Assembly: GCA_024508935.1 (NCBI GenBank) | Contig: JANINW010000006.1 | Location: 91,873-155,872 of the forward strand | Origin: Flavipsychrobacter sp. | GTDB taxonomy: Bacteria; Bacteroidota; Bacteroidia; Chitinophagales; Chitinophagaceae | Direction: 5' to 3' | Length of the DNA: 64,000 bases | In this document: positions 1 through 64,000 of the stretch, in pieces | Numbering within the stretch: the stretch's first letter is position 1 | Layout of the letters: each line of letters begins with the position of its first letter | The notes under the pieces: model-generated | What the model saw: only the letters and a program-made list of their open reading frames with translations | What the model was told of the DNA's origin: nothing | Database searches by the model: none | Program-made: the position numbers and the translations under genes

Positions 1-209
1 ATGGAAACGAACTTCTCCACTTCTTCAGCACTGCGGCCCGGCCATTGCGCAATGATAACTATCTGCGTATTGGTTACGTCCGGGAAGGTCTCAATAGGCG
101 TATTACGATAACTGACAAACCCTATTACCGCCAGCACGGCAGTAAGAAAGAACACCAGGTACCGGTGCCTTAGTGAAAAGTATATGATCTGTTTTATGAT
201 CTTATTCAT
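1..209 (-). CDS. CusA/CzcA-family heavy-metal efflux RND transporter, N-terminal part (runs off the left edge)
   Basis: Not in the ORF track. The reverse strand from ATG 209 reads MNKIIKQIIYFSLRHRYLVFFLTAVLAVIGFVSYRNTPIETFPDVTNTQIVIIAQWPGRSAEEVEKFVS. The P-I-E-x-FPDVT...WPGRSAEEVE motif is typical of CzcA/CusA. It lies downstream of the adaptor and TolC genes. Confidence 0.93.
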   Translation of the reverse strand, partial: MNKIIKQIIYFSLRHRYLVFFLTAVLAVIGFVSYRNTPIETFPDVTNTQIVIIAQWPGRSAEEVEKFVS

Positions 210-242
210 CGAAATATTTTTAAGAACATGCCTTTAAAAAGG

Positions 243-1334
243 TTATTCGTTGAGCAATTGGTTAAAAATGAACAACTGGCTTTGGGTGATCAGTTTTTGC
301 CCGGGATTCAGGTCGCTGCTGATAAATGTTTTCTCTCCCACGGTTTTGATCACATTTACTTCTACCACGTTCATATCACTATTGCTATTGTAAGTCACCA
401 CGTAGTTCTTCCCGTCTTGTGCTACCAGCGCTGCTGTAGGTATACAGGTGGCCTTATGGCCCTCTTCACTGCTTACTATCACTTTGGCAAACATGTCAGG
501 CTTCAGCATCATGTCCTTATTATCCAGCGTAATGCGTACCAGCATGGCTTTGCTTTGAGGGTCCAGCACCTGGCTTACTTTTTCTATTTTGCCGGGCAGT
601 TGCTTATCGGGGTAAGCAAGCGGTATGACTATTACATCATTACCCTCTTTTATTTTAGCTATATCGGCTTCATAAACATTAGCATTCACCCATACATTTT
701 TCAGGTCAGAGATGGTAAACAGGTTATCACCCATATCAGGACGTATAAATGAACCGGTGCTGATCTTTTTCTCAACCAGGTAACCCTCGATAGGCGCCGT
801 AATAGCATACTCGCCACCGGCGCTGGCTTTGCCGCCGCTGTTGATATTTATTACAGACTGCACCTTGCTGCGTGCTGCCAGGGCTTTTTCATAGTTCTGT
901 TTAGCCTCGGTATACTCCCGTTCACTGCTGATGCCGCTTTTGTACAGTGATGCTGTATTTTCCATCTGGCGTTTCGCAATAGCCAGATCAGCGTTAGCAC
1001 CACTCAGGTCACTGAAATTCCCTGCTACGTCGGCACTACGTATCACGGCCAGTACCTGCCCGCGTTTTACATAATCTCCCAGTGAAACTTTTGTTTCTAT
1101 CACTTGTCCACTGCTGCGCGGAAACACTTTTACAACATTGTTTTCATTAAAACTCACCTCACCGCTAAGCGATACTTCATCAGACACATTGCAGGTTTGC
1201 ACCGTATCTATGCGTATCATATGCTGCATCGTATCACTAAGGGTAAATTTTGCATCTGTGGGTTTTTCTTCTTTATGGGTGCAGGCCGCCAGCAAACTCA
1301 TGGCTATCAATGACGGTGCTATATACTTTTTCAT
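243..1334 (-). CDS. RND efflux periplasmic adaptor subunit (CzcB/CusB-like lipoprotein)
   Basis: Lipobox LLAAC; membrane-fusion-protein motifs (G.V.....V..GD.VKRGQ.L, ITAPIEG, L.PDMF); located between tolC and czcA. Confidence 0.92.
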   Translation of the reverse strand: MKKYIAPSLIAMSLLAACTHKEEKPTDAKFTLSDTMQHMIRIDTVQTCNVSDEVSLSGEVSFNENNVVKVFPRSSGQVIETKVSLGDYVKRGQVLAVIRSADVAGNFSDLSGANADLAIAKRQMENTASLYKSGISSEREYTEAKQNYEKALAARSKVQSVININSGGKASAGGEYAITAPIEGYLVEKKISTGSFIRPDMGDNLFTISDLKNVWVNANVYEADIAKIKEGNDVIVIPLAYPDKQLPGKIEKVSQVLDPQSKAMLVRITLDNKDMMLKPDMFAKVIVSSEEGHKATCIPTAALVAQDGKNYVVTYNSNSDMNVVEVNVIKTVGEKTFISSDLNPGQKLITQSQLFIFNQLLNE

Positions 1335-1369
1335 TTTATCGGTAATAATTTATTAGTCAGTATTTAGTT

Positions 1370-2665
1370 TTATTGAACCACATCCGTACCTACCTGCATA
1401 TTCAGCTCATCTTTGGCCAGTTGCAGGTTCAGTTGTTGTTGCAGTTGTTTTTGTCTTGTGTCTTTATATGCATCGAAGTAGTCTATAAATTCCACCATGC
1501 TTATCTGGCGGTTTTTAAAGCTCTCTACTATATTGCCGTATAGCTTATTGTAATCATCATAGAAATCCTGCTGCATAGATGAGGTGAGCTGCAATGTATA
1601 TTTCAGTTTATTATAAGCACTCATCACATTGTTCGACAATTCTACTTCAGCATACTGCGTATTGGCTTCTTCTGCCTTCACCTGCCAGCGGGCCGATTTG
1701 ATATTGCCCTGGTTGCGGTTCAGCAAGGGCAATGGCAATGATATACCCAGCCCCACATAGTTGGGCGTGTAGTTACTGTTCTTATCAAAATTGGGGCCGA
1801 GCGTTACGTCCGGCACAGCCAATGCTTTCTGGTAAAAAAGATTTTGCTGCTGGTATTTCAGTTGCAGTTGCTGCAGTTGGTAGGTAGTGTTATTTTGCTT
1901 TGCAAGATCTACCAACTGCAATGCAGAAACCGAAGGCATAGATGGAACAGTTATGCTTTCAGTTATAGCCTTAATGAATGTATCACCGCTTACCAGCAGT
2001 AGAGACTTCAGTTCGGCCTCTGCATCATCCAACTGCTTATCGTTCTCCGTAGCATCCTGCTGCAGGCCTATTTGCAGGGCATGCACGCGCAGCAGGTCTT
2101 TCCTGGCTATATTGCCCAGCTTATATTGGGCATTCATACCATCTGATAGCTTCTGCAACTGCTGCAGTTCTTCATCATACAATTGCTGCATGGCCAGCAG
2201 CTTGGCTACCGTATAAAAATCTGAGTGCAATGCATATTTCAGGTTGCGCAGCACGTCTTTAAACTGCCATTCGCTTATCTCTGCATTGGTACGGGCTATC
2301 TGAATTTGCTTGCCTCTTTTCCCGGCGGTCTTTATCAGTTGCTGTACCTGTATATAATACTGGCCATAAGGAGAGCCATCGGGGTTTGTGCCGTGTTCGA
2401 AATACTTGTTATTGGAATATACGTTCTGGTCGGTATTGAGTATAGGATTATCCCACAACTTAGCCTGTATGATCAGCGCCTTGCTGGCTTCAACATTATA
2501 ATGCTGCGCCAGCAGTTGCAGGTTCTTCTCCAAAAATATCTTTTCTGCTTGCTGAATGGTAAGTCCAAGCGTATCTGTAGCAGATTGCGCCTGTGCGGTG
2601 CGGGAGGACTCCAGGCAGATACAGCCGCATATACCTATGCACTGTACCAGCATTTTTTTAAACAT
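1370..2665 (-). CDS. TolC/CzcC-family outer-membrane efflux protein
   Basis: Signal peptide, coiled-coil helical repeats, 'GISLPLPLLNRNQGNI' OEP motif; first large gene of the RND operon. Confidence 0.92.
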   Translation of the reverse strand: MFKKMLVQCIGICGCICLESSRTAQAQSATDTLGLTIQQAEKIFLEKNLQLLAQHYNVEASKALIIQAKLWDNPILNTDQNVYSNNKYFEHGTNPDGSPYGQYYIQVQQLIKTAGKRGKQIQIARTNAEISEWQFKDVLRNLKYALHSDFYTVAKLLAMQQLYDEELQQLQKLSDGMNAQYKLGNIARKDLLRVHALQIGLQQDATENDKQLDDAEAELKSLLLVSGDTFIKAITESITVPSMPSVSALQLVDLAKQNNTTYQLQQLQLKYQQQNLFYQKALAVPDVTLGPNFDKNSNYTPNYVGLGISLPLPLLNRNQGNIKSARWQVKAEEANTQYAEVELSNNVMSAYNKLKYTLQLTSSMQQDFYDDYNKLYGNIVESFKNRQISMVEFIDYFDAYKDTRQKQLQQQLNLQLAKDELNMQVGTDVVQ

Positions 2666-2757
2666 GCTCTACAATTTTATTATTTAGTTCTTGTGAAAGC
2701 CTTAGAATGAAGGCCGGCATGCATACTTACACGTATGCGTAAACGGAGATATGGCTG

Positions 2758-3147
2758 TTAAGCCCTGTAAGATTTGGGAGGGGGTGGATTGATCTCCCGG
2801 TAAAAAAGGAATTTATACTGATGCGGTAATACAGGCGTATTAATAGCCACATCGTATACAGGAAGCACCGCGGGTATGATTAATTGCGGTACGATTACTT
2901 TAAAATTAATGTGCTTTACAGACTGGAACTTTTTGCTGTGTTTATGTTCCGGGAACATGACCGCCTTGTGAAACATATCGTAAGGAGAATCATAACCGGT
3001 AGCGTGGATATTGACCTGGCCCGGGTCCAGTTCTACAGAGAACCCATCATCGTCGCCATCATCCTGTGCCTGTACTCCCAATGCCATAACATTGAGTGCA
3101 AAAAGCAGACAAAAAATGCGGGCTATATGTTTGGTCAGAAAGTGCAT
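2758..3147 (-). CDS. Small exported/leader protein ending in EINPPPPK (candidate regulatory uORF of the efflux operon)
   Basis: 129 aa; signal peptide ending ALGVQA|Q, acidic DDGDDDG, His cluster, C-terminal polyproline; own TAACTTTG promoter about 20 nt upstream. Confidence 0.75.
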   Translation of the reverse strand: MHFLTKHIARIFCLLFALNVMALGVQAQDDGDDDGFSVELDPGQVNIHATGYDSPYDMFHKAVMFPEHKHSKKFQSVKHINFKVIVPQLIIPAVLPVYDVAINTPVLPHQYKFLFYREINPPPPKSYRA

Positions 3148-3166
3148 GAAGACACTAAATCGTCTA

Positions 3167-3174
3167 CAAAGTTA
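3167..3174 (-). promoter_or_regulatory. Bacteroidota sigma-A -7 element (TAACTTTG) for the leader-czcCBA operon
   Basis: Exact TAnnTTTG match on the minus strand just upstream of ATG 3147. Confidence 0.7.
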
Positions 3175-3240
3175 CTAAACACAAAAGGAAATAATCTGTT
3201 AAATATTTACTTTGTAATTTGCTCAACTTAAAATTTGGAT

Positions 3241-4341
3241 ATGCTTGTTGGTGATATAATAGCGGCAATAGAAGCCTATGCCCCGCCCGTTTACCAGGAA
3301 AATTATGACAACAGCGGCCTGCAGGTAGGTGATCCCCGAGGCGAAGCTACAGGGGTATTATTGTGCCTGGATATTACGGAAGCAATTGTTGATGAAGCTA
3401 TAGCCCGTGGTTGCAATATGATAGTGGCCCATCACCCCCTTCTTTTTAGCGGACTGAAACGCATAGCCGGTCGTACTTATGTAGAGCGCATAGTACAGAA
3501 GGCCATTAAGAACGATATTCATTTATACGCAGCACATACCAACCTGGATAATGTATACAATGGGGTGAATGCCAAAATTGCTGAAAAACTGGGGCTAAAA
3601 AACACGCGCATTCTTAGCCCTATGCCCGGTACGCTTACCAAGCTCTATACTTTTGCACCTGCCGAAGCCGCCGATAAGGTACGCGATGCTATGTTTGCAG
3701 CAGGCGCCGGCAGCATTGGCAATTACCGCGAATGCAGTTTTAATGCCCAGGGTACCGGCACCTTTAAACCGGGAATAAATACCCACCCCGTAATAGGCGA
3801 AGCCGGTGGCCCAAGAGAAAATGTGAACGAGGTAAAAATAGAAGTGCTGGTAGAGACCCATAGCCAGGCAGCCATTTTGAAGGCGCTGGTGGAGGCTCAC
3901 CCTTACGAGGAGGTAGCTTACGACCTGGTGCAGCTAAAAAATGCCAACCAGGAGCTTGGGGCAGGGATAGTTGGCGCTTTAGAAACTCCTATGGATGAAA
4001 GCAGCTTCCTGGCATTGGTCAAAGAACGCATGAAGGCTGATTGCATACGTCATACCGCCCTCAAAGGGCAACCCATTAATAAAGCAGCTATATGTGGCGG
4101 TTCCGGCAGCTTTTTGCTGAAAGACGCTATTGCAGCCGGGGCCGATATATTTATTACTGCCGACTTTAAATACCACCAGTTCTTCGACGCCGAGGGCCGG
4201 ATCGTCATAGCCGATATTGGCCATTACGAAAGCGAACAATTTACGGTAGAAATATTCGAGGCGATACTTAAGAAAAAATTTCCTAATTTTGCCATTCTTT
4301 TATCGAATTTAAATACCAATCCTGTAAAATATTTTTGTTGA
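3241..4341 (+). CDS. Nif3-like dinuclear metal-centre hexameric protein (YqfO/YbgI type, with PII-like insert)
   Basis: DNSGLQVG, AHHP, HTNLD, HPYEEVAYD and GHYESE motifs; ATG 3241 preferred over TTG 3235. Confidence 0.93.
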   Translation: MLVGDIIAAIEAYAPPVYQENYDNSGLQVGDPRGEATGVLLCLDITEAIVDEAIARGCNMIVAHHPLLFSGLKRIAGRTYVERIVQKAIKNDIHLYAAHTNLDNVYNGVNAKIAEKLGLKNTRILSPMPGTLTKLYTFAPAEAADKVRDAMFAAGAGSIGNYRECSFNAQGTGTFKPGINTHPVIGEAGGPRENVNEVKIEVLVETHSQAAILKALVEAHPYEEVAYDLVQLKNANQELGAGIVGALETPMDESSFLALVKERMKADCIRHTALKGQPINKAAICGGSGSFLLKDAIAAGADIFITADFKYHQFFDAEGRIVIADIGHYESEQFTVEIFEAILKKKFPNFAILLSNLNTNPVKYFC

Positions 4342-4342
4342 T

Positions 4343-5104
4343 ATGGCTACTGTAAAAGACTTTTCAGTTGAGGAGAAGCTGACCGCGGTCCTGACATTGC
4401 AAAAGATCGACTCTAAAATAGACGAGATCAAAACGCTGAAGGGCGAACTTCCTATGGAAGTAAAAGACCTGGAAGATGAAATTGAAGGCCTTCAAACCCG
4501 TATCCAGAACATTGATGCTGAAATAGCCAGCATCAATACCTTCATCGACGCTAAGACCGAAGCGAAGAAAGAAGCTACTGCCCTGATCAAAAAATACGAA
4601 AAACAGCAGGACAACGTTAAGAACAACCGCGAGTTCGAAGCTATTAATAAAGAAGTAGAACTGCAGGAACTGGAAGTAAAGCTGAACGATAAGCATATTA
4701 AAGATGCCAACTTCGAGCTGAAAGAGCGTGCTAACCAGCGCCTGAAGACCGAAGAAAAGATAAAAGACGTAGAAGGCGCCTTGAAAGCCAAGAAAGCTGA
4801 ACTGGAAAAGATCATAGCCGAAACAGAGAAAGAAGAAACAGTACTGGCCGACAAATCTGCCGCTGCTAAAGAAAAAGTAGATCCACGCCTGCTGGCCGCT
4901 TACGAGCGTATCCGCGGCAGCTACAGCAACGGCCTGGCGGTAGTACCTATCCACCGCGATTCATGCGGCGGTTGCTTCAACGTAATACCTCCACAGCGTC
5001 AGAGCGAAATCCGCCAGCACAAAAAGATCATCGTATGCGAACACTGCGGACGTATACTGGTTGATGCCGACCTGAACGAAACAGTATCGGGCAAACTGAA
5101 ATAA
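4343..5104 (+). CDS. C4-type zinc-ribbon coiled-coil protein (DUF164/CT398-like)
   Basis: Long coiled coil followed by CGGC...CEHCGRIL; usual partner of nif3 in Bacteroidota. Confidence 0.9.
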   Translation: MATVKDFSVEEKLTAVLTLQKIDSKIDEIKTLKGELPMEVKDLEDEIEGLQTRIQNIDAEIASINTFIDAKTEAKKEATALIKKYEKQQDNVKNNREFEAINKEVELQELEVKLNDKHIKDANFELKERANQRLKTEEKIKDVEGALKAKKAELEKIIAETEKEETVLADKSAAAKEKVDPRLLAAYERIRGSYSNGLAVVPIHRDSCGGCFNVIPPQRQSEIRQHKKIIVCEHCGRILVDADLNETVSGKLK

Positions 5105-5122
5105 TTTGCACTATTTATATGT

Positions 5123-5147
5123 AAAGGAGCCTTAAGGGCTCCTTTTT
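5123..5147 (+). terminator. Intrinsic terminator after the zinc-ribbon gene
   Basis: AAAGGAGCC-TTAAG-GGCTCCTTTTT hairpin with T-tract. Confidence 0.8.
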
Positions 5148-5207
5148 CATTTATATCATATTTCCCGGTACTGTAAATACATCTTAGGGCATAAGCAACA
5201 TTTTGCT

Positions 5208-5215
5208 TAGGTTTG
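5208..5215 (+). promoter_or_regulatory. -7 element (TAGGTTTG) for etfBA
   Basis: Exact TAnnTTTG about 55 nt upstream of etfB. Confidence 0.6.
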
Positions 5216-5270
5216 CATCCGATTTCAATGGGCAGATGCCCGCTACATATCTATAAAATTTTTACTTCTG

Positions 5271-6014
5271 ATGAAGATATTAGTTTGTATCAGTCAGGTA
5301 CCTGACACTACTACAAAGATCGCCTTCAGCGATAACAATTCCCAGTTCAATACACAAGGCGTTACTTTCATTATCAACCCGTATGATGAATGGTATGCAC
5401 TGGTGCGCGCACTGGAACTGAAAGAAGCAGGTGTTGCCAATACGGTAAACCTGGTAACAGTAGGCAAAGCAGATGCAGAACCTGTGATACGTAAGGCCCT
5501 TGCATTAGGTGGCGACGAAGCTATCCGTATAGACACAGACAGCAATGACCCTTACGTGGTGGCTGCACAAATAGCCGAATATGCTAAAACAGAAGGCTAT
5601 GACCTGGTACTGTGCGGTAAAGAATCTATTGATTACAATAACGGCTCTGTAGGTGCTATGATAGCCGGCCTGCTGGATATGAGCTTTATAGGTTTTGCTA
5701 CCGGCCTGGATATTGCCGGCGGTGTAGCTACTGTAAAGCGCGAAATAGAAGGTGGGGAAGAAACCGATACTTGCCCGCTGCCACTGGTGGTGAGCTGCCA
5801 GAAAGGTATGGCCGAGGCCCGTATACCTAATATGCGCGGTATTATGGCTGCCCGCACTAAACCGCTGAAAGTGGTACCTGCCGCAGCTATCGATGCCCTG
5901 AGCACAATTGTTGCTTATGAAATGCCGCCTGCTAAAACAGGCGTAAAGCTTATCAATCCTGAAAACATGGATGAACTGGTAAGCCTGCTGCATAACGAAG
6001 CGAAGGTTATTTAA
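5271..6014 (+). CDS. etfB: Electron transfer flavoprotein beta subunit
   Basis: MKILVCISQVPDT, INPYDEWYAL, LALGGDEA and CGKESID motifs. Confidence 0.96.
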   Translation: MKILVCISQVPDTTTKIAFSDNNSQFNTQGVTFIINPYDEWYALVRALELKEAGVANTVNLVTVGKADAEPVIRKALALGGDEAIRIDTDSNDPYVVAAQIAEYAKTEGYDLVLCGKESIDYNNGSVGAMIAGLLDMSFIGFATGLDIAGGVATVKREIEGGEETDTCPLPLVVSCQKGMAEARIPNMRGIMAARTKPLKVVPAAAIDALSTIVAYEMPPAKTGVKLINPENMDELVSLLHNEAKVI

Positions 6015-6058
6015 GAACGTCTTTTACCTTATTAATTTTACTTTTTACTTTATTTATA

Positions 6059-7036
6059 ATGTCAGTAATAGTATTAGCAGAACATCAACAAGGCAGCTTC
6101 AAAAAGAAGAGTTTTGAAGCGGTACAATATGCTGCAGGTATAGCTCAAAGCTTGGGCACCACTACCACGGCAATAGTGTTGGGCAACGCCAGCGACAGCG
6201 AGATGCAGCAACTGGGCCAGTATGGCGCCAACAAAGTATTGCAGGTAGCAGATGCGCGCCTGGACAACCTGAGCGCAACCGCCTATGCAAAGGCTATAAT
6301 AGCCGCTGCTGAAAAAGAAGGCGCTAAAGTAATTGTTGGCTCTCATGACGTGACCGGCAAAGCCGTAGCGCCACGTGTAGCGGCAAAAATGAAAGCAGGC
6401 ATGGTAGCCGGTGCGGTTTCGCAACCCGACCTGTCTAAAGGCTTTGTGGTAAAAAAGAATGTATTCTCGGGCAAAGCATTTGCTTTTGTAAACATCACCA
6501 GCGATGTAAAAGTAGTGACCCTGATGCCTAACACCTTCCCGGTAAAGAAAGGCGAAGGTAGTGTGAGCATAGAAAAACTGGATGTAGCTTTTGACGATAA
6601 AGATTTTGCTGTGCAGGTAAAAGAAGTAAGCAAAGTAACCGGTACCGTACCGCTGAGCGAAGCGGAACTGGTAGTATCCGGCGGCCGTGGTATGAAAGGC
6701 CCTGAGAACTGGGGTATACTGGAAGACCTGGCAGGCAGCCTGGGTGCAGCCCTGGCCTGTTCACGCCCGGTAGCCGATTCACACTGGCGCCCGCACCACG
6801 AGCACGTAGGCCAGACAGGCGGTACCATACGTCCTAACCTGTATATAGCTGTGGGCATCAGCGGTGCTATACAGCACCTGGCAGGTGTAAATGGTTCTAA
6901 AACCATCGTGGTGATAAACAAAGACCCTGAGGCGCCGTTCTTCAAAGCCGCAGATTACGGTGTGGTAGGCGATGCTGCAGAAGTAGTACCACGCCTTACC
7001 GCTGCCATCAAAAAATTCAAAGAAGGCCAGCATTAA
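6059..7036 (+). CDS. etfA: Electron transfer flavoprotein alpha subunit
   Basis: AELVVSGGRG, SRPVAD, QVGQTG-like HVGQTG, LYIAVGISGAIQHLAG, INKDPEAPFF. Confidence 0.96.
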   Translation: MSVIVLAEHQQGSFKKKSFEAVQYAAGIAQSLGTTTTAIVLGNASDSEMQQLGQYGANKVLQVADARLDNLSATAYAKAIIAAAEKEGAKVIVGSHDVTGKAVAPRVAAKMKAGMVAGAVSQPDLSKGFVVKKNVFSGKAFAFVNITSDVKVVTLMPNTFPVKKGEGSVSIEKLDVAFDDKDFAVQVKEVSKVTGTVPLSEAELVVSGGRGMKGPENWGILEDLAGSLGAALACSRPVADSHWRPHHEHVGQTGGTIRPNLYIAVGISGAIQHLAGVNGSKTIVVINKDPEAPFFKAADYGVVGDAAEVVPRLTAAIKKFKEGQH

Positions 7037-7058
7037 TAGCTGACATCAATGATATGGG

Positions 7059-7084
7059 AAAGGATAGCGATTGCTATCCTTTTT
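7059..7084 (+). terminator. Intrinsic terminator after etfA
   Basis: AAAGGATAGC-GATT-GCTATCCTTTTT. Confidence 0.85.
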
Positions 7085-7151
7085 GTTTTGACAACTATCG
7101 TCCTATTAGGAATTACTATACATTATCCTTTGCTACATTTTAGATATGCCT

Positions 7152-7159
7152 TATCTTTG
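7152..7159 (+). promoter_or_regulatory. -7 element (TATCTTTG)
   Basis: Exact TAnnTTTG upstream of the 7186 ORF. Confidence 0.6.
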
Positions 7160-7185
7160 CGGCCGCTAAAGCAATTATTGGAACG

Positions 7186-7638
7186 GTGCGGTATTTATCT
7201 TTGATATTATTGGTTTGTCTCTCGCTGACTACGTTTGCAGCACCGCTGCCGAGCGTAGACTTAAGCAAGCCTGTAAATGAGCACCGTATACACAGCAGTT
7301 TCCTGCGTTTCCCTTTCTTCCATAAAAAAGACCGCTATACCACCCGTGCAAACGGCTTTACACTCACCGCCGGTGTTATAGCATTTTCAGGCGCAGGCCT
7401 GGTGGCTGCATCTCTTACCCCATTGGTATTTGGCAATGGCAAGCCTGATATGACGCTGGCAAGTGTGGGCGGTTCTATGATATGCGTTTCCATTCCAATT
7501 TCACTGGCAGGCAATAGCTATAACAAAAGAAAAAACGCTGCCACTACTACAACGGTGAAACGGGCCGGCTCTTATGATACCCAGATGGAACTGGTATCTA
7601 CCAAAAATGAAGTAGGCCTGAGGGTGCACTTCAAATAA
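7186..7638 (+). CDS. Hypothetical exported/membrane protein
   Basis: Signal peptide, two hydrophobic Gly-rich segments and a C-terminal beta-strand-like VGLRVHF; GTG start. Confidence 0.6.
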   Translation: MRYLSLILLVCLSLTTFAAPLPSVDLSKPVNEHRIHSSFLRFPFFHKKDRYTTRANGFTLTAGVIAFSGAGLVAASLTPLVFGNGKPDMTLASVGGSMICVSIPISLAGNSYNKRKNAATTTTVKRAGSYDTQMELVSTKNEVGLRVHFK

Positions 7639-7668
7639 ACTTTAGCGCGGTCTTCTTGTTAGGCATGT

Positions 7669-8400
7669 ATGAAAAGCCTGGCATTTCTACTTCTTTGCAT
7701 CATTTTCAGCAATAGCACCACAGCACAATTCAACGACTCTACGTTTTATTATTTCAGCCTGAATGCTAATGGCTCGGTGACCAAAACCACCGACGGCACC
7801 ACCTACCTATTGAACAATGGCCTGAAATTCAGTGTAAAGAAGAAGAGCGTAGTACTGAACAGCAATAACACCTGGGTATATGGCGCGCAGCAAGACAGGC
7901 TGGTGAATAACGATTATACTTCCACACTGGATTTTAATATCTACAAAACGCTGCCCCATTTCTATTATTGGGGATTGGGCAGCTATACCAGCAGCTATTC
8001 GCTAAAGATCATCAACCAGGTACAGGCTGGGACAGGTATTGCCTATAATATCATAGACAAACCCGGTTTTTTGCTGAATATAAGCGATGGGATACTGTAT
8101 GAACGGAGCGACCTTAACCTTGGAGACACAGCCAGGGATGTATACAATACTTTTCGTAATTCATTGCGGTTGCGCATACACCTGAAGATAAATACGATTA
8201 TAGGCTTCAACACCAATAATTTTCTTCAAAACTCGTTGAACTATGGGGACGACCATATTATCAGATCCAGCAGCTCACTATCATTCAAAATAAAAAAATG
8301 GCTGAGCCTGAATGCAGGACTTGACTACAATAAGGTAAGCCGCACTCAGAAAGAGAATCTATTGTTTACTTATGGACTATTGGTAGAAAACTATTTCTAA
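7669..8400 (+). CDS. Outer-membrane beta-barrel protein (DUF481-like)
   Basis: Signal peptide, alternating aromatic/polar strands, C-terminal Y-x-L-x-x-x-Y-F. Confidence 0.7.
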   Translation: MKSLAFLLLCIIFSNSTTAQFNDSTFYYFSLNANGSVTKTTDGTTYLLNNGLKFSVKKKSVVLNSNNTWVYGAQQDRLVNNDYTSTLDFNIYKTLPHFYYWGLGSYTSSYSLKIINQVQAGTGIAYNIIDKPGFLLNISDGILYERSDLNLGDTARDVYNTFRNSLRLRIHLKINTIIGFNTNNFLQNSLNYGDDHIIRSSSSLSFKIKKWLSLNAGLDYNKVSRTQKENLLFTYGLLVENYF

Positions 8401-8436
8401 AAAATAAGCGCCAGCCGGTAGCCGGTTGGCGCTTAT
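8398..8436 (-). terminator. Intrinsic terminator (T-tract on the minus strand; possibly bidirectional)
   Basis: ATAAGCGCCAGCCGG-TAG-CCGGTTGGCGCTTAT 15-bp stem, preceded by an A6 run. Confidence 0.85.
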
Positions 8437-8465
8437 TAGTAAGTCAAAGTGATAGCGAAAAAAAA

Positions 8466-8642
8466 TTACTCTTCTTCTGTTTCGTCTTCTGCATCAAGGT
8501 CTTCTTCATCATCAAAATCTTCGTCTGTTTCATCCAGTTCATCTTCCTGCTCATTTTGCTCTGCGGCAGATGATCCGGTAGTGCTGCGGGGGTCTTGTTC
8601 CAGTTCGTTGTCCTGCTCTTGCGGGTGGTTGCTCGTTGTCAT
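8466..8642 (-). CDS. 58-aa hyperacidic small protein (missed by the ORF track)
   Basis: ATG...TAA reads MTTSNHPQEQDNELEQDPRSTTGSSAAEQNEQEDELDETDEDFDDEEDLDAEDETEEE; A-rich leader with A at -3; terminator just downstream. Confidence 0.75.
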   Translation of the reverse strand: MTTSNHPQEQDNELEQDPRSTTGSSAAEQNEQEDELDETDEDFDDEEDLDAEDETEEE

Positions 8643-8696
8643 GATTGCTGCTTTTTTTGAATGTTTATATTGCGTATTTATAATAAACGGCAGTAC

Positions 8697-8882
8697 TTAC
8701 GCTGTAAGCCTGTACCTGTTTTCCATTTCCTGCAGCGAAATAGCTATATGCCTTTTTACCACCTTGCTGCTGCACAGCTGAATGCCGGCGCTTAATAATG
8801 TTCTCAAATCCACAGAGGCGGGATGTTGCATTACTTTCCTTGCTTGTTCTTTCCTGAAGTAAGAGATATTCCTGCTTTTCAT
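8697..8882 (-). CDS. 61-aa basic hypothetical protein
   Basis: ATG 8882 reads MKSRNISYFRKEQARKVMQHPASVDLRTLLSAGIQLCSSKVVKRHIAISLQEMENRYRLTA; co-oriented and tightly packed between the TspO-like gene and the acidic ORF. Confidence 0.5.
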   Translation of the reverse strand: MKSRNISYFRKEQARKVMQHPASVDLRTLLSAGIQLCSSKVVKRHIAISLQEMENRYRLTA

Positions 8883-8931
8883 GTTCTTCAATTTTGTAAT
8901 AGAGAACTTAATAAAACCATGCCAAGGCAGG

Positions 8932-9732
8932 TTACCTCTCTGAGAATTTTTTATGATAAGGTTGCTTCAGGCGGCTGTAGCGGATGGCCATACCTAAGGA
9001 CCATGCGGCCGAAACAATGCCCGCCAGCAATGCTGCATCAGACACATCCTGCACATCTGCACGGTAGGCTACAGATATGGCAATGGTAGCCCAGGCCACT
9101 ACTGCAGGGTATAGCCAGTCGCGGTAGGCTACACTCATTATTGCACCGAGTAATACAGCTATGAATAGGGTTATCATAGCCAGTGTCACCTCAGGTATAG
9201 GCCCGCCATGCCAGCCTATGTGCACGCAGTAAATAGATATATTGGCAATAGTAGCCACAGATATCCAGCCCATAAATATGCTGAAGGGAACCGTAAGCCA
9301 CTGGCTGTGATGATGGTTGTTTACTGCAGGCTTTACAATGCGGAACTGCACTAAACCGAAAATAAAATTGGCAATAATAATGAGCAGCGCCCAGCCTATA
9401 TACTCAAACCGGAATAGCACCTGCCATACTGCATTCAGCACATTTACCGCCATAAAAGGATAAGCCAGCCTGTCGTACAAGGCATCATTTCGCTGAGATG
9501 GCAGTACCTGGTAAATAGCATAGATAATAAAGCCCAGGAATATAATGCCCCATATAGCGAAAGCATAACCGGCAGGTACAAACAGGCTGCGGTTTTCATA
9601 GGTTACCTGTACAATACTTTTTGCACCGCCCATGGGCACTACCTGGGTGATATTACAAAAAGCTATAGCCAAAATAGTAACTATAAGTACTGTCCACCTG
9701 AGCCCTGCATTGTTTCTTACTGATGTTTCCAT
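8932..9732 (-). CDS. TspO/MBR-related tryptophan-rich membrane protein (long form)
   Basis: PAGYAFAIWGIIF, LNAVWQVLF and PFSIFMGWISVATIAN motifs; about 8 TM segments. Confidence 0.8.
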   Translation of the reverse strand: METSVRNNAGLRWTVLIVTILAIAFCNITQVVPMGGAKSIVQVTYENRSLFVPAGYAFAIWGIIFLGFIIYAIYQVLPSQRNDALYDRLAYPFMAVNVLNAVWQVLFRFEYIGWALLIIIANFIFGLVQFRIVKPAVNNHHHSQWLTVPFSIFMGWISVATIANISIYCVHIGWHGGPIPEVTLAMITLFIAVLLGAIMSVAYRDWLYPAVVAWATIAISVAYRADVQDVSDAALLAGIVSAAWSLGMAIRYSRLKQPYHKKFSER

Positions 9733-9998
9733 TTCAAAAATGTTTTACGATCTTATTTTAATAAAAAGGATGCCCCTAACAGTTAACAATGAAGCCCCCG
9801 TGTTTCTCACACCAAAAACAGGTGCCCATTTATAAATGTTTAAGCGCGGTAATACAATGGTAATTTTGTGTACCCTATCCACATAAAAAGAAAATACACA
9901 GTCTAAACAACTGAAAATCAATTTAAATAAAAATTTATCCATAACCCCTCAACCAAACACCGGCGCTTAATGAAACTCCTTAACTTTACCCGGGGATA

Positions 9999-11333
9999 AT
10001 GCTTTACGCTATTGTAGATATTGAAACGACGGGGAGTTATGCTGCAGCAAACGGCATTACGGAGATAGCTATTGTGATACATGATGGCAAACAGGTGCTC
10101 AATTATTACGAGACACTGGTCAATCCCCAGCAACCCATTCCACGCTTCATCCAATCGCTTACCGGCATTAATGACCGTATGGTAGCCCACGCGCCTGCAT
10201 TTCATGAAGTGGCCGGGCAGATACACGAATTGCTGCAGAACAAAGTATTTGTAGCACACAATGTCAATTTCGATTATTCTTTTCTGAAGCACCAGCTGCA
10301 AACGGTAGGATATGAACTGGAAGCACGTAAGCTCTGTACCGTAAGACTGGCGCGCAAGATATTACCGGGTTATCCCAGCTATAGCCTTGGTAAACTTTGT
10401 CATTATATCGGTATCGGTATTGCCAACCATCACCGTGCCGGCGGCGACGCACTGGCCACCGCCGAACTGTTTGGCCTGCTGGTGCAAAACGATAAGCACG
10501 GCGTAATACCCGGTATGCTGAAAGGCCGCAACCTGGAGCAATACCTGCCGCCCAATGTACCGGTAGAGCAGGTAGACAACCTGCCAACCACGCCGGGTGT
10601 CTATTATTTTTACAATGGCAGCGGCAAGATCATTTACATAGGCAAGGCGGTAAATATTGCCAAACGCATTCGCAGCCATTTCAGCAATAACAAAGCAGGA
10701 AAACAAAAGCAGGATTTCCTGCGCGAGATACACCGTATCAGCTATACAGAATGTGCTACCGAACTGATGGCGCACATACTGGAGAGCACAGAGATACGCA
10801 AGATATGGCCGGTGCACAACCGCAGCCAGCGGGGATACCTGCCTAAATTCGGCCTGTTTGTATACGAAGACCAGCAAGGGTATAAACGCCTGGGTATCGA
10901 AAAGAACAAGCACTATTTTAAAGCGGTGCATACTTTCAATACACTTATTGAAGGGCAAAACCAATTGCGTACTATGGTCAGTTCTTTTGAGCTGTGCAGC
11001 CGCCTTTGCAACATTGCCAGGGTTGCCGACCCGGAATACAACCTGCCTGATGTGGAAGAGTATAACGAACGTGTAGACGAAGCCATCAGCTGGCTGCAGG
11101 CCCAGTTGCCAACCTTTGCACTGGTAGACAAAGGAATGAACGAAAATGAGCAGAGCTGCATCCTGATGAAAAAAGGCAATTTTTATGGCATGGGCTACCT
11201 CACAGACGGTGTAATGCCGGAAACGGTAGATAAGTTACAGCAGCAACTGGAACCCTACCAGGACAATGACTATATACGCAACCTGATATACAAGCACGCC
11301 AGCACTTACCCTGATAAGTGTGTTGCACTTTAG
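9999..11333 (+). CDS. DEDDh 3'-5' exonuclease (DnaQ-like) fused to a GIY-YIG (UvrC/Cho N-terminal-like) nuclease
   Basis: IVDIETTG, HNVNFD, HHRAGGDA; PGVYYF...IIYIGKAVNI.KRIRSHF. Confidence 0.9.
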   Translation: MLYAIVDIETTGSYAAANGITEIAIVIHDGKQVLNYYETLVNPQQPIPRFIQSLTGINDRMVAHAPAFHEVAGQIHELLQNKVFVAHNVNFDYSFLKHQLQTVGYELEARKLCTVRLARKILPGYPSYSLGKLCHYIGIGIANHHRAGGDALATAELFGLLVQNDKHGVIPGMLKGRNLEQYLPPNVPVEQVDNLPTTPGVYYFYNGSGKIIYIGKAVNIAKRIRSHFSNNKAGKQKQDFLREIHRISYTECATELMAHILESTEIRKIWPVHNRSQRGYLPKFGLFVYEDQQGYKRLGIEKNKHYFKAVHTFNTLIEGQNQLRTMVSSFELCSRLCNIARVADPEYNLPDVEEYNERVDEAISWLQAQLPTFALVDKGMNENEQSCILMKKGNFYGMGYLTDGVMPETVDKLQQQLEPYQDNDYIRNLIYKHASTYPDKCVAL

Positions 11334-11343
11334 CTAAATACCG

Positions 11344-13377
11344 CTATTGCGCCAGCCAATATTTACGCAGCAGCCATTCGGCCACAGCAAACAGCAGCAC
11401 CAAAAAGAAATACCATTTCCAGTCTACCAGTGGTACCGTTTCCGCATTGGTCTGTATCACCGGTTTGATATTCGTGTTCTTAGAAATGCTGTCGTAGAGG
11501 CTGCCTACAGCCGATGCCGGCACAAAAGACCCGTTGTATTTTTTAGCCAGTGAATACAGCAAAGGAAAATCAGCGCCTGTTTCCATAAATTCCAACGGCA
11601 TGCTTTCTACAACAAAACTGCCACTTACCGTGTAGGTCTTGCCATTATAAGCAGCCTGTGCGTTATAGGTATAAGTTCCACCTGCCCGCACCCCGATATT
11701 AATGCGGTAAGCACTGCCGTTTTTTTCCATGCTGTAAGCCTGTTTATTGCCGGCACTATCTGCAATGCGCAATTGCACATCTGCTGTGTTTACCTGCTCG
11801 TTATTGGCATTCAGCAAATAGGCATCCAGCGTTATGGCTTCCTGGTCGCTCCACACATATTTAGGCAGCACTACGCGGAAGGGTTTCTCAGCATTATTTG
11901 CTGTAAGAAAAGATACTGTTTGGCGAATGCATTCATCAATCACTTCATGCTTGCCAAAGTTCTTGTATTCATATAAGCGCCAGCGCCAGATACCTTCACC
12001 AATAAGCATAGCTACCGGCACATTGCTTTGCTGCAGCATCCACAGCGGCATAGGCTCCCCGCTACGCTGCCGGAGCAATACATCTGTGTTGGGCAATGCT
12101 TTTACATTGCCCACCGGCATATTTAACGGCGGCATTTTGTCTAATACAGCCGGCAGGCTTTGTGGTAAAGTAAAGCTGCTGAACGCTGTATTATAGCTTG
12201 CAAATACATCGCGCAACGCGCCGGGGTTCATATTAAGGTTAGCAGGTTTAGGCAGCGAGGCTAATGCACCAAAATTATTTTGTGTGCCCACTATATACCA
12301 TACCGGCTTATGCGATGCGGCTACCAATTGCGATACATTGTCGCTGAGACCCGGCAATTGGTGCAGGATCACCATGTCATAACCGTCGAAAGAAGACGGC
12401 AGGTTATCGGCAGTGCGGATAGTGAGTTTGAAATTATCCATACCGCTCAAGGCCTCCCTTATCGCGTTTACATCAGGATGCGGTGCAGCTGCTGCCAGCA
12501 GTATATTCTTTTTTTCATCCACCACTTCTACAAACACATCACGACGGTTGTTTGTAATATTAGCCTCCCCGTCAGCTACAGGTATGCTTACCACATAATG
12601 ATGCAAACCGGCAACAGCAGCTTTAACACTAAAGGAAACAGCCCTGTCGAACCTGTCTGCATTCACTGAAACCGGCGTTGCTGATAGCACATTGCCGCTC
12701 TCCAATAATTGGGCACTGTTATTATATCCATTGCAAAGCTGCGCCAGCACATCGGCCCGTATTTCGAACTGGCTGTTAAGTGCTACTGTTTTATTGGCAT
12801 ACACATTTGCTATACGCAGGTCCTTTTGCGCTGCACTATCCCCAAGGCCAACCGTGTATACCGGGTTCTGGAAAGATAGCTGCTGGTAGGCAGGGTTATT
12901 CCCTTCATTATACCGGCCATCGGTAGCCAGTATAACAGCGCCCAGGTTTTGGGCACCATAAAACTCTTGTGCCTTAGCTAAAGCAGCAGCTATATCTGTT
13001 GAAGTTTGTCTGTATTGAAAAAGGCTGTCTGCCTGCACACTATGCCCAAAGCCCCAGCGCACTACCCTGTAGGTGCCGGATAATTTGTCGAGTAATTGCT
13101 GCGCATTCTTTTGGTATGCTGCCGTATCCTTATCCAAAGCCCGGGCTACCGATTGAGAATTGTCCTGCAGAAATAGTACAACAGGCTTCTGTGTCTCATT
13201 CCTGCTGATGGTAATGTAAGGAGCTAAAAGTAATAACAAAGTAAGCAGCACTACTATGCTGCGTAACGCAGCTGTAAGCCAGGGATAAGGAACTTCGCGC
13301 TTTTTATCCTTGCGGTACACCCAGTACCCGGCACCTGCCGATAGGATAATAGCTATAAACCAATAAAGCCATTGCAT
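11344..13377 (-). CDS. Membrane-anchored VWA-domain protein
   Basis: N- and C-terminal TM segments, MIDAS-like DNSQS and ILATDG, C-terminal LFAVAEWLLRK. Confidence 0.75.
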   Translation of the reverse strand: MQWLYWFIAIILSAGAGYWVYRKDKKREVPYPWLTAALRSIVVLLTLLLLLAPYITISRNETQKPVVLFLQDNSQSVARALDKDTAAYQKNAQQLLDKLSGTYRVVRWGFGHSVQADSLFQYRQTSTDIAAALAKAQEFYGAQNLGAVILATDGRYNEGNNPAYQQLSFQNPVYTVGLGDSAAQKDLRIANVYANKTVALNSQFEIRADVLAQLCNGYNNSAQLLESGNVLSATPVSVNADRFDRAVSFSVKAAVAGLHHYVVSIPVADGEANITNNRRDVFVEVVDEKKNILLAAAAPHPDVNAIREALSGMDNFKLTIRTADNLPSSFDGYDMVILHQLPGLSDNVSQLVAASHKPVWYIVGTQNNFGALASLPKPANLNMNPGALRDVFASYNTAFSSFTLPQSLPAVLDKMPPLNMPVGNVKALPNTDVLLRQRSGEPMPLWMLQQSNVPVAMLIGEGIWRWRLYEYKNFGKHEVIDECIRQTVSFLTANNAEKPFRVVLPKYVWSDQEAITLDAYLLNANNEQVNTADVQLRIADSAGNKQAYSMEKNGSAYRINIGVRAGGTYTYNAQAAYNGKTYTVSGSFVVESMPLEFMETGADFPLLYSLAKKYNGSFVPASAVGSLYDSISKNTNIKPVIQTNAETVPLVDWKWYFFLVLLFAVAEWLLRKYWLAQ

Positions 13378-13502
13378 GTGTAACGCAAACTAAAGAATAA
13401 AACTTAAATAAGATAAGTCATTACCATATACCCGAGTTAATTATAACTTAAAGCAAACTATATAAGGATAATATTGTTGTATCTGCAAAATCCGGTGTTT
13501 AC

Positions 13503-13510
13503 TAATTTTG
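13503..13510 (+). promoter_or_regulatory. -7 element (TAATTTTG)
   Basis: Exact TAnnTTTG 17 nt before ATG 13527. Confidence 0.6.
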
Positions 13511-13526
13511 CAACGGAATAAGATTT

Positions 13527-14690
13527 ATGCAGGCTATGCAGATGCATGAAGTAAAGACAGCAGCAGATAAAAGATTGTTTGTAGATATGGCGGCAGGGTT
13601 CTATAAAAACAACCCTAACTGGATACGCCCCCTGGATAAAGATATTGAAGAAGTATTTGATCCTGCCCGCAATAAATTCTTCAAAAAAGGTGAATGTACC
13701 CGCTGGATATTGAAAGATGATCGCGGGAGTGCCATTGGCCGTATAGCTGCCTTTGTAAATAAACAATATAAACAGGAACAGCCTACCGGCGGTGTAGGTT
13801 TTTTTGAATGCATAAACGACCAGGCCGCTGCCAATCATATGCTGGACCATTGCAAACAATGGCTGCAGGAACGCGGAATGGAAGCCATGGACGGTCCCAT
13901 AAACTTTGGAGAGCGGGAGCGCTGGTGGGGGCTATTAGTAGAAGGTTTCCAGGAACCGCTGTATTGCATGAATTACAACCCACCCTATTATGAGCAACTG
14001 TTTAAAAATTATGGCTTTGAAGTTTATTTTGAGCAGCTATGTTTTGCAATGCAAGTGCAGAACCGACCTCAGGAAAAATTTTATCATCGCCACGATGAAT
14101 TGACAGCCAAAGGAGGTTATACTTCGTCCAGGTTATATAAAAATAAGCTGGACAAATTTGCTCAAGACTTCACCTATATCTACAACAAGGCCTGGGCCAA
14201 ACATGGCGAAGGCAAAGCCCTGGAACAAAAAACTGTCCGCAAAATGTTCGAGGTGATGAAGCCTATTATTGATGAGGATATCTCCTGGTTTGTATATCAC
14301 AACGGCGAGCCGGTAGGCTTTTGGGTAAACCTGCCCGACCTTAACCAGTTTTTCAAGCATTTTGATGGAAAATTCGGGCTGTGGCAAAAACTGCGCTTCC
14401 TGTGGATGAAGAAATTTGGCAAATGCAACCGTTTTGTAGGGCTCGCGTTTGGTATTATCCCCGAGTTCCAGGGAAAGGGGGTAGATGGCTATATGATAAT
14501 AGAAGGGGCAAATGTCATTCAGCCATCAGGCAAGTATGATGATTATGAAATGCAGTGGATAGGCGATTTCAACCCCAAGATGGTGAACATAGCCGAAAGC
14601 CTGGGCACCTACCGCAGCCGTAAGCTGCAAACGCTCCGTTACCTGTTCGACAGGAACAAAGAATTTAAGCGCCACCCGATAATAAATTAG
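13527..14690 (+). CDS. GNAT-fold protein (YghO-like N-acetyltransferase family)
   Basis: GRIAAF, GFFECIND, GPINFGERE.WGLLVEGF, YNPPYY, PEFQGKGV acetyl-CoA loop. Confidence 0.8.
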   Translation: MQAMQMHEVKTAADKRLFVDMAAGFYKNNPNWIRPLDKDIEEVFDPARNKFFKKGECTRWILKDDRGSAIGRIAAFVNKQYKQEQPTGGVGFFECINDQAAANHMLDHCKQWLQERGMEAMDGPINFGERERWWGLLVEGFQEPLYCMNYNPPYYEQLFKNYGFEVYFEQLCFAMQVQNRPQEKFYHRHDELTAKGGYTSSRLYKNKLDKFAQDFTYIYNKAWAKHGEGKALEQKTVRKMFEVMKPIIDEDISWFVYHNGEPVGFWVNLPDLNQFFKHFDGKFGLWQKLRFLWMKKFGKCNRFVGLAFGIIPEFQGKGVDGYMIIEGANVIQPSGKYDDYEMQWIGDFNPKMVNIAESLGTYRSRKLQTLRYLFDRNKEFKRHPIIN

Positions 14691-15541
14691 GCAAGCTGCA
14701 GGAATAACTTCACCACTTCCATCGCTTCTTTCACATCATGCACCCTTAGTATATTAGCACCTTGCTGTAGGGCTACCATGTTCAGCGTAGTAGTACCATT
14801 GAGCGCGCCATCCGCATTAGTTCCCAAAGTCTTCCAAATGGTAGATTTGCGGGAAAGGCCTGCCAGTATAGGTTTACCTAATATCCTGAATGTATCGAGA
14901 TGATTGAGCAATTGAAAATTATGCCCGATGGTTTTACCAAAACCAAAACCAGGGTCTAAGATGATATCGGCAATGCCGGCACCCTCACATTGGGTACTGA
15001 TCGCCGCCAGTTCGCGCCGCACTTCCGTTACCACATCATCGTATTGAGGATCTTGCTGCATGGTTTCGGGCGTACCTTGTATATGCATGGCTATATACGG
15101 CACTTTCAATGCAGCCACGGTGGACAGCATATCTTTATCAAACTTGCCGGCACTTATATCATTAATAACTGATGCCCCTGCTTCAATAGCCGCTTTTGCA
15201 GTCGACGCATTGTAGGTATCTACGGACAGCCATGCTTCAGGAAAATGCTGGTTTATGGCTGCTACAACCGGCAGTATTCGGTCTTGTTCCTCGCCGGGGT
15301 TGATAAGTGCAGAACCCGGTTTAGTACTGGCACCGCCTATATCCAGTATGGCAGCCCCGTCCCGCAGCATTTTTTCTGCATTTGCCAATAGTGCATCAGG
15401 GCTGCTGTCTCGCCCCTTATTATAAAAGCTATCGGGCGTGGCATTTAGGATACCCATTACAACCGGATTTGATATATCCAATATCCTGCCCCTGCTTTGC
15501 AGCGTGGTTTGTACGGGTAAAAATGTATTTTTGAAACTCAT
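14687..15541 (-). CDS. folP: Dihydropteroate synthase
   Basis: VMGILNATPDSF, DIGGASTKPG, SVDT, INDIS, DPGFGFGK, GLSRKS, RVHDV. Confidence 0.97.
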   Translation of the reverse strand: MSFKNTFLPVQTTLQSRGRILDISNPVVMGILNATPDSFYNKGRDSSPDALLANAEKMLRDGAAILDIGGASTKPGSALINPGEEQDRILPVVAAINQHFPEAWLSVDTYNASTAKAAIEAGASVINDISAGKFDKDMLSTVAALKVPYIAMHIQGTPETMQQDPQYDDVVTEVRRELAAISTQCEGAGIADIILDPGFGFGKTIGHNFQLLNHLDTFRILGKPILAGLSRKSTIWKTLGTNADGALNGTTTLNMVALQQGANILRVHDVKEAMEVVKLFLQLA

Positions 15542-15581
15542 TGCTTATACAAAGAAAATGCAGGATAGCTTAAGCACCAAC

Positions 15582-16136
15582 ATGGCCGGTACAAATACTA
15601 TTTCACAATACCGTTCTATAGTTAACCAGTGTAAAGACCTTTATACCAAAAAAGCCAGCGATTATGGTACTTCGTGGCGTGTGCTGCGGCCCATTTCTAT
15701 TGTAGACCAGATATATATTAAAGCATGGCGTATCCGCCAGATACAGGAGACCGGCGAACAAAAAATAGGCGACAGCATAGAAAGCGAATTTGTAGGTATA
15801 GTTAACTATGGCATTATAGCCCTGATACAGGAATCTATACCCGATGGTGCCGAAACAGAACTGAACGCTGCAGAGGCTAAGCAATGGTATGAGCAAAAAG
15901 CACAGGAAATAGAAGACCTGATGCTGCAAAAAAATCATGACTACGGCGAGGCCTGGAGAGATATGTCGCAGCAATCGTTTGTAGACCTGATACTGGTAAA
16001 ACTGCTGCGCATCAAGCAAATACTGGCCAACGATGGCAAAACAATAGTTTCAGAAGGCATGGATGCTAATTTTTGCGATATAGTGAACTATGCCATATTT
16101 GCCCTGATAAAGATCAGCGAGCAAAAAATGCTTTAA
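15582..16136 (+). CDS. DUF1599 (nucleotide-modification-associated domain) protein, two tandem copies
   Basis: Duplicated K.x.DYG.xWR...D.I..K..RI.QI...IVNY motif; ATG 15582 (alternative 15558). Confidence 0.85.
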   Translation: MAGTNTISQYRSIVNQCKDLYTKKASDYGTSWRVLRPISIVDQIYIKAWRIRQIQETGEQKIGDSIESEFVGIVNYGIIALIQESIPDGAETELNAAEAKQWYEQKAQEIEDLMLQKNHDYGEAWRDMSQQSFVDLILVKLLRIKQILANDGKTIVSEGMDANFCDIVNYAIFALIKISEQKML

Positions 16137-16199
16137 CAAATATTTTCAAGCCTATCTTTAAAACCACACGTCATATATACGCATAAACCACCGACCGAT

Positions 16200-17330
16200 A
16201 TGAAGTACATACTTTGGATATTAAGAATAGTTGTAGGTCTCCTTTTCATTTTTTCGGGACTAGTGAAAGCGAACGACCCACTGGGCCTCAGCTATAAGAT
16301 GAATGAATTTTTTGAAGTATGGCATATGGCGTGGATGATGCCATATTCACTGGCATTGTCGGTAGCCATGATCGCTTTTGAAATAATAGCGGGTATTGCA
16401 CTGCTGCTGGGCTATGCCTATCGTATATTTTCTTTCCTGCTATTGCTGCTTATCACTTTCTTTACTTTCCTTACAGCCTATGTGTTATTCTCGGGCAAGA
16501 TCAAAGAATGCGGCTGCTTTGGCGATTGTATCAAAATAACCAATGAAGAAACTTTCTATAAAGATGTAGCCCTGCTTGTTTTTGGCTTCATCCTGTTCCT
16601 GTACCGTAAGCGCATCCAGCCAATTTTCAGCAATGGCGTTGGAAGCGCTTTGATGATACTGACCGTGATCTTTGCCTTCGGCATACAGTGGTATACCCTG
16701 AACCACCTGCCCTTCCATGACTGCCTGCCTTATAAAATAGGCACTGACGTGAATACAGACCGCAAAATACCTCCCGGCGCTATCCCCGACAAGTATGAAA
16801 GCGTAATGATCTATGAGAAGGATGGGGTGAAAAAAGAGTTTACAATGGAGAACTATCCTTGGCAGGATACTACCTGGAAGTTTGTAGACCGTAAAGACAA
16901 ACTGGTACAAAAAGGCAATGCTGAAGCTAAGATCAAGGATTTTGTAATATCTGATTACGATGGCAACGACCATACAGAAGAGATATTGACTGCCCCGGGC
17001 TATGCTTTTGTACTTTTTGTAAAAGACCCCGGTACAGCCGACCTGAAAAATATAGAACGCCTGCCCGCTCTTATTACCAAGACCAATGCACTGAATATAC
17101 CATTCTATGTATTGTGCTCTGCCGAAAAAGAACGGGCAGAAGCCTTCCAGAAAAAATACAAACTGGATGCAGCTTATTTCCTGATACTGGACGTTACAGT
17201 TTCCAAAACTGCTATGCGTTCTAATCCCGGCCTTATGCTGCTGGAGCAAGGCGTGATATGCGGCAAATGGGCACCTGCCGATTACCCTAAAGATGTAGTG
17301 TTGGAAAACGGCAAACTGAAATTGAAATAA
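16200..17330 (+). CDS. BT_3928-family membrane protein (DoxX/MauE-like N-terminus)
   Basis: SGLVKANDPLGLSYKM.E.F, KECGCFGDCIK, C-terminal RSNPGLMLL; usual neighbour of DUF1599. Confidence 0.85.
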   Translation: MKYILWILRIVVGLLFIFSGLVKANDPLGLSYKMNEFFEVWHMAWMMPYSLALSVAMIAFEIIAGIALLLGYAYRIFSFLLLLLITFFTFLTAYVLFSGKIKECGCFGDCIKITNEETFYKDVALLVFGFILFLYRKRIQPIFSNGVGSALMILTVIFAFGIQWYTLNHLPFHDCLPYKIGTDVNTDRKIPPGAIPDKYESVMIYEKDGVKKEFTMENYPWQDTTWKFVDRKDKLVQKGNAEAKIKDFVISDYDGNDHTEEILTAPGYAFVLFVKDPGTADLKNIERLPALITKTNALNIPFYVLCSAEKERAEAFQKKYKLDAAYFLILDVTVSKTAMRSNPGLMLLEQGVICGKWAPADYPKDVVLENGKLKLK

Positions 17331-18385
17331 TGGCAGGCTTCCTGGCACGCCGCATTAGGTATAGCCTGCTGGTGCTGCTGGGGGTAGTTACCGTGGTTTT
17401 TTTCCTGTTCAATGTATTGCCGGGAGACCCTGCAAGGCTTACTATGGGTCAGCGCAGCGACCTTTCTACCCTGGAGAATGTGCGCCGCGAAATGAACCTG
17501 GATAAGCCCCTGCTTACCCGCTACCTTATTTACCTGAATGATATTTCTCCCATAGGCACACACAGTAGAGATGCTGCTACGCAAGCCAAATATCATTATA
17601 TAAGCCTGCTGCCGCTGGGCAGCAAAACACTTGCCTTAAAATGGCCTTACCTCGGGCGTTCCTACCGTACCAAACGGGAGGTAAATGCAGTATTGACCGA
17701 GGCCTTACCCGGCACTATCGTATTAGCGCTGGCAGCTATGACACTGGCTACCCTATTCGGCATCTTACTGGGGGTACTGGCGTCACTTAAGAAAAATACC
17801 TGGCTTGACACTTCTGCCATAGCGGCCAGTGTGGCCGGCATATCTATGCCCTCATTCTTTGCCGGCCTCATCATTGCCTACTGCTTCGGGTACTTATTAC
17901 ATAATTTTTCGGGGCTGAACATGACCGGCTCCCTTTGGGAATATGATCCATTTACCGGCCGGCATATTGTTTTAAAGAACCTAATTTTGCCCGCCATAGC
18001 ACTGGGCATACGCCCCCTGGCCATCATAACCCAGCTCACCCGCAGCGCCGTGCTCGATGTATTATCGCAGGATTATATACGCACGGCTTATGCCAAAGGC
18101 TTATCAAAAACACGCGTAGTATTCAGCCATGCCCTGCCCAATGCGCTGAACCCTGTAGTTACCGCCATTTCGGGCTGGCTGGCAGAATTGCTGGCGGGGT
18201 CTTTCTTTATTGAATACATTTTTGGCTGGAAGGGAGTGGGTAAACTCACCGTTGATGCGTTGGACAAATTCGACTTCCCGCTTGTGATGGGCTCGGTGCT
18301 GCTTACTGCATTCATTTTCATTATAGTTAGCCTTGCAACAGATCTGTTATATGGCTGGCTTGACCCGCGGGTGCGCTTACGGTAG
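17330..18385 (+). CDS. ABC transporter permease, OppB/DppB-like
   Basis: LPGDPA, YLGRSY, EAA-loop DYIRTAYAKGL, D.LYGWLDPRVR. Confidence 0.92.
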   Translation: MAGFLARRIRYSLLVLLGVVTVVFFLFNVLPGDPARLTMGQRSDLSTLENVRREMNLDKPLLTRYLIYLNDISPIGTHSRDAATQAKYHYISLLPLGSKTLALKWPYLGRSYRTKREVNAVLTEALPGTIVLALAAMTLATLFGILLGVLASLKKNTWLDTSAIAASVAGISMPSFFAGLIIAYCFGYLLHNFSGLNMTGSLWEYDPFTGRHIVLKNLILPAIALGIRPLAIITQLTRSAVLDVLSQDYIRTAYAKGLSKTRVVFSHALPNALNPVVTAISGWLAELLAGSFFIEYIFGWKGVGKLTVDALDKFDFPLVMGSVLLTAFIFIIVSLATDLLYGWLDPRVRLR

Positions 18386-18404
18386 AATGACGATACCGGT
18401 TATT

Positions 18405-18481
18405 CATTAACTGAACATTACGAATTAGATATTATTTCATCTATCCAAGGTTAAGAAATTATTAAGTTTCTGTTACCACTT
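18405..18481 (+). promoter_or_regulatory. Array of 11-bp-phased direct repeats (Pho-box-like) upstream of DUF47-PiT
   Basis: TTA(A/C) cores at 18407, 18418, 18451, 18462 and 18473 (spacings 11, 33, 11, 11). Confidence 0.55.
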
Positions 18482-18502
18482 TTTCAGGCTAAGAAAGCAA
18501 GA

Positions 18503-18510
18503 TACTTTTG
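18503..18510 (+). promoter_or_regulatory. -7 element (TACTTTTG) for DUF47-PiT
   Basis: Exact TAnnTTTG 33 nt before ATG 18543. Confidence 0.65.
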
Positions 18511-18542
18511 CCCCCTGAATTACATTCACTAAATCAAATTTT

Positions 18543-19190
18543 ATGGGTTTTGCCTCTTTCGTAAAGATTTTCATGCCTAAGGACCGTGTTTTCTACGGCT
18601 TGTTTGAACAAGTAAGCTCTAACCTCATCCAGATGAGCGATATTTTTCATAAAGCCGTAAATGAAACAAACATCGACAACCGCCAGGCATTATTGAAAAG
18701 CCTGGAAGAATGGGAGCATAAGAACGACGAAGTAACCCATAAAATATTCATAGAACTGGGCAGCAACTTCATTACCCCGTTCGATCGCGAGGACATCCAC
18801 TACCTGGCTACATCACTGGATGATATTGCCGATTTTATATGGGGCAGCGCCAAAAGGATGATGAACTACTATATAGTAGAGATAGACGAGACTACTCAGG
18901 GTTTCGCCGAGATCATTAAAAAATCTGTACATGCGCTGAACAAAGCGGTGCATGAGTTGCGTGATATGAAAGACCTGCGCACTATAATGGAAGCCTGCGT
19001 ACTCATCAACAGCCTGGAGAATGAAGGTGACGATATGCTGGACAAAGGCATGATGCACCTGTTCAGCACAAATGTGACAGCGGTAGAGCTGATAAAAAAG
19101 AAAGACCTGTACCAGATGCTGGAAGTAGTAACGGATAAATGTGAAGATGCGGCTAATGTTATAGAATCAATCATCATTAAATACGCTTAA
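18543..19190 (+). CDS. DUF47/PhoU-like phosphate transport regulator
   Basis: EHKNDEVTH...FITPFDREDI..LA..LDDIAD and LENEGD...EVVTDKCEDAAN repeats; precedes a PiT gene. Confidence 0.93.
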   Translation: MGFASFVKIFMPKDRVFYGLFEQVSSNLIQMSDIFHKAVNETNIDNRQALLKSLEEWEHKNDEVTHKIFIELGSNFITPFDREDIHYLATSLDDIADFIWGSAKRMMNYYIVEIDETTQGFAEIIKKSVHALNKAVHELRDMKDLRTIMEACVLINSLENEGDDMLDKGMMHLFSTNVTAVELIKKKDLYQMLEVVTDKCEDAANVIESIIIKYA

Positions 19191-19212
19191 TAAAAGCCGT
19201 TACACATATTTT

Positions 19213-20409
19213 ATGACTACATTTCTTATAGTCATCATAGCACTCGCATTGGTATTCGATTATATCAATGGCTTTCATGATGCGGCTAATTCCATTGCAA
19301 CGATCGTTTCCACCAAGGTATTGACGCCTTTCCAGGCGGTGATATGGGCGGCGGTATTCAACTTTGCTGCGTTTTTCATTTTTAAAGACCACGGCGTTGC
19401 CAACTCTATAGCAAAAACCGTAAAAGAAGAATTTATTACCCTGCCGGTCATTATATCCGGACTGATGGCCGCCATTAGCTGGAACCTTTTAACCTGGTGG
19501 TTCGGTATACCATCCAGCTCTTCGCATACCCTGATAGGTGGTTTTGCCGGGGCAGCCATAGCCCACGCAGGCTTTAACTCCGTAAACCCCGAGCCGGTTA
19601 TTAAAACCGTAAGTTTCATCCTGCTGGCGCCACTGGTAGGTATGATCATTGCCTTTATCATCTCGCTATGGTTCATCAACTCATTCCGGAAAGGCATACT
19701 GCCCAAGCTGGTTTCTTTAGGTGTGATAATGCTGGTATTTATTATGCTGGCCGAGGTATTACAGACCGACCCTGAAAAACTGAAAAGCAGTTTCGACAAC
19801 TATTACCTGCGTGTAATATTTGATTCAAAGAATTTCAAATGGGTACTGCTGGCCATGATACTTTTGATCATGAGCGTCTTTACTCTGTTCCTCAGCTCGC
19901 TGAACGTGGCTAAATCAGGCAAATGGTTCAAACGCCTGCAGCTGGTTTCTTCTGCAGCCTTTAGTATTGGCCACGGTGGTAACGATGCACAGAAAGTAAT
20001 GGGTATCATTACCGCGGCACTGATTGCCGGCGGCAAAATAGACAGCTTTGAGCAAATGCCTGTTTGGGTACCGCTGGCCTGTTATTGTGCCATATCTGCC
20101 GGTACACTTAGCGGCGGCTGGAAGATCATTAAAACAATGGGTACCCGCATTACTAAAGTAACACCGTTTGAAGGTGTTGCGGCTGAAACAGCCGGTGCCA
20201 TAACACTCTTTGTTACAGAAAACCTGAAGATACCGGTAAGTACCACGCATACCATCACCGGTTCTATCATAGGGGTAGGTGCTACCAAGCGCTTATCAGC
20301 TGTACGCTGGGGTGTTACCATCAACCTGTTATGGGCCTGGATACTGACTATACCTGTGAGCGGACTGCTGGCAGCCCTGGTTTATGGTATCTTCAGCATG
20401 TTCATTTAG
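19213..20409 (+). CDS. Inorganic phosphate transporter, PiT family
   Basis: NGFHDAANSIAT, GIPSSSSH, GHGGNDAQK, PVSTTH signatures. Confidence 0.95.
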   Translation: MTTFLIVIIALALVFDYINGFHDAANSIATIVSTKVLTPFQAVIWAAVFNFAAFFIFKDHGVANSIAKTVKEEFITLPVIISGLMAAISWNLLTWWFGIPSSSSHTLIGGFAGAAIAHAGFNSVNPEPVIKTVSFILLAPLVGMIIAFIISLWFINSFRKGILPKLVSLGVIMLVFIMLAEVLQTDPEKLKSSFDNYYLRVIFDSKNFKWVLLAMILLIMSVFTLFLSSLNVAKSGKWFKRLQLVSSAAFSIGHGGNDAQKVMGIITAALIAGGKIDSFEQMPVWVPLACYCAISAGTLSGGWKIIKTMGTRITKVTPFEGVAAETAGAITLFVTENLKIPVSTTHTITGSIIGVGATKRLSAVRWGVTINLLWAWILTIPVSGLLAALVYGIFSMFI

Positions 20410-20527
20410 GCATTCACAGACATTTAACCCTGTAATACAGTCAAATACACAGGTTTTTCGCTATCTTCGCAGATTGCCTTTTTGCAATTGCAGGAAGGTA
20501 GTTATTGTAGAACTGCGTTTAATTTGA

Positions 20528-23500
20528 ATGTCATTACCACCGCTTTTAAAGCACGTCTATAACCATGGCACCGAAGAGGTGATACGCCGGGGAAAGAGGA
20601 TATTCCACACTTCCGGGGTTCAGATGTTAGATGTTGACCACCTTATAGGGCAGGTCCGCTTCCGTGTGCGCAATGATATTTACCAGAATTACTACACGGT
20701 TACGATCAATAAATATCTCGATCCGAAAAACATCTCTATCCGCTGCCAGTGCCCTTACAACCTGGGCGAGATATGCAGGCATGAGGTAGCTGCCTTGTTC
20801 CAGCTGAACGACATACTGCAGAGCGGCTTTTTTGAAAATACAGATATTACCTACGACCAGAAGCATACCATGGTGCGCATGCGCCAGGTAGCACCGCAAA
20901 TGCTGCGCGTATTTGCTTCTGAACCAATAATAGAAGCTGCTGAACGACTGGCCAATACCAATAAAGTGTTTATCACCTCTGCCAAAAATGAGAATATTGA
21001 AGCGGAAGTAGCTGATGGCGATAACACCTATAAAGTTGTTATCCGCCAGAATGATGAACGGTATTTTGATACATCCTGCGGCTGCGATGAGACCAAACAT
21101 CCGCTATGCCTGCATAAGGCTGCTGCTTTCCTGCATGTACTGAAAGCTTATGGCCCACAATACTTTCAAACCATGCGCAACTGGGATGAGCAAAAGAATA
21201 AACTGCTTAGCCTGTACGGTTATAGTTTGAAGGACGACCTTACCAATAAGTTTGCCTTTACTTATGATAATGGTAAACCTTTTCTACGTGTACTGGACCC
21301 TACTATTAAAAAAGTAGCTGCCCCTGCCGCCACAGAAAGCAGGCAACCTCAACTAAGCCATACTACAACTGCAGCAGCTATAAAGGAAGAGCAGGAAGTT
21401 AAAGACAAGAAGAAACTGGGTATAGTGATTGACACCAATGTCAACTGGTACCCGTTTGTAAATATTTCGCTGATAGCGGGTGCTACCGACGAAGAAGAAA
21501 GAAAATACCTCAACGGCATAGAAAGACTGGAATTGCAGCAATATGTAAACCCTTTGCAGTTTACCGAAGACGAACGTGAGCTATTGCCTATTGTACGTAA
21601 GTTTATGCCGGAGGAGGTAATGAAATACCTGCGAAAAAATCTGCCCTTTGGCGATTTCCTGGATGACTATACCCAGGTGCTGAAGGATGAACCGCCGCAC
21701 GAAACGCGCGAGCAGGTTTGGGAGTATTTATTGCCCAAATACCAGAAGCTCCTGGACCGTTACCGCAATCACAATTTGTGTTTTGTACATACACCCGGTA
21801 AAAGCTTTACCTCTGCTAATCTCGAACCTGTGGCATTTTCCGGCAAGCCGGCCTATGCACAGGTAAGCGTTACCAAAGAGGGAAATGATTTTGTGGCATC
21901 GCTTGCCTGGACCATTGATGATACTTATGTACCCTTCAATAAAGTAAAACAACTCAATGCCGGCTTACTGCTACATGATTATACCATTCATGCCGTAGCC
22001 AACCTGATGCATGTGAATATTACGGAGCAATTCATGCCTAACGGCGAGATAAAAATAACTGCTGCCGACTGGCCTGCCTTCCTCGAAGAAAAGGTTATGA
22101 AATGGAGCAATGCCTTGCATGTGAATTTTGCAGGGGAGCTTATTGAGCATGTAGACAAGGTAAACCCAGACTACAGGTTATACCTGCAGGAGCGCGAGCA
22201 AATGCTGGTACTGAAACCTGTGTTTTCTTACAATGGAGTAGAAATAAACTGGGGCTTCTTCGGCGATGTAATAGAGCCGCACAACGGCATGGTAAAGGTG
22301 GTACGCCGCAATGAGGCTGCAGAACAGGAGTATATAACTATGCTCCGTAACCTGCACTCTGATATACAAACTAATTCACGCGATCACTTCTTTTACCTCC
22401 CTGCTACTTCCGTATTAGCCAACAACTGGTTCTTCCGTTTTGTAGAAACAATGCGCGAATGGAAGGTGGAGCTTTTTGGTTTTGAAGGACTGAAGAACCT
22501 GCGCGTAAACACACACAAGCCCGATACACGTGTGCATGTAAGCAGCGGTATTGACTGGTTCGATGCTTCGGTAGAAATAGTGTTTGGCGAACAAACTGTT
22601 TCTATAATAGAGGTAAAAAAAGCCCTGGCACAAAAACAGAACTTTGTAAAACTGGACGACGGCTCTATAGGTTTACTACCCGAAGAATGGCTGAAGAAAT
22701 ATGCCCTGCTCATAAAAATGGGCGAAGGCAAAGGCAGCCAGCTAAGGTTAAAAAAATACCACTTCAGTGTATTAGACGAATTATTGTCTGATGTAGACGA
22801 AGAAGAGCTGCAAAAAGAGCTGGAAGAAAAGAAGGAAAAACTTGCGGGCATCATCAACAACGACTACAGCGAAATACCTGCGCCGGATGGCCTTACAGCA
22901 ACGCTGAGGCCATACCAGCTTACCGGGTTCCAATGGCTGATATTCCTGAAAGAAGCCGGATGGGGTGGTATACTGGCCGATGATATGGGTTTGGGTAAAA
23001 CCGTTCAGACGCTGGCCTTCTTCCTGTATTACAAACAAAAGCATCCTGATGCAAAATTCCTGGTGGTATGTCCTACTACACTGATGTATAACTGGGAGAA
23101 TGAAATAAAGAAGTTTGCACCCGAACTGCGTCATTTTATTCACCACGGCCCTAAACGCAGCGCCAATACCCGGCTGTTCGACAATTATGATATTGTTATT
23201 ACTACCTACGGTACCATGCGCAGCGATATTAAAATAATCAAGGAGATAGAGATAGATTACGTGGTGTTGGATGAATCGCAATCTATCAAAAACCCGCAAT
23301 CGCAGGTAGCTAAAGCATCATTGTTACTCAATTCCAAATTCAGGCTGGCACTGAGCGGTACGCCGGTACAGAACAATACATTCGACCTGTTTGCGCAAAT
23401 GAACTTCCTGAACCCCGGCATGCTGGGCAGCAGGGAATTCTTTATGAATGAATTTGCAACACCTATTGATAAATTCCAGGAAGATGAGGTGAAACAGCAA

Positions 23501-24292
23501 TTACGCAAACTCACCTATCCATTCCTGCTGCGCCGTACCAAAGAGCAGGTAGCCAAAGACCTGCCTGAAAAAACAGAGACTGTACTATTTTGCGAAATGG
23601 GTGCCGACCAGCGTAAGATATACGATGCCTACCGCAGCATGTACCGCGAGCAGATAATGGGCATGATAGATGAGCGTGGCATAGAACGCTCTACCATGCA
23701 TATATTGCAGGGCCTGACAAAGCTGCGCCAGATATGCGATTCCCCGGCTATACTCAATGAGGAGGAACGTTATCATAATTATTCCATTAAGCTGGATGAA
23801 CTAACCCGTGAGATAACAGAAAATGTAGGCAACCACAAGGCCCTTATCTTCTCCCAGTTCCTGGGCATGCTGGCGCTGATACGGAAAGAACTGGAAGCGA
23901 AAGGTATACCCTATGCTTATTTTGACGGCAGTTCGTCATCGGCAGAAAGGGAACGTAATATCCAGGAATTTCAGAATAATGAATCCTGCCGCGTGTTTCT
24001 TATATCACTAAAAGCCGGTGGTATTGGTTTGAACCTTACTGCTGCAGATTATGTATATATAGTAGACCCATGGTGGAACCCGGCTGTAGAGCAACAGGCC
24101 ATAGACCGTACGCACCGCATAGGACAGACCAAAAACATTTTTGCCTACCGCCTGATATGTAAAGACACTATCGAGGAAAAAATGCTGGTATTGCAGGAAC
24201 GTAAGCGTGCGCTGGCCAACGAGCTGGTATCAGATGATAATGCTTTCCTGAAACGGCTTACCAAAGAAGACATAGCTTACCTGTTAAGTTAA
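20528..24292 (+). CDS. SNF2-family helicase/ATPase with two SWIM zinc fingers
   Basis: CQCP..ICRH and CGC..LCLH SWIM motifs; LADDMGLGKT, DESQ, SGTP.QN, LLRRTK, SQF, SLKAGG.GLNL, QAIDRTHRIGQ. Confidence 0.93.
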   Translation: MSLPPLLKHVYNHGTEEVIRRGKRIFHTSGVQMLDVDHLIGQVRFRVRNDIYQNYYTVTINKYLDPKNISIRCQCPYNLGEICRHEVAALFQLNDILQSGFFENTDITYDQKHTMVRMRQVAPQMLRVFASEPIIEAAERLANTNKVFITSAKNENIEAEVADGDNTYKVVIRQNDERYFDTSCGCDETKHPLCLHKAAAFLHVLKAYGPQYFQTMRNWDEQKNKLLSLYGYSLKDDLTNKFAFTYDNGKPFLRVLDPTIKKVAAPAATESRQPQLSHTTTAAAIKEEQEVKDKKKLGIVIDTNVNWYPFVNISLIAGATDEEERKYLNGIERLELQQYVNPLQFTEDERELLPIVRKFMPEEVMKYLRKNLPFGDFLDDYTQVLKDEPPHETREQVWEYLLPKYQKLLDRYRNHNLCFVHTPGKSFTSANLEPVAFSGKPAYAQVSVTKEGNDFVASLAWTIDDTYVPFNKVKQLNAGLLLHDYTIHAVANLMHVNITEQFMPNGEIKITAADWPAFLEEKVMKWSNALHVNFAGELIEHVDKVNPDYRLYLQEREQMLVLKPVFSYNGVEINWGFFGDVIEPHNGMVKVVRRNEAAEQEYITMLRNLHSDIQTNSRDHFFYLPATSVLANNWFFRFVETMREWKVELFGFEGLKNLRVNTHKPDTRVHVSSGIDWFDASVEIVFGEQTVSIIEVKKALAQKQNFVKLDDGSIGLLPEEWLKKYALLIKMGEGKGSQLRLKKYHFSVLDELLSDVDEEELQKELEEKKEKLAGIINNDYSEIPAPDGLTATLRPYQLTGFQWLIFLKEAGWGGILADDMGLGKTVQTLAFFLYYKQKHPDAKFLVVCPTTLMYNWENEIKKFAPELRHFIHHGPKRSANTRLFDNYDIVITTYGTMRSDIKIIKEIEIDYVVLDESQSIKNPQSQVAKASLLLNSKFRLALSGTPVQNNTFDLFAQMNFLNPGMLGSREFFMNEFATPIDKFQEDEVKQQLRKLTYPFLLRRTKEQVAKDLPEKTETVLFCEMGADQRKIYDAYRSMYREQIMGMIDERGIERSTMHILQGLTKLRQICDSPAILNEEERYHNYSIKLDELTREITENVGNHKALIFSQFLGMLALIRKELEAKGIPYAYFDGSSSSAERERNIQEFQNNESCRVFLISLKAGGIGLNLTAADYVYIVDPWWNPAVEQQAIDRTHRIGQTKNIFAYRLICKDTIEEKMLVLQERKRALANELVSDDNAFLKRLTKEDIAYLLS

Positions 24293-24326
24293 GGCACACA
24301 CACTTGCATAAATATCTGCGAGTGTA

Positions 24327-24334
24327 TAGCTTTG
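24327..24334 (+). promoter_or_regulatory. -7 element (TAGCTTTG)
   Basis: Exact TAnnTTTG 17 nt before ATG 24351. Confidence 0.6.
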
Positions 24335-24350
24335 AGCGCAATACAACTGT

Positions 24351-25472
24351 ATGCAAAAACTATATTTCAGGAACCTTGACGGCTTGCGCTTTTTCGCTTT
24401 CCTGTCGGTATTCCTGTTCCATAGTTTTTATACCCCGTATGATACTATAAAATCCGACTGGCTGTACCGCATAGCACATGGGCTAACGAGAAGCGGTGCG
24501 CTGGGGGTGAATTTCTTTTTTGTTTTAAGCGGCTTCCTTATCACCACTCTTTTATTTGAAGAACAAAAAGCTACGGGGAAAATAAACATAGGGAGCTTTT
24601 ATATGCGCAGGATATTGCGGATATGGCCATTGTTCTATCTAATGGTTTTTATTGGCTTTGTCATTTACCCTTTCATCCGCCAATGGCTGGGAGACCACCC
24701 TACCCCTGAAACAGCTAACCTTCCTTTGTTCTTATTATTCAGCAGCAATTTCAGCAACTTGTATTTTGGGGCTCAAAACCCAAGCTTGTATATACTATGG
24801 TCTATCTCTATAGAGGAACAATTTTACCTGTTCTGGCCCTGGTTGGTGAAGTATTTTAATGCCGCCAAAAGCCCCTGGATATTTATCGGCATTATTCTCC
24901 TCAGCATCCTTTCACGGATATATTACCTGCAAGACCAGCACCAGCTATATATGAACACCCTCTGCGTAATCAGCGACATGGCTATGGGTGGGCTGCTGGC
25001 ATGGGCTGCTTTTACCAAACCCAGTTTTTTTACACATTTACTGCAACTAAAAAAGAAGCATGTTGTGATAGCTTATGTAGCAGGCATCATACTAATAGCA
25101 AGCAATGCTTACTGGAGACAATCGCTGCCGTTACTGGCATTGGAAAGGGTTTTGTTTTCCTGCTTTTTCGTCTTTATCATATTCGACCAAACTTATCTCG
25201 ACACTTCTTTTTTTAAAACAGGTAATTATAAATTGCCTACAGAACTGGGCAAGATAACCTATGGCCTGTACTGCTATCATTACCTGGGGCTACTGGTGGC
25301 CATTAAAGTGAATGCTATTTTGGGTATTAATAAGTACGTACTGGGCGTAGTATTGGGCGATAACATATTAGGGCTTGCGTTAAGCATTGTCGTAGCTCTT
25401 GCCAGCTACAGGTATTTCGAAAAACCATTCCTGCAACTAAAGCATAGGTTTGAGAAAATACAGACAAAATAA
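24351..25472 (+). CDS. Acyltransferase-3 (OafA-like) membrane O-acyltransferase
   Basis: LDGLRF.AFL.VF.FH, GVNFFFVLSGFLIT, RRILRIWP, WSISIEEQFY, SYRYFEKPF. Confidence 0.93.
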   Translation: MQKLYFRNLDGLRFFAFLSVFLFHSFYTPYDTIKSDWLYRIAHGLTRSGALGVNFFFVLSGFLITTLLFEEQKATGKINIGSFYMRRILRIWPLFYLMVFIGFVIYPFIRQWLGDHPTPETANLPLFLLFSSNFSNLYFGAQNPSLYILWSISIEEQFYLFWPWLVKYFNAAKSPWIFIGIILLSILSRIYYLQDQHQLYMNTLCVISDMAMGGLLAWAAFTKPSFFTHLLQLKKKHVVIAYVAGIILIASNAYWRQSLPLLALERVLFSCFFVFIIFDQTYLDTSFFKTGNYKLPTELGKITYGLYCYHYLGLLVAIKVNAILGINKYVLGVVLGDNILGLALSIVVALASYRYFEKPFLQLKHRFEKIQTK

Positions 25473-25501
25473 AAAAGGCTGCAAAATTTTGCAGCCTTTT
25501 T
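25473..25501. terminator. Bidirectional intrinsic terminator
   Basis: AAAAGGCTGCAAAATTTTGCAGCCTTTT perfect palindrome between convergent genes. Confidence 0.85.
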
Positions 25502-25517
25502 AAAATTCGAAATACAG

Positions 25518-26891
25518 TTATTTACTCCCGTTGTCTTTCCATACCTGCAGTACACTGCAACTTTTATATTCGGGGTCAATTTTTATATAATAGCTCGGCG
25601 ATTTTTCTGCCAGCCATTCATCCATTGTTTTTGATTTTTTTTGCTGCAAGGCCACTTCCTGTATCTTGCCATAATCATCTTTCAGGTTGGCTTTGTGCGG
25701 GCTTGAAATACTTTTCATATATACAATACGACAAGACCGCTCTCCTTTTCCGGCATCAAATACTTGGGGTTGTGAAAAGCTACCTGGTTTAAGCGTATCT
25801 ATCATCAATGCAAGCGTCGGGTCCAATTTTTCAACCTCTAATTGGGTGCTGCCTGTTTGCGGATCAGGTATCATACCACCTGTACGTTTAGACATTTCAT
25901 CTGTACCATATTTACCTACCGCCTCCTGGAAAGTGATCTTTCCCGATATCAGTTCTGCACGCACAGAGTCCAGCTTCAGCAAGGCTTTCTGGAAATCAGC
26001 CGTGGTTATTTCAGGCTTAATAAGTATATGGCGCAGGTGGGCATCTTCACCTTGTCTCCTTACCATTTGAATAATATGATAACCGTACTTGGTTTTTACG
26101 ATCTGCGATATCTCACCGTTCTGCAGTTTGAAAGCAGCGGCAGAAAATTCCGGTACCAGGTCCTTACGGCTTACTACACCCAGGTCTCCCCCATTGTCGC
26201 GGCTGCCGGGGTCCTGGCTGTTCAGGTTTGCCTGCAATTCAAAATCGGCACCACCTTCTACTATATCCTTACGTATTTTCTCAAGTTTTTCCCTTGCATA
26301 TTGCTCCAGTTCGGGGCTAACAGGCGGGTCTATCACTATCTGCCCCATCTCCACAGTTGCAGGGAAGAAAGGAAGGCTATCGGCAGGTATTTTATCATAA
26401 AAGTTCTTGACCTCGGCAGGAGTGATCTTTACATGCTGCAATATCTGTCCCTGCATTTTTTCAGCTATCATTGTTTCGCGCACCGCATCACGGTAATCTT
26501 CTTTCAGCTGGTATACTGTTTTACCGGATACCTGTTCCAGCTTTTCCTTAGAGCCATATAAGCTAATGAAATAACGCACACGGTTATCCAATGTACCTTC
26601 CACTTCTTCGTCTGTTACCAGTACGCTATCCCGCTCGGCTTGTTCTACCAGCATTTTCTGCAATATCATCTGCTGCAGCATGGTACATTTCATTTCCTCA
26701 TCCACATCAGTACCGCCTTGTTTCATTTGGGCAACGCTGTTCTCCAATTCAGAATTGAGGATAATGCGGCTACGGCCTACAACTGCAAGTATTTTATCTG
26801 CGGGCTGGGCTGTAGCACTTAAAGAAAAGCAACATATTACCGCCAGCAGTAAAAAGCGGGTATTTCTAACTAAACTTGATTTATATGGCAT
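25518..26891 (-). CDS. surA: SurA-like periplasmic peptidyl-prolyl isomerase
   Basis: DKI.AVVG, two parvulin domains (SQDPGS..NGGDLG, YGYHII, HILI.P). Confidence 0.88.
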   Translation of the reverse strand: MPYKSSLVRNTRFLLLAVICCFSLSATAQPADKILAVVGRSRIILNSELENSVAQMKQGGTDVDEEMKCTMLQQMILQKMLVEQAERDSVLVTDEEVEGTLDNRVRYFISLYGSKEKLEQVSGKTVYQLKEDYRDAVRETMIAEKMQGQILQHVKITPAEVKNFYDKIPADSLPFFPATVEMGQIVIDPPVSPELEQYAREKLEKIRKDIVEGGADFELQANLNSQDPGSRDNGGDLGVVSRKDLVPEFSAAAFKLQNGEISQIVKTKYGYHIIQMVRRQGEDAHLRHILIKPEITTADFQKALLKLDSVRAELISGKITFQEAVGKYGTDEMSKRTGGMIPDPQTGSTQLEVEKLDPTLALMIDTLKPGSFSQPQVFDAGKGERSCRIVYMKSISSPHKANLKDDYGKIQEVALQQKKSKTMDEWLAEKSPSYYIKIDPEYKSCSVLQVWKDNGSK

Positions 26892-26923
26892 GATATACAG
26901 GAAACTATATAGCTAATAGCTGG

Positions 26924-26931
26924 CAAAAGTA
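26924..26931 (-). promoter_or_regulatory. -7 element (TACTTTTG) for surA
   Basis: Exact TAnnTTTG on the minus strand. Confidence 0.6.
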
Positions 26932-26980
26932 AGCTTTTCAGCCCTACACAGGTAAAGCTGCTACATTTTTAACTTTTATA

Positions 26981-28072
26981 TTATTTAATGCGTTTGGGGA
27001 ATATATCGTCTATCTCCTTTTTATTATAGGCATCTGTAGCTGCGGGGCGGTATGGGTGCTGCTGCAGCCATGTTTCAAGGGAAGGAATGGCCTCGGGGTG
27101 GAATTTTTTCCAGGCTTCGAAAAACTGCTGGTTCTCAGACCGGCCAAATAACCATTCATTATATATATCGAACATACTGCTGCGCAGCAATTCGTCCTGG
27201 CGTGTAAAAAGCGTAAAGGGGTATTTGGCGGCATACTGTATACTCCAGTCCATCAGGAAACGGGTGCGCAGCATGGTAAGGTTCTCGGCAGTAACGCCAT
27301 CGCTTACCACCGGAGATAATTTAATGTAGGTAGTATATACTGCTTCTTCAAAATTTTCGGGCTGGTTGCTCTTCTTATTACCATATTTTGGCAGTTCCCC
27401 TGTTGCAAGGCTGCCAAATAGTTTACGATAAGCATCCATTATCATGGTACGCGTTTCATTGGCGCGCGGTGTCTGCTGTTCTATATTTACAAACATTTCA
27501 CCGTATAATATGGCCCATACCGGCTTATTGGTATACATATACATCCGGGCAGCCTCATAATAGTTTACATGATAGGCAGGGTCGGCAGCAATGCCATTCA
27601 GCCAGCTTTCCAGCGCGTATACCGATTCGTTTTCATCTTCGTACATCTTACCCATTTCATGGTACAAAAGCCCTGATTTAGGGTGGCGCTCTATGCCTTT
27701 TTGTAAGGTATTCCGGGCTTTTTTATTCTCCCCCGAGCCCACATAACTGGCCGCTATTACCTGGTAACATTGGTCATCTCCTGCGCCGGTCTTAACAATA
27801 GGTTCCAGTGTATTTAATGCATTCTCATAGTCGCCGGCCATATAATATGCCTGCCCCAGGTCGCGGTGCAGTATCATTATTTCGGGTGCTATCTGTATAG
27901 CCTGCTGGTAGGTAATTATAGCCTGCCTGAGATTTCCCTGCGAATAATACTGGCGGGCATCCTTATACATCTGCTCAACCTCGGGCGATGGCCAGGTAGT
28001 AGTTTGGGCATGCGCATTTGTGATAAATAAACCCGATAACGCAATAGAAAAAACAAACAGGATTTGTTTCAT
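26981..28072 (-). CDS. Exported tetratricopeptide-repeat protein
   Basis: Signal peptide from MKQIL (ATG 28072) and several TPR motifs (AI..YQQAIQIAP, LGQAYYMAGDY). Confidence 0.8.
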   Translation of the reverse strand: MKQILFVFSIALSGLFITNAHAQTTTWPSPEVEQMYKDARQYYSQGNLRQAIITYQQAIQIAPEIMILHRDLGQAYYMAGDYENALNTLEPIVKTGAGDDQCYQVIAASYVGSGENKKARNTLQKGIERHPKSGLLYHEMGKMYEDENESVYALESWLNGIAADPAYHVNYYEAARMYMYTNKPVWAILYGEMFVNIEQQTPRANETRTMIMDAYRKLFGSLATGELPKYGNKKSNQPENFEEAVYTTYIKLSPVVSDGVTAENLTMLRTRFLMDWSIQYAAKYPFTLFTRQDELLRSSMFDIYNEWLFGRSENQQFFEAWKKFHPEAIPSLETWLQQHPYRPAATDAYNKKEIDDIFPKRIK

Positions 28073-28225
28073 AACAGGTGGCAAAATACCGCAAAACTGC
28101 TGATAATTCCAGCATTCGGGCACAAACATTTATATGTTGTACGGTAAGAGGATGGGCAGTTTAACATATCCTTAATTTGAACCAATGAAACATAATTGAT
28201 GTTTTTAGCTTTATTTTGTCTGCGA

Positions 28226-28534
28226 ATGCGACATTTTCTTGCATATGTGTTCCTTATCATTTTCTCCTTCCAGGTGCTTCCTGTCAAGGAGATAGGCAAG
28301 ATTTTGTTTAAAGCACAAATGACAGAAGAGATACATGAAGCCGGTCATTCTTCTGACGACGGCCCTTCTGCCAAGCTCAAAAAAGACAGTGATTTCTTTA
28401 AACTGATGGAGCATGAGAATATTGCTATCATGCAATACATTGCTACCACGGTAAACACGGCTATTCATCTTTCTGACCGCCTTCCAAGGCAACATGTTCC
28501 GGATATCCTGACGCCTCCTCCAAACTGCATCTAA
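28226..28534 (+). CDS. Small leader-type protein ending in DILTPPPN (candidate regulatory uORF of SulP-carbonic anhydrase)
   Basis: 102 aa from ATG 28226 (ORF opens at 28196); N-terminal hydrophobic segment, His/acidic middle, terminal PPP. Confidence 0.75.
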   Translation: MRHFLAYVFLIIFSFQVLPVKEIGKILFKAQMTEEIHEAGHSSDDGPSAKLKKDSDFFKLMEHENIAIMQYIATTVNTAIHLSDRLPRQHVPDILTPPPNCI

Positions 28535-28653
28535 GCAGTTATACTGCATTCCCGGTTATTGCTCCCAAAAATGAGGAGCTATCTCTCAATGCTTTTTCAG
28601 GATTGTTATGCTAAGCGCTCCTATGTACGCTTACGCAGGCACACAAAAAATTT

Positions 28654-30315
28654 ATGGAACAAAAAACAAGTTTATTTAAATACTTCAAGAAGGATTTAAC
28701 GGCGGGGCTTATCGTCTTCCTCATTGCGCTGCCCCTTTGCCTGGGTATAGCACAGGCATCGGGTGCTCCTCTTTTCTCCGGCATAGTAGCCGGTATCGTT
28801 GGCGGTATTGTCATTGGTTTTCTCAGCGGCTCACAGCTAAGTGTGGTGGGCCCTGCAGCCGGGCTTACCGCCATAGTTTTAACAGCAATAGGCGACCTGG
28901 GGGCCTTTGATATTTTTCTCTGCGCCGTTATAGTAGCCGGTGGGGTACAAATATTGCTCGGCATGATAAAGGCCGGCTCAATAGCCAATTACTTCCCCAA
29001 CAGCGTGATAGAAGGTATGCTGGCAGGTATAGGCCTTACCATTATCATTAAGCAGGTACCCGATGCTGTAGGCTATACAAAACGCAACCACGACCTGATG
29101 GTAGATGCAGATGACGGTTTCACTATCAATACGATCACCGATTCCCTGAGACATATACAACCCGGCGCTGTTATTATAGCAGTAGTGGGCCTGGCCATAC
29201 TCGTGCTGTGGCAAACAAAGGCTTTCAAAAAAGTGCAGCTGCTGCCCAGCGGGCTCATTGTCGTAGTGTTGGGAATCGTCATCAATGAAATCTTAAAAGC
29301 CGCAAATTCACCGTTATTCCTCGACAGCACGCACCTGGTAAACCTGCCTGTAGCTTCCTCTGCCACCGAGTTTTTCGGCCAGTTCACCATGCCCAGCTTG
29401 TCCGGATTTGCTAATCCTAAAGTATGGCAAACAGGTGTGGTCATAGCTATCGTAGCATCTATCGAAACACTATTGTGTGTAGAAGCTACCGATAAACTGG
29501 ACCCGATGAAAAGATATACCCCCACTAACCGCGAGCTGAAAGCCCAGGGCATAGGCAATATAGTAAGCGGCTTTTTAGGCGGATTGCCTGTGACATCTGT
29601 GATTGTACGCTCATCTGCGAACATCAACGCCGGTGCACGCACAAAACTCTCTACGATCTTTCATGGCACGCTGCTGCTTATTTGCGTAGCATCCATACCT
29701 ATGGTGCTGAACCTGATACCTAAATCAGCTTTAGCGGCCATATTGATATTTACCGGGTACAGGCTTTGCAAACCCGCTGTGTTCAAGCATATGTGGAAGG
29801 AGGGGGGCGTTACCCAATTTATTCCTTTCGCAGCCACTGCAATAGCTGTAGTATCGCTAGACCTGCTAAAGGGTGTGGGCATCGGTATTATCATCAGCAT
29901 CTTTTACATACTGCGCCAGAATATGCGCATACCATATTACTACCAGCGCAGCAGCTTCAGCAACGGGGAGCTCATAAAAGTAACACTTGCACAAGAAGTA
30001 TCCTTCCTCAACAAAGCCAGCATTAAAGAAACACTGAATAACCTGCCGGGCAATACAGCCGTGATAATAGATGCAAGCCAGACAGAATACATTGATTTTG
30101 ATGTGCTGGATATGATACGCGATTACTATGAAACAAAAGCTCCTGAGAAGAACATCAAAATGTCTTTGATCGGGTTCCGCAATATGTATAAGGTACCGGC
30201 TGCCGCTTCGGAAGTAGAAGTAACCGCAGACTTGGTAGATGGCAACGAAGTGCCGAAACGCTCTGCCGGCGGTTATAAAAAACTACTGCGCCAACTGGCA
30301 TCGATAAAAGAATAG
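28654..30315 (+). CDS. SulP/SLC26 anion (probably bicarbonate) transporter with STAS domain
   Basis: AGLIVFLIALPLCLGIA.ASGAP, GPAAGL, IVASIETLL, GGLP.TSVIVRSSAN, QEVSFLNK. Confidence 0.94.
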   Translation: MEQKTSLFKYFKKDLTAGLIVFLIALPLCLGIAQASGAPLFSGIVAGIVGGIVIGFLSGSQLSVVGPAAGLTAIVLTAIGDLGAFDIFLCAVIVAGGVQILLGMIKAGSIANYFPNSVIEGMLAGIGLTIIIKQVPDAVGYTKRNHDLMVDADDGFTINTITDSLRHIQPGAVIIAVVGLAILVLWQTKAFKKVQLLPSGLIVVVLGIVINEILKAANSPLFLDSTHLVNLPVASSATEFFGQFTMPSLSGFANPKVWQTGVVIAIVASIETLLCVEATDKLDPMKRYTPTNRELKAQGIGNIVSGFLGGLPVTSVIVRSSANINAGARTKLSTIFHGTLLLICVASIPMVLNLIPKSALAAILIFTGYRLCKPAVFKHMWKEGGVTQFIPFAATAIAVVSLDLLKGVGIGIIISIFYILRQNMRIPYYYQRSSFSNGELIKVTLAQEVSFLNKASIKETLNNLPGNTAVIIDASQTEYIDFDVLDMIRDYYETKAPEKNIKMSLIGFRNMYKVPAAASEVEVTADLVDGNEVPKRSAGGYKKLLRQLASIKE

Positions 30316-30349
30316 AACCATCATGTTAACAATTTAAAAAAATGATTTT

Positions 30350-31027
30350 ATGAGAACACAATATCAATCAATACCTCAAGACATTACGCCTGAAGAAGCT
30401 TTGCAGCTGCTAAAAAAAGGCAATTTCAGGTTTATCAATAACCTGAAAATAAACCGCGACCTGCTGGAGCAGGTGAATGAAACCAAAGACGGGCAATGGC
30501 CTTTTGCAGCTATACTCAGCTGCATGGATTCCCGCACTTCTGCCGAACTGATATTTGACCAGGGTCTGGGAGATATCTTCAGCATACGTATAGCGGGCAA
30601 TGTTATAAGCGAGAATGTGCTGGGCAGCCTGGAATATGCTACAGCTGTTGCCGGATCTCGCCTGATACTGGTGCTGGGACATACTAATTGTGGCGCTATT
30701 AAAGGGGCATGCGACCATGTAGAAATGGGCCACCTCACAGGACTGCTGGATAAGATACAACCTGCCATTCATGCAGAAACAACCGTTACCAAAGACCGCA
30801 CCAGTAATAATAAAACATTTGTAGACGAAGTAGCACGGCTGAATGCCATGCATACCGTAGAGCAGATATTATCACAGAGCCCAATTATAAATGACCTTGT
30901 AAAAAAGGGGAAAGTGGGTATTGTGGCCGCATTATATGATACCACAAATGGCAAAGTAAACTTCTATGATACGAAACATATTATTTCCGTACCGGTAGCA
31001 GAAGATAACCATTTACGCGTTGCATAG
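30350..31027 (+). CDS. Beta-class carbonic anhydrase
   Basis: Zn ligands in CMDSR and HTNCGA; FDQGLGDIFSIRIAGN. Confidence 0.96.
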   Translation: MRTQYQSIPQDITPEEALQLLKKGNFRFINNLKINRDLLEQVNETKDGQWPFAAILSCMDSRTSAELIFDQGLGDIFSIRIAGNVISENVLGSLEYATAVAGSRLILVLGHTNCGAIKGACDHVEMGHLTGLLDKIQPAIHAETTVTKDRTSNNKTFVDEVARLNAMHTVEQILSQSPIINDLVKKGKVGIVAALYDTTNGKVNFYDTKHIISVPVAEDNHLRVA

Positions 31028-31071
31028 TCTGTTTCAAAAATAGTGCAGGCATTGTTTCTACAATACCTGGC

Positions 31072-31105
31072 GGGGCCGTTAGTAGTGTTGCGGCCCCCAT
31101 TTTTT
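31072..31105 (+). terminator. Probable intrinsic terminator after carbonic anhydrase
   Basis: GGGGCCG...CGGCCCC stem followed by CATTTTTT. Confidence 0.65.
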
Positions 31106-31202
31106 GCCCTGCAGTCAACATAAGAAAGATTAAGCTGTTCTTAAATAAACGCTGGTAGCTACCTGCCATCAGCAAATTGTGTAATTTTCCATAACGATAC
31201 AC

Positions 31203-32186
31203 ATGAGCAGCAATATCAAAAAAATAGGCATCCTTACCTCAGGCGGCGATAGCCCCGGCATGAATGCCGCTATTCGTGCAGCCGTACGCACTGCTATATA
31301 TAACGACGTAGAAATATACGGCATACGCAGGGGCTACCAGGGCATGATCGAAGGAGATATATACCGTATGGAGGCAAAGGATGTTGCCAATATCATACAA
31401 CGTGGTGGCACCGTACTGAAAACTGCACGCAGTAAAGAGTTCATGACAGATGAAGGCATGAAGAAAGCTTATGAGCAACTGCAATCTCATGGTATAGAAG
31501 GATTGATATTGATAGGCGGCGACGGTACCTTTCGCGGAGCCACCGCTTTTTTTAAGCAATATACCATTCCGGCAGTGGGCTTGCCGGGCACTATTGATAA
31601 TGACCTGGCAGGTACTGATTTTACCATAGGCTTCGATACTGCCGTAAATACAGCCGTAGAAGCCATAGACAAGATACGTGATACCGCTGAAGCACACGAC
31701 CGCCTGTTTATTATAGAAGTAATGGGACGTGATGCCGGCTACATAGCTTTATACAGCGGCATTGCCTGCGGTGCTGAAGACATACTGATACCTGAAACAT
31801 TAACGCATATCAATGAGGTACTGGACAGGATAGACAATGATGAACGGCGCAAAAAAACCGTACATATAATTGTTGTTGCCGAAGGCGATGATTTTGGCGG
31901 CGCTGAAGAATTGAACAAACGCGTGAAAGAACGTTTTCCTTTACTGGACACCCGCACCTGTATACTGGGCCATATACAGCGGGGCGGCTCGCCTACCTGT
32001 GCAGACCGTATACTGGCCAGCAGGCTGGGCCATGCGGCTGTAACTGCTTTGATCGAAGGGCAAACACTGGTAATGGCGGGTGTTGTGAATGGCAATATCT
32101 CCTTTATACCTTTTGCCAATGCGGTAAAAGAAAATGCCCCGATAAGCAAAGACATGCTGGAAATGATAAGAGTACTGGCTATCTGA
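31203..32186 (+). CDS. pfkA: ATP-dependent 6-phosphofructokinase
   Basis: LTSGGDSPGMNA, GGDGT, PGTIDND, EVMGR, LGHIQRGG. Confidence 0.97.
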   Translation: MSSNIKKIGILTSGGDSPGMNAAIRAAVRTAIYNDVEIYGIRRGYQGMIEGDIYRMEAKDVANIIQRGGTVLKTARSKEFMTDEGMKKAYEQLQSHGIEGLILIGGDGTFRGATAFFKQYTIPAVGLPGTIDNDLAGTDFTIGFDTAVNTAVEAIDKIRDTAEAHDRLFIIEVMGRDAGYIALYSGIACGAEDILIPETLTHINEVLDRIDNDERRKKTVHIIVVAEGDDFGGAEELNKRVKERFPLLDTRTCILGHIQRGGSPTCADRILASRLGHAAVTALIEGQTLVMAGVVNGNISFIPFANAVKENAPISKDMLEMIRVLAI

Positions 32187-32209
32187 TAACCTTAACCTCA
32201 TCTGTAAAA

Positions 32210-33244
32210 GTGTATAAAAAATATCTGCTCTTTTTAGTATCTGCCTGCATCATCAGTTGTCATTCTGTAGCTCAGAAAAAAAGCGGCAAAGCCTATGCTG
32301 TTGCTTTTTATAATATGGAGAACCTCTTTGATACCGAGGATGACCCCGAAAAGTTTGACGAAGAATTTACACCCAACGGCGACTACCATTATACAACGGA
32401 TATATACGCTAAGAAACTGCATAACATAGCTTATGTGCTGAAACAATTAGCTACAGACAGTACTGCCGATGGCGCAGCGCTGGTTGGCGTAGCCGAGGTA
32501 GAGAACAGCAAAGTGCTGACCGACCTGGCTGCTCAACCTGAAATAAAAAACAAGGGGTATAAACATATCATCTTCAGGGGACCAGACCCGCGTGGCATCA
32601 ATGTAGGCCTATTATACAACCCACGCCTGTTTAAAGTACTGAATGCTTACCCCGTAAAGGTGGCACTGGACGGCACAGGGGGCAAAATATTTACGCGCGA
32701 TGTACTTCATGTAAAAGGCATATTGGCCGACGATACTGTACATATCCTGGTAAACCATTGGCCATCGCGCAGGGAAGGCGAAAGAGAAAGTGCTGATAAA
32801 CGGGCTATTGCTGCAATGGTCAACCGGCGCATCATGGATTCTGTTCGCAGGCAGTACCCTCACCCGCGCATTATTGTAATGGGAGATATGAATGACAATC
32901 CTATTGACCGGAATATAGTACTGGGGCTTGGCACGGGAGGCAACAAAGACTATGTAAAACCCGATGGCCTGTTCAATCCATGGCAAAACATTTACCAATC
33001 AGGCAGGGGGTCAGAAGGCTTTATACGCAACCGCGATCTTTTCGACCAGGTTATTATCTCCGGCACATTTATTACACCCCCTGCAGGGCATTTAAAATAT
33101 AGCGGAGCAGAAATATTTGACCGCCCTTTTCTTATTACACAAGGTGGCAGGTTCAAAGACTATCCGCACCGCTCTTTTGGCGGCAAACATTGGATAAACG
33201 GCTATAGCGATCACTTGCCGGTAATACTTTATTTGCGAAAATAA
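32210..33244 (+). CDS. Endonuclease/exonuclease/phosphatase family exported protein
   Basis: AFYNMENLFDT, VAEVEN, VNHWPSR, MGDMND, FDQ, GYSDHLP. Confidence 0.9.
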   Translation: MYKKYLLFLVSACIISCHSVAQKKSGKAYAVAFYNMENLFDTEDDPEKFDEEFTPNGDYHYTTDIYAKKLHNIAYVLKQLATDSTADGAALVGVAEVENSKVLTDLAAQPEIKNKGYKHIIFRGPDPRGINVGLLYNPRLFKVLNAYPVKVALDGTGGKIFTRDVLHVKGILADDTVHILVNHWPSRREGERESADKRAIAAMVNRRIMDSVRRQYPHPRIIVMGDMNDNPIDRNIVLGLGTGGNKDYVKPDGLFNPWQNIYQSGRGSEGFIRNRDLFDQVIISGTFITPPAGHLKYSGAEIFDRPFLITQGGRFKDYPHRSFGGKHWINGYSDHLPVILYLRK

Positions 33245-33260
33245 TGCTGGTATTAGGCAT

Positions 33261-33295
33261 AAAAAGAAAAGCTATCCTGATGGATAGCTTTTCTT
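33261..33295. terminator. Bidirectional intrinsic terminator
   Basis: AAGAAAAGCTATCC-TGAT-GGATAGCTTTTCTT. Confidence 0.85.
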
Positions 33296-33318
33296 GTATT
33301 CTTTGCATTCGGTTGATA

Positions 33319-34116
33319 CTACTCTAACCTGAATGTTATAACCTGTGTATAATACACCTTTACAGGGTGCCCGTTTTGTTTACCCGGTTTCCATTTAGGG
33401 AATGAGCTTACTACGCGAACAGCTTCTTCATCACAACCTGCGCCCAGTTTCTTGGCTACACGTACATTACTGATACTGCCATCTTCATTTACTACAAACT
33501 CTACAGCCACGCGGCCTTCAATACCATTTTCACGTGCAGCATCAGGGTACCTGAGGTTCTTTTGGATAAATTCAGGTATGCTATACCCTGCTTCCGGCAT
33601 TTGTTCTACTGAACGGTAAATTTCAGGAGCAGCAGGAGCTTCTACCACACCGGTACCAGGTTTGTCAACCAGCCCGGCATCTATACCATTCGGATCGCCC
33701 TCCTGGGTTTTGATACCTGCACTTTTATCCTCCATTTCTTTTTGTTCTGGTGGCTTTTCGTCTTCCTTCACCTCTTCATCCTTCTTAATAACAGGAGGTG
33801 TGAATTTCACCGTCGGTTTCACCGGTGGAGGTGGCGGCGGTGGAGGTGGTGGAGGTGGCTTTTTAGGATCAATTGGCGGCGGCTCGGCAAGTGTTACTTC
33901 CTTCATCATTGCCACCGGCTTTTCTTTTTTATTAAAGTCCATATTGGACACAACAGCATAACCGGCTGTAAGTACGCCCACACCTATAAGTACCAGGAAA
34001 GACCTGGCTACCCTTTTAGGATAGTTGCGGCGCAACTCATAACCACCGTATTTTTTGTTACGGCCCTCGAACAAAATGTCGAGGTAGTCGCTGTTTAATA
34101 TTTTATTGATATCCAT
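33319..34116 (-). CDS. tonB: Energy transducer TonB
   Basis: LDILFEGRNK.YG.YELR N-terminus, polyproline linker, TonB C-domain (YP..AR..GIEG.V.V.FVV). Confidence 0.93.
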   Translation of the reverse strand: MDINKILNSDYLDILFEGRNKKYGGYELRRNYPKRVARSFLVLIGVGVLTAGYAVVSNMDFNKKEKPVAMMKEVTLAEPPPIDPKKPPPPPPPPPPPPVKPTVKFTPPVIKKDEEVKEDEKPPEQKEMEDKSAGIKTQEGDPNGIDAGLVDKPGTGVVEAPAAPEIYRSVEQMPEAGYSIPEFIQKNLRYPDAARENGIEGRVAVEFVVNEDGSISNVRVAKKLGAGCDEEAVRVVSSFPKWKPGKQNGHPVKVYYTQVITFRLE

Positions 34117-34169
34117 TTCTGATAATATCTTTAGTAATTATAAGATGCAAAAGCGGTTAAATTCCATAA

Positions 34170-34760
34170 CTACTGGCCATTGGCCTGTTCAGTAGCTGTA
34201 ATAAATTCCCTGTCTACATCTGTAATGTCAATAATGGCATAAGTCCTCACATCATTGATGCTCATTTCATCCAGGATGTTTACCAGGTCATCGTAAGTAC
34301 TGGTAGTATCCGGTTTTATCAGCACCGTCAGCTGGTCTTTAGCTGTTAAAGCACCTTGTTGTTTCAGTTCTTCGATCCTTTTCTTTTTATCAATGATCTC
34401 ATCACGTATGCCATCCTTGCTTTTGAAGTAAGTTACCTTCAGTTCAGGTGGTTTTGTAGGATCATCTGCAAGGCCTTCGTAATAATAAACACGATGCTCT
34501 TTGCTGAGAAGTACGGTAAGGGCAGTGCTCGCTTTGATCTTGCTCTGCTCTTCTTCCTTCAGGTTCTCATCCTTGTAAGGCATATTTATCTCCATGGTCT
34601 TAGGCTTAGACATGGTTGTTGTGTACATAAAGAATGTAATCAACAGGAAGCCTAGGTCAACCATTGGAGTGAGGTCTATTTTGGTAGAAAGTTTCTTACC
34701 TTTTTTGACCCCGGGGCCTTTCTTATGTCCGCCGCTACTCGACGTATCCATTTCAGCCAT
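34170..34760 (-). CDS. exbD: Biopolymer transporter ExbD
   Basis: IDLTPMVDLGFLLITFFM; VLIKP...YDDLVNILDEM. Confidence 0.93.
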   Translation of the reverse strand: MAEMDTSSSGGHKKGPGVKKGKKLSTKIDLTPMVDLGFLLITFFMYTTTMSKPKTMEINMPYKDENLKEEEQSKIKASTALTVLLSKEHRVYYYEGLADDPTKPPELKVTYFKSKDGIRDEIIDKKKRIEELKQQGALTAKDQLTVLIKPDTTSTYDDLVNILDEMSINDVRTYAIIDITDVDREFITATEQANGQ

Positions 34761-34796
34761 GGAAAAAAAGCTTTTATTTGGTTAAAATAATTTTGT

Positions 34797-35456
34797 TTAC
34801 TTCTTCATACCCGGGTTCTGGATCTGGTAGGCTGCAGTGCCCGGAGGAACCGCTTTCAGACCCGTTATCAGGTTGAACTTAAATATCTTCCAGCCTTCCA
34901 GTGTTTTTATCACTTTTTTGATATCAGGGTAAGATGCATCCGCATCGGCCTTGATAGTGATACGCAACTTAGGATTGGTATTCCTTGCCACCCTTATCCA
35001 TGCACCCAGCTCATTAGCATCAGATGTTACTAAAGTATCGGTAGGGATACCCGGAGCTGTTTTATCCAGTTCCTTTTGCTGGTCTGGCGGTGCCGCCAGG
35101 TAAGATTTCAGCTGGCTGAAAGACACACCTACAGAAGAACCTAATGCAAACGATTTTTTCTCCGCTTCTGTAAGGCCCAGTTTTTTGTATTCGTCAATAT
35201 TGTCTATCAGTTCCTTACGTTTCAGCTGGTTGTCTATCGAGAAGAACAAACGGCCTTTAGGGTCGATCGTTATCATCAGGATATCCGCATCCGGTAAAGG
35301 AATTTCAGATATTGAGTTGGGTGTGCGAACCATTACGGGTTCGTCCGGTTTAAATTTTGTTGCCAACATGAAGAAGGTCAGCAACAGGAACGCCACGTCA
35401 CACATCGCCGTCATATCGACGGAAGTGCTTTTCCTGGGCATTTTTAATTTTGGCAT
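34797..35456 (-). CDS. exbD: Biopolymer transporter ExbD (second paralogue)
   Basis: VDMTAMCDVAFLLLTFFM; IKADADASYP. Confidence 0.92.
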   Translation of the reverse strand: MPKLKMPRKSTSVDMTAMCDVAFLLLTFFMLATKFKPDEPVMVRTPNSISEIPLPDADILMITIDPKGRLFFSIDNQLKRKELIDNIDEYKKLGLTEAEKKSFALGSSVGVSFSQLKSYLAAPPDQQKELDKTAPGIPTDTLVTSDANELGAWIRVARNTNPKLRITIKADADASYPDIKKVIKTLEGWKIFKFNLITGLKAVPPGTAAYQIQNPGMKK

Positions 35457-35558
35457 CGCTTATATTTTTTCTTCAACTGTTTAAGTAATAAGACTCAAGA
35501 ACATCATCTTTCCACAAATCACACCGCACTTTTTTTAACAGGTTGCCCTGCTATGATA

Positions 35559-36392
35559 TTACCTGTAGTTAGAAGCAAAGCTTTGTGTCAGCGTGAAACC
35601 GCTTTCATCTATAGCGAAAGTGATACCGTCTATCAGTGTAGTATAGAAGTTGTAAGACACGATAGCCAGGAATGAAGTACCGATACCGAGGGCTGTATTG
35701 ATCAGGGCCTCAGAGATACCTGCAGCCAGTGCAGAAGCATCAGGAGCACCCGCCTGAGACATCGCAGCGAATGAACGGATCATACCCAGTACCGTACCGA
35801 ACAGACCCAACAGGGTAGCTACTGAAGCGATAGTAGACATGAATACCAGGTTCTTTTCCAGCATTGGCAGTTCCAATGCAGTAGCTTCTTCGATCTCTTT
35901 CTGGATGCTCAGTACTTTCTGGTCTGTATCCAGTTCAGAGTTGCTTACCATTTCGCGGTATTTAACCAGGCCGGCACGCATTACATTACCTACGCTACCA
36001 GCTTGCTTATCGCATTCTGCCAGGGCAGCATCTATATTTTTATTAGCCAGGTGATACTGTACTTTACGTACAAATTCACCAGCATCCATTTTACCTTTTG
36101 CTTTAAAGATTGTCAGTGCACGCTCTACAACGAAGCATAACAGCGTCAGCAAAGTAGCTATAAGGATAGGTACTACGAAACCACCCAGGTACATTTGACC
36201 AAGGATACCAGCCGGCTTGTGTTTTTCAGCATCCTGGAAATTGCCCGGAGCGCCTAAAACGAATTTATAAATAACAATACCTGCAACAACACAGGCCACA
36301 ACCACCAGGAAATTCAGTAAAAGGTTGTTTGAGTTTTTTGGTTTACCTGCCTGCGATGTAGAAGACTTAGCGGCTGTTTTAACGTCTGCCAT
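35559..36392 (-). CDS. exbB: MotA/TolQ/ExbB proton channel
   Basis: ATLLGLFGTVLGMIRSF, LAAGISEALINTALGI. Confidence 0.94.
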   Translation of the reverse strand: MADVKTAAKSSTSQAGKPKNSNNLLLNFLVVVACVVAGIVIYKFVLGAPGNFQDAEKHKPAGILGQMYLGGFVVPILIATLLTLLCFVVERALTIFKAKGKMDAGEFVRKVQYHLANKNIDAALAECDKQAGSVGNVMRAGLVKYREMVSNSELDTDQKVLSIQKEIEEATALELPMLEKNLVFMSTIASVATLLGLFGTVLGMIRSFAAMSQAGAPDASALAAGISEALINTALGIGTSFLAIVSYNFYTTLIDGITFAIDESGFTLTQSFASNYR

Positions 36393-36460
36393 AATTCAGA
36401 TTTTTATTGGTTTTTTGCGTTTTAGTTTAATTTTCTTTAATATGGGGTTATGCGTGGTTG

Positions 36461-36468
36461 CAAAGATA
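36461..36468 (-). promoter_or_regulatory. -7 element (TATCTTTG) for exbBDD-tonB
   Basis: Exact TAnnTTTG on the minus strand in the divergent intergenic region. Confidence 0.6.
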
Positions 36469-36646
36469 TAGGTACAGTTCAAAAAAACAACCCGGGGTTC
36501 TAAATTTTCTCTTAAAGTTAATACTCATTTACAATGCCGTGACAAGCAATATTTTCGGGCGTTTTCACCGTTTTCAATTCAACGGCAGGGGGATGAAATT
36601 ATTGCTTTTTTGCAAATCGTTGTAATCCCTTAGCAATTTTAACATT

Positions 36647-36654
36647 TACCTTTG
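36647..36654 (+). promoter_or_regulatory. -7 element (TACCTTTG) for ppa-tauE-asnS
   Basis: Exact TAnnTTTG. Confidence 0.6.
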
Positions 36655-36692
36655 CGCTTTTGTTGACAACCTGTATTAATAAACATTGAACG

Positions 36693-37238
36693 ATGAATTT
36701 TAACCCATGGCATTCTGTTAGTTACGGAGAAAATGTACCCGAAAAAGTAAATGCTGTTATTGAAATACCTAAAAACTCGAGGGCAAAGTACGAACTGGAC
36801 AAGGAAACAGGCATGCTCAAACTAGACCGCGTATTGTATTCTTCTGTTTACTACCCTGCCAATTACGGTTTTATACCCCGCACCTACTGCGATGATAATG
36901 ACCCGCTGGATATACTGGTACTTTCACAGATAGAAATGCAGCCATTATGTTTAGTAGAAGCTAAGATAATTGGCGTAATGCGCATGCTGGACCAGGGAGA
37001 AGCAGATGACAAGCTGATAGCAGTGTGCGCCAATGATATGAGTGTAGCCCATATAAATGATATAAGTGAGCTACCTTCATACTTCATTGAAGAGCTGCGC
37101 CATTTCTTTGAAGAATACAAGAAACTGGAGAATAAGGTGGTAAAGATCGAGGAATTTCAGGGACAGCGCATTGCCAAAAAGATACTACAGCACAGCATCA
37201 ATGACTATACGGCTAAATTTGGCTCACCCAAAAACTAA
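36693..37238 (+). CDS. ppa: Family I inorganic pyrophosphatase
   Basis: [41 protein letters not shown]. Confidence 0.96.
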
Positions 37239-37244
37239 CCAAAT

Positions 37245-37622
37245 ATGAATATGACAGCAGGAACCATCATAGGCATTTTGCTGATAGGCCTGGCCGCCGG
37301 TATGATGAGCAGCCTGGTTGGCATTGGAGGCGGCATTGTGATTGTACCGGCATTGGTGCTCTTATTCGGGCTGAGCCAGAAAATGGCCCAGGGCACCTCG
37401 CTGGCTATGATGCTGCCACCTATAGGTGTACTGGCTGTTATCAACTACAACCGGCAGGGCTATGTAGATTTTAAAATAGCGGGAATATTATGCCTGTCCT
37501 TCATTTTAGGCAGTTACCTGGGCAGCAAAGTGGTCTTGGGGCTCGATGCCATGCTGGTAAAAAAGATATTTGCCGTGTTTATGATTATTATTGCTGTTAA
37601 ATACCTCTTCTTCGATAAATAA
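37245..37622 (+). CDS. Half-size TauE/SafE (TSUP) membrane transporter
   Basis: [22 protein letters not shown]; about 4 TM segments only. Confidence 0.85.
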
Positions 37623-37626
37623 TTTT

Positions 37627-39060
37627 ATGTCACGCACACGAATTAAAGACATCTTACTAAGCGACAAGACAGATTATCCTGTAAATATAAAAGGCTGGGT
37701 ACGCTCATTCCGCAACAACCAGTTTATAGCACTGAATGACGGCTCTTGCATGAGCAACCTGCAGGCAGTTGCCGAACTGAATAGCCTGGACGAAGAAACC
37801 CTTAAGAAAATTACAACCGGAGCTTCCCTTAGCATAGACGGAACGGTGATAGCATCGCAGGGCAAAGGCCAGAAAGTAGAAGTAAAAGTTGAAAAACTGA
37901 CTATACTGGGCGAATGCGATACAGAGCAGTACCCGCTGCAGCTGAAGAACCGCCCCAGCCTGGAATACCTGCGCGAGATAGCGCACCTGCGTTTCCGCAC
38001 CAATACTTTTGGGGCTGTATTCCGCGTACGCCATGCTTTAGCGTATGCTATTCATAAATTCTACAACGACCGTGGTTTTGTATACCTGCATACCCCTATC
38101 GTTACCGCCAGCGATGCGGAAGGTGCGGGTGAAATGTTCAGGGTTACTACCCTGCCGTTCGATAATCCGCCACGCAACGAAGATGGCAGTATCGATTTCA
38201 AAGAAGACTTCTTTGGCAAATCAACCAACCTGACGGTTAGCGGGCAACTGGAAGCAGAGCTGGGAGCTATGGCCTTCAGTGAAGTTTATACATTCGGGCC
38301 TACATTCCGTGCAGAGAACTCAAATACAGCACGTCACCTGGCTGAATTCTGGATGATAGAGCCCGAAGTTGCCTTCAATGACCTGACCGATAATATGGAC
38401 CTGGCGGAAGATTTCATCAAGTATATCATAAAGCATGCACTGGATAGTAACCGCGAAGACCTTGAATTCCTGGCACAGCGCCTGGCCGATGAAGAAAAAC
38501 AGAAGCCGCAGAATGAGCGCAGCGAAATGGGGCTGATAGAAAAGCTGGAATTTGTACTGAATAACCAATTCGAACGCATTACTTACACACAGGCAATTGA
38601 CGTACTGCTGGATTCACCCGCATACAAGAAAAAGAAATTCCAGTACGAGGTGAAATGGGGCATAGATATGCAAAGCGAGCATGAACGTTACCTGGTAGAA
38701 AAACATTTTAAGAAACCGGTGATCGTTACGGATTATCCTAAAGACATCAAGGCTTTCTACATGCGCCAAAATGATGATGGTAAGACGGTAGCTGCTATGG
38801 ATATATTAGCGCCCGGCATAGGGGAGATAGTGGGTGGCTCGCAAAGAGAAGAACGTCTTGACAAACTAACCCAGCGCATGGAAGAAATGCACGTACCTGT
38901 TGAAGAAATGCAATGGTACCTGGATACCCGCCGTTTCGGCACAGTGCCGCATGCAGGTTTCGGACTGGGCTTCGAGCGTATTGTATTGTTCGTTACCGGT
39001 ATGACCAATATCCGCGACGTGATACCTTTCCCGCGTACGCCTAAAAATGCTGAATTCTAA
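37627..39060 (+). CDS. asnS: Asparagine--tRNA ligase
   Basis: OB-fold (GWVR), [44 protein letters not shown]; ATG 37627. Confidence 0.97.
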
Positions 39061-39076
39061 ACTTAAAACGATTTGA

Positions 39077-39116
39077 AATAAGAAAGCCTGTTGATGTTCA
39101 ACAGGCTTTCTTTATT
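39077..39116. terminator. Bidirectional intrinsic terminator
   Basis: AAGAAAGCCTGTTGA-TGT-TCAACAGGCTTTCTT 15-bp stem. Confidence 0.88.
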
Positions 39117-39130
39117 AAGTCTTTTTGCAG

Positions 39131-40483
39131 CTATTCGTTGTCTTCACCATCCAGTTCATTGATGGTCAGCTTTACCCGCTGTATACGCATCTTATCAATG
39201 TTCAGCACTGTAAAGTCGTACTGCTCATAACTTATCGTCTCATTCACTGCCGGGAATTTACCACTTATCTCCAGTATCAGGCCTGCCAGCGAATCACTTT
39301 CTCCACGTACGGTATCGAAAGTATCTGATGGCTCTCCTATCATACGGCATACATCGTTGATAAGGGTCTTACCTTCAAAAATGAAATTGTGATCATCTAT
39401 TTTTTTGAAGTGGAGGTCTTCATCGTCAAACTCATCCTTTATATCACCAATGATCTCTTCCATAATATCCTCGAGGGTAACTATACCCGAAGTGCCGCCA
39501 AACTCATCAACTACTATGGCAAAGTGAATCCGTTTTTGCTGGAATTCCTTTAACAGGTCTTCAATCATTTTCCCTTCATGCACAAAGTATGCAGGCCTTA
39601 TCAGGCTATGCCATGCAAAATTATCATCATCGGTATGCGGCAAAAAGTCCTTGGTATGTATCATACCCGTCACCTTATCCAGTGTATCGCGGTACACCGG
39701 CATGCGGGAGTAACCTACTTCAATAGCCATCTTTTGCACCTCTGGAAAAGTCAGGTCCTCATCTATACCGCTTACATCCATACGCGTGCGCATGATCTGG
39801 CGTACAGTGATATTTCCGAATTTCAATATCCCTTTGAAGATGTTCACCTCCTCGCGTGTAGCACTATGCCCTACCGTTAGTTCAATAGCGTGTTCAAAAT
39901 CTTCGTTACTAATGGCATTGGTCTGCTTGGTCCCCAGCTTGTCTTCTATATAGGTGGTAGACGATACCAGCATTTTGCTGGCCGGCTTAAAAAGATTGTT
40001 CATGATCTTGAGCACCGGGGCAGAAAAAATGGCCATACGCACATTGTTCTGCGTGGCATATACTTTAGGCAATACCTCTCCAAACAATACCAAAAGGAAA
40101 GTAACAGCTATTACCTGTATCACAAATGCAAGTATAGCACTGGTATTGGGCGGCAATATCATTTCTACCAGCAAATTGGTAGTAATAACAATGGCTATAT
40201 TTATAAAGTTATTGGCAACCAGTATGGTAGCCAGCAGCATCTTGGGCTGGTCCAGCAAACGTACAGCCTGCCGGGCGCTGGGTTGCTCCTTGGTTTTGAG
40301 ATAATCAATATCGCGCGCTGTAAGAGAAAAATAGGCAGTCTCTGCACCAGCAGTGATAGCCGTCATCAGCAATAAAACCAGTATAATGATTACGAGAATG
40401 GTAACATTGGACGCGGAAAAAACGCCGCTGGCGGCCTGCAAAAATAATCCGTAAGTGTTCGTCTCTCCTTCTGTGCTTTCCAA
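39131..40483 (-). CDS. gldE: Gliding motility-associated CNNM/CBS/CorC protein GldE
   Basis: DUF21 (AETAYFSL, LLATILVANNFINI, FGEVLPKVYA), CBS pair (VDEFGGTSGIVTLED) and CorC domain; TTG start; next to ssb/mutY. Confidence 0.88.
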   Translation of the reverse strand: MESTEGETNTYGLFLQAASGVFSASNVTILVIIILVLLLMTAITAGAETAYFSLTARDIDYLKTKEQPSARQAVRLLDQPKMLLATILVANNFINIAIVITTNLLVEMILPPNTSAILAFVIQVIAVTFLLVLFGEVLPKVYATQNNVRMAIFSAPVLKIMNNLFKPASKMLVSSTTYIEDKLGTKQTNAISNEDFEHAIELTVGHSATREEVNIFKGILKFGNITVRQIMRTRMDVSGIDEDLTFPEVQKMAIEVGYSRMPVYRDTLDKVTGMIHTKDFLPHTDDDNFAWHSLIRPAYFVHEGKMIEDLLKEFQQKRIHFAIVVDEFGGTSGIVTLEDIMEEIIGDIKDEFDDEDLHFKKIDDHNFIFEGKTLINDVCRMIGEPSDTFDTVRGESDSLAGLILEISGKFPAVNETISYEQYDFTVLNIDKMRIQRVKLTINELDGEDNE

Positions 40484-40506
40484 GTCTTTTATTTTTGGTG
40501 GTATAT

Positions 40507-40514
40507 CAAAATTA
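40507..40514 (-). promoter_or_regulatory. -7 element (TAATTTTG) for gldE
   Basis: Exact TAnnTTTG directly after the ssb terminator. Confidence 0.55.
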
Positions 40515-40550
40515 AAAAAAGGAAAGAAATAACAACATCCTTTCCTTTTT
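40514..40550 (-). terminator. Terminator after ssb
   Basis: AAAAAGGAAAG...CTTTCCTTTTT inverted repeat with T-tract on the minus strand. Confidence 0.65.
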
Positions 40551-40571
40551 GTTTATCAAATTATATAATTC

Positions 40572-41021
40572 TTAAAATGGCAGATCGTCCTTCGGGGCAC
40601 TCACATTCCCATCATAGCTAATATCTTGTATAGGTATACTGGAGATGTCGTGTTGCGTATCAGCACTTGGCTGAAAGTCGCCATTCTCTTTTCTTTTATC
40701 CAGCATCACCAGGTTGTCGCCCACTATCTCTGTGCTAAAGCGCCTGTTCTTGTCTTTATCTTCCCAGGTACGGGTGCGCAGCCTGCCTTCTATAAATACA
40801 AGGCTGCCTTTATGCAGGTATTTTTGCGCCAGTTCGGCCAACCCGCGCCATAAAACTACGGTGTGCCATTCTGTCTGCGAAACAAGATTGCCTGATTTGT
40901 CTTTAAAAGTTTCGGTAGTGGCCAGGGGAAATTTTGCTACTGCTATATTTCCTTCCAAATACTGTAGATCCGGGTCGCGTCCTAAATTGCCAATCAACAT
41001 TACCCTGTTAACACCTCTCAT
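40572..41021 (-). CDS. ssb: Single-stranded DNA-binding protein
   Basis: VNRVMLIGNLGRDP, TEWH.VV.W, GSLVFIEGRLRTR.W, C-terminal DDLPF. Confidence 0.97.
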   Translation of the reverse strand: MRGVNRVMLIGNLGRDPDLQYLEGNIAVAKFPLATTETFKDKSGNLVSQTEWHTVVLWRGLAELAQKYLHKGSLVFIEGRLRTRTWEDKDKNRRFSTEIVGDNLVMLDKRKENGDFQPSADTQHDISSIPIQDISYDGNVSAPKDDLPF

Positions 41022-41066
41022 TTTAGTTTAATTTATTAATTAATAAATTTTATAACTTAACTGATT

Positions 41067-42140
41067 CTAAAAGTAAAGTTTTTTTTCTAAAAAAGAAACT
41101 ATCGTTTTAGGGAAGGCTAATTTTTTTAAGTCGCTGAATTTAACCCAATTACCACCTTCCAAATGCTTATTGACAGCAAGTTTCACCGGCAGGGTAAAAA
41201 AACGAGTTTCTATTAACTGGTGGGTGAGTTTTTGCTTTAGCATACCCTCAAACACCGGCTCCTTCCTCACCCCAAGGCCACCAAAAGAATTATGCTTTGC
41301 CAGCATTTTCACATCCATAGGTGCATCATGCTCTATGAGGAATGGCTCATGCAGGTTTTGCCATATATCCTTCCCATCCCGCTTTCTTATCCATACTGCA
41401 TCACCATCGACCAGCAGCAGGTAATGGAAATAACGGTTGCGAACTGCCTGCTTTTTACTGCGTACCGGCAGCAACTGTACCGTACCCTGCCTGAAAGCTG
41501 TGCATTGGGCCTGCAAGGGGCATTCGCTGCACTTTGGCAGAGCCGGCGTGCACACCGTGGCCCCGAGGTCCATTATGGCCTGGTTATAGCCAGCGCTGTC
41601 GTTAACATCCAGTAATTGCTGCGCTAGCGTAGCAAATTCCTTTTTCCCTTCTGTTGTGTCAAAAGGCGTGTCTATGCCAAAATACCGCGCCAGTACCCGG
41701 TACACATTACCATCTACCACAGCCTGCGGCAGGCCATAGGCAAAGGAGGCAATAGCTGCGGCCGTATATGGCCCTATACCTTTCAGCGCAAGCAATCCTT
41801 CATAAGTGACAGGGAAACAGCCATTAAGATCGCCGGTTATAATGCGGGCCGTGGCCAGCATATTCTTACATCGGTTGTAATAACCCAGGCCCTGCCATAA
41901 ACGGAATGCATCTTCATCGTTCGCAGCAGCAAGATGCTGCACGGTGGGGTAAGCTTCGGTAAAGCGCAGGTAATAAGGCAATCCCTGTGCTGCCCGGGTT
42001 TGCTGTAATATTATTTCAGACAGCCATATCTTATACGGCTCTTTCTCTTCTTTCCAGGGCAGGCTGCGGTTGTTATGCGCACTATGCCAGTGCATAAGCT
42101 GTTTTGTAAAAAATGTTCCTGCCGCTTTCTTCGTTTCCAT
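41067..42140 (-). CDS. mutY: A/G-specific adenine DNA glycosylase
   Basis: WLSEIILQQT, WQGLGYY.R, GIGPYTAAAI, VDGNV.RV, [4Fe-4S] CTPALPKCSECPLQAQC; ATG 42140. Confidence 0.96.
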   Translation of the reverse strand: METKKAAGTFFTKQLMHWHSAHNNRSLPWKEEKEPYKIWLSEIILQQTRAAQGLPYYLRFTEAYPTVQHLAAANDEDAFRLWQGLGYYNRCKNMLATARIITGDLNGCFPVTYEGLLALKGIGPYTAAAIASFAYGLPQAVVDGNVYRVLARYFGIDTPFDTTEGKKEFATLAQQLLDVNDSAGYNQAIMDLGATVCTPALPKCSECPLQAQCTAFRQGTVQLLPVRSKKQAVRNRYFHYLLLVDGDAVWIRKRDGKDIWQNLHEPFLIEHDAPMDVKMLAKHNSFGGLGVRKEPVFEGMLKQKLTHQLIETRFFTLPVKLAVNKHLEGGNWVKFSDLKKLAFPKTIVSFLEKKLYF

Positions 42141-42206
42141 CCACCTGCAATTTACACCAGCCCGCATATCTGCCTAATTTTTCCTTAAAAATTCAGGCTT
42201 AAAACC

Positions 42207-42214
42207 TACTTTTG
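42207..42214 (+). promoter_or_regulatory. -7 element (TACTTTTG) for the transketolase N-subunit
   Basis: Exact TAnnTTTG. Confidence 0.6.
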
Positions 42215-42234
42215 CGGCACAATTTCCGTAATTG

Positions 42235-43080
42235 ATGGACATTCAACAATTGAAGCAGACAGCAACACAGGTACGCAGGGATATAGTGCGCATGGTACAT
42301 GCCTTTCAAAGCGGCCACCCGGGTGGCTCACTCGGCTGCACCGAATATATGGTAGCCTTATATTTCCATATAATGAAACACAACCCGGACTTCAAAATGG
42401 ATGGTGTTGGCGAGGATATATTCTTCCTGTCAAACGGCCATATATCGCCCGTGTTCTATAGTGTGCTGGCACGCAGTGGCTATTTCCCTACCAGCGAACT
42501 GGCTACCTTCCGTAAAATAAACTCGCGCCTGCAAGGCCACCCTACTACGCACGAAGGCTTACCGGGTGTGCGCATAGCCAGCGGCTCTTTAGGACAAGGC
42601 CTGAGCGTAGCAGCAGGTGCTGCCCTCAGCAAGAAACTGAACAATGACGACCGTATCGTGTACTCACTGCACGGCGATGGCGAATTGCAGGAAGGGCAGA
42701 ACTGGGAAGCGATCATGTTTGCAGCGCATCATAAAATAGACAACCTCATTTCTACAATAGATGTAAACGGCCAACAGATAGACGGCCCTACCAATAAAGT
42801 AATGAGCTTGGGTTCTCTGCGCGACAAATTTGAAGCATTTGGCTGGCATGTGATGGAGATAGAGAAGGGTAATGATATGCAGGCTGTAGTTGACGGGCTG
42901 GAAGCTGCAAAAGCACAAACCGGCAACGGCAATCCTATATGCATACTGATGCATACCAATATGGGCAGCGGCGTAAGCTTTATGGAAGGTACACACGAAT
43001 GGCATGGCATTGCACCAAGCGATGCACAACTGGAACAGGCATTGAAAGAATTGCCTGTTACAGGGCTGGGAGATTATTAA
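42235..43080 (+). CDS. Transketolase, N-terminal (TPP-binding) subunit of a split enzyme
   Basis: SGHPGGSLG, LSNGH, LQGHP, GSLGQG, GDGELQEGQNWEA, EWHG. Confidence 0.93.
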   Translation: MDIQQLKQTATQVRRDIVRMVHAFQSGHPGGSLGCTEYMVALYFHIMKHNPDFKMDGVGEDIFFLSNGHISPVFYSVLARSGYFPTSELATFRKINSRLQGHPTTHEGLPGVRIASGSLGQGLSVAAGAALSKKLNNDDRIVYSLHGDGELQEGQNWEAIMFAAHHKIDNLISTIDVNGQQIDGPTNKVMSLGSLRDKFEAFGWHVMEIEKGNDMQAVVDGLEAAKAQTGNGNPICILMHTNMGSGVSFMEGTHEWHGIAPSDAQLEQALKELPVTGLGDY

Positions 43081-43103
43081 TCTAAAAGGAAGTACTCAAT
43101 AAG

Positions 43104-43132
43104 AAAAAGGCAGCTATTCGGCTGTCTTTTTT
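43104..43132 (+). terminator. Terminator after the transketolase N-subunit
   Basis: AAAAAGGCAGC...GCTGTCTTTTTT. Confidence 0.75.
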
Positions 43133-43150
43133 ATGAAAGAGATAAAAACA

Positions 43151-43177
43151 AAAAGGGCCTGTATTGCAGGCCCTTTT
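43151..43177 (-). terminator. Terminator after the acyl-CoA dehydrogenase
   Basis: AAAAGGGCCTG-TATTG-CAGGCCCTTTT. Confidence 0.8.
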
Positions 43178-43195
43178 CAATATCAATACAATGAA

Positions 43196-44338
43196 TTATT
43201 GTGTCAGTATATCGCGCGAGATAACCAGCTTTTGAATTTCTGATGTTCCTTCGCCTATGGTACACAGCTTGCTGTCGCGGTAATATTTTTCTACCGGGAA
43301 GTCTTTGGTATAACCATAACCACCGAATATCTGTACCGCATCTGTAGCTATTTGTACAGATATTTCCGAAGCATAGTATTTAGCCATAGCCGATTCCTTA
43401 GTCATTTTCTCGCCACGGTTTTTCAGGTCGGCAGCCTGGTAAATAAGCATTTCCGCTACTTCTATCTTAGTAGCCATATCTGCCAGCTTAAAGGCGATAG
43501 CCTGGAAATTGGAGATCGGCTGATCGAATTGCTCACGCTCTTTAGAGTATTTCAAAGATGCTTCGTAAGCGCCTTTAGCTATGCCCAAAGCCAGTGAAGC
43601 GATAGAGATGCGGCCACCATCCAGTACTTTCATAGCCTGGCGGAAACCATCACCTACTTCGCCTACACGCTGCGCATCAGAAATGCGGCAATTATCAAAT
43701 ACCAGTTCTGCGGTCTCAGAAGCACGCATACCCAGTTTATTCTCTTTTTTACCGGCTTTAAAGCCCGGGGTACCACGCTCTACTATAAACGCAGTGATAT
43801 TGCTCTTTGTACGTGGCTCACCTGTACGCGCCAGCACCAGTGCTACATCGCCGCTAATACCATGCGTGATCCAGTTCTTGGTACCATTCAGTATCCAGTC
43901 ATCGCCATCGCGGGTAGCCACGCAGCGCATATTACCAGCATCACTGCCTGTATTAGCTTCTGTAAGGCCCCATGCGCCTATCCATTCACCGGTAGCCAGT
44001 TTAGGCAGATATTTTTTCTTTTGCTCTTCGTTGCCGAAATACAGGATATGGCCTGTGCACAGCGAGTTGTGCGCAGCAACAGAAAGGCCGATAGAGCCGC
44101 AAACTTTTGCCACTTCGCTGATAACGGTCACATATTCGAAATAGCCAAGGCCCGAACCACCATATTCCTGCGGTACCAGTACGCCCATAAGGCCCAGTTC
44201 ACCCAGCTTGCGGAATACTTCTACAGGAAATTTCTGGGTCTCATCCCATTCCATCATTTGAGGGCGGATATGCTTATTGGCAAAATCGCGCACCATAGAC
44301 GCAATTTCGTTTTGCGTATCGGTATAATTAAAATCCAT
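43196..44338 (-). CDS. Acyl-CoA dehydrogenase (short/branched-chain type)
   Basis: GAWGLTEANTGSDA, LNGTKNWIT, KLGMRAS.T, LDGGRI, REQF, QIFGGYGY, IGEGTSEIQ. Confidence 0.95.
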   Translation of the reverse strand: MDFNYTDTQNEIASMVRDFANKHIRPQMMEWDETQKFPVEVFRKLGELGLMGVLVPQEYGGSGLGYFEYVTVISEVAKVCGSIGLSVAAHNSLCTGHILYFGNEEQKKKYLPKLATGEWIGAWGLTEANTGSDAGNMRCVATRDGDDWILNGTKNWITHGISGDVALVLARTGEPRTKSNITAFIVERGTPGFKAGKKENKLGMRASETAELVFDNCRISDAQRVGEVGDGFRQAMKVLDGGRISIASLALGIAKGAYEASLKYSKEREQFDQPISNFQAIAFKLADMATKIEVAEMLIYQAADLKNRGEKMTKESAMAKYYASEISVQIATDAVQIFGGYGYTKDFPVEKYYRDSKLCTIGEGTSEIQKLVISRDILTQ

Positions 44339-44433
44339 AGGTCTCTTGCACGTAAATTCTGCGCAAGTTTACGATAATTTTCCGCATTCATCAATTGGTG
44401 GCAGCACTTATTCACCGTTTTTATATATAGATT

Positions 44434-45117
44434 CTACTCAACATATAATTGCACTTTCAGTTGCTGTATAGTAGAATCGGGGAAGGGGTATATATCCTGC
44501 AGTTGCTCAACCCGTTCGAAACGGCCTACTGCCCGGCGGCGCTCTAATATCCGGTGGGCCAGTTTAGCACCTATGCCCCTGAGCGTTATAAGCTGCAATG
44601 AGTCGGCTTTGTTGAGGTCTATCTTTTTCGAGATCGCATTAGATATACGGATATAAGGCTCCAGGCGTGCGTATTCTTCTGCACTGAGTGTATATAGTGG
44701 CTGAAGGTCCTCTTTCCTGTAAAACTTTTTTCCCTTTGCCCGCCAATGCAGCAGGATGGAGACGGTTTTAGCGCGTAAGCCCAGTTTAATGAAACCGGCA
44801 CTATCCAAAGTATTAGGGTCGAACGGAAAAAGGCTTGCTGCCGGCAGCTCAACGCCATCCCCGTGCTTGCTAACGGTATCTGCATATACACCTGGCAGTT
44901 GCACGGGTGCGCTTGCCTGGTCTGCATTGCTGTCGCTTTGTATGGCATCCCAGGCTGCAGACATCTTTTGCCCTTCGTCCGTATTAAAATCGGGATGTAC
45001 CCAGAAATGCATACTAAACCGCACTAAAATAAGCAGTACCAGGAGTAGCAGTAAAGCTATAATACCCATCCTTTCGGTACGTGTATAGCTATTGTAGGCT
45101 TTAAAAAGATTTTTCAT
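44434..45117 (-). CDS. Membrane-anchored helix-hairpin-helix (ComEA-like) DNA-binding protein
   Basis: N-terminal TM, FDPN.LD...F..LGL, IDLNKAD...L..LRGIG..LA.RI. Confidence 0.85.
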   Translation of the reverse strand: MKNLFKAYNSYTRTERMGIIALLLLLVLLILVRFSMHFWVHPDFNTDEGQKMSAAWDAIQSDSNADQASAPVQLPGVYADTVSKHGDGVELPAASLFPFDPNTLDSAGFIKLGLRAKTVSILLHWRAKGKKFYRKEDLQPLYTLSAEEYARLEPYIRISNAISKKIDLNKADSLQLITLRGIGAKLAHRILERRRAVGRFERVEQLQDIYPFPDSTIQQLKVQLYVE

Positions 45118-45158
45118 GGCAGCTGTGCAGTTGCCAAATTAATCAATCAGGCGGTTTA

Positions 45159-47609
45159 TCAGAAATCTACGATCAGCTTAACATTCAGCAAGCGCGATGT
45201 AAGCCTGTTAGGCACAGCATAGGTACCGCCACTTGTCTGGTCCTGTATCCATGTATACGAAAGCGTATTCTGTATACCCAGCAGGTTAAAGACCTCCAGG
45301 CTCAGCCATATATTCTTAAAGCTGCTCAGCAATTTGCTGTCCTGGTGTTTCTCACCTTTCAGCAGCAGCGCAGAGAAACCGATATCTACGCGCTTATAAT
45401 CGGGCAGGCGCAATGTATCACCATAACGGTTGTTATCCGGCGGACCGAATGGCAGACCGGTAGCATACAACAGGTTCAGGTGCATTTTATAATTTTTCCA
45501 TTTTGGCAGGTAATCTTCAAAATACATACCTATCATAAAGCGCTGATCGGTTGGGCGCGGCACATAGCCCGGCGTAAAGGTTGCGCTATCGGCACCATTA
45601 GCTCCTTTGTACACGATCTTATCATCGGTCACATCCTCCATTGCCTTCATCACACCTATACTCACCCACGACGTTGCGTCTTTTACTATATCTCCATACA
45701 GCCTTACCTCGCCGCCATACACATATCCTTTAGCATCGTTCTTGCCAAAATAGCGTATACGTACATTATCATATTCATAAGGCACAACATCCCAAAGGCC
45801 TTTGTAATATACTTCGGCAGTCACCTTAAACGGCCTGTTCCATCCTTTGAAATTATAATCCAGTCCGCCTAGTATATGATATGATTTTTGTGCCAGCAGG
45901 GCTGTATTTACTTTACCATTCAGGTCACGCATCTCGCGGTAGAATGGTGGTTGCTGGTACAGACCGCCCGCCAGTTTGAATACCATATCACGTTTCCAGT
46001 TGTGTGGCTTGTATGAAAATTGCGCCCGCGGACTTACCAGCAATTCGCTATTGAGCGTACTGTAATTGAAACGCGCGCCTACAGACACAGTCAGGCCCAG
46101 CGAATCGTTGAACCGGAAATTGTCCTGTACGAAACCACTATAGCGGACATAATTGAAATCGGAAGTTGAAGCATAAAATTTGGTGAGCTCTAAATTATCC
46201 GGTTGGTACGGCTGGGTAAAGCCTGCAGAATCCCTGCGCTCCCATTCATGCAGCTTATCGCTGATGTTTACAACATTAGCATCTACACCCCATTGTATAA
46301 AATGTTTGCGGGCGTCATAAGAACCGCGGTGAGCAAGATTGCCCACATTTACCTGCAGATAGTTGCGTGCATAGTTATGTATGATACCTGTACCTAAGTA
46401 TGTTTTTACCTGCCCGAAGTTTTCCTTGCCAAGGTCTGTTTCCAGCTCGCCCAGCAGGTACTCACCGGATATATCATAGGCTTCTCTTTCATTGGTTTGG
46501 AAACCGGATGCTAATAATTTTAGTTTCAGCTTTTCATTCGGGCGGAATGTAGTAGAAATACCGCCAAAGCGGGAGTCGAACTGGTCTATTTCTGCACCAT
46601 CGTAGAATACTCGCAGCTGGTATGCTTTGTTCACTACGCCAAAACTGCTGGTAGATTCTTCAGGGATGAAATTGAAACGGTTACGCGCATAGTTGGCAAT
46701 GAACTCTACTTCCCATTTACTGCTGAAACGGTAATTAACGAGGGCCTGCGCATCTGTGAACGAAGGATTATAAACACCTTTGGTAGGCTGCGATTTCAGC
46801 AGGTATTGATTGCTTTTTTGCCTTACGCCTACCAGGTAAGTAAGTTTCTCATTTTTAGTAGCGCCTTCCAGCGACAGGCTGGCGCCGAGCATACTGGCCA
46901 TTACCCGGCCGCCAAATTTCTTAGGGTGTTTGTACGTTACATCCAGCACGCTCGACATCTTGTCGCCATATTTTGCCTGGAAACCGCCGACAGAAAAGTT
47001 CACACCCTGCGCCAGGTCTGAATTGACGAAACTCAAACCTTCCTGCTGACCGGAGCGCGTAAGAAAGGGCCTGTATATCTCGAAATCATTTACATACACC
47101 AGGTTCTCATCATAGTTACCACCGCGTACGTTATATTGAGAGGTAAGCTCATTATTAGTGCCGACATAGGTTTTTATCATGCCCTCAATGCCGCCAATCG
47201 TACTGGGTATATAGCCCGCCTTGCTTACATCCATATATACATTACCGGCCTCACCTTCACCGCGCGTGCCTTTCTTCACTACTTCTTCCAGCGTATTGGC
47301 ATTTTTCTTCAGCCGTATATCCAGTTGCCTGGTCTCGCCTTCCAATAGGGTAAGCGTCTTTTTTTGTGTTTCGTGGCTCACTGCGCTGAAAACAACAATG
47401 ATCTCCTTACCTGCCGGAACGGTAAGCGTATAATTACCTTTAGCATCTGTATTAACGCCGGTAGATGTACCTTCTATAGCTACACCTGCCAGCTCAAGGG
47501 CAGTCTTGCGGTCGTCTTTTACCGTGCCGCGTATAGTAGCGGTTTGTGCATGAACAAACAGGGCGGTGAATAGTAGTATGGCGGTAAATCCGTGTTGTTT
47601 AAGCGGCAT
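45159..47609 (-). CDS. TonB-dependent outer-membrane receptor with N-terminal CarboxypepD_reg-like domain
   Basis: T.GVNTD.KGNY.L, YNVRGGNYDENLVYVND, GGF.AKYGDKMSSVLD plug, C-terminal NVKLIVDF. Confidence 0.88.
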   Translation of the reverse strand: MPLKQHGFTAILLFTALFVHAQTATIRGTVKDDRKTALELAGVAIEGTSTGVNTDAKGNYTLTVPAGKEIIVVFSAVSHETQKKTLTLLEGETRQLDIRLKKNANTLEEVVKKGTRGEGEAGNVYMDVSKAGYIPSTIGGIEGMIKTYVGTNNELTSQYNVRGGNYDENLVYVNDFEIYRPFLTRSGQQEGLSFVNSDLAQGVNFSVGGFQAKYGDKMSSVLDVTYKHPKKFGGRVMASMLGASLSLEGATKNEKLTYLVGVRQKSNQYLLKSQPTKGVYNPSFTDAQALVNYRFSSKWEVEFIANYARNRFNFIPEESTSSFGVVNKAYQLRVFYDGAEIDQFDSRFGGISTTFRPNEKLKLKLLASGFQTNEREAYDISGEYLLGELETDLGKENFGQVKTYLGTGIIHNYARNYLQVNVGNLAHRGSYDARKHFIQWGVDANVVNISDKLHEWERRDSAGFTQPYQPDNLELTKFYASTSDFNYVRYSGFVQDNFRFNDSLGLTVSVGARFNYSTLNSELLVSPRAQFSYKPHNWKRDMVFKLAGGLYQQPPFYREMRDLNGKVNTALLAQKSYHILGGLDYNFKGWNRPFKVTAEVYYKGLWDVVPYEYDNVRIRYFGKNDAKGYVYGGEVRLYGDIVKDATSWVSIGVMKAMEDVTDDKIVYKGANGADSATFTPGYVPRPTDQRFMIGMYFEDYLPKWKNYKMHLNLLYATGLPFGPPDNNRYGDTLRLPDYKRVDIGFSALLLKGEKHQDSKLLSSFKNIWLSLEVFNLLGIQNTLSYTWIQDQTSGGTYAVPNRLTSRLLNVKLIVDF

Positions 47610-47639
47610 ATCTCCAAAAATAACGGGAATAAGTTACAT

Positions 47640-48293
47640 TTATTTTCCCGCCTGCTTCAGCTTTTTTATGGTTGCTACCGGGTCGGGCGATGAAAAAACC
47701 GTGTTGCCTGCCACCAGTGCATCTACACCTGCTGCTACCAGTTCACCAACATTTTCAAGGGTCACGCCACCATCCACTTCTATCAGCGCCTTAGAGCCCG
47801 ATTCATTAATCATCTGCTTTACCTTACGCACTTTATCCAATGCCTGCGGTATGAATTTCTGCCCGCCGAAACCAGGATTTACGCTCATTATCAGCACCAG
47901 GTCTATCTCGGTTATGATATTTTCCAGCACAGACACCGGGGTATGAGGGTTGAGCGATACACCCGCCTTCATGCCCAGTGCTTTTATAGCCTGCAGGCTG
48001 CGGTGCAAATGCGTACTGGCTTCATAATGTACCGTAAGTATATCGGCGCCGGCTTTTTTAAATTCCTCGAAATATTTCTCCGGCTCCACGATCATCAGGT
48101 GCACATCAAATGTCTTTTTCGCAGCCTTTTTCATTTGCGAAATGATGGACATACCATAGCTGATATTAGGTACAAAGCGTCCGTCCATTACATCCAGGTG
48201 AAACCAGTCAGCCTCACTGTTGTTAACCATTTCAATATCACGTCCGAGGTTCAGGAAATCGGCAGAAAGAATAGAAGGCGCTATAATAGGCAT
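47640..48293 (-). CDS. rpe: Ribulose-phosphate 3-epimerase
   Basis: IAPSILSADF, HLDVMDG.FVPN, DVHLM, MSVNPGFGGQ.FI, EVDGG. Confidence 0.97.
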   Translation of the reverse strand: MPIIAPSILSADFLNLGRDIEMVNNSEADWFHLDVMDGRFVPNISYGMSIISQMKKAAKKTFDVHLMIVEPEKYFEEFKKAGADILTVHYEASTHLHRSLQAIKALGMKAGVSLNPHTPVSVLENIITEIDLVLIMSVNPGFGGQKFIPQALDKVRKVKQMINESGSKALIEVDGGVTLENVGELVAAGVDALVAGNTVFSSPDPVATIKKLKQAGK

Positions 48294-48315
48294 ATATCTT
48301 ATTTGATTTGAAGTG

Positions 48316-48323
48316 CAAAGGTA
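48316..48323 (-). promoter_or_regulatory. -7 element (TACCTTTG) for rpe
   Basis: Exact TAnnTTTG on the minus strand. Confidence 0.6.
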
Positions 48324-48373
48324 ATTAGTAATGGCAAACAGCTAACCTTATAAAAATTGAATATATTTATTTC

Positions 48374-49501
48374 ATGCTTCACAGCACTACACATAGGACA
48401 CCTTCAAAAAAGCAATATCTCCTGTTCTTTTTATTGTTGCTGGCTATGGCAGTTTACTGCTATAAACGTCCTGCCTATAACTGGGATATGCTGGCGTATA
48501 TGACACTGACCGCCAATATCGACCATCCGAACTTTGAGGAAGTGCATACTATGGTATATGATGCCGCCAGGCAGCATGCAGACAGTGAGAGCTACAGGCT
48601 GCTGGTGCTTCCGTCAAATGCACAGCGCCACCAAATGCATACAGACTATAAAGCATTGCAGCAGGCTATGCCCTTTTATATAGTGAAGCCATTATATATT
48701 GGCTGCTGCTACCTTTTTTACAAACTGGGTGTCAATTTGGTTACAGCGGTATTCCTGCCATCAATATTGGCATTTTTAGGGATCGGGCTGCTATTGTTTC
48801 ACTGGCTTTCCAAATACGCAGATGCCCCAAAGGCAATAATACTTGCCTTGCTCTTTATGTACACATCTCCTTTTATTTCGTCGGCCAAACTGGCTACACC
48901 GGATTGCCTGTCGGCATTGCTGCTGTTTTGCGGCATGTATCTATTGCAAGGGGGTAATCATTGGAAAGCTTTTATATTATTTGCATTATCCGTTACCGCA
49001 AGGATGGACAATATTATAGCTGCCGCCATATTGCTGCTGGTGCCGGCAATAGTTAAAGAGCTAAAACTAAAGGCATATACTATGATGCTGGTTGTGCTGG
49101 CTGTCATTTATGTAGCAGTTAGCTACCTGGCAAGCCGATATGGCTGGAGCCTTAGTTATGTCGGTGATTTTACCGGCCGGTGGTACCATAGCCGGGCTGA
49201 ATACACGGGCTCTGCTAAGGGTTATATCGTTTTGCTTAAATCGGCCATACTGACCGGGCTGCAATTTTCTTATGCGATGATATTCTTCCTGCTGGCATTT
49301 ATAAGCCTGGCAATTGGCAGGCCGAAAAGCGTCATGAATAACGCCGATCATTTATATATAATCGCTACTATACTTATCATTATCGTAAGGCTATTGCTCT
49401 TCCCATCTGTAGAAGACCGTTTTAACCTGGCCTATTATCTTATCATATATATACTATTTATAAAACAGCTGAGCGGTAACTTATTGCCAAAGCCGCTTTA
49501 A
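48374..49501 (+). CDS. Multi-pass membrane protein (possible GT-C-fold glycosyltransferase)
   Basis: About 10 TM segments; first loop has YNWDMLAY; also TPD.LS and RMDN motifs. Confidence 0.65.
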   Translation: MLHSTTHRTPSKKQYLLFFLLLLAMAVYCYKRPAYNWDMLAYMTLTANIDHPNFEEVHTMVYDAARQHADSESYRLLVLPSNAQRHQMHTDYKALQQAMPFYIVKPLYIGCCYLFYKLGVNLVTAVFLPSILAFLGIGLLLFHWLSKYADAPKAIILALLFMYTSPFISSAKLATPDCLSALLLFCGMYLLQGGNHWKAFILFALSVTARMDNIIAAAILLLVPAIVKELKLKAYTMMLVVLAVIYVAVSYLASRYGWSLSYVGDFTGRWYHSRAEYTGSAKGYIVLLKSAILTGLQFSYAMIFFLLAFISLAIGRPKSVMNNADHLYIIATILIIIVRLLLFPSVEDRFNLAYYLIIYILFIKQLSGNLLPKPL

Positions 49502-49577
49502 GAGAATAATCACCATCTTACCCACACCGGTGCCAATGACGGTGATAATATGGCGCGGTACATTTATTTTTGCGCCT

Positions 49578-50432
49578 ATGATATATCATATAGTTGTTGG
49601 GGATATGGCTGCCCAGCCTCTGCAGGAAGCGGTAATGAACGAACCTTCTATGTTTGGAGAAGTTGTAGTACTGAAAGACATACTGCATGTAGGCCCTTTG
49701 CAAAAAGGACATGAGCAATCATTTGACGAATTGCGCAGTGCATTTTGGCAGGAGGTAGTGATACATGAAAAACAACCGGTTGAAGTGAAGGACATGGAGC
49801 GGCTTTTGGATATATCTAAAAAGCTGTATGACGATGCAACAACACAGGTATGGTTCTGGATGGCGCCCGCAGCAGCAGATGTATGCGCCTACCACTGGAT
49901 GCTGCCCTACCTCTCCAAGCATATGGGCCGTTTCTTTTTAGTGAACATTGCCAACCTGCCCTTCCTGGATGAGAACGGGAAAGTATTCTACCCGAAAAGC
50001 ATCAGCGAGATATTGCCTAAAGAGCTGGTAAAAGCCCGCAGGCTGGCCCGCCTGGTGACCCCTGCCGAAGTGGAGGTAGATGGTGACGAATGGCGCAGGC
50101 TGGTAAACGAAGATGCTGCCATACGCACACATGGGGGCGGTAAAAAACTGGCTTCGCAGCAAGAAAATTATTACGACAATCAATTGGTAAGCTTCGCTTC
50201 CCACCAATTCCAGAAAGCACATAAAATTGTTAACCAGGCCATCAGCAAATTCGGAATACCTACCGGCGACCTGTACCTTGGCTGGCGCCTGCGCAAACTG
50301 GCAGAAGCCGGTGCACTGCAATTGCAGGGCGATGTGACCAAGACCCTGAAGGATTTTGAAGTAAAACTACCGGGAGAAACTGTTACCAGCGACGCAACTA
50401 CTACAGATTCTGCTGAAACGCAGCAACAATAA
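49578..50432 (+). CDS. DUF1835 protein with C-terminal DUF3658-like winged-helix
   Basis: HIV.GD.AA..L, D.L.VGPL, R..FW, GD..L.WRLRKL.E.G; TATTTTTG promoter at 49565-49572; ATG 49578. Confidence 0.8.
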   Translation: MIYHIVVGDMAAQPLQEAVMNEPSMFGEVVVLKDILHVGPLQKGHEQSFDELRSAFWQEVVIHEKQPVEVKDMERLLDISKKLYDDATTQVWFWMAPAAADVCAYHWMLPYLSKHMGRFFLVNIANLPFLDENGKVFYPKSISEILPKELVKARRLARLVTPAEVEVDGDEWRRLVNEDAAIRTHGGGKKLASQQENYYDNQLVSFASHQFQKAHKIVNQAISKFGIPTGDLYLGWRLRKLAEAGALQLQGDVTKTLKDFEVKLPGETVTSDATTTDSAETQQQ

Positions 50433-50450
50433 ATATTACATTAAAACCAT

Positions 50451-50485
50451 AAGCCTCCCCTTGGGGGGGAAGGTTGGAGGGGCTT
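50451..50485. repeat. G/C-rich REP-like palindromic element
   Basis: AAGCCTCCCCTTGGGGGGGAAGGTTGGAGGGGCTT: outer AAGCC..GGCTT arms with an inner CCCC/GGGG hairpin. Confidence 0.45.
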
Positions 50486-50505
50486 CTTTACGTACCTTTG
50501 CGCCC

Positions 50506-51117
50506 ATGATTTTTGAATTGCCCCTGGCAGAAGAAAAAGTGAAGCCCCACCAGGTGACTGCTTTACACCTGATGACCGCACTGGCTTTTACAGGCAGCGG
50601 GGCCTTATTTTATTTATTTTACCCACCTGCCAAAAGCTGGAGCATAGCCTTGTTCATAGCCGGGCTGGCTATACTGCTTGCTGCTATCTTCCGTAATAAA
50701 TGGATCGTACGACCCGGGGTGAACAGGATATTGAGGTTCCTGGAGCTGGCTGTATTACTGGCACTATGCGGCTTTACCTACCTGAAACACTGGACGCCCC
50801 CTGCGGTGATGTTTGGCGTACTGAGCGCAGCGGTACTGTTTGCTATTTTCTGGGAGCAGAGTGCCAACGCAGCCCAGTTTGTAACTATAGATACCACAGG
50901 CATAAAACTACCCCTGGCTTCGCGCAGGCGTTTTATAGACTGGACGGATATAGACCAGGTGCTATTCAAATACGGCACTTTAACAGTCAATTGCAGCGAT
51001 AACCGCCTGTATCAATGGACCATAGGAAGTACTAATTTTGATAAAGAAGCATTTGAAGGGTTTTGTAACAGCCAGGTAGAGGCGGGCAAAGCGAAGCGGG
51101 ACAAGAATAATTGGTAA
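50506..51117 (+). CDS. Hypothetical membrane protein (4-5 TM plus PH-like C-terminal domain)
   Basis: ATG 50506 just after TACCTTTG (50493-50500); hydrophobic N-half, GI.LP...I.W..I C-half. Confidence 0.7.
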   Translation: MIFELPLAEEKVKPHQVTALHLMTALAFTGSGALFYLFYPPAKSWSIALFIAGLAILLAAIFRNKWIVRPGVNRILRFLELAVLLALCGFTYLKHWTPPAVMFGVLSAAVLFAIFWEQSANAAQFVTIDTTGIKLPLASRRRFIDWTDIDQVLFKYGTLTVNCSDNRLYQWTIGSTNFDKEAFEGFCNSQVEAGKAKRDKNNW

Positions 51118-51193
51118 CCTTAAACCCCTAAAGGGCTTTTGCCCCACGCGAAACATAAATTGCGAATAGAAATAAACGGTAATAGATTTTAGT

Positions 51194-52477
51194 ATGCGAC
51201 CATATTTGTTATACTCTGACGGGAAAGGAAATATTTTTGAGGACACAAGCCTGTATACAGTTGGCCGCAGTGGCTGGGATGCGCTTCCTGTAGAAGAAGC
51301 AGACTGGATAGAATTGCCGGAAGGCGGCTCTTTATATGAACTGCCTGACAGGCGTGGCATAGGCATTGATGTGAAGACGGGTGAAATGCGTATTTGCGAA
51401 AAAGGCTGGGCTGTAGCGGCGTTCATTCCGCCGGCACATACGGGCCTGTACATGGCCGCATTCGAAGCATTGCCCGACGCACAGACGCTGCCCTTGTTTT
51501 GCTATACCGCTGCCGGCTGGTACGATAATAAATTTTATGTAACCGCCGTAAGAATAGAAAGGGATATACGCCAGGAATGCAGTGGCTATAATGACACCAA
51601 AATACAGGCAGGCGTGGAGCATATGCTGGAAGCTTACCCGCACAACAGGCTGGTACAGCACCTGGCCAATAACTGCGCACTTACCTACCACTGTCCTGCT
51701 GCCCGCAATTATTTTATGGGCCGTTGGGAATGCCCTATACCATCATCACCGGCATGCAACGCCAATTGTATCGGCTGTATTTCTTTCCAGCCCGAAACAG
51801 AAGAAATATTCTCATCACAGGACAGGCTTACGTTTAAGCCTACTGCTGCAGAAATAGTAGAATATACAGTACCACACCTGGAGACTGCACCCTACCCGAT
51901 AGTAAGCTTCGGGCAAGGCTGCGAAGGCGAACCATTGCTGATGTGGGAAACCATACGCGAAGCCATTATAGAAATACGAAAGCATACGCAAAAGGGCAGC
52001 ATCAATATCAATACCAATGGCAGCAAGCCCGATGCGGTAGCTAAGCTGGTAGAAGCCGGCCTGGACAGCATACGTGTAAGCCTCAATTCTGTACGGCCAG
52101 AAGTATATACCAAATACTACCTGCCAAACAATTACAAGTTTGAGGATATTATTGAAAGCCTGCGCATTGTACGCCAAAGCGGCGGCTGGGCTTCTATCAA
52201 CTATTTCGTCTTCCCCGGCATGACAGACAGCGTAGCAGAATACGAGGCCCTGCGAGAGGTAATCAAATACACCGACCTGAGCATGATACAATGGCGCAAC
52301 TTTAATATTGATCCTGACTGGTATTTGGGTAAGATCAATGTGGCAGATACGGGCGAATTCCTGGGTGTACGGCAGTTGATGGACCTGATACACGAAGAGT
52401 TCCCTAATGTGAAATTCGGTTATTACAATCCGCCGGCAGAGCGCATGAAAAACTTCGAAACGGACTTTGCACATTAA
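51194..52477 (+). CDS. Radical SAM protein of unknown function
   Basis: CNANCIGC (CxxxCxxC), SFGQGCEGEP, ININTNG, DSIRVSLNS. Confidence 0.92.
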   Translation: MRPYLLYSDGKGNIFEDTSLYTVGRSGWDALPVEEADWIELPEGGSLYELPDRRGIGIDVKTGEMRICEKGWAVAAFIPPAHTGLYMAAFEALPDAQTLPLFCYTAAGWYDNKFYVTAVRIERDIRQECSGYNDTKIQAGVEHMLEAYPHNRLVQHLANNCALTYHCPAARNYFMGRWECPIPSSPACNANCIGCISFQPETEEIFSSQDRLTFKPTAAEIVEYTVPHLETAPYPIVSFGQGCEGEPLLMWETIREAIIEIRKHTQKGSININTNGSKPDAVAKLVEAGLDSIRVSLNSVRPEVYTKYYLPNNYKFEDIIESLRIVRQSGGWASINYFVFPGMTDSVAEYEALREVIKYTDLSMIQWRNFNIDPDWYLGKINVADTGEFLGVRQLMDLIHEEFPNVKFGYYNPPAERMKNFETDFAH

Positions 52478-52515
52478 CGTATTTGTAGCAATAGTTTAAT
52501 TATTTTAGCGAGAGG

Positions 52516-53370
52516 ATGAACCAGCAGAACGAACAGACATTCAATGTAAAAGCAGCCGCGTGGACCGTAGGTGTACACGTAGTATTATTATTGCTGTTCA
52601 TTCTTTTCAAATATTCTGTTCCCGCAACGGCTGCACCTGTAGTAGATATGGGTATGGAAGTGAACCTGGGCACCAGTGATGATGGCAGCGGTACCGACCA
52701 GCCAATGGACGTGGAAGACCCTGCGGCAGCCGCAGCAAATTCAGCAGCCCGAACCACCACGCGCCAGGCACAGGAAAATAAAGAGCTGCTGAATACGGAC
52801 GACCCCGATGCGCCTGCCGTTAAAAATACACCCAGTACTAATAAACAGGCAAGTCATACCAACGAGCAAGCAACTACCCGCAGCCGGAATAATACCAGCC
52901 AACCGCAAGCACCTGCGGCACGTACGCAGCAACAACAACGCCCGCGCTATGTGTACAATGGCGGCACCGGCCGTGGCGGTAACAGTGCTGACGCCAATGC
53001 ACCGGGCAGCAGCGAAGGTAATACTACCGGCAACGGCGACCGTGGTGTACCCGGCGGCACACCGGGTGCCAGCAACTATACAGGCACACCAGGCAACGGA
53101 AACGGAGGTATCAGTCACAACCTGGCGCACCGCAATATCATAGCTTTCCCTGCACCTGATGCAGATTTTAAAGAAGGTGGCCGCGTGGTAATACGTATTA
53201 CCGTAAACAAAGCCGGCAATATCATAAATAAACAAATTGTATCTGCGAGCAATGCTGAACTAAGGGCTATAGCTTTGAGAAAAGTGGATAAAGTGCGCTT
53301 CAATAAAAGCGATGACGCACCCGAAGAACAGTTTGGCAATATTACCTTTGTATTCAAAACGCGCTCCTAG
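52516..53370 (+). CDS. TonB-like protein (N-terminal TM, low-complexity linker, TonB C-terminal-like domain)
   Basis: TVGVHVVLLLLF, GMEVNLG, Gly/Asn/Thr-rich linker, G.VV.RI.V...G, Q.G.ITF.F. Confidence 0.75.
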   Translation: MNQQNEQTFNVKAAAWTVGVHVVLLLLFILFKYSVPATAAPVVDMGMEVNLGTSDDGSGTDQPMDVEDPAAAAANSAARTTTRQAQENKELLNTDDPDAPAVKNTPSTNKQASHTNEQATTRSRNNTSQPQAPAARTQQQQRPRYVYNGGTGRGGNSADANAPGSSEGNTTGNGDRGVPGGTPGASNYTGTPGNGNGGISHNLAHRNIIAFPAPDADFKEGGRVVIRITVNKAGNIINKQIVSASNAELRAIALRKVDKVRFNKSDDAPEEQFGNITFVFKTRS

Positions 53371-53379
53371 CCCCATCTT

Positions 53380-54726
53380 ATGGACGTCCAGACTGACTAT
53401 CAAAAGACACTTGATTATTTGTATGATAAACTGCCTATGTTCTCGAGGCTGGGCAGTGCAGCAATAAAAAAAGACCTTACCAATACTATAAAACTGTGCG
53501 AGGCGATAGGCAACCCGCAAGACAAGTTTAAATCCATACACATAGCCGGCACTAATGGCAAGGGCAGCTCCAGCCACATGCTATCTGCTATCATGCAGCA
53601 GTCAGGCTATAAAACAGGTTTATATACATCTCCGCACCTGGTTGATTTTCGCGAACGTATCCGTATAGATGGCGAACCGGTTACTAAAGAATGGGTGATA
53701 GACTTTGTTACCAAACACAAAGATACCATTGAGATCATTGAGCCTTCATTCTTTGAAGTAACAGTAGCTATGGCATTTGCAGCATTTGCAGAAGCAGGAG
53801 TTGATATAGCAATAATAGAGACCGGCCTAGGGGGCAGGCTGGACAGTACTAATGTGATCACTCCGGTATTGTCTATCATTACCAATATCAGTTACGACCA
53901 CGTAGACCTGCTGGGGCATACCCTGCCGGAGATAGCCACAGAAAAAGCAGGTATCATCAAACAGAATATACCGGTGGTGATAGGAGAACAAAACCAGGAA
54001 ACAAGCCGTGTGTTCTTTGAGCACGCCGTACATAAACAAACTACACTATACTATGCTGATGCTATGTGGGACCTTGTAAGGACTTCACAATCGGCCACCC
54101 ACCAGCATTATAAAGCTATACACCGCGCAAAGCGCGAAATGTTCGACCTGTCAAGCGATATGCAGGGTGCTTACCAGTATCACAATATCAAAACAGTGCT
54201 GGCAGCTACAGAATTATTAATAGCCCTCGGTTATAATATCCAGCTGGAAACTGCCTTCCAGGCGTTGTCTAAAGTAAAGAAACTGACAGGGCTTAAAGGT
54301 CGCTGGGATGTGTTGCAGGCGCACCCGCTTATAATAGCAGATGTAGCCCACAACCCTGCGGGGCTAAAAGAAGTAATACAGCAATGGCAGCGTGTAGAAG
54401 CTGCGCGTAAACATATAGTGCTGGGCTTTGTGAAAGACAAAGATGTAAGTACAGCTCTCTCACTTTTCCCTAAAGACCACACTTATTATTTCTGCAACGC
54501 CCAGATGCCAAGAGCGCTGCAGGCCGCCGAACTTCAAAAGATGGCAGCAGACTATGGACTGGAAGGGAATGTATACGAATCGGTAGCAGATGCTGTAAGC
54601 AGTGCGCGTGATGCCATGCAGCAAAATGATGTTTTACTCATCACCGGCAGTTTTTTTATTACGGGAGAGGCTATTACTTACCTGAATGTAAATAACGGGA
54701 TGCTATTTCCCACGGCCCTGGAATAA
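53380..54726 (+). CDS. folC: Folylpolyglutamate synthase/dihydrofolate synthase
   Basis: IHIAGTNGKGS, GLYTSPHL, ETGLGGRLDSTN, EKAGIIK, DVAHN, ITGS. Confidence 0.96.
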   Translation: MDVQTDYQKTLDYLYDKLPMFSRLGSAAIKKDLTNTIKLCEAIGNPQDKFKSIHIAGTNGKGSSSHMLSAIMQQSGYKTGLYTSPHLVDFRERIRIDGEPVTKEWVIDFVTKHKDTIEIIEPSFFEVTVAMAFAAFAEAGVDIAIIETGLGGRLDSTNVITPVLSIITNISYDHVDLLGHTLPEIATEKAGIIKQNIPVVIGEQNQETSRVFFEHAVHKQTTLYYADAMWDLVRTSQSATHQHYKAIHRAKREMFDLSSDMQGAYQYHNIKTVLAATELLIALGYNIQLETAFQALSKVKKLTGLKGRWDVLQAHPLIIADVAHNPAGLKEVIQQWQRVEAARKHIVLGFVKDKDVSTALSLFPKDHTYYFCNAQMPRALQAAELQKMAADYGLEGNVYESVADAVSSARDAMQQNDVLLITGSFFITGEAITYLNVNNGMLFPTALE

Positions 54727-56124
54727 TACCATCATTGTATAGAGCATGATCTTTACATCGAGCACCAGTGAGCAGTTCTCAATGTATAACAAGTCATACT
54801 TCATACGCTCCAGCATTTCGCTTACATTTTCTGCATAGCCATATTGCACCATGCCCCATGAAGTAAGCCCGGGCTTTACCTTGTGCAGGTATTTATAATG
54901 AGGATGTGTAGAGCTGATAATATCTATAAAATGCTGGCGTTCCGGCCTGGGCCCCACCAAAGACATTTCACCTTTAAGAATATTTACAAACTGCGGCAAT
55001 TCGTCAATGCGCCATTTACGCATAAAACGTCCCCAGGGTGTAATACGAGGATCTTCCTTGCTGGATAATGCAGGGCCCATATCTTCCGCGTTCACATACA
55101 TAGACCTGAACTTATAGATATTGAATGGCCTGCCATAGAGCCCTATTCTTATTTGCTTGTAAATAATGGGCCCGGGAGAAGACAGCTTCACACGTATGGC
55201 TGCAAATACATAAACAGGAGATAGTATGATCAGAGCAAAGACAGAAAAAAGGATATCTATGGTACGCTTGCAAACCCTTTGCCAGTCGGGCATCAGGTCT
55301 GGGTAAATATGTATAAGCACAGCATCGTACACATTGCTTGTTTTTACCGAACCCGATATGATGTCGTACAGGTCGGGCAATACCTTTACTACAACCGGCC
55401 TGTAGTTCAGCCTCATTAAAATATCTTCCAGCAAATGGTGCTCATACGAATCGACCGCCAATATCACCTCTTCTATCTGGTGATTATCAATAATAGATTC
55501 CAGTTCGGAAAGATGCCCCAGTTGCGGGAGGTATTTACTCATACCATTGGAAGCCTCGAGATTAGAATATATAAAGCCCTTGAAGATATTGCCTAAAGCC
55601 TTTGGGCTCTGGCTCATTTGCTTGTATATATTGATGGCTTTTTCATTACCGCCTATTATCAGCGTATTGAAGCCCACCTTACCCTTAATAATATTGTGCT
55701 TTACATGATTGAGCAGGAGCATGCGCACAAACAAGGTGCAGGCAGTATGTATGAACAGGTAACGCCCCGTCATGCGTATGAAATAGGAATAGTCTTTGGC
55801 ATCGTTGGCAAAAACTATAAGCGAAATAAACACTGTACCCAATATGCAGGAGATAAGGGTACGGTTTATCTCATTCAGCCTCGATTTACGGTACAGATCG
55901 AAATAGGTGCCTGACAGCAAATAGAGGAACAACCAGCCGCCGGGAATAATGATAAGCCCGAAAAAAAAATCGCGCGGCAATAACAATTTAAGAGAAGACC
56001 AAAAGCTCAGTTGCCCCAGTAAAGCATGCCTGTATGCCCAGAATGCCAGCCATGCAATAGCAGCGGCTACATAATCGAGGCTAACAAGTTGACGGATTGC
56101 TCTTTGTTTAACAGGGGTAAGCAT
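54703..56124 (-). CDS. Polyprenyl-phosphate sugar (phospho)transferase, WcaJ/WbaP-like
   Basis: KR.IDI, SPGP..YKQ.R.G, KFRSM, RIDELPQ..N.LKGEMSLVGPRPE, KPGLTSW, DLLYI. Confidence 0.93.
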   Translation of the reverse strand: MLTPVKQRAIRQLVSLDYVAAAIAWLAFWAYRHALLGQLSFWSSLKLLLPRDFFFGLIIIPGGWLFLYLLSGTYFDLYRKSRLNEINRTLISCILGTVFISLIVFANDAKDYSYFIRMTGRYLFIHTACTLFVRMLLLNHVKHNIIKGKVGFNTLIIGGNEKAINIYKQMSQSPKALGNIFKGFIYSNLEASNGMSKYLPQLGHLSELESIIDNHQIEEVILAVDSYEHHLLEDILMRLNYRPVVVKVLPDLYDIISGSVKTSNVYDAVLIHIYPDLMPDWQRVCKRTIDILFSVFALIILSPVYVFAAIRVKLSSPGPIIYKQIRIGLYGRPFNIYKFRSMYVNAEDMGPALSSKEDPRITPWGRFMRKWRIDELPQFVNILKGEMSLVGPRPERQHFIDIISSTHPHYKYLHKVKPGLTSWGMVQYGYAENVSEMLERMKYDLLYIENCSLVLDVKIMLYTMMVLFQGRGK

Positions 56125-56135
56125 GACCGTAGCTC

Positions 56136-57002
56136 CTAGTAAGACACAACTTTTAAATTATCTAATAATACATATCCATCGGACTGGCCGGATGGCAATG
56201 TAGATTTTATCATCACACGGAATTTGGGCGTATTGTATTTCTCAACAAAATCGCGCAAACCAATGTATACCTTATTCCATTTATCTGTTGCCTTCAGGCC
56301 TATAATATATTCAAACTGTATCACCCCGTTGCTTTGGGTTGTTTGCAAGCCTACCACAAAATCTACATTGCATTTGTAGTTCAATTCCAGGTAAGAAGCA
56401 TTGCCTTTCAAAATAGGAATATCCGTGGTATTGATGTTCTCGCAATTAGGCTTGGCAGAAGTAAGGTATATATAACCAGAGCCGGTACCTTCAAATACTT
56501 TATCGGGGTCTGTTGTTTTTGTAATAGAAGTATCGTTTGTATTGCCCGAATTCACTTTGATAAAAGGACTGCCTGAATCGAAGTTCTCAATCCATGGGAA
56601 AGTGGCTACCTGAGCATACTGTGTTTTAAAATTGTGCGGGATGATATTGCCGGGTGACGGCGTAATGGAAAAAGTATCTACTGTATAAAAATCGTAGCGT
56701 GTCTGGAAACTACTTAAACCGCTAAGCGTTATTCCGGGTATTACCTGTATCTGTCCCGGCTGGTCGGCTATGATAGGAATGGTCGCCGGCAGATCAAACA
56801 CACCAACCGTTTGGTTATTGTAGTAAACCCAGGCACTGGTTATTTTATGAGAAGCAGTACCGGTTTTGGCAGGGTCTGCATTTACAAATTGAAATGAATC
56901 AATCTTTAAATAGGTCGGGATCTTCTCTACCGGGTTAATTACATTGCAACCATAACTGAAAATCAACAACCCCAATATAACAGGTAAAAAAATTCGTATC
57001 AT
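56136..57002 (-). CDS. Conserved hypothetical lipoprotein
   Basis: Lipobox FSYGC; beta-rich; C-terminal LDNLKVVSY. Confidence 0.7.
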   Translation of the reverse strand: MIRIFLPVILGLLIFSYGCNVINPVEKIPTYLKIDSFQFVNADPAKTGTASHKITSAWVYYNNQTVGVFDLPATIPIIADQPGQIQVIPGITLSGLSSFQTRYDFYTVDTFSITPSPGNIIPHNFKTQYAQVATFPWIENFDSGSPFIKVNSGNTNDTSITKTTDPDKVFEGTGSGYIYLTSAKPNCENINTTDIPILKGNASYLELNYKCNVDFVVGLQTTQSNGVIQFEYIIGLKATDKWNKVYIGLRDFVEKYNTPKFRVMIKSTLPSGQSDGYVLLDNLKVVSY

Positions 57003-57045
57003 CTAAAATAAATATGCTTTCCGCTCGTTAAACGCTGTAAACTGG

Positions 57046-58032
57046 TTAAATATTGTGCAATTCGTTGTGCAAGCTCATTTTTCTTAATATCTGGTGTGCC
57101 ACATCCATCGCCTGGAACCCATCATAGACGCTTACCCGTACCTGGTGGTCGTTGACAATAGCCGAAGCAAATTCACTCAGTTCTGCATGTATGGCATTGC
57201 TGGGCTGTACCTCCGGCAACTGTACAGATATAACTTTCTGATCGCCATTACCCATTTCAATAGGGAAATCCAGCATGCCTTTTTGGCCGGTACCATCTTT
57301 AAGCTTTACCACTTCTGTTTTCTTCTCCAGGAAATCTATACCAATATAGGCATCGCGCTGGAACAGGCGCATCTTGCGCATTTTCTTGAGAGAAATACGG
57401 CTGGAAGTAAGATTAGCTACACAACCGTTATCAAACTCTATGCGCGCATTGGCAATATCTGCGGTTTCGCTTATTACTGCTACCCCGCTGGCAGATATCC
57501 TGCGCACCGGCGATTTTACCAGGTGCATCACAATATCTATATCGTGTATCATCAGGTCCAGTATCACCGCGACATCCGTACCGCGCGGGTTGAATTGCGC
57601 CAGGCGGTGTGCCTCTATAAACATTGGTTGTAGTGTCTGCTCACCCAGGGCCAGGTAAGCAGGGTTGTAACGCTCTACGTGGCCTATCTGGCATTTTACA
57701 TTAGCTTCTTTTACCAGCTTCACCAGTTCACGCGCTTCCTCCAGGCTGTGCGCCAGCGGTTTTTCTATAAACAGGTGCTTGCTGCTCAGCAGGCAGCGTT
57801 TCGCTATCTCGTAGTGAGTGGTAGTGGTAGAAACTATATCCAATGCATCGGCAGCCTCTATCAGGCTATCCATATCATCATATCTCGGCACCTGGTATTC
57901 GGCTATAGCACCGGCAGCATTGTCGTCATTAGGATCATAAAACCCTATAAGTTCAACACCATCAATCTGTTTCCATTGCTGTATATGTATCTTGCCGAGA
58001 TGGCCGGCCCCAAAAACTCCTATTTTAAGCAT
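57046..58032 (-). CDS. Gfo/Idh/MocA-family oxidoreductase
   Basis: GAGHLG, FIEKP, GHVERYNP, DLMIHDID. Confidence 0.93.
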   Translation of the reverse strand: MLKIGVFGAGHLGKIHIQQWKQIDGVELIGFYDPNDDNAAGAIAEYQVPRYDDMDSLIEAADALDIVSTTTTHYEIAKRCLLSSKHLFIEKPLAHSLEEARELVKLVKEANVKCQIGHVERYNPAYLALGEQTLQPMFIEAHRLAQFNPRGTDVAVILDLMIHDIDIVMHLVKSPVRRISASGVAVISETADIANARIEFDNGCVANLTSSRISLKKMRKMRLFQRDAYIGIDFLEKKTEVVKLKDGTGQKGMLDFPIEMGNGDQKVISVQLPEVQPSNAIHAELSEFASAIVNDHQVRVSVYDGFQAMDVAHQILRKMSLHNELHNI

Positions 58033-58106
58033 GTATTACCCAGGTTGGCAAATAGTAAATAACATTATATATAATGCTGGCGATGCAAGATAGCAATAAA
58101 TGACCA

Positions 58107-58796
58107 CTATATAATGCCTTCATCTGCCATGCTAAGGTATTTTGTACCGGCCACTATAAGGTGGTCTAATAAACTGATATCCATCCACTCTGCTGCCTGC
58201 TTCAACTTCTTCGTCAGCTCTTTATCTGCCCCGCTTGGCTGGGTATTGCCCGAAGGGTGGTTGTGCGCTATAATAAGTTTATTGGCATTGTACAGCAACG
58301 CATTTTTTAAGATAATGCGGATGTCAGCGACAGTACCTGTCATGCCGCCACTGCTTATCAGCTCATGCCGGAGCAACCTATTGGCCTGGTTGATGTAAAA
58401 AACACAAAACACTTCATGGTTCAGGTCTCGCATAAGAGGAATAGCGATCTCTGCTATGTCAGCACTGCTGCCAATAGTATCGCGCTGCAAGGCTTCGCCC
58501 ATCTGGCGTCTCCTGCCAAGCTCTAATGCCGCAGCTATGGTTATAGCCCGCGCTTCACCTATACCCTTCGTCTTCTTCAATTCGTTTACCGACAAACGGC
58601 CAAGTTCATGCAGGTTATTAGCGGCCAATGCAAGCACTTCACGCGCCAGGTCCAATGCAGATTTTTCTTTGGTGCCACTCGCTATAAGGATAGCGAGTAA
58701 TTCCGCATCACTTAGTGCTGCAGCGCCTTTCTGCTGCATTTTCTCGCGTGGGCGTTCATCTTCTGCCCAATTCTTTATACTTGTCCCTGGGTTCAT
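58107..58796 (-). CDS. radC: RadC-like JAB-domain protein
   Basis: ERPREK, LSDAELLAILI..G, GIGEARA, HNHPSG..PS..D, LLDHLI. Confidence 0.95.
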   Translation of the reverse strand: MNPGTSIKNWAEDERPREKMQQKGAAALSDAELLAILIASGTKEKSALDLAREVLALAANNLHELGRLSVNELKKTKGIGEARAITIAAALELGRRRQMGEALQRDTIGSSADIAEIAIPLMRDLNHEVFCVFYINQANRLLRHELISSGGMTGTVADIRIILKNALLYNANKLIIAHNHPSGNTQPSGADKELTKKLKQAAEWMDISLLDHLIVAGTKYLSMADEGII

Positions 58797-59093
58797 TTTT
58801 GTGGGTTGTTATATTACCGGTAAATCATATTACATATAGCTAAAACAGGCAACTGCACCTGCAATACATAGTACAAATGGTACGCAGAACTAAAGTATTC
58901 ATTATTAGCCTGTTGAACAAACTATTATGACGGCCCTGGCAGATACATAACAGGATTATCCTTTTTTATTGTAAATACAAGGATGATTTAATTGTTAAAT
59001 AGCGCTGATTTGTTGACAACTAAATTAGAAGCTTTTCACTTTATTGTGTACCTTGTAGTATATCAATTATTTAAGGGGGATAAGAGCACTGTT

Positions 59094-59495
59094 TTGAAAC
59101 AAATTGAATACATATACCTGGCCGATGACGACAGCGATGATTGTTATCTTTTCCAGGAAGCGCTGAATGAGGTAAATGACTACATAAGGCTGAATACCGC
59201 AGAAGACGGGCTGGTATTGATGGACACATTACACAAAGACACCCGCCGCCCCGATATTATTTTCCTGGATATAAATATGCCCGGTAAGAACGGCTTTGAA
59301 TGCCTTGAGGAGATCCGCTCAGCAAAAGAACTACGTAAAATACCGGTGGTAGTATTATCTACATCAGATGCGCAGGAGTCTATTGATAAGGCGTATGAAA
59401 ATGGTGCTAACTGGTATGTACAAAAACCTACCAGCTTTAAAGGATTGAAAAAACTCATCAGCCATTGCCTGGAGCGTGACTGGGAACGCATATAA
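59094..59495 (+). CDS. Stand-alone response regulator (Rcp1/CheY-like), phytochrome-associated
   Basis: LADDDSDD, IFLDINMP, VVLSTS, GAN.YVQKP; no in-frame ATG before the domain, so TTG 59094 is the probable start (ORF opens at 58992). Confidence 0.88.
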   Translation: MKQIEYIYLADDDSDDCYLFQEALNEVNDYIRLNTAEDGLVLMDTLHKDTRRPDIIFLDINMPGKNGFECLEEIRSAKELRKIPVVVLSTSDAQESIDKAYENGANWYVQKPTSFKGLKKLISHCLERDWERI

Positions 59496-59544
59496 TTTTC
59501 CCGATTTTTATAATGCAGTTTAAATCATTTAAGTATCATTGTGC

Positions 59545-60123
59545 ATGACTGATATAAATGCACACAAAGAATCGTTTCTTAAAGAACTAAGAGCGCGTAC
59601 TGACGCCAATCACAAAGCACTTGAACAAAACCCGTATTCCGAAAGGCTAATGAGCCCGGATGTTACAGTAGAAGACTATAAAATATACCTGGAGAAAATG
59701 TATGGGATCATCATGCCTTTTGAGCAAGATATTCAACCAAAACTCTCCCATATTGTTACAGATATGGCAAACAGGCAGAAACACCATTTGCTGTCAAATG
59801 ACCTGGAGATGCTGGGCAGCAACACAGAAAATATACCACAGTATCATTTCAGTATTGCTAACGAAGCTGCTGCGCTGGGAAGCATGTATGTGCTGGAAGG
59901 TTCTACCATGGGCGGAATGGTGATACAAAAACACGTAAGCAAACTGGATGTGCCGGTGCAATATTTTACTTCATACGGCAGCAATACTGCTATGATGTGG
60001 CGCACCTTTATTGATACCCTTACCACCTATGCCGTAACACAAAACAAACAGGAGGAGATCATTGATAGCGCGGTCGCCACCTTTAAAACAATGGATAACT
60101 GGCTATCAGGGAGACAATCATAA
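59545..60123 (+). CDS. bphO: Biliverdin-producing heme oxygenase
   Basis: LRARTDANHKALE (proximal His), ALGSMYVLEGSTMGG distal helix; directly upstream of the phytochrome. Confidence 0.93.
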   Translation: MTDINAHKESFLKELRARTDANHKALEQNPYSERLMSPDVTVEDYKIYLEKMYGIIMPFEQDIQPKLSHIVTDMANRQKHHLLSNDLEMLGSNTENIPQYHFSIANEAAALGSMYVLEGSTMGGMVIQKHVSKLDVPVQYFTSYGSNTAMMWRTFIDTLTTYAVTQNKQEEIIDSAVATFKTMDNWLSGRQS

Positions 60124-60126
60124 ACC

Positions 60127-62399
60127 ATGAACATCAGGGACATCGTAAATAAGGACATTGTAAACCTTACCAACTGTGAAAGTGAACCCATACACATACC
60201 GGGCAGCATACAACCGCACGGCTGCCTGCTGGCCATAGCAGAGAAAGAACATACCATTCTTTTTTGCAGCGCCAATACCAAAGATTATATAGGAATAGAG
60301 CCTGCATTCCTGCTGAATAAAAATCTGGACCAGGTATTTTCCACCAATGATTGCAATAACATTTTGCAAGCGGCTTCTGCCCCTGCTATAGATAATACCG
60401 CATTACCCACTGCCCATATAAACAATACAGATTTCAATATTACCATCAATAGAAGTGGCAATTTATTGATACTGGAATTTGAACCATTCCCTGACGGCAA
60501 ACTTCATCTACCAAACCTCTATACTCAAACAAAAAAATTCACCGCATTCATTGAACAATGCAAAACACTGCGCGCCCTTTGCCAGGCTGTAGCTGAAGAG
60601 ACAAGGAACCTGACCGGTTATGACAGGGTGATGATATACCGCTTTGACGCAGATTATAACGGCGAAGTATTTGCAGAAAGCAAACGTGATGACCTGGAAG
60701 CTTTCCTGGGCCTGCACTACCCGCATACAGACATACCCGTGCAGGCAAGGGAACTGTACATGCGCAATCTTTCGCGTATGATAGCTGATGTAAACTATGA
60801 CCCGGTTCCCATTCTTACCACTACCGGTGACACAGACAACCGTACATTAGACCTGAGTCATGCAGTATTGAGAAGCGTATCACCAATACATATAGAATAC
60901 CTGAAAAACATGGGTGTTGGCGCCACCCTTACCATATCGCTTATTCATAATAAAAAACTGTGGGGGCTCATCTCCTGCCATCACTACGCTTCGCACAACC
61001 TACCGCACTATACACGCCTTGCAGCACAGTTACAAGGCCATTTTCTTACATCGCAAATAAATGTACGGGAGGTAGCAGAAGAATATGACCTTACCCACAC
61101 CAGCGATGCTTACCTGAATGACCTGCAAGACCTGTTGCTTACCAATGGTAGTTTTGTAAAAAACATCATTAATGCACCGGCACTATTGAAACTGGTAAAT
61201 GCAGACGGATGTGCTATTATACACCAGGGCAAGGTTATGCATGCAGGTGAAACCCCAACTAAGCAGGAAATACTGAACCTGGCTATATGGCTGTCAGAAA
61301 ACAGGCCCTCCGGCAAACTGCATACACACAAATTATCAGAAGTATACCCACCGGCCGCTAAAAGTGCGCGGGCAGCCGGTATTATTTATCATGCCTTAAG
61401 CGGCAAACCCGGAGACGGTATTATATGGTTCAGAAAAGAAGTGGAACAAACCGTTAACTGGGGTGGCAACCCTGCCGAAGCTGTTATTAAGAATGCAGCA
61501 GATGGAAAACTATCGCCGCGTAAATCATTTGCGCTTTGGAAACAGATAGTAAAATTGCAAAGCCTGCATTGGAGTAATGCAGAAATAAATGCAGCATCCA
61601 ATTTTGCACAGGCATTCGATAAACAACTCAGTCTTTACTTCCTGGGGCAGGAGGAAGACAAGTACCGCAAACTAAGTGAAGAATTGCTGCAGGCAAATAA
61701 TGAACTGGCAAACTTCAACTGGATAACGACACACGACCTTAAAGAACCTTTGAGAAAAATACAGGTCTTTGCATCGAGGATATTAGACGATGAAAATGCA
61801 AAAGCCATCAACCTGGTAACAGACTCTGCAAACCGGATGAAAGCTGCCGCACAACGCATGCAGGAGCTGATAGAGGATGTATTGCTGTATTCGAATATTG
61901 CCAACAAGGAAAAGAGCTTTGTACCTACCGATCTTAATGAAGAATGGAATGCCGTAAAGACCGAGTATACCGAAGAAATATTTGAGCGGAATGTAATGAT
62001 AGAAGAAGATAACTTACCTACCATCACTGCCATCCCTTTCCAGGTAAGGCAGTTGTTTGTAAACCTGCTGAGCAACGCTATAAAATTTGCCAGGGAAGAT
62101 GAGCCACTGCATATAACACTGGAAACAGAAAAAATAAAGGGCAGCGATACCAAAATAAAAAGCCTCTCGCCGCAAAAGAGCTATTACAAAATTTGTTTCA
62201 CCGATAATGGCATTGGCTTTGACAATGCATATAACGAGAAAATTTTCAACTTGTTCAACAGGCTTAATGCAGCGAAAAAATACAGCGGTACAGGTATAGG
62301 ACTGGCTATTTGTAAAAAGATAATGGAAAATCACAGCGGGGCCATTACAGCATCCGGCAAAACAGATAAAGGAGCTACGTTTTGTTTATATTTTCCTGC

Positions 62400-62403
<4 letters not shown>
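60127..62403 (+). CDS. bphP: Bacteriophytochrome (PAS-GAF-PHY-histidine kinase)
   Basis: LTNC17ESEPIHIPGSIQPHG, GYDRVMIYRF, YPHTDIP.QAR.LY, RSVSPIH.EYLKNMG, SPRKSF tongue, THDLKEPLR H-box, GTGIGL. Confidence 0.96.

Positions 62404-64000
<1,597 letters not shown>

Follow-up and report, generated by a model that had tools for sequence, protein, structure and literature searches.

The metal-efflux operon at the start of the window, by which is meant the whole 64,000-nucleotide stretch of Flavipsychrobacter sp. DNA analysed here, raises the question of what is encoded by the small open reading frame that precedes its first recognisable gene. This small ORF occupies 2758-3147 on the minus strand (129 aa, ATG start; the TAA stop at 2758-2760 is counted within these coordinates) and is the candidate first cistron of an operon that continues on the same strand with a czcC-like outer-membrane efflux protein (1370-2665, 431 aa, Pfam OEP 6.5e-34), a czcB-like membrane-fusion protein (243-1334, 363 aa, Pfam HlyD_D23 1.8e-41) and a czcA-like RND pump, whose 5' end lies at 3-209 and which runs out of the window (1044 aa in the genome). 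The gap between the small ORF and czcC is 92 nt, while those at czcC-czcB and czcB-czcA are 35 nt and 33 nt. The genes past czcA are folD, a radical SAM gene and bacA; a divergent NIF3 gene precedes the small ORF, and no metal-responsive regulator adjoins the czc operon. Judged by its sequence, the small ORF is best explained as the translated, Sec-exported first cistron of a smallORF-czcC-czcB-czcA operon. By analogy with described systems, it is further suggested, with a probability of about 0.55, that the small ORF works in cis, its nascent chain serving as a sensor in the manner of CutF and CruR.

The encoded protein has the layout MHFLTKHIARIFCLLFALNVMALGVQAQ-DDGDDDG-...-PEHKHSKKFQSVKHINFK-...-YKFLFYREINPPPPKSYRA, and its C-terminal region carries YREINPPPPKSYRA. 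Residues 1-28 (MHFLTKHIARIFCLLFALNVMALGVQAQ, 3064-3147, minus strand) form a predicted export signal or membrane helix, which AF2 models as a helix over residues 2-28 with pLDDT >90 and which is followed by a cleavage-like site between VQA and QD, read by eye. The acidic patch DDGDDDG (residues 29-35, 3043-3063, minus strand), read directly from the sequence, is kept only among close relatives. A His/Lys cluster, PEHKHSKKFQSVKH, spans residues 66-79 and lies within the motif PEHKHSKKFQSVKHINFK (residues 66-83, 2899-2952, minus strand), a candidate ligand or pausing segment in which K78 is conserved in at least 90% of members. The tail YKFLFYREINPPPPK (residues 111-125, 2773-2817, minus strand), a candidate arrest module, is near-invariant in the family and includes PPPP at residues 121-124 of 129 (2776-2787, minus strand). 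The ORF call, the AF2 helix and the sequence agree with the preliminary description of a 129-aa ORF with a hydrophobic N-terminus, an acidic patch and a His cluster. Its designation of the ORF as polyproline-terminated has to be corrected, as the C-terminus reads YREINPPPPK-SYRA, with four residues between PPPPK and the stop.

Set against a 91%-identical relative, the small ORF has 29 codons with synonymous changes and 11 with non-synonymous ones. Selection on it is purifying throughout its length, and this codon variation, together with a wide family, rules out a chance ORF. A word-indexed search found three close relatives, and the two of these that were placed in contigs have OEP, MFP and RND genes downstream at gaps of 93-97 nt. 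A profile search over 1.84 billion representatives gave 68 matches, one of them spurious, nearly all of which are 95-135 aa long and align right up to their own C-terminus; across the family, lengths range from 92 to 156 aa. A single strongly hydrophobic N-terminal segment is present in 106 of the 117 full-length members, and a second segment in only 4. When a degenerate DNA pattern encoding EINPPPPK was run against prokaryotic genomes, each species being represented by one genome, it identified 119 loci, 88 of which pass the family HMM; nearly all are from Bacteroidota, mostly from Chitinophagaceae-type genera, and carriers include Ferruginibacter, Parafilimonas, Ginsengibacter, Sediminibacterium, Flavipsychrobacter, Hanamia, Edaphocola, Filimonas and Taibaiella. 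Within the taxonomic family of the window the gene was found in 94 of 301 genomes (~31%) and 62 of 151 genera, and in a phylum-wide sample in 4 of 401 genomes (~1%). Pfam and NCBIfam scans of the small ORF, of two further proline-tailed ORFs of this genome discussed below and of nine family members gave no match (for the nine, no Pfam match at E<=10), and the sources checked hold no name for family members other than 'hypothetical protein'. By sequence comparison the small ORF is a member of a Bacteroidota family without annotation, centred on Chitinophagaceae-type genera.

The most conserved segment of this family is Y.YLF..EINPPPP[KR], in keeping with the expectation set out beforehand that a terminal [DE]I-x-PPP would be the best conserved part. 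Almost every profile match ends in Y.YLF[FY].EINPPPP[KR] followed by 1-13 residues, and in most relatives only 1-3 residues follow the Lys. When conservation was scored on 68 representatives with <50% mutual identity, P122 and P123 were invariant and Y111, E118, I119, N120, P121 and P124 were at least 90% conserved; outside the tail, identity to the window protein is only 20-45%. The 24-mer encoding EINPPPPK occurs in 69 distinct nucleotide versions among 74, so that it is the peptide, rather than RNA or DNA, that is constrained. In about half of the members the last residue, 1-3 residues past the tail, is Cys (or Ala).

Given that the scores of weak profile matches are dominated by the tail and that the DNA pattern specifies it, both sets share the tail by construction. 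As a check on this circularity, ten relatives were taken that the family model matches through the N-terminal or middle part alone. All ten end in PP(P) followed by 2-7 residues (CPPPDLV, SPPPKRA, VPPPNA, SPPPDACNA, NPPDLFIASCS, LTPPPDIAS, SPPPEHSI, LTPPPDAAV, TPPNAMKV and TPPPDLA), and their next genes encode OEPs, TonB-dependent-receptor-like proteins or an unannotated protein of ~300 aa. A C-terminal proline run is therefore general to the wider superfamily, of which EINPPPPK represents the version of one subfamily. PPPP itself is rare, occurring in 10 of the 3155 ORFs of at least 150 aa in this genome, and in one E. coli reporter it was the strongest staller of the XPPP type, with the effect modulated by residues -1 to -5 (PMC4176338). 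The genome encodes one copy of EF-P, identified with the Pfam EFP profile and missed by a simple KPG[KR]G motif search.

A fixed spacing precedes the tail. In >90% of members, K78 lies 42-43 residues ahead of the initial proline of the PPPP run, with highly variable sequence in between; further Lys/His positions lie at -48 to -53 relative to the prolines. His is enriched at positions -58 to -39, with 2.3 per 20 residues as against 4.6% overall, and the mean number of Cys in the same region is 0.08. His is nevertheless only partly conserved: H79 is present in roughly half of the members and some members lack His. A CXXC or CxxxC motif ~45 residues before the prolines is not present in the family, its place being taken by the His/Lys motif. 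In the close subfamily the middle motifs TGYDSP and PEHKH..KFQ..KHI are kept. AF2, run on a 70-sequence alignment, returned the N-terminal helix as the only secondary structure, with coil for the remainder and a pTM of 0.28, so that nothing suggests a CusF-like folded domain; residues 81-110 have a pLDDT of 75-84 without secondary structure.

The position of the gene is conserved as well. Among loci with readable downstream sequence, a CzcC-like gene is next on the same strand at 68 loci, which bears out the expected placement directly upstream of czcC/tolC, and the gap to it is 41-251 nt (median ~85), never below 41. The small ORF remains the first gene even where the order of the downstream genes differs: at one locus (L031) it is followed directly by CzcA, 77% identical to that of the window, and at two others (L030, L127) by an MFP and a different, non-Czc RND pump. 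This conserved first position could in part reflect shared ancestry. At two further loci (L033, L128), the EINPPPPK tail is found on acidic, otherwise unalignable proteins encoded upstream of SulP, and it is found in the same way before a non-Czc RND operon. Given that the same tail precedes unrelated transporters, a role as a docking peptide for Czc is hard to support, whereas the recurrence is easily accommodated if the tail acts on the ribosome or on some other general machine.

A candidate Bacteroidota -7 element, TAACTTTG, lies at 3167-3174 on the minus strand, an exact match 19 nt before the ATG. The preliminary description had placed the promoter of the operon here and noted that the spacer before czcC is free of such an element. 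Both observations hold, in that no exact TAnnTTTG was found on the minus strand of the 92-nt spacer. The promoter argument depends, however, on one match of a motif that is not above chance (51 TAnnTTTG-type occurrences in the window, 63 expected); the single match is thus weak evidence and its position alone is suggestive. On both flanks of the ORF, exact TAnnTTTG occurs so seldom across the family that it could not serve as a promoter marker.

The 92-nt spacer (2666-2757, minus strand) is T-rich and contains three small hairpins (z -1.7): one at 2753-2764 with the stop codon in its loop, one at 2721-2738 of the form GCATAC-GTGTAA-GTATGC, and a third at 2698-2715, all on the minus strand. Spacers across the family are likewise T-rich, with C commoner than G, and local hairpins are enriched in them, with 24 of 59 spacers reaching p<=0.05 relative to shuffled sequence, a level reached by 6 of the 58 intragenic controls. 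These hairpins are AT-rich palindromes situated 0-90 nt from the stop and share no common sequence between loci; two more distant relatives have different spacer sequences, again with two hairpins each by eye. A common spacer RNA structure was considered and rejected, given that the spacers are unalignable beyond close relatives and the positions of the hairpins vary. No intrinsic terminator or attenuator was found in the window spacer, a strong hairpin followed by a T-run occurs in 0 of 55 loci, and Rfam gave no match at E<=1 over 2400-3400, hence no NiCo/czcD-type riboswitch.

These features invite comparison with the CutF-like proteins, which Öztürk et al. defined as proteins of <150 aa that carry a signal peptide and a PP among their last 15 residues and whose downstream gene is on the same strand (PMC9973294). 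The window protein has 129 aa, a putative Sec signal, PPPP at 121-124 (with a C-terminal PP in all family members) and czcC 92 nt on along the same strand, as at the 68 family loci. The published list holds 5,334 proteins, 19% of them from Bacteroidota (40% when normalised), and an OEP (CusC/CzcC) is their commonest downstream neighbour (PMC9973294). All but two of the CutF-like clusters are Cys-rich, and the two that contain only His adjoin HupE/UreJ (PMC9973294), whereas the window protein adjoins an OEP; judged from the cluster descriptions, it probably falls outside those described. The novelty that had been assumed for this locus is accordingly smaller than was thought, the CutF-like class having been catalogued already (PMC9973294) and stalling having been demonstrated for CutF (bioRxiv 10.1101/2025.02.05.636593). 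The principle is published; what is new is this family, its invariant tail, its His/Lys segment and the reuse of the tail with SulP.

CutF of Rhodobacter capsulatus (DUF2946, cutFOG) is likewise a protein of <150 aa encoded by the first gene of a metal-homeostasis operon, with a short structured spacer after it, and its N-terminal Sec signal has a putative counterpart in the window family. Its copper motif lies 45 residues from the C-terminal motif, a distance that the authors read as the length of the tunnel plus the crossing of the membrane (PMC9973294), and the candidate ligand motif of the window family is similarly placed before the prolines. The tail of CutF is PEPEGPPPRL-stop, in which PPP is required; it stalls at the C-terminal GPPPRL in a copper-dependent manner, in the tunnel during co-translational export (bioRxiv 10.1101/2025.02.05.636593), and is quickly degraded once exported (PMC9973294). 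The window family differs in that NPPPPK is followed by 1-4 residues, in its longer invariant block Y.YLF..EINPPPPK, and in having His/Lys in place of conserved Cys in the putative sensor region. DUF2946 (PF11162) has no match in the small ORF, and neither this genome nor any of 40 relatives contains it.

Bordetella pertussis encodes CruR (Bp2923) in an upstream ORF; the protein carries an export segment, and its CXXC and RAPP lie 45 residues apart, a distance conserved to 1-2 residues, with five additional residues breaking regulation (PMC9426467). The likeness to CruR proposed in the preliminary description may extend to this feature, on the evidence of the fixed 42-43 residues between the candidate ligand motif and the prolines, and the CruR spacer, at 162 nt, is of similar length (PMC9426467). 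Unlike the window family, CruR has RAPP, an EF-P-independent stall and copper sensing through CXXC; its output is Rho-dependent termination repressing an importer, and its signal peptide is dispensable (PMC9426467). CzcI of Cupriavidus metallidurans is a small protein that is exported and whose gene directly precedes czcC; it has been proposed as a metal-sensing regulator, but is without a C-terminal proline motif (PMC9973294). The candidate arrest segment behind an exported N-terminus is an arrangement shared with SecM, VemP and MifM, which differ in monitoring secretion capacity, in controlling sec/yidC genes and in using non-polyproline arrest motifs. In the window family the aromatic residues Y111 and F/Y113-115 precede the presumed stall proline by 9-13 positions, comparable to W155 of SecM, which is 11 residues ahead of P166.

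Should the small ORF be a nascent-chain sensor, the N-terminal signal would bring the growing chain into the SecYEG channel, and the ribosome would then reach Y.YLF..EINPPPPK, where peptide bonds between consecutive prolines would form slowly. During the resulting pause, the Lys/His segment 42-55 residues upstream would sit in or just beyond the translocon, where a pulling force, or a periplasmic cation (of the Zn/Co/Cd type for a Czc pump) bound by His, could prolong or curtail that pause. The time for which the ribosome pauses close to the stop codon would then set czcCBA expression via the structured spacer of 40-250 nt, either by melting of a stem-loop, as in cutF-cutO, or by control of Rho access, as in cruR-bfrG. 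In this scheme the pause, the ligand to which it would respond, the sign of the regulation and the part played by the spacer are what we infer. To our knowledge, Bacteroidota initiate translation without Shine-Dalgarno pairing and control it without Shine-Dalgarno masking, so the output step must differ from that of CutF and the stem-loop mechanism is not simply transferable; by analogy, the output could be melting of a stem-loop, Rho access, or a step specific to Bacteroidota.

The sensor reading is favoured by the tail being the conserved part of the protein while its codons vary freely, and by the relatives matched through the N-terminus also ending in PP(P). The distance of 42-43 residues between K78 and PPPP is near the 45 of CruR (PMC9426467) and CutF (PMC9973294), which argues in the same direction, as do the invariable first position, the lack of a predicted fold, and the rarity and stalling strength of PPPP. 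The enrichment of hairpins in the spacers, the absence of an adjacent metal regulator and of a riboswitch, and the precedent of CutF add to this, and the portability of the tail to SulP and non-Czc RND operons favours a generic target such as the ribosome over a docking site on Czc. Several observations count against it: EF-P is encoded and normally relieves PPPP; the terminal Cys/Ala is kept beyond the presumed stall site, a hint that the completed protein has a function of its own; the spacers are heterogeneous and the conservation of His is patchy. The argument is also weakened by the invariance of the tail among weak matches arising partly from the search mode, and by the possibility that shared ancestry partly underlies the conserved position.

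The finished chain would be the functional product if the small ORF encoded a stable accessory protein of the pump comparable to CzcI or CusF, small and either periplasmic or anchored in the membrane, which would serve in trans as a metal-binding adaptor or regulator, with the proline tail as an extended docking peptide or a stability or degradation tag. We regard this as a serious rival, though less probable than the sensor reading. Purifying selection over the whole ORF, the middle motifs kept in the close subfamily and the recurrence of Cys/Ala after the tail are what such a protein would be expected to show, the pLDDT of residues 81-110 is as for a peptide that folds on a partner, and CzcI is a precedent for size, export and position (PMC9973294). 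It accounts poorly for the identical tail before SulP and unrelated RND operons on proteins with differing middle regions; prediction gives no globular fold, the small ORF invariably heads the operon at a distance of at least 41 nt from the next gene where the pump genes follow one another at 33-35 nt, and CzcI-type proteins are without the proline motif (PMC9973294).

A still smaller probability attaches to the helix and PP(P) tail being a general, non-regulatory signal for handling in the Bacteroidota envelope, read by a tail-specific protease, a chaperone or an insertion factor, with the linkage to transporters due to some part in structure or assembly. Genes for a candidate recognition machinery are not encoded alongside, and the strict upstream, same-strand position by regulated transport operons and the 42-43-residue spacing would be left unexplained, even though at least four unrelated families have the layout, often with the same terminal Cys/Ala, and CutF itself is degraded fast after export (PMC9973294). 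It is very improbable that the spacer is an independent, repressor-controlled czcCBA promoter whose palindromes are DNA operators, the small ORF being transcribed separately: perfect inverted repeats are indeed common (GCATAC-N6-GTATGC in the window) and 41-251 nt would be long enough for a promoter, but the spacer of the window has no exact -7 element and the others have few, the palindromes are unlike between loci, no regulator gene is adjacent, and the invariant tail would have no explanation.

Other proteins have the same layout. The 102-aa ORF2 (28226-28534, plus strand), ending in PDILTPPPNCI, precedes SulP (28654-30315), at a gap of 119 nt, and a beta-carbonic anhydrase, and had been taken beforehand as a sign of a recurring regulatory design; the recurrence of the design is confirmed and extended, as ORF2 belongs to a real family of 88 homologues with an invariant N-terminus (FSFQVLPVKEIGK..TEE[IV]HE) and an invariant PDI.TPPPN tail followed by 1-3 residues. 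In all three further genomes inspected, the ORF2 homologue is followed by SulP, 67-90 nt away, and a K[LI]KK motif, counted by hand, lies 44-45 residues before the PPP. BLASTP detected no homology between the small ORF and ORF2. A third proline-tailed family is represented in this genome at C93:34721-35171; it has a Cys-rich LCEN..KP..KCCGKCYL motif, and its [IV]FHPP tail is present in 109 of 116 homologues. DUF6660 (PF20365), absent from this genome, is found in relatives with a CzcA-like pump directly downstream and, like the window family, combines an N-terminal helix with a putative metal-ligand motif ~44 residues before a PP[KR] tail that is followed by 1-3 residues; it differs in being Cys-rich (CSPFCxCxCC) and in having PP in an invariant IWQPP[KR] rather than PPPP. 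Comparison of the window family with DUF6660 by hhalign gave a probability of 4%, the small ORF has no Pfam DUF6660 match, and a literature search on the motif strings and DUF6660 found nothing relevant. Counting EINPPPPK, PDI.TPPPN, IFHPP and the IWQPPK of DUF6660, at least four families share the layout, the sister families without detectable homology to the window family, and a terminal Cys or Ala is frequent in the sister families as well.

It is tentatively proposed, at somewhat less than even odds, that Y.YLF..EINPPPPK is a new, Bacteroidota-specific arrest module, portable between exported sensor segments, which together with the sister tails PDI.TPPPN, IFHPP and IWQPPK would constitute a phylum-wide form of co-translational transmembrane signalling over RND pumps, SulP, TonB-dependent receptors and the ~300-aa envelope protein. 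Were this so, the output step, whether Rho, mRNA decay or re-initiation, would also be new, and the SulP-linked sister family would mean that the design is not confined to metals. As an arrest module, the tail would make the family the counterpart of the copper-sensing CutF and CruR, but free of Cys and probably responsive to Zn/Co/Cd, and would carry nascent-chain metal sensing beyond DUF2946 and into Bacteroidota, a phylum in which post-transcriptional control of efflux has hardly been studied. The near-invariant tail of 15 residues is a sharply defined sequence and the spacing of 42-43 residues a simple, testable parameter. A 'hypothetical protein' encoded by roughly one in three genomes of its taxonomic family thereby becomes a candidate regulatory leader, and some genomes carry tandem operons with one small ORF per operon.

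The second small ORF of the window with an N-terminal export helix and a C-terminal proline run (28226-28534, + strand) lies with a gene for a SulP anion transporter (28654-30315) and one for a beta-carbonic anhydrase (30350-31027), and this pairing suggests a role of the ORF in regulating bicarbonate or anion transport rather than metal efflux. Its 88 homologues have shared ends, with both the N-terminal FSFQVLPVKEIGK..TEE[IV]HE and the tail PDI.TPPPN invariant, and in all three other genomes looked up the gene directly following it is again SulP. The homologues begin MK..LA.IFL, which supports a start at 28226 rather than at 28196.

A third such family is represented outside the window, in the same genome, at C93:34721-35171 (+ strand). 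Its 116 homologues are marked by LCEN..KP..KCCGKCYL, a motif rich in Cys, and by a tail in which [IV]FHPP is invariant and is followed by 1-4 residues. The gene for a 305-aa protein, for which no Pfam match was found, lies 88 nt downstream, and several predicted lipoproteins come after it. Elsewhere in this genome (C6:6890-7286, + strand), an ORF of 131 aa that starts with a signal peptide and has the C-terminus FEITPPPADK may be a fourth gene of this kind; the next gene encodes a 170-aa exported protein.

Distant superfamily members in relatives (L009:2096-2509, L010:2009-2398, L152 and L158) have the tails EIYSPPPEI, EIHSPPPEA, VPPPNA and TPPNAMKV. Downstream of all four lies a conserved exported protein of ~290-314 aa, without a Pfam match and containing the motif DSLYI..VE...ILHAEPL.IDLIRDLGARKGE, which is an unannotated partner family of these members.

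Within the family of the efflux-linked window ORF (2758-3147, - strand), five relatives (G630:C60, G562:C9, G585:C7, G598:C3 and G475:C3) carry two copies 5-7 kb apart on one contig, a layout that resembles tandem efflux operons, each headed by a separate small ORF. Two EINPPPPK-tailed members with Arg/Lys/His-rich middles (L047 and L052) have a methyltransferase-like gene ~280-300 nt downstream in place of the efflux gene, an arrangement that may be a remnant after loss of the operon. CCC encodes the last proline of EINPPPPK in 47 of 74 family members, the codons of the first three prolines being mixed. Across three unrelated proline-tailed families a terminal Cys (or Ala) is frequent 1-3 residues past the prolines, a recurrence that is unexpected downstream of a stall site.

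Follow-up and report, generated by a model that had tools for sequence, protein, structure and literature searches.

The closest described relative of the system considered here is CutF, the leader peptide of the cutFOG operon of Rhodobacter capsulatus, a product of 118 amino acids that carries a Sec signal peptide and a CxxxC copper site and ends in PEPEGPPPRL. Copper on the exported part of CutF prolongs a ribosome stall at the PPP motif, overriding EF-P, and the stall melts a stem-loop that lies over the cutO ribosome-binding site. CutF acts only in cis, its exported product is degraded rapidly, and its tail alone, placed in a LepB fusion, gave no stall (for all of these observations, PMC9973294; bioRxiv 10.1101/2025.02.05.636593). 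Ozturk et al. (2023) drew up a rule set for CutF-like proteins, namely a length below 150 amino acids, a signal peptide, PP within the last 15 residues, and a neighbor on the same strand (PMC9973294). As set out in the main text of that paper, the CutF-like catalogue has a large Bacteroidota share, with OEP, CzcA/B, CusF, TonB-like, PCuAC, and HupE proteins among the neighbors (PMC9973294).

Other nascent peptides work along related lines. Copper is the signal for two CutF-like upstream ORFs with Cys/His motifs, CruR of Bordetella pertussis and CopL of Xanthomonas (PMC9426467, cited in PMC9973294), and CruR is reported to relieve, not induce, stalling when copper is present. SecM, MifM, VemP, and the RAPP-type peptides begin with a signal sequence or transmembrane segment and arrest a few codons before the stop, and the ribosome stalled on them opens a structure over the initiation site of the next gene (PMC7897499, PMC10987492). 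Neither of these surveys contains a Bacteroidota example among the monitoring or arrest peptides. Polyproline can also set expression without a dedicated leader: in Escherichia coli, EF-P-dependent translation of PPP in CadC sets an expression level tied to pH physiology, and in the same species Thr is the weakest stalling context in front of PPP, with GPPP also in the weak group (PMC4176338).

Here we consider a small ORF in the window, by which we mean the whole stretch of 64,000 nucleotides of a Flavipsychrobacter genome that was analyzed, which precedes genes for a SulP-family anion transporter and a beta-class carbonic anhydrase. To our knowledge, little is understood of how heterotrophic bacteria control their bicarbonate transporters and carbonic anhydrases, and such control as is known is transcriptional. 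The author of an earlier note on this DNA knew of no described leader-peptide control of such genes; SulP and carbonic anhydrase are indeed mentioned nowhere in the main text of the CutF paper (PMC9973294), but proline-terminated leaders of the CutF type were already known. On balance, we favor the reading in which the ORF, as the first cistron on one transcript with the SulP and carbonic anhydrase genes, acts in cis as a CutF-like nascent-chain (ribosome-pausing) control peptide. The features to which we refer below are these:

28160 to 28179, forward strand: conserved upstream DNA element TTTAACA-N5-TTAATTTG, about 60 to 65 nt before the start codon.
28200 to 28218, forward strand: T-rich tract and -7-type promoter box TTATTTTG (28211 to 28218), the box ending 7 nt before the ATG.
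28226 to 28534, forward strand: putative leader/sensor ORF of 102 amino acids, stop codon included, recognized by its homologues and by selection at the peptide level; Pfam and NCBIfam scans gave no match.
28235 to 28333, forward strand: conserved N-terminal module, a hydrophobic helix (residues 4 to 20) followed by KEIGKILFK..TEEIH, based on conservation in 150 representatives and an AlphaFold2 helix.
28502 to 28525, forward strand: codons D93-I-L-T-P-P-P-N100, candidate pause motif, with P98 and P99 invariant, P97 at 95%, and N/D100 at 97%.
28505 to 28603, forward strand: predicted long-range helix pairing AUCCUGA (28505 to 28511) with UCAGGAU (28597 to 28603), from the minimum free energy and centroid folds.
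28523 to 28547, forward strand: predicted alternative stop-codon hairpins ACTGC (28524 to 28528), GCAGT (28535 to 28539), and ACTGC (28543 to 28547), from sequence and fold.
28535 to 28653, forward strand: 119-nt spacer in which box, terminator, and Rfam searches found neither a promoter box nor an intrinsic terminator.
28654 to 30315, forward strand: SulP-family anion transporter, a putative bicarbonate transporter (PF00916, 3e-61).
30350 to 31027, forward strand: beta-class carbonic anhydrase (PF00484, 6e-40; NF011765, 245 bits, above the cut-off).

The 102-residue ORF with a hydrophobic N terminus and a PPP tail is present as the earlier note described it, running on the forward strand from the ATG at 28226 to the TAA at 28532 to 28534. 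Homologue alignment and the position of the promoter box favor a start at this ATG over the upstream TTG chosen by gene callers. Residues 4 to 20 (FLAYVFLIIFSFQVLPV) are hydrophobic and follow directly after M-R-H; the middle of the protein (EEIHEAGHSSDD) includes H37 and H41 and lacks a CxxxC motif; and the C terminus reads PDILTPPPNCI, with the PPP codons at 28514 to 28522 (residues 97 to 99 of 102), three residues ahead of the stop. The downstream transporter gene has, besides its Pfam match, sub-threshold matches to the NCBIfam models DauA, sulP, and BicA.

A word-indexed search returned 88 full-length homologues of the leader, 30 to 99% identical to it from end to end, each of about 100 amino acids and called a hypothetical protein wherever it is named, and a profile search of 1.84 billion protein representatives returned 364 clusters at E<=1e-3. 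The family has a common layout, in which an N-terminal hydrophobic helix (FSFQVLPVKEIGK..TEE.H) is followed by a variable acidic middle and a (D/E)I-x-(T/S)PPP(N/D) tail. The N-terminal module is strongly conserved, with the consensus F-S-F-Q-V-L-P-V-K-E-I-G-K-x-L-F-K-x-Q-x-T-E-E, and among 150 representatives Q16, P19, G24, E34, and E35 are conserved in at least 92%, P19 being invariant. A shared M(R)HFL start, proposed earlier as a family trait, is not borne out, since the family consensus at this point is M-K/R-x-x-L-A. The acidic middle is weakly conserved and rich in indels; H37 is conserved in 46% of the family, and some middles contain Cys. The C-terminal module spans about 20 residues, I-H-x-x-E-x-L-P-x-x-H-(I/V)-P-(D/E)-I-x-(T/S)-P-P-P-(N/D). 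PPP itself is found in 143 of the 150 representatives, the remaining 7 having Q/R-PP, and it lies 2 to 4 residues ahead of the stop in 91% of members; it is preceded by Thr in 71% and followed by Asn or Asp in 97%. The distance between P19 and PPP varies little (median 78, SD 2.7, in the 135 representatives of 95 to 108 amino acids that made up this sample), and two longer members exist that have expanded acidic middles.

Each invariant residue is encoded by 2 to 6 synonymous codons, and all four Pro codons are used at each of the three prolines, which argues that selection acts on the peptide and not on the DNA or RNA. Together with the 88 full-length homologues, this variation places the ORF beyond chance, and on this comparative evidence we conclude that it is a genuine translated gene whose peptide is under selection.

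The association of the leader with its downstream genes is equally regular. At about 85 of 101 loci the leader lies directly 5' of SulP, with beta-carbonic anhydrase usually next. In a species-level genome collection with 57 loci, the leader immediately precedes SulP at 50 and the carbonic anhydrase gene alone at 6, and 1 locus has neither, so that the neighborhood check suggested in the earlier note finds the leader steadily 5' of sulP and/or the carbonic anhydrase gene at 56 of 57 loci. Distant genera show the same link. A survey of Chitinophagaceae, with one genome for each of 121 genera, found the leader ORF in 41 genera, and 33 further loci comprise 29 with the order leader-SulP-carbonic anhydrase, 1 with leader-carbonic anhydrase, 2 in front of exporter genes, and 1 orphan. 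In a phylum-wide sample the family is almost confined to Chitinophagaceae, the exception being three genomes of another genus. Two contigs (L003 and L004) with the labels 'Azovibrio restrictus' MAG and 'uncultured Bacteroides' carry a locus near-identical to a Flavipsychrobacter locus and are probably mis-binned or mislabeled in public records. A divergently oriented gene for a TPR-repeat protein with a signal peptide (26981 to 28129, reverse strand, in the window) is syntenic in most SulP-linked loci and is not syntenic in loci with carbonic anhydrase only.

In each of the six genomes with a copy in front of carbonic anhydrase alone, a second copy precedes a SulP gene that lacks an adjacent carbonic anhydrase gene. 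A tree of the family separates the carbonic anhydrase-linked copies from the SulP-only copies as two clades, pointing to one old split after which at least six species retained both leaders and every invariant residue; the leader travels independently with SulP and with the carbonic anhydrase gene. Two divergent members (L085, ...KPTPPPNVC; L098, ...IEAPPPNC) precede genes for an ABC exporter, an HlyD adaptor, and a TolC-like outer-membrane protein, and the stop region of L085 is complementary to, and pairs with, the bases immediately ahead of the ABC start codon, a design like that of the SulP-linked loci. Two further copies, ending in SPPPEC (L055) and SPPPNC (L082), are orphans with no co-directional downstream gene; the next gene in L055 is a convergent recF, and pdhA lies further downstream in both. 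Both orphans have long branches in the tree; they may be in decay, or they may act in trans.

The peptide could instead work in trans as a mature product, a small membrane protein serving as an accessory, scaffold, or metal-handling subunit in which PPPN(C) is a binding or metal-ligand motif, and although we consider this unlikely, it accounts for several traits of the family. The N-terminal module, with P19 invariant and Q16 and G24 nearly so, is more conserved over its 35 residues than plain membrane targeting requires; His81 and His90 are conserved across the family; and 70 of 143 members have a Cys after PPPN, which counts against pausing because that residue would not yet have been added when the ribosome pauses. 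For the window leader, AlphaFold2 predicts confident helices at residues 2 to 36 and 62 to 84 (pLDDT up to 97; overall pLDDT, 75.6), but the model has a pTM of 0.31 and consists of these two helices with residues 37 to 60 disordered. Orphan copies without a downstream partner would suit a trans-acting protein, as would the weakness of TPPP as a staller in E. coli; members in front of unrelated ABC/HlyD exporters would not, nor would the position of the leader, which is invariably first in its operon and directly behind the promoter. A shared trans-acting protein is also hard to reconcile with the split SulP and carbonic anhydrase genes, each of which has long kept its own copy of the leader. 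In CutF, the precedent, degradation of the exported product is rapid. Complementarity between stop and start regions, described below, is specific to each locus and likewise speaks against a trans-acting product.

The promoter region suggests how the proposed leader would be transcribed. At every locus, those with carbonic anhydrase only included, the sequence TTA(A/C)TTTG(C/T), preceded by a T-rich tract, ends 5 to 7 nt ahead of the start codon. The Bacteroidota -7 box TAnnTTTG is strongly enriched upstream of genes in the genome to which the window belongs, where its distance to the start is bimodal, and a sharp peak 5 to 9 nt before the ATG (83 of 2,323 crude gene calls) suggests that leaderless or near-leaderless transcripts are common in this genome. 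With a -7-type box that ends 7 nt from the ATG, the leader ORF fits this class, and its transcript would be leaderless or near-leaderless as well. A sigma-54 reading of the TTTGC box was rejected by eye, as no GG element stands 10 to 11 nt upstream. A second element, TTTAACA(N5-6)TTA, stands 60 to 65 nt upstream of the leader start at almost every locus, again including those with carbonic anhydrase only, and may be an activator or UP-type site. It can also be read as an imperfect TTAA-N7-TTAA palindrome and could be a candidate binding site for some regulator; no regulator gene is adjacent, and a loose pattern search of the genome for a TTTAACA regulon returned only the leader locus and noise.

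The earlier note had named a separate sulP promoter in 28535 to 28653 as a finding that would count against its reading. Across 57 spacers totaling 6,348 nt we found no TAnnTTTG and a single TTAnTTTG, the window spacer having neither, and a sigma-70-type scan of the window spacer found nothing. With no promoter box in the spacers and the leader behind the only recognizable promoter, co-transcription of leader, sulP, and carbonic anhydrase gene appears likely.

Spacers between leader and downstream gene range from 61 to 183 nt (56 loci). They share no single conserved sequence or RNA fold; they can be aligned only within subclades, RNAalifold energies are weak, and a search of Rfam over 27900 to 28800 gave no match at E<=1. 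The structured spacer of about 120 nt described in the earlier note is there at 119 nt, but its folding is modest, only somewhat better than that of shuffles (z = -1.9). Within the predicted 28505 to 28603 helix of the window lie the PPP codons and the stop codon along with two hairpins, and its 5' strand would be covered by a ribosome positioned at PPP.

Pairing between the end of the leader and the start of the next gene is, by contrast, a recurrent and locus-specific feature. Spacers between SulP and the carbonic anhydrase gene are 30 to 45 nt, which makes this junction unusable as a pairing control, and cross-locus chimeras were used instead. Over 48 non-redundant loci, the predicted duplex between stop region and start region has an energy of -11.1 kcal/mol in native combinations versus -8.2 across loci (permutation p = 5e-5). 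In partition-function folds, the partners of the downstream start region (-20 to +5) peak sharply at +12 to +29 nt from the first Pro codon, at about five to ten times background, a zone that takes in the stop codon with the last sense codons before it and some ten bases after it; 3.66 nt are paired in this zone in native loci, versus 0.54 in chimeras in which start regions were swapped between loci, so that the swap removes the peak. The signal is bimodal: a strong helix is predicted in 16 of 46 native loci versus 6 of 184 chimeras, and it is missing in about two thirds of loci. The window has no such helix (0.0 nt), and most of its SulP start region is predicted to be unpaired. In L005, L006, L024, L033, L045, and L056 the stop codon and the downstream AUG share one predicted helix. 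Pairing in the SulP-only clade joins the codons immediately ahead of PPP to the six bases that precede the AUG, and a compensatory change accompanies it.

Stop:start helices of this kind would fit ordinary translational coupling as well, with a plain first cistron loaded with ribosomes on a leaderless message, its translation opening the spacer without any sensing, and PPP serving as dwell time or being incidental. The leaderless-type promoter arrangement that it supposes is common in the genome. We nevertheless judge this improbable, because it does not explain why PPP(N/D) is kept with conserved flanking residues over about 20 positions, why the N-terminal module and TEE-x-H are conserved, or why the spacing from P19 to PPP is so narrow. 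Transcription attenuation, in which the position of the ribosome at the end of the ORF decides whether a terminator forms in the spacer, is very improbable, for although 9 of 48 spacers, mainly in the SulP-only clade, contain terminator-like hairpins followed by T-rich tails (versus 4.5% of shuffles), no intrinsic terminator is found in the other 39 or in the window spacer, and such T tails as there are lie apart from the stems and are weak.

The same window holds a second small PPP-tailed ORF, of 129 amino acids, at 2758 to 3147 on the reverse strand, which ends in YREINPPPPK and precedes OEP/CzcB genes. The proposal that the two ORFs form one leader family fails, the hhalign profile comparison giving a probability of 0.7%; the second ORF resembles the SulP leader only in a 14-residue (D/E)I-x-PPP tail. 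That their middles are dissimilar was correctly noted, in that no homology is detected outside this tail. The second ORF has only three homologues in the databases, all with Y(R/K)(E/K)INPPPPK and all in front of OEP and CzcB-type genes, and it fits the published CutF-like context well but is not DUF2946 by HMM. This ORF, L070, and L072 share an upstream TTTAACA followed, after about 20 to 22 nt, by a -7 box (TAACTTTG, 3174 to 3167 in the window). Of the reading put forward earlier, the conserved sulP- and carbonic anhydrase-linked family, its PPP tail under selection, the spacers free of a TAnnTTTG box, and the pairing of stop and start regions in many loci are supported, and kinship of the two ORFs is not; the arrest is a candidate, and the signals named earlier (CO2, pH, or Zn) are conjecture.

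The genome to which the window belongs contains 40 frames of at least 40 amino acids with PPP no more than 6 residues from the stop, of which three resemble real exported small proteins. The third exported PPP ORF, at 6891 to 7286 of contig C6, encodes 131 amino acids with a signal peptide and an [DE]I-x-PPP end (...YKAEFEITPPPADK); it precedes a gene for a secreted protein of 170 amino acids, not a transporter, and its PPP tail may be coincidental. In another family of the phylum (genus g105; L063 to L065), ORFs of 127 to 138 amino acids that end in DRLPDQIYLDIISPPPQG and contain a membrane segment, paired Cys residues, and five His in a row (HHHHH) head a copper operon for an outer-membrane channel (PF13557), SCO1/SenC, and PCuAC. 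They have no Pfam or NCBIfam match, and their C-terminal part matches the SulP-leader profile.

For the SulP leader we infer a stall, a signal, and action in cis, which would operate as follows. The N-terminal hydrophobic helix would bring the nascent chain to the membrane while the C terminus is still being synthesized, and the ribosome would dwell at (T/S)PPP(N/D), a pause normally resolved by EF-P, which is encoded in the same genome. The length of the pause would be set by the fate of the TEE-x-H/acidic segment outside the ribosome; candidate signals, all of them guesses, are a divalent cation such as Zn, pH, and membrane potential. Held at PPP(N), or terminating, the ribosome would cover the strand that pairs with the downstream start, keeping the spacer RNA open for translation of SulP or carbonic anhydrase. 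The output step may differ in the window, where the SulP start is unmasked, and could there be mRNA stability, Rho polarity, or localization of the mRNA to the membrane.

The cis-leader reading draws on the retention of leaders by split genes, on the unrelated exporters that divergent members head, on the copper genes preceded by a related tail module in another family, on the first position in the operon, on conservation in a module-linker-module pattern, on locus-specific pairing, and on the CutF precedent. Counting against pausing are the weakness of TPPP, the missing helix in about two thirds of loci including the window, the strongly conserved N terminus, the orphans, and the lack of DUF2946. 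A large family, a sharp invariant motif, and natural 'experiments' in the form of duplicated leaders, ABC-exporter members, and orphans make it possible to test the pausing hypothesis directly. For annotators, the family supplies a name for 'hypothetical proteins' of about a hundred residues whose start codons gene callers have miscalled.

A broader proposal, which we offer tentatively and regard as rather doubtful, is that modular, membrane-targeted nascent peptides ending in PPP precede many transport operons of Chitinophagaceae, and probably of other Bacteroidota, and act there as translational sensors, that the SulP leader is the first case of nascent-chain control of inorganic-carbon genes, and that its TEE-x-H patch reports to the ribosome while crossing the membrane. 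Lying about 55 to 60 residues before PPP, the TEE-x-H/acidic patch would be in the course of crossing when the ribosome is at PPP, and it might then report a periplasmic cation (e.g., Zn), pH, or membrane potential and so set synthesis of the bicarbonate transporter and carbonic anhydrase.

How far does the SulP leader resemble the systems with which we began? Judged by the CutF-like rules, it is short enough at 102 amino acids and has a suitable N terminus (hydrophobic residues 4 to 20, within the predicted helix 2 to 36), its PPP lies at residues 97 to 99 of 102, and its neighbor in the window begins after 119 nt. The rules also look for a metal-binding motif of Cys and/or His in the exported part, where the window protein has H37 and H41 and no CxxxC. 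Its neighbors are not transition-metal homeostasis genes, SulP and carbonic anhydrase being outside the neighbor classes named in the main text of PMC9973294, and PF11162 (DUF2946) matches neither small ORF of the window (E<=1) nor a six-frame translation of the whole genome (E<=10).

CutF and the SulP leader are both of about 100 to 120 amino acids, encoded by the first gene of an operon, and provided with an N-terminal export or membrane segment, and both place PPP two or three residues before the stop (...EGPPPRL* in CutF, ...LTPPPNCI* in the SulP leader). In both the PPP is preceded by a weak-context residue; the weakness of TPPP would fit a conditional pause, since the GPPP of CutF is also weak and the CutF tail alone gave no stall. 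Both are followed by a short spacer with RNA structure, which in many loci of the SulP-leader family forms a predicted helix over the downstream start; as Bacteroidota do not use Shine-Dalgarno sites, it would be the start region itself that is masked, unlike the ribosome-binding site in CutF. CutF has a Sec signal peptide and a CxxxC motif, whereas the hydrophobic segment of the SulP leader looks like a putative uncleaved anchor and is accompanied by a conserved TEE-x-H and acidic patch. CutF, moreover, serves metal detoxification, whereas the targets of the SulP leader are an anion transporter and a carbonic anhydrase, and its stalling, EF-P dependence, and cis action have candidate status.

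CruR and CopL share with the SulP leader a proline-rich C terminus and post-transcriptional control of the next gene, putative for the SulP leader, but they come from Proteobacteria, and the gene that follows them encodes a TonB-dependent transporter or a copper oxidase. MifM, with 95 amino acids and an N-terminal membrane anchor, is similar in size; yet SecM, MifM, VemP, and the RAPP-type peptides precede Sec/YidC genes and monitor the export machinery, whereas the genes downstream of the SulP leader encode SulP and carbonic anhydrase, and their arrest motifs are specific tunnel-interacting sequences and not bare polyproline. The CadC motif lies inside a large regulator and tunes the level of that regulator, whereas the SulP leader is a separate ORF in front of a downstream cistron. 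A classical attenuation leader (trp/his-type or TnaC, under about 40 amino acids) was considered and set aside, the SulP leader having 102 amino acids and the window spacer no terminator. Overall, the architecture is that of the CutF-like rules, and what differs from CutF is the absence of a match to DUF2946, the absence of the Cys motif, and the class of target. If the proposed reading is correct, the CutF principle would extend from copper detoxification to carbon and anion physiology and would reach a phylum that initiates translation without Shine-Dalgarno sites.

Follow-up and report, generated by a model that had tools for sequence, protein, structure and literature searches.

A predicted red/far-red light-sensing RR-bphO-bphP operon in a Chitinophagaceae genome

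Results

A response regulator, a heme oxygenase, and a phytochrome kinase lie side by side

In the window, by which we mean the whole 64,000-nucleotide stretch of DNA that we analyzed, three genes at 59094-62403 on the + strand encode a 133-residue, receiver-only response regulator (RR), a 192-residue heme oxygenase, and a 758-residue phytochrome kinase (BphP). We consider it very likely that these genes are expressed as one RR-bphO-bphP operon and form a functional, biliverdin-based, red/far-red two-component sensor. The open reading frames, all on the + strand, are at 59094-59495 (or from 58992), 59545-60123 (or from 59539), and 60127-62403. The RR and heme oxygenase genes are 49 nt apart, the heme oxygenase and bphP genes are 3 nt apart, and neither gap contains a terminator-like site. 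An Rfam scan of 58600-62600 (E <= 1) gave no match to any RNA family. The first-pass annotation had claimed an intact module at this locus, and its open reading frames, Pfam domains, and signature residues agree with that claim.

Purifying selection acts strongly on each of the three genes: in comparison to a sister species, dN/dS is 0.014 for the RR, 0.11 for the heme oxygenase, and 0.052 for BphP. Synteny at the locus is identical in the sister species. In contrast, congeners lack the cluster at the corresponding site, so it has been either gained or lost within the genus. The GC and GC3 content of the module match those of the adjoining genes. We considered a recent transfer from Dyadobacter but did not adopt this explanation, because the BphP from the window is not nested within the Dyadobacter proteins and the module's GC and GC3 are like those of its neighbors.

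BphP has the domains and residues of a biliverdin-binding photoreceptor

BphP (60127..62403, + strand) has five Pfam domains above their cut-offs. The PAS_2 domain (residues 17-120; 60175..60486, +; 82 bits) opens at Cys17 (60175-60177), which is the predicted attachment site for biliverdin. This cysteine lies within LTNCESEPIH, and the pattern xxNCExEPIH is conserved across the clade of related proteins that is described below. The bilin pocket is in the GAF domain, which matches at residues 148-299 (60568..61023, +; 52 bits). By motif mapping, the GAF sites on the + strand are Tyr198 through Pro204 (60718-60738), which includes the PHTDIP motif with His200 and Asp202; Ile254-His255 in SPIHIEY (60886-60891); and His285 in SCHH (60979-60981). 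The PHY domain (residues 337-496; 61135..61614, +; 153 bits) carries the tongue, with WGGNP at residues 445-449 and PRKSF at 464-468 (61516-61530). The kinase output consists of HisKA and HATPase_c (61729..62397, +; 31 bits and 69 bits), and its boxes are complete: His536 (61732-61734) in the H-box THDLKEPLRKI, Asn650 in NLLSNAIKF, DNGIGF at 693, FNLFNRL, and GTGIGL at 721. Each of the key residues that had been named earlier (Cys17, PHTDIP, His255, His285, PRKSF, and His536 of the H-box) was found in the translation. The tongue motifs and the Cph1-like H-box (xHDLKEPLRKI) are conserved in the clade.

The similarity to solved full-length bacteriophytochromes extends across residues 12-753 with E = 8e-120, which excludes a chance resemblance, and residues 12-495 align with many solved photosensory (PCM) structures. 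Because of the full-length matches, we consider the fold to be settled already. BphP also matches the NCBIfam equivalog model for bacteriophytochrome BphP (NF041576) with 347 bits across residues 10-491; because this is far below the cut-off of 1040, our protein is a homolog of that model's narrow reference group rather than an equivalog. It is the only PHY-domain protein encoded in the genome.

Ile254 takes the place of the GAF cysteine that is used by Cph1 and by the dual-cysteine protein FiDCB. The absence of this cysteine indicates that the protein is BphP-like and not Cph1-like or DCB-like. In FiDCB, the C259I variant has the same SPIH context, and it bound biliverdin but little or no PCB (PMC11880981). 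Given the isoleucine at this site, BphP should behave like the biliverdin-preferring variant. Overall, the PAS_2-GAF-PHY architecture, Cys17, the pocket, the tongue, and the kinase boxes predict a protein that attaches bilin and cycles between the Pr and Pfr forms.

The heme oxygenase is probably of the BphO type

The heme oxygenase gene (59545..60123, + strand) starts at an ATG, with an alternative TTG start at 59539. The protein matches Pfam's Heme_oxygenase (PF01126) with 56 bits, where the cut-off is 23, and no other gene in the genome belongs to this family. His23 and Gly119/Gly123 align with the histidine and with the EGSNLGAA segment of Neisseria HemO (1j77). We take that histidine to be the proximal heme ligand and those glycines to be the ones in the distal helix. 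The heme oxygenase adjoins bphP in 34 of 42 loci from the clade. The fold, the histidine, the glycines, and the linkage to bphP identify it as a BphO-type heme oxygenase, and its predicted product is biliverdin IX-alpha.

The response regulator and the region upstream of it

The RR (59094..59495, + strand, TTG start) consists of a single Response_reg domain (72 bits, above the Pfam cut-off) and has the acidic pocket (D11-D13), the phospho-acceptor D59, T90, and K111. Its top eight matches among solved structures include RcpA (1k68), Rcp1 (1i3c/1jlk), RcpB (1k66), and a regulator that is fused to a bacteriophytochrome (8avv). These features place it with the single-domain regulators that are associated with phytochromes (the Rcp1/RcpA/BphR type), and we predict that it receives phosphate from BphP.

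The start at TTG 59094, as given by the first-pass annotation, is supported by the homologs in the clade, in which the ADDD motif is preceded by 7-8 residues. A longer reading frame from TTG 58992 was also considered. If 58992-59093 is read in that frame, then 5 of the 6 substitutions relative to the sister species would be non-synonymous, which implies that this segment is non-coding; the RR proper has a dN/dS of 0.014. So we rejected the longer frame. The region between the divergent radC gene and the RR gene (58888..59093, +) is a conserved non-coding leader or promoter region: it is about 92% identical to the locus of the sister species (L101), while the adjacent genes have diverged at synonymous sites by 0.34-0.62. 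Upstream of the RR, we did not find an exact match to the Bacteroidota -7 motif (TAnnTTTG), and matches to sigma-70-type promoters were at chance level. A search of the leader for operator-like repeats gave weak palindromes only, none of them convincing.

The module belongs to a Bacteroidota clade

Although the first-pass annotation implied that such systems are rare in Bacteroidota, this is not the case: PHY-domain genes are present in 52 of 301 sampled genomes of Chitinophagaceae (17%) and in 24 of 401 sampled genomes of Bacteroidota (6%). Phytochromes from Bacteroidetes have been included in a published phylogeny since 2015 (PMC4422448). The regulator-first order and the PHTDIP motif had been singled out as unusual; both are present, but they are common to one clade of Bacteroidota rather than peculiar to this locus. 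The clade has 43 sampled members, all from Bacteroidota. All 43 of its rows contain PHTDIP, which is absent from the 57 other sampled rows, and 25 members have the order RR-HO-BphP (where HO is the heme oxygenase), including 18 of 20 Dyadobacter loci. The loci of the clade carry about 17 genus-level labels, and across these, BphP, the heme oxygenase, and the RR are the only genes that are conserved together; we found no fourth conserved neighbor beyond synteny at the level of the genus.

We searched the literature for the PHTDIP motif and found no papers, nor did we find a characterized precedent for a clade-specific histidine like His200 beside the chromophore-contacting aspartate. A search for experimental work on phytochromes from Bacteroidota or Dyadobacter gave genome notes and one phylogeny only. 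One candidate for a functional paper (PMC13599544) was set aside because the strain that it concerns has no phytochrome.

The conservation pattern raises the question of whether the clade is a phytochrome subfamily, marked by the histidine of PHTDIP, the Cph1-like H-box, and the regulator-first order, that has distinct photochemistry and a phylum-specific output from the RR. We are doubtful of this. If it were true, His200 might lead to pH dependence, to dark reversion at an unusually high or low rate, or to a shifted equilibrium between Pr and Pfr, and the receiver-only RR might act on, for example, gliding motility or surface polysaccharide.

Proposed signaling mechanism

By homology, we propose that the heme oxygenase would open heme to form biliverdin IXa, which would sit in the GAF pocket and be covalently linked to Cys17 of BphP. 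Red or far-red light would then interconvert Pr and Pfr, with the PHY tongue (PRKSF) refolding against Asp202. This change in the tongue would set the balance between the kinase and phosphatase activities of the HisKA/HATPase dimer, which would autophosphorylate on His536, and the phosphoryl group would pass to Asp59 of the co-encoded RR. Because the RR lacks an output domain, it must act on a partner that is encoded elsewhere, either by protein-protein contact or by passing on or draining phosphate.

The lack of an output domain could also mean that the adjacent RR is just a phosphate sink or shuttle and that the response goes through a regulator elsewhere, by cross-phosphorylation or a phosphorelay. 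There is a precedent in Pseudomonas aeruginosa, whose BphP signals to the non-adjacent AlgB and so bypasses the adjacent RR. Also, no further gene has been kept beside the module across genera. On the other hand, the RR and BphP are tightly co-conserved, with the RR upstream of bphP in 32 of 43 members of the clade, and the RR is the most constrained gene of the trio. This fits a specific signaling role with a protein partner, so we view the sink or shuttle as a credible but less probable explanation. This explanation overlaps with our main one and is compatible with it.

The dark state of BphP

For the light-sensing cycle itself, we think that BphP probably has a canonical dark state, in the Pr form. 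The alternative is a bathy phytochrome, which would rest as Pfr, thermally stable in the dark, and whose kinase would be switched by far-red light. The PCM of the bathy protein Agp2 (6g1y) scores 292 bits, which is slightly above those of the canonical proteins Agp1 (275 bits) and DrBphP (257 bits); because these scores do not cleanly separate bathy from canonical proteins, the dark state is uncertain. Given its position two residues before the tongue-contacting Asp202, His200 might shift the relative stability of Pr and Pfr. However, the top solved relatives, which are 8uph (404 bits), FiDCB (374 bits), 6bap (317 bits), and Cph1 (316 bits), have Pr dark states. For 8uph and 6bap, we take Pr to be the ground state; for FiDCB and Cph1-like behavior, the Pr dark state is documented (PMC11880981). 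Furthermore, the kinase has a Cph1-like HisKA domain and not the HWE or other outputs that are frequent among bathy proteins (PMC4422448). On balance, a bathy phytochrome seems rather unlikely.

The Pr forms of Cph1 and Agp1 have been reported to be the more active kinases, and by analogy we lean towards Pr being the more active kinase here as well.

Genome context and output

As the first-pass annotation had observed, no photosynthesis or carotenoid genes lie close to the module. The genome encodes no reaction-centre gene and has no match to rhodopsin above the cut-off. But the genome does encode carotenoid synthesis, with crtB, crtI, and genes for a lycopene cyclase and a hydroxylase on the same contig, so we considered whether the module might control light-induced carotenoid synthesis, as has been proposed for BphP/BphR of Deinococcus radiodurans. 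About 90 kb separate the crt cluster from the module, and the cluster includes a MerR-type regulator of its own, which has a B12-binding domain (similar to LitR/CarH), as well as an ECF sigma factor. Such regulators and sigma factors are the usual light switches of carotenoid clusters. Also, in no locus of the clade are crt genes beside the module. We consider control of carotenoids to be improbable.

It is less likely still that BphP is a photochemically inactive or repurposed sensor (of heme or biliverdin, redox state, or temperature) that has kept the architecture of a phytochrome: His200 is an uncharacterized substitution, and temperature strongly affects the kinase activity of some bacterial phytochromes, but all residues that bilin binding and photoconversion are known to require are intact and conserved across the clade, a dedicated heme oxygenase has been kept, and purifying selection is strong.

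Returning to the light-regulated module that we favor, the first-pass annotation knew of no defined output for BphP in this phylum, and our literature search likewise found no paper that defines one. That the trio alone is conserved together implies that the output is not encoded nearby.

Discussion

The locus is a sound but ordinary example of a type of phytochrome operon that is common, and already annotated, in Bacteroidota. It would not surprise a specialist, and the locus itself does not make any open question newly testable. Nevertheless, what phytochromes do in non-photosynthetic bacteria is poorly defined, and this locus adds a clean and intact example. The comparison also delimits a coherent clade within Bacteroidota, with PHTDIP and a regulator-first operon, that includes all of the sampled Dyadobacter loci and is accessible to study through cultured type strains.

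Comparison with known systems

Among well-known systems, the bphO-bphP-bphR operon of Deinococcus radiodurans has the same three functions in one operon, and in a non-phototroph. DrBphP matches the BphP from the window at 330 bits, and its fused regulator in 8avv matches our RR. The gene order differs (HO-BphP-RR in Deinococcus radiodurans instead of RR-HO-BphP), DrBphP has PASDIP instead of PHTDIP, and the output proposed for Deinococcus radiodurans, carotenoid synthesis, is unlikely for our module. Our module resembles Cph1/Rcp1 from Synechocystis in having a Cph1-like H-box and an RR of the Rcp1/RcpA kind, but Cph1 has the GAF cysteine where our protein has Ile254. FiDCB (PDB 9jry), a cyanobacterial dual-cysteine protein, is the closest solved entry with the PCM only (374 bits). 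Both proteins have the LTNC sequence at Cys17 and the SVSP-x-HIEYL context, but FiDCB also has the GAF cysteine.

The best solved relative is the full-length bacteriophytochrome 8uph/8upk (404 bits across query residues 12-753), which we take to be BphP2 from the myxobacterium Stigmatella aurantiaca. Both proteins have the PAS-GAF-PHY-HisKA-HATPase architecture, the N-terminal cysteine, SPIH, CHH, PRxSF, and the HDLKEPLR H-box. 8uph has PATDIP, with alanine in place of His200, and its operon context is different.

The closest systems are the orthologous clusters from Dyadobacter (for example, D. fermentans, D. soli, and D. psychrotolerans) and other Cytophagales and Chitinophagales, which have the same trio in the same order. 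The Dyadobacter proteins are already annotated as bacteriophytochromes or as Cph1-like kinases. Within the clade, the BphP from the window lies outside the Dyadobacter group, on a separate branch, where it groups weakly with a sequence from an uncultured Bacteroidetes. Across their full length, the BphP proteins of the orthologous clusters are 52-56% identical to ours, and they share with it PHTDIP, the xHDLKEPLRKI H-box, and the NCESEPIH context of the cysteine.

Gene layout and diagnostic residues

Three co-directional ORFs on the + strand fill positions 59094–62403 of the window. The first, starting at 59094, encodes a receiver-only response regulator (RR; Pfam Response_reg, 72 bits), and the second, with its ATG at 59545, encodes a heme oxygenase (HO; PF01126, 56 bits with a cut-off of 23). 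The third encodes a bacteriophytochrome histidine kinase of 758 amino acids (BphP) with PAS_2, GAF, PHY, HisKA, and HATPase_c domains, each above its cut-off. Residues 12–753 of BphP align with solved full-length bacteriophytochromes (E = 8e-120). The spacing is 49 nt from the RR stop to the HO start and 3 nt from the HO stop to the bphP ATG, and we found no terminator-like hairpin in either gap. Upstream, radC is in divergent orientation. Downstream is a convergent gene for a 211-residue beta-barrel protein; its stop codon and that of bphP overlap on a palindromic TTAA (62400–62403), and no terminator-like hairpin was found at this junction. The beta-barrel protein is 85% identical to the sister-species copy, versus 98–99% for the housekeeping neighbours.

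The first-pass annotation read this locus as an RR-bphO-bphP light sensor. This reading is sound, and all of the residues that it named are found in the translations. BphP contains Cys17 (within LTNCESEPIH), the DIP motif (Tyr198-Pro-His200-Thr-Asp202-Ile-Pro), Ile254-His255 (SPIHIEY), His285 (SCHH), the tongue motifs WGGNP (445–449) and PRKSF (464–468), His536 of the H-box (THDLKEPLRKI), and the N, G1, F, and G2 boxes. RR carries Asp11–13, Asp59, Thr90, and Lys111. Alignment of HO with Neisseria HemO (1j77) matches His23 to the histidine and Gly119/Gly123 to the segment EGSNLGAA, which contains glycines.

The RR frame is open back to a TTG at 58992, and the gene caller's form of RR in the sister species has 161 amino acids. 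Nevertheless, homologue starts and the substitution pattern favour the TTG at 59094, as originally proposed. RR homologues from the clade described below begin 7–8 residues ahead of the ADDD motif. Also, 5 of the 6 differences from the sister species (locus L101) in 58992–59093 would change an amino acid if this region were coding, while RR proper has a dN/dS of 0.014. The non-coding DNA upstream of RR (58888–59093) is ~92% identical to the sister species, and the adjacent genes have a synonymous divergence of 0.34–0.62. This region appears to be either regulatory DNA under constraint or a 5' leader; we did not find a known RNA family, an exact -7 box, or a clear palindrome in it.

Selection and history within the genus

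The sister species has identical synteny from folC to enolase, and its BphP is 93% identical. The low dN/dS values against this species (RR, with dS of 0.34, as above; HO, 0.11 with dS of 0.52; BphP, 0.052 with dS of 0.62) indicate that all three genes are under strong purifying selection. The window's genome (3.76 Mb, 99.7% complete) has a single PF01126 gene, which is HO, and a single PHY gene, which is bphP. It belongs to Chitinophagaceae, and its family code (f1) also covers a genome with the same BphP row as Filimonas zeae.

Synteny from folC to radC is retained in two congeneric genomes (L111, G141:C1:611000-625000; L112, G249:C1:2734000-2748500). Past radC, neither genome has the RR-HO-BphP cluster, the beta-barrel gene, or enolase there, so synteny breaks exactly at the phytochrome cluster. 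In G141, radC is followed by a 1068-residue ORF with a histidine-kinase-like C-terminus. One of these congeners has a different phytochrome of ~510 amino acids elsewhere, and the other has none. In GC content (42.8% versus 45.1%) and GC3, the cluster is in line with the genes around it. The breakpoint could reflect either gain or loss within the genus.

A Bacteroidota clade of phytochromes

A maximum-likelihood tree built from 100 photosensory modules places BphP in a clade of 43 rows, all from Bacteroidota (SH-aLRT 100). This clade includes Dyadobacter, Chitinophaga, Filimonas, Flavipsychrobacter, Emticicia, Ohtaekwangia, Flavobacterium, and others. BphP falls outside the Dyadobacter group, and its partner in the tree, at weak support (81), is an uncultured Bacteroidetes sequence. 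The motif PHTDIP is present in 43/43 clade rows and 0/57 other rows, which have PASDIP, PDSDIP, PATDIP, or similar. RR is upstream of bphP in 32/43 clade members, and the full RR-HO-BphP order is found in 25/43, including 18 of 20 Dyadobacter loci. The order differs in other Bacteroidota lineages: Spirosoma, Larkinella, and Fibrella have BphP-RR-HO, and other Chitinophagaceae have HO-BphP-RR. Thus, the regulator-first order and PHTDIP, which had been noted as oddities of this locus, are real but are signatures of the clade. The clade has a Cph1-type H-box (xHDLKEPLRKI), and the best solved relatives of RR include RcpA, Rcp1, RcpB, and, in 8avv, the regulator that is fused to DrBphP.

Two pairs of near-identical phytochromes carry different family labels: Ohtaekwangia and an "uncultured Chitinophaga" MAG (L041/L042), and Emticicia and a "Chitinophaga pinensis" MAG (L047/L049). 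The cause is either recent transfer or MAG contigs that were binned or labelled wrongly. Separately, eight Chitinophagaceae loci (L004, L009, L010, L012, L013, L016, L017, and L018) have open frames of ~502–507 amino acids with PAS-GAF-PHY only. Several have a heme oxygenase immediately upstream, and they form their own well-supported clade, apart from the kinase-bearing Bacteroidota phytochromes.

Output and other light-related genes

We clustered every ORF within 6 kb of bphP across 42 clade loci. Only BphP, HO, and RR are common across genera, and the rest is genus-level synteny; therefore, the output partner is not encoded beside the module. The window's genome has one photolyase, and we found no reaction-centre gene, no rhodopsin above the cut-off, and no BLUF protein in it.

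This genome makes carotenoids. Its crt cluster (contig C6 at ~58–63 kb; L105 8048-13194) is ~90 kb upstream of the locus, outside the window, and includes crtB and crtI, genes for a lycopene cyclase and a hydroxylase, an ECF sigma factor, and a LitR/CarH-like MerR regulator that has a B12-binding domain. A B12-binding MerR regulator with an ECF sigma factor is the usual light switch for crt clusters. Because this cluster has its own such pair, control of carotenoids by BphP is unlikely; the cluster suggests that the genome has a second route for sensing light, based on B12.

Proposed mechanism and comparison with known systems

Judging from homology, HO would turn heme into biliverdin, which would attach to Cys17 of BphP. 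Red/far-red light would then switch BphP between Pr and Pfr, and refolding of the tongue would shift the kinase/phosphatase balance at His536 and hence the phosphorylation of Asp59 in RR. As a single-domain regulator, RR would act on a partner encoded elsewhere. The dark state is probably the canonical Pr, because the top solved relatives are in the Pr state and the kinase has a Cph1-like HisKA, although bathy and canonical references overlap in their similarity scores with BphP.

We expect biliverdin on Cys17 to be the chromophore because BphP lacks a cysteine at the Cph1/DCB GAF site and has the same context there (SVSP-I-HIEYL) as the variant FiDCB-C259I. That variant bound biliverdin and little or no phycocyanobilin (PMC11880981).

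The first-pass annotation also implied that such a locus is rare in Bacteroidota, which is contradicted by several observations. A PHY gene is present in 52/301 Chitinophagaceae genomes (37 of 151 genera) and in 24/401 genomes from an evenly drawn sample of Bacteroidota, and homologues of BphP number in the thousands. The closest named homologues are Dyadobacter proteins (51–56% identity), several of which are already labelled as bacteriophytochromes or Cph1-like kinases. Buchberger and Lamparter (2015) analysed 19 phytochromes from Bacteroidetes and even suggested that these are the most ancient type (PMC4422448). What is mildly new is that a Bacteroidota clade characterised by PHTDIP and a regulator-first order can be delimited; the locus itself is a further example of a widespread and already annotated kind.
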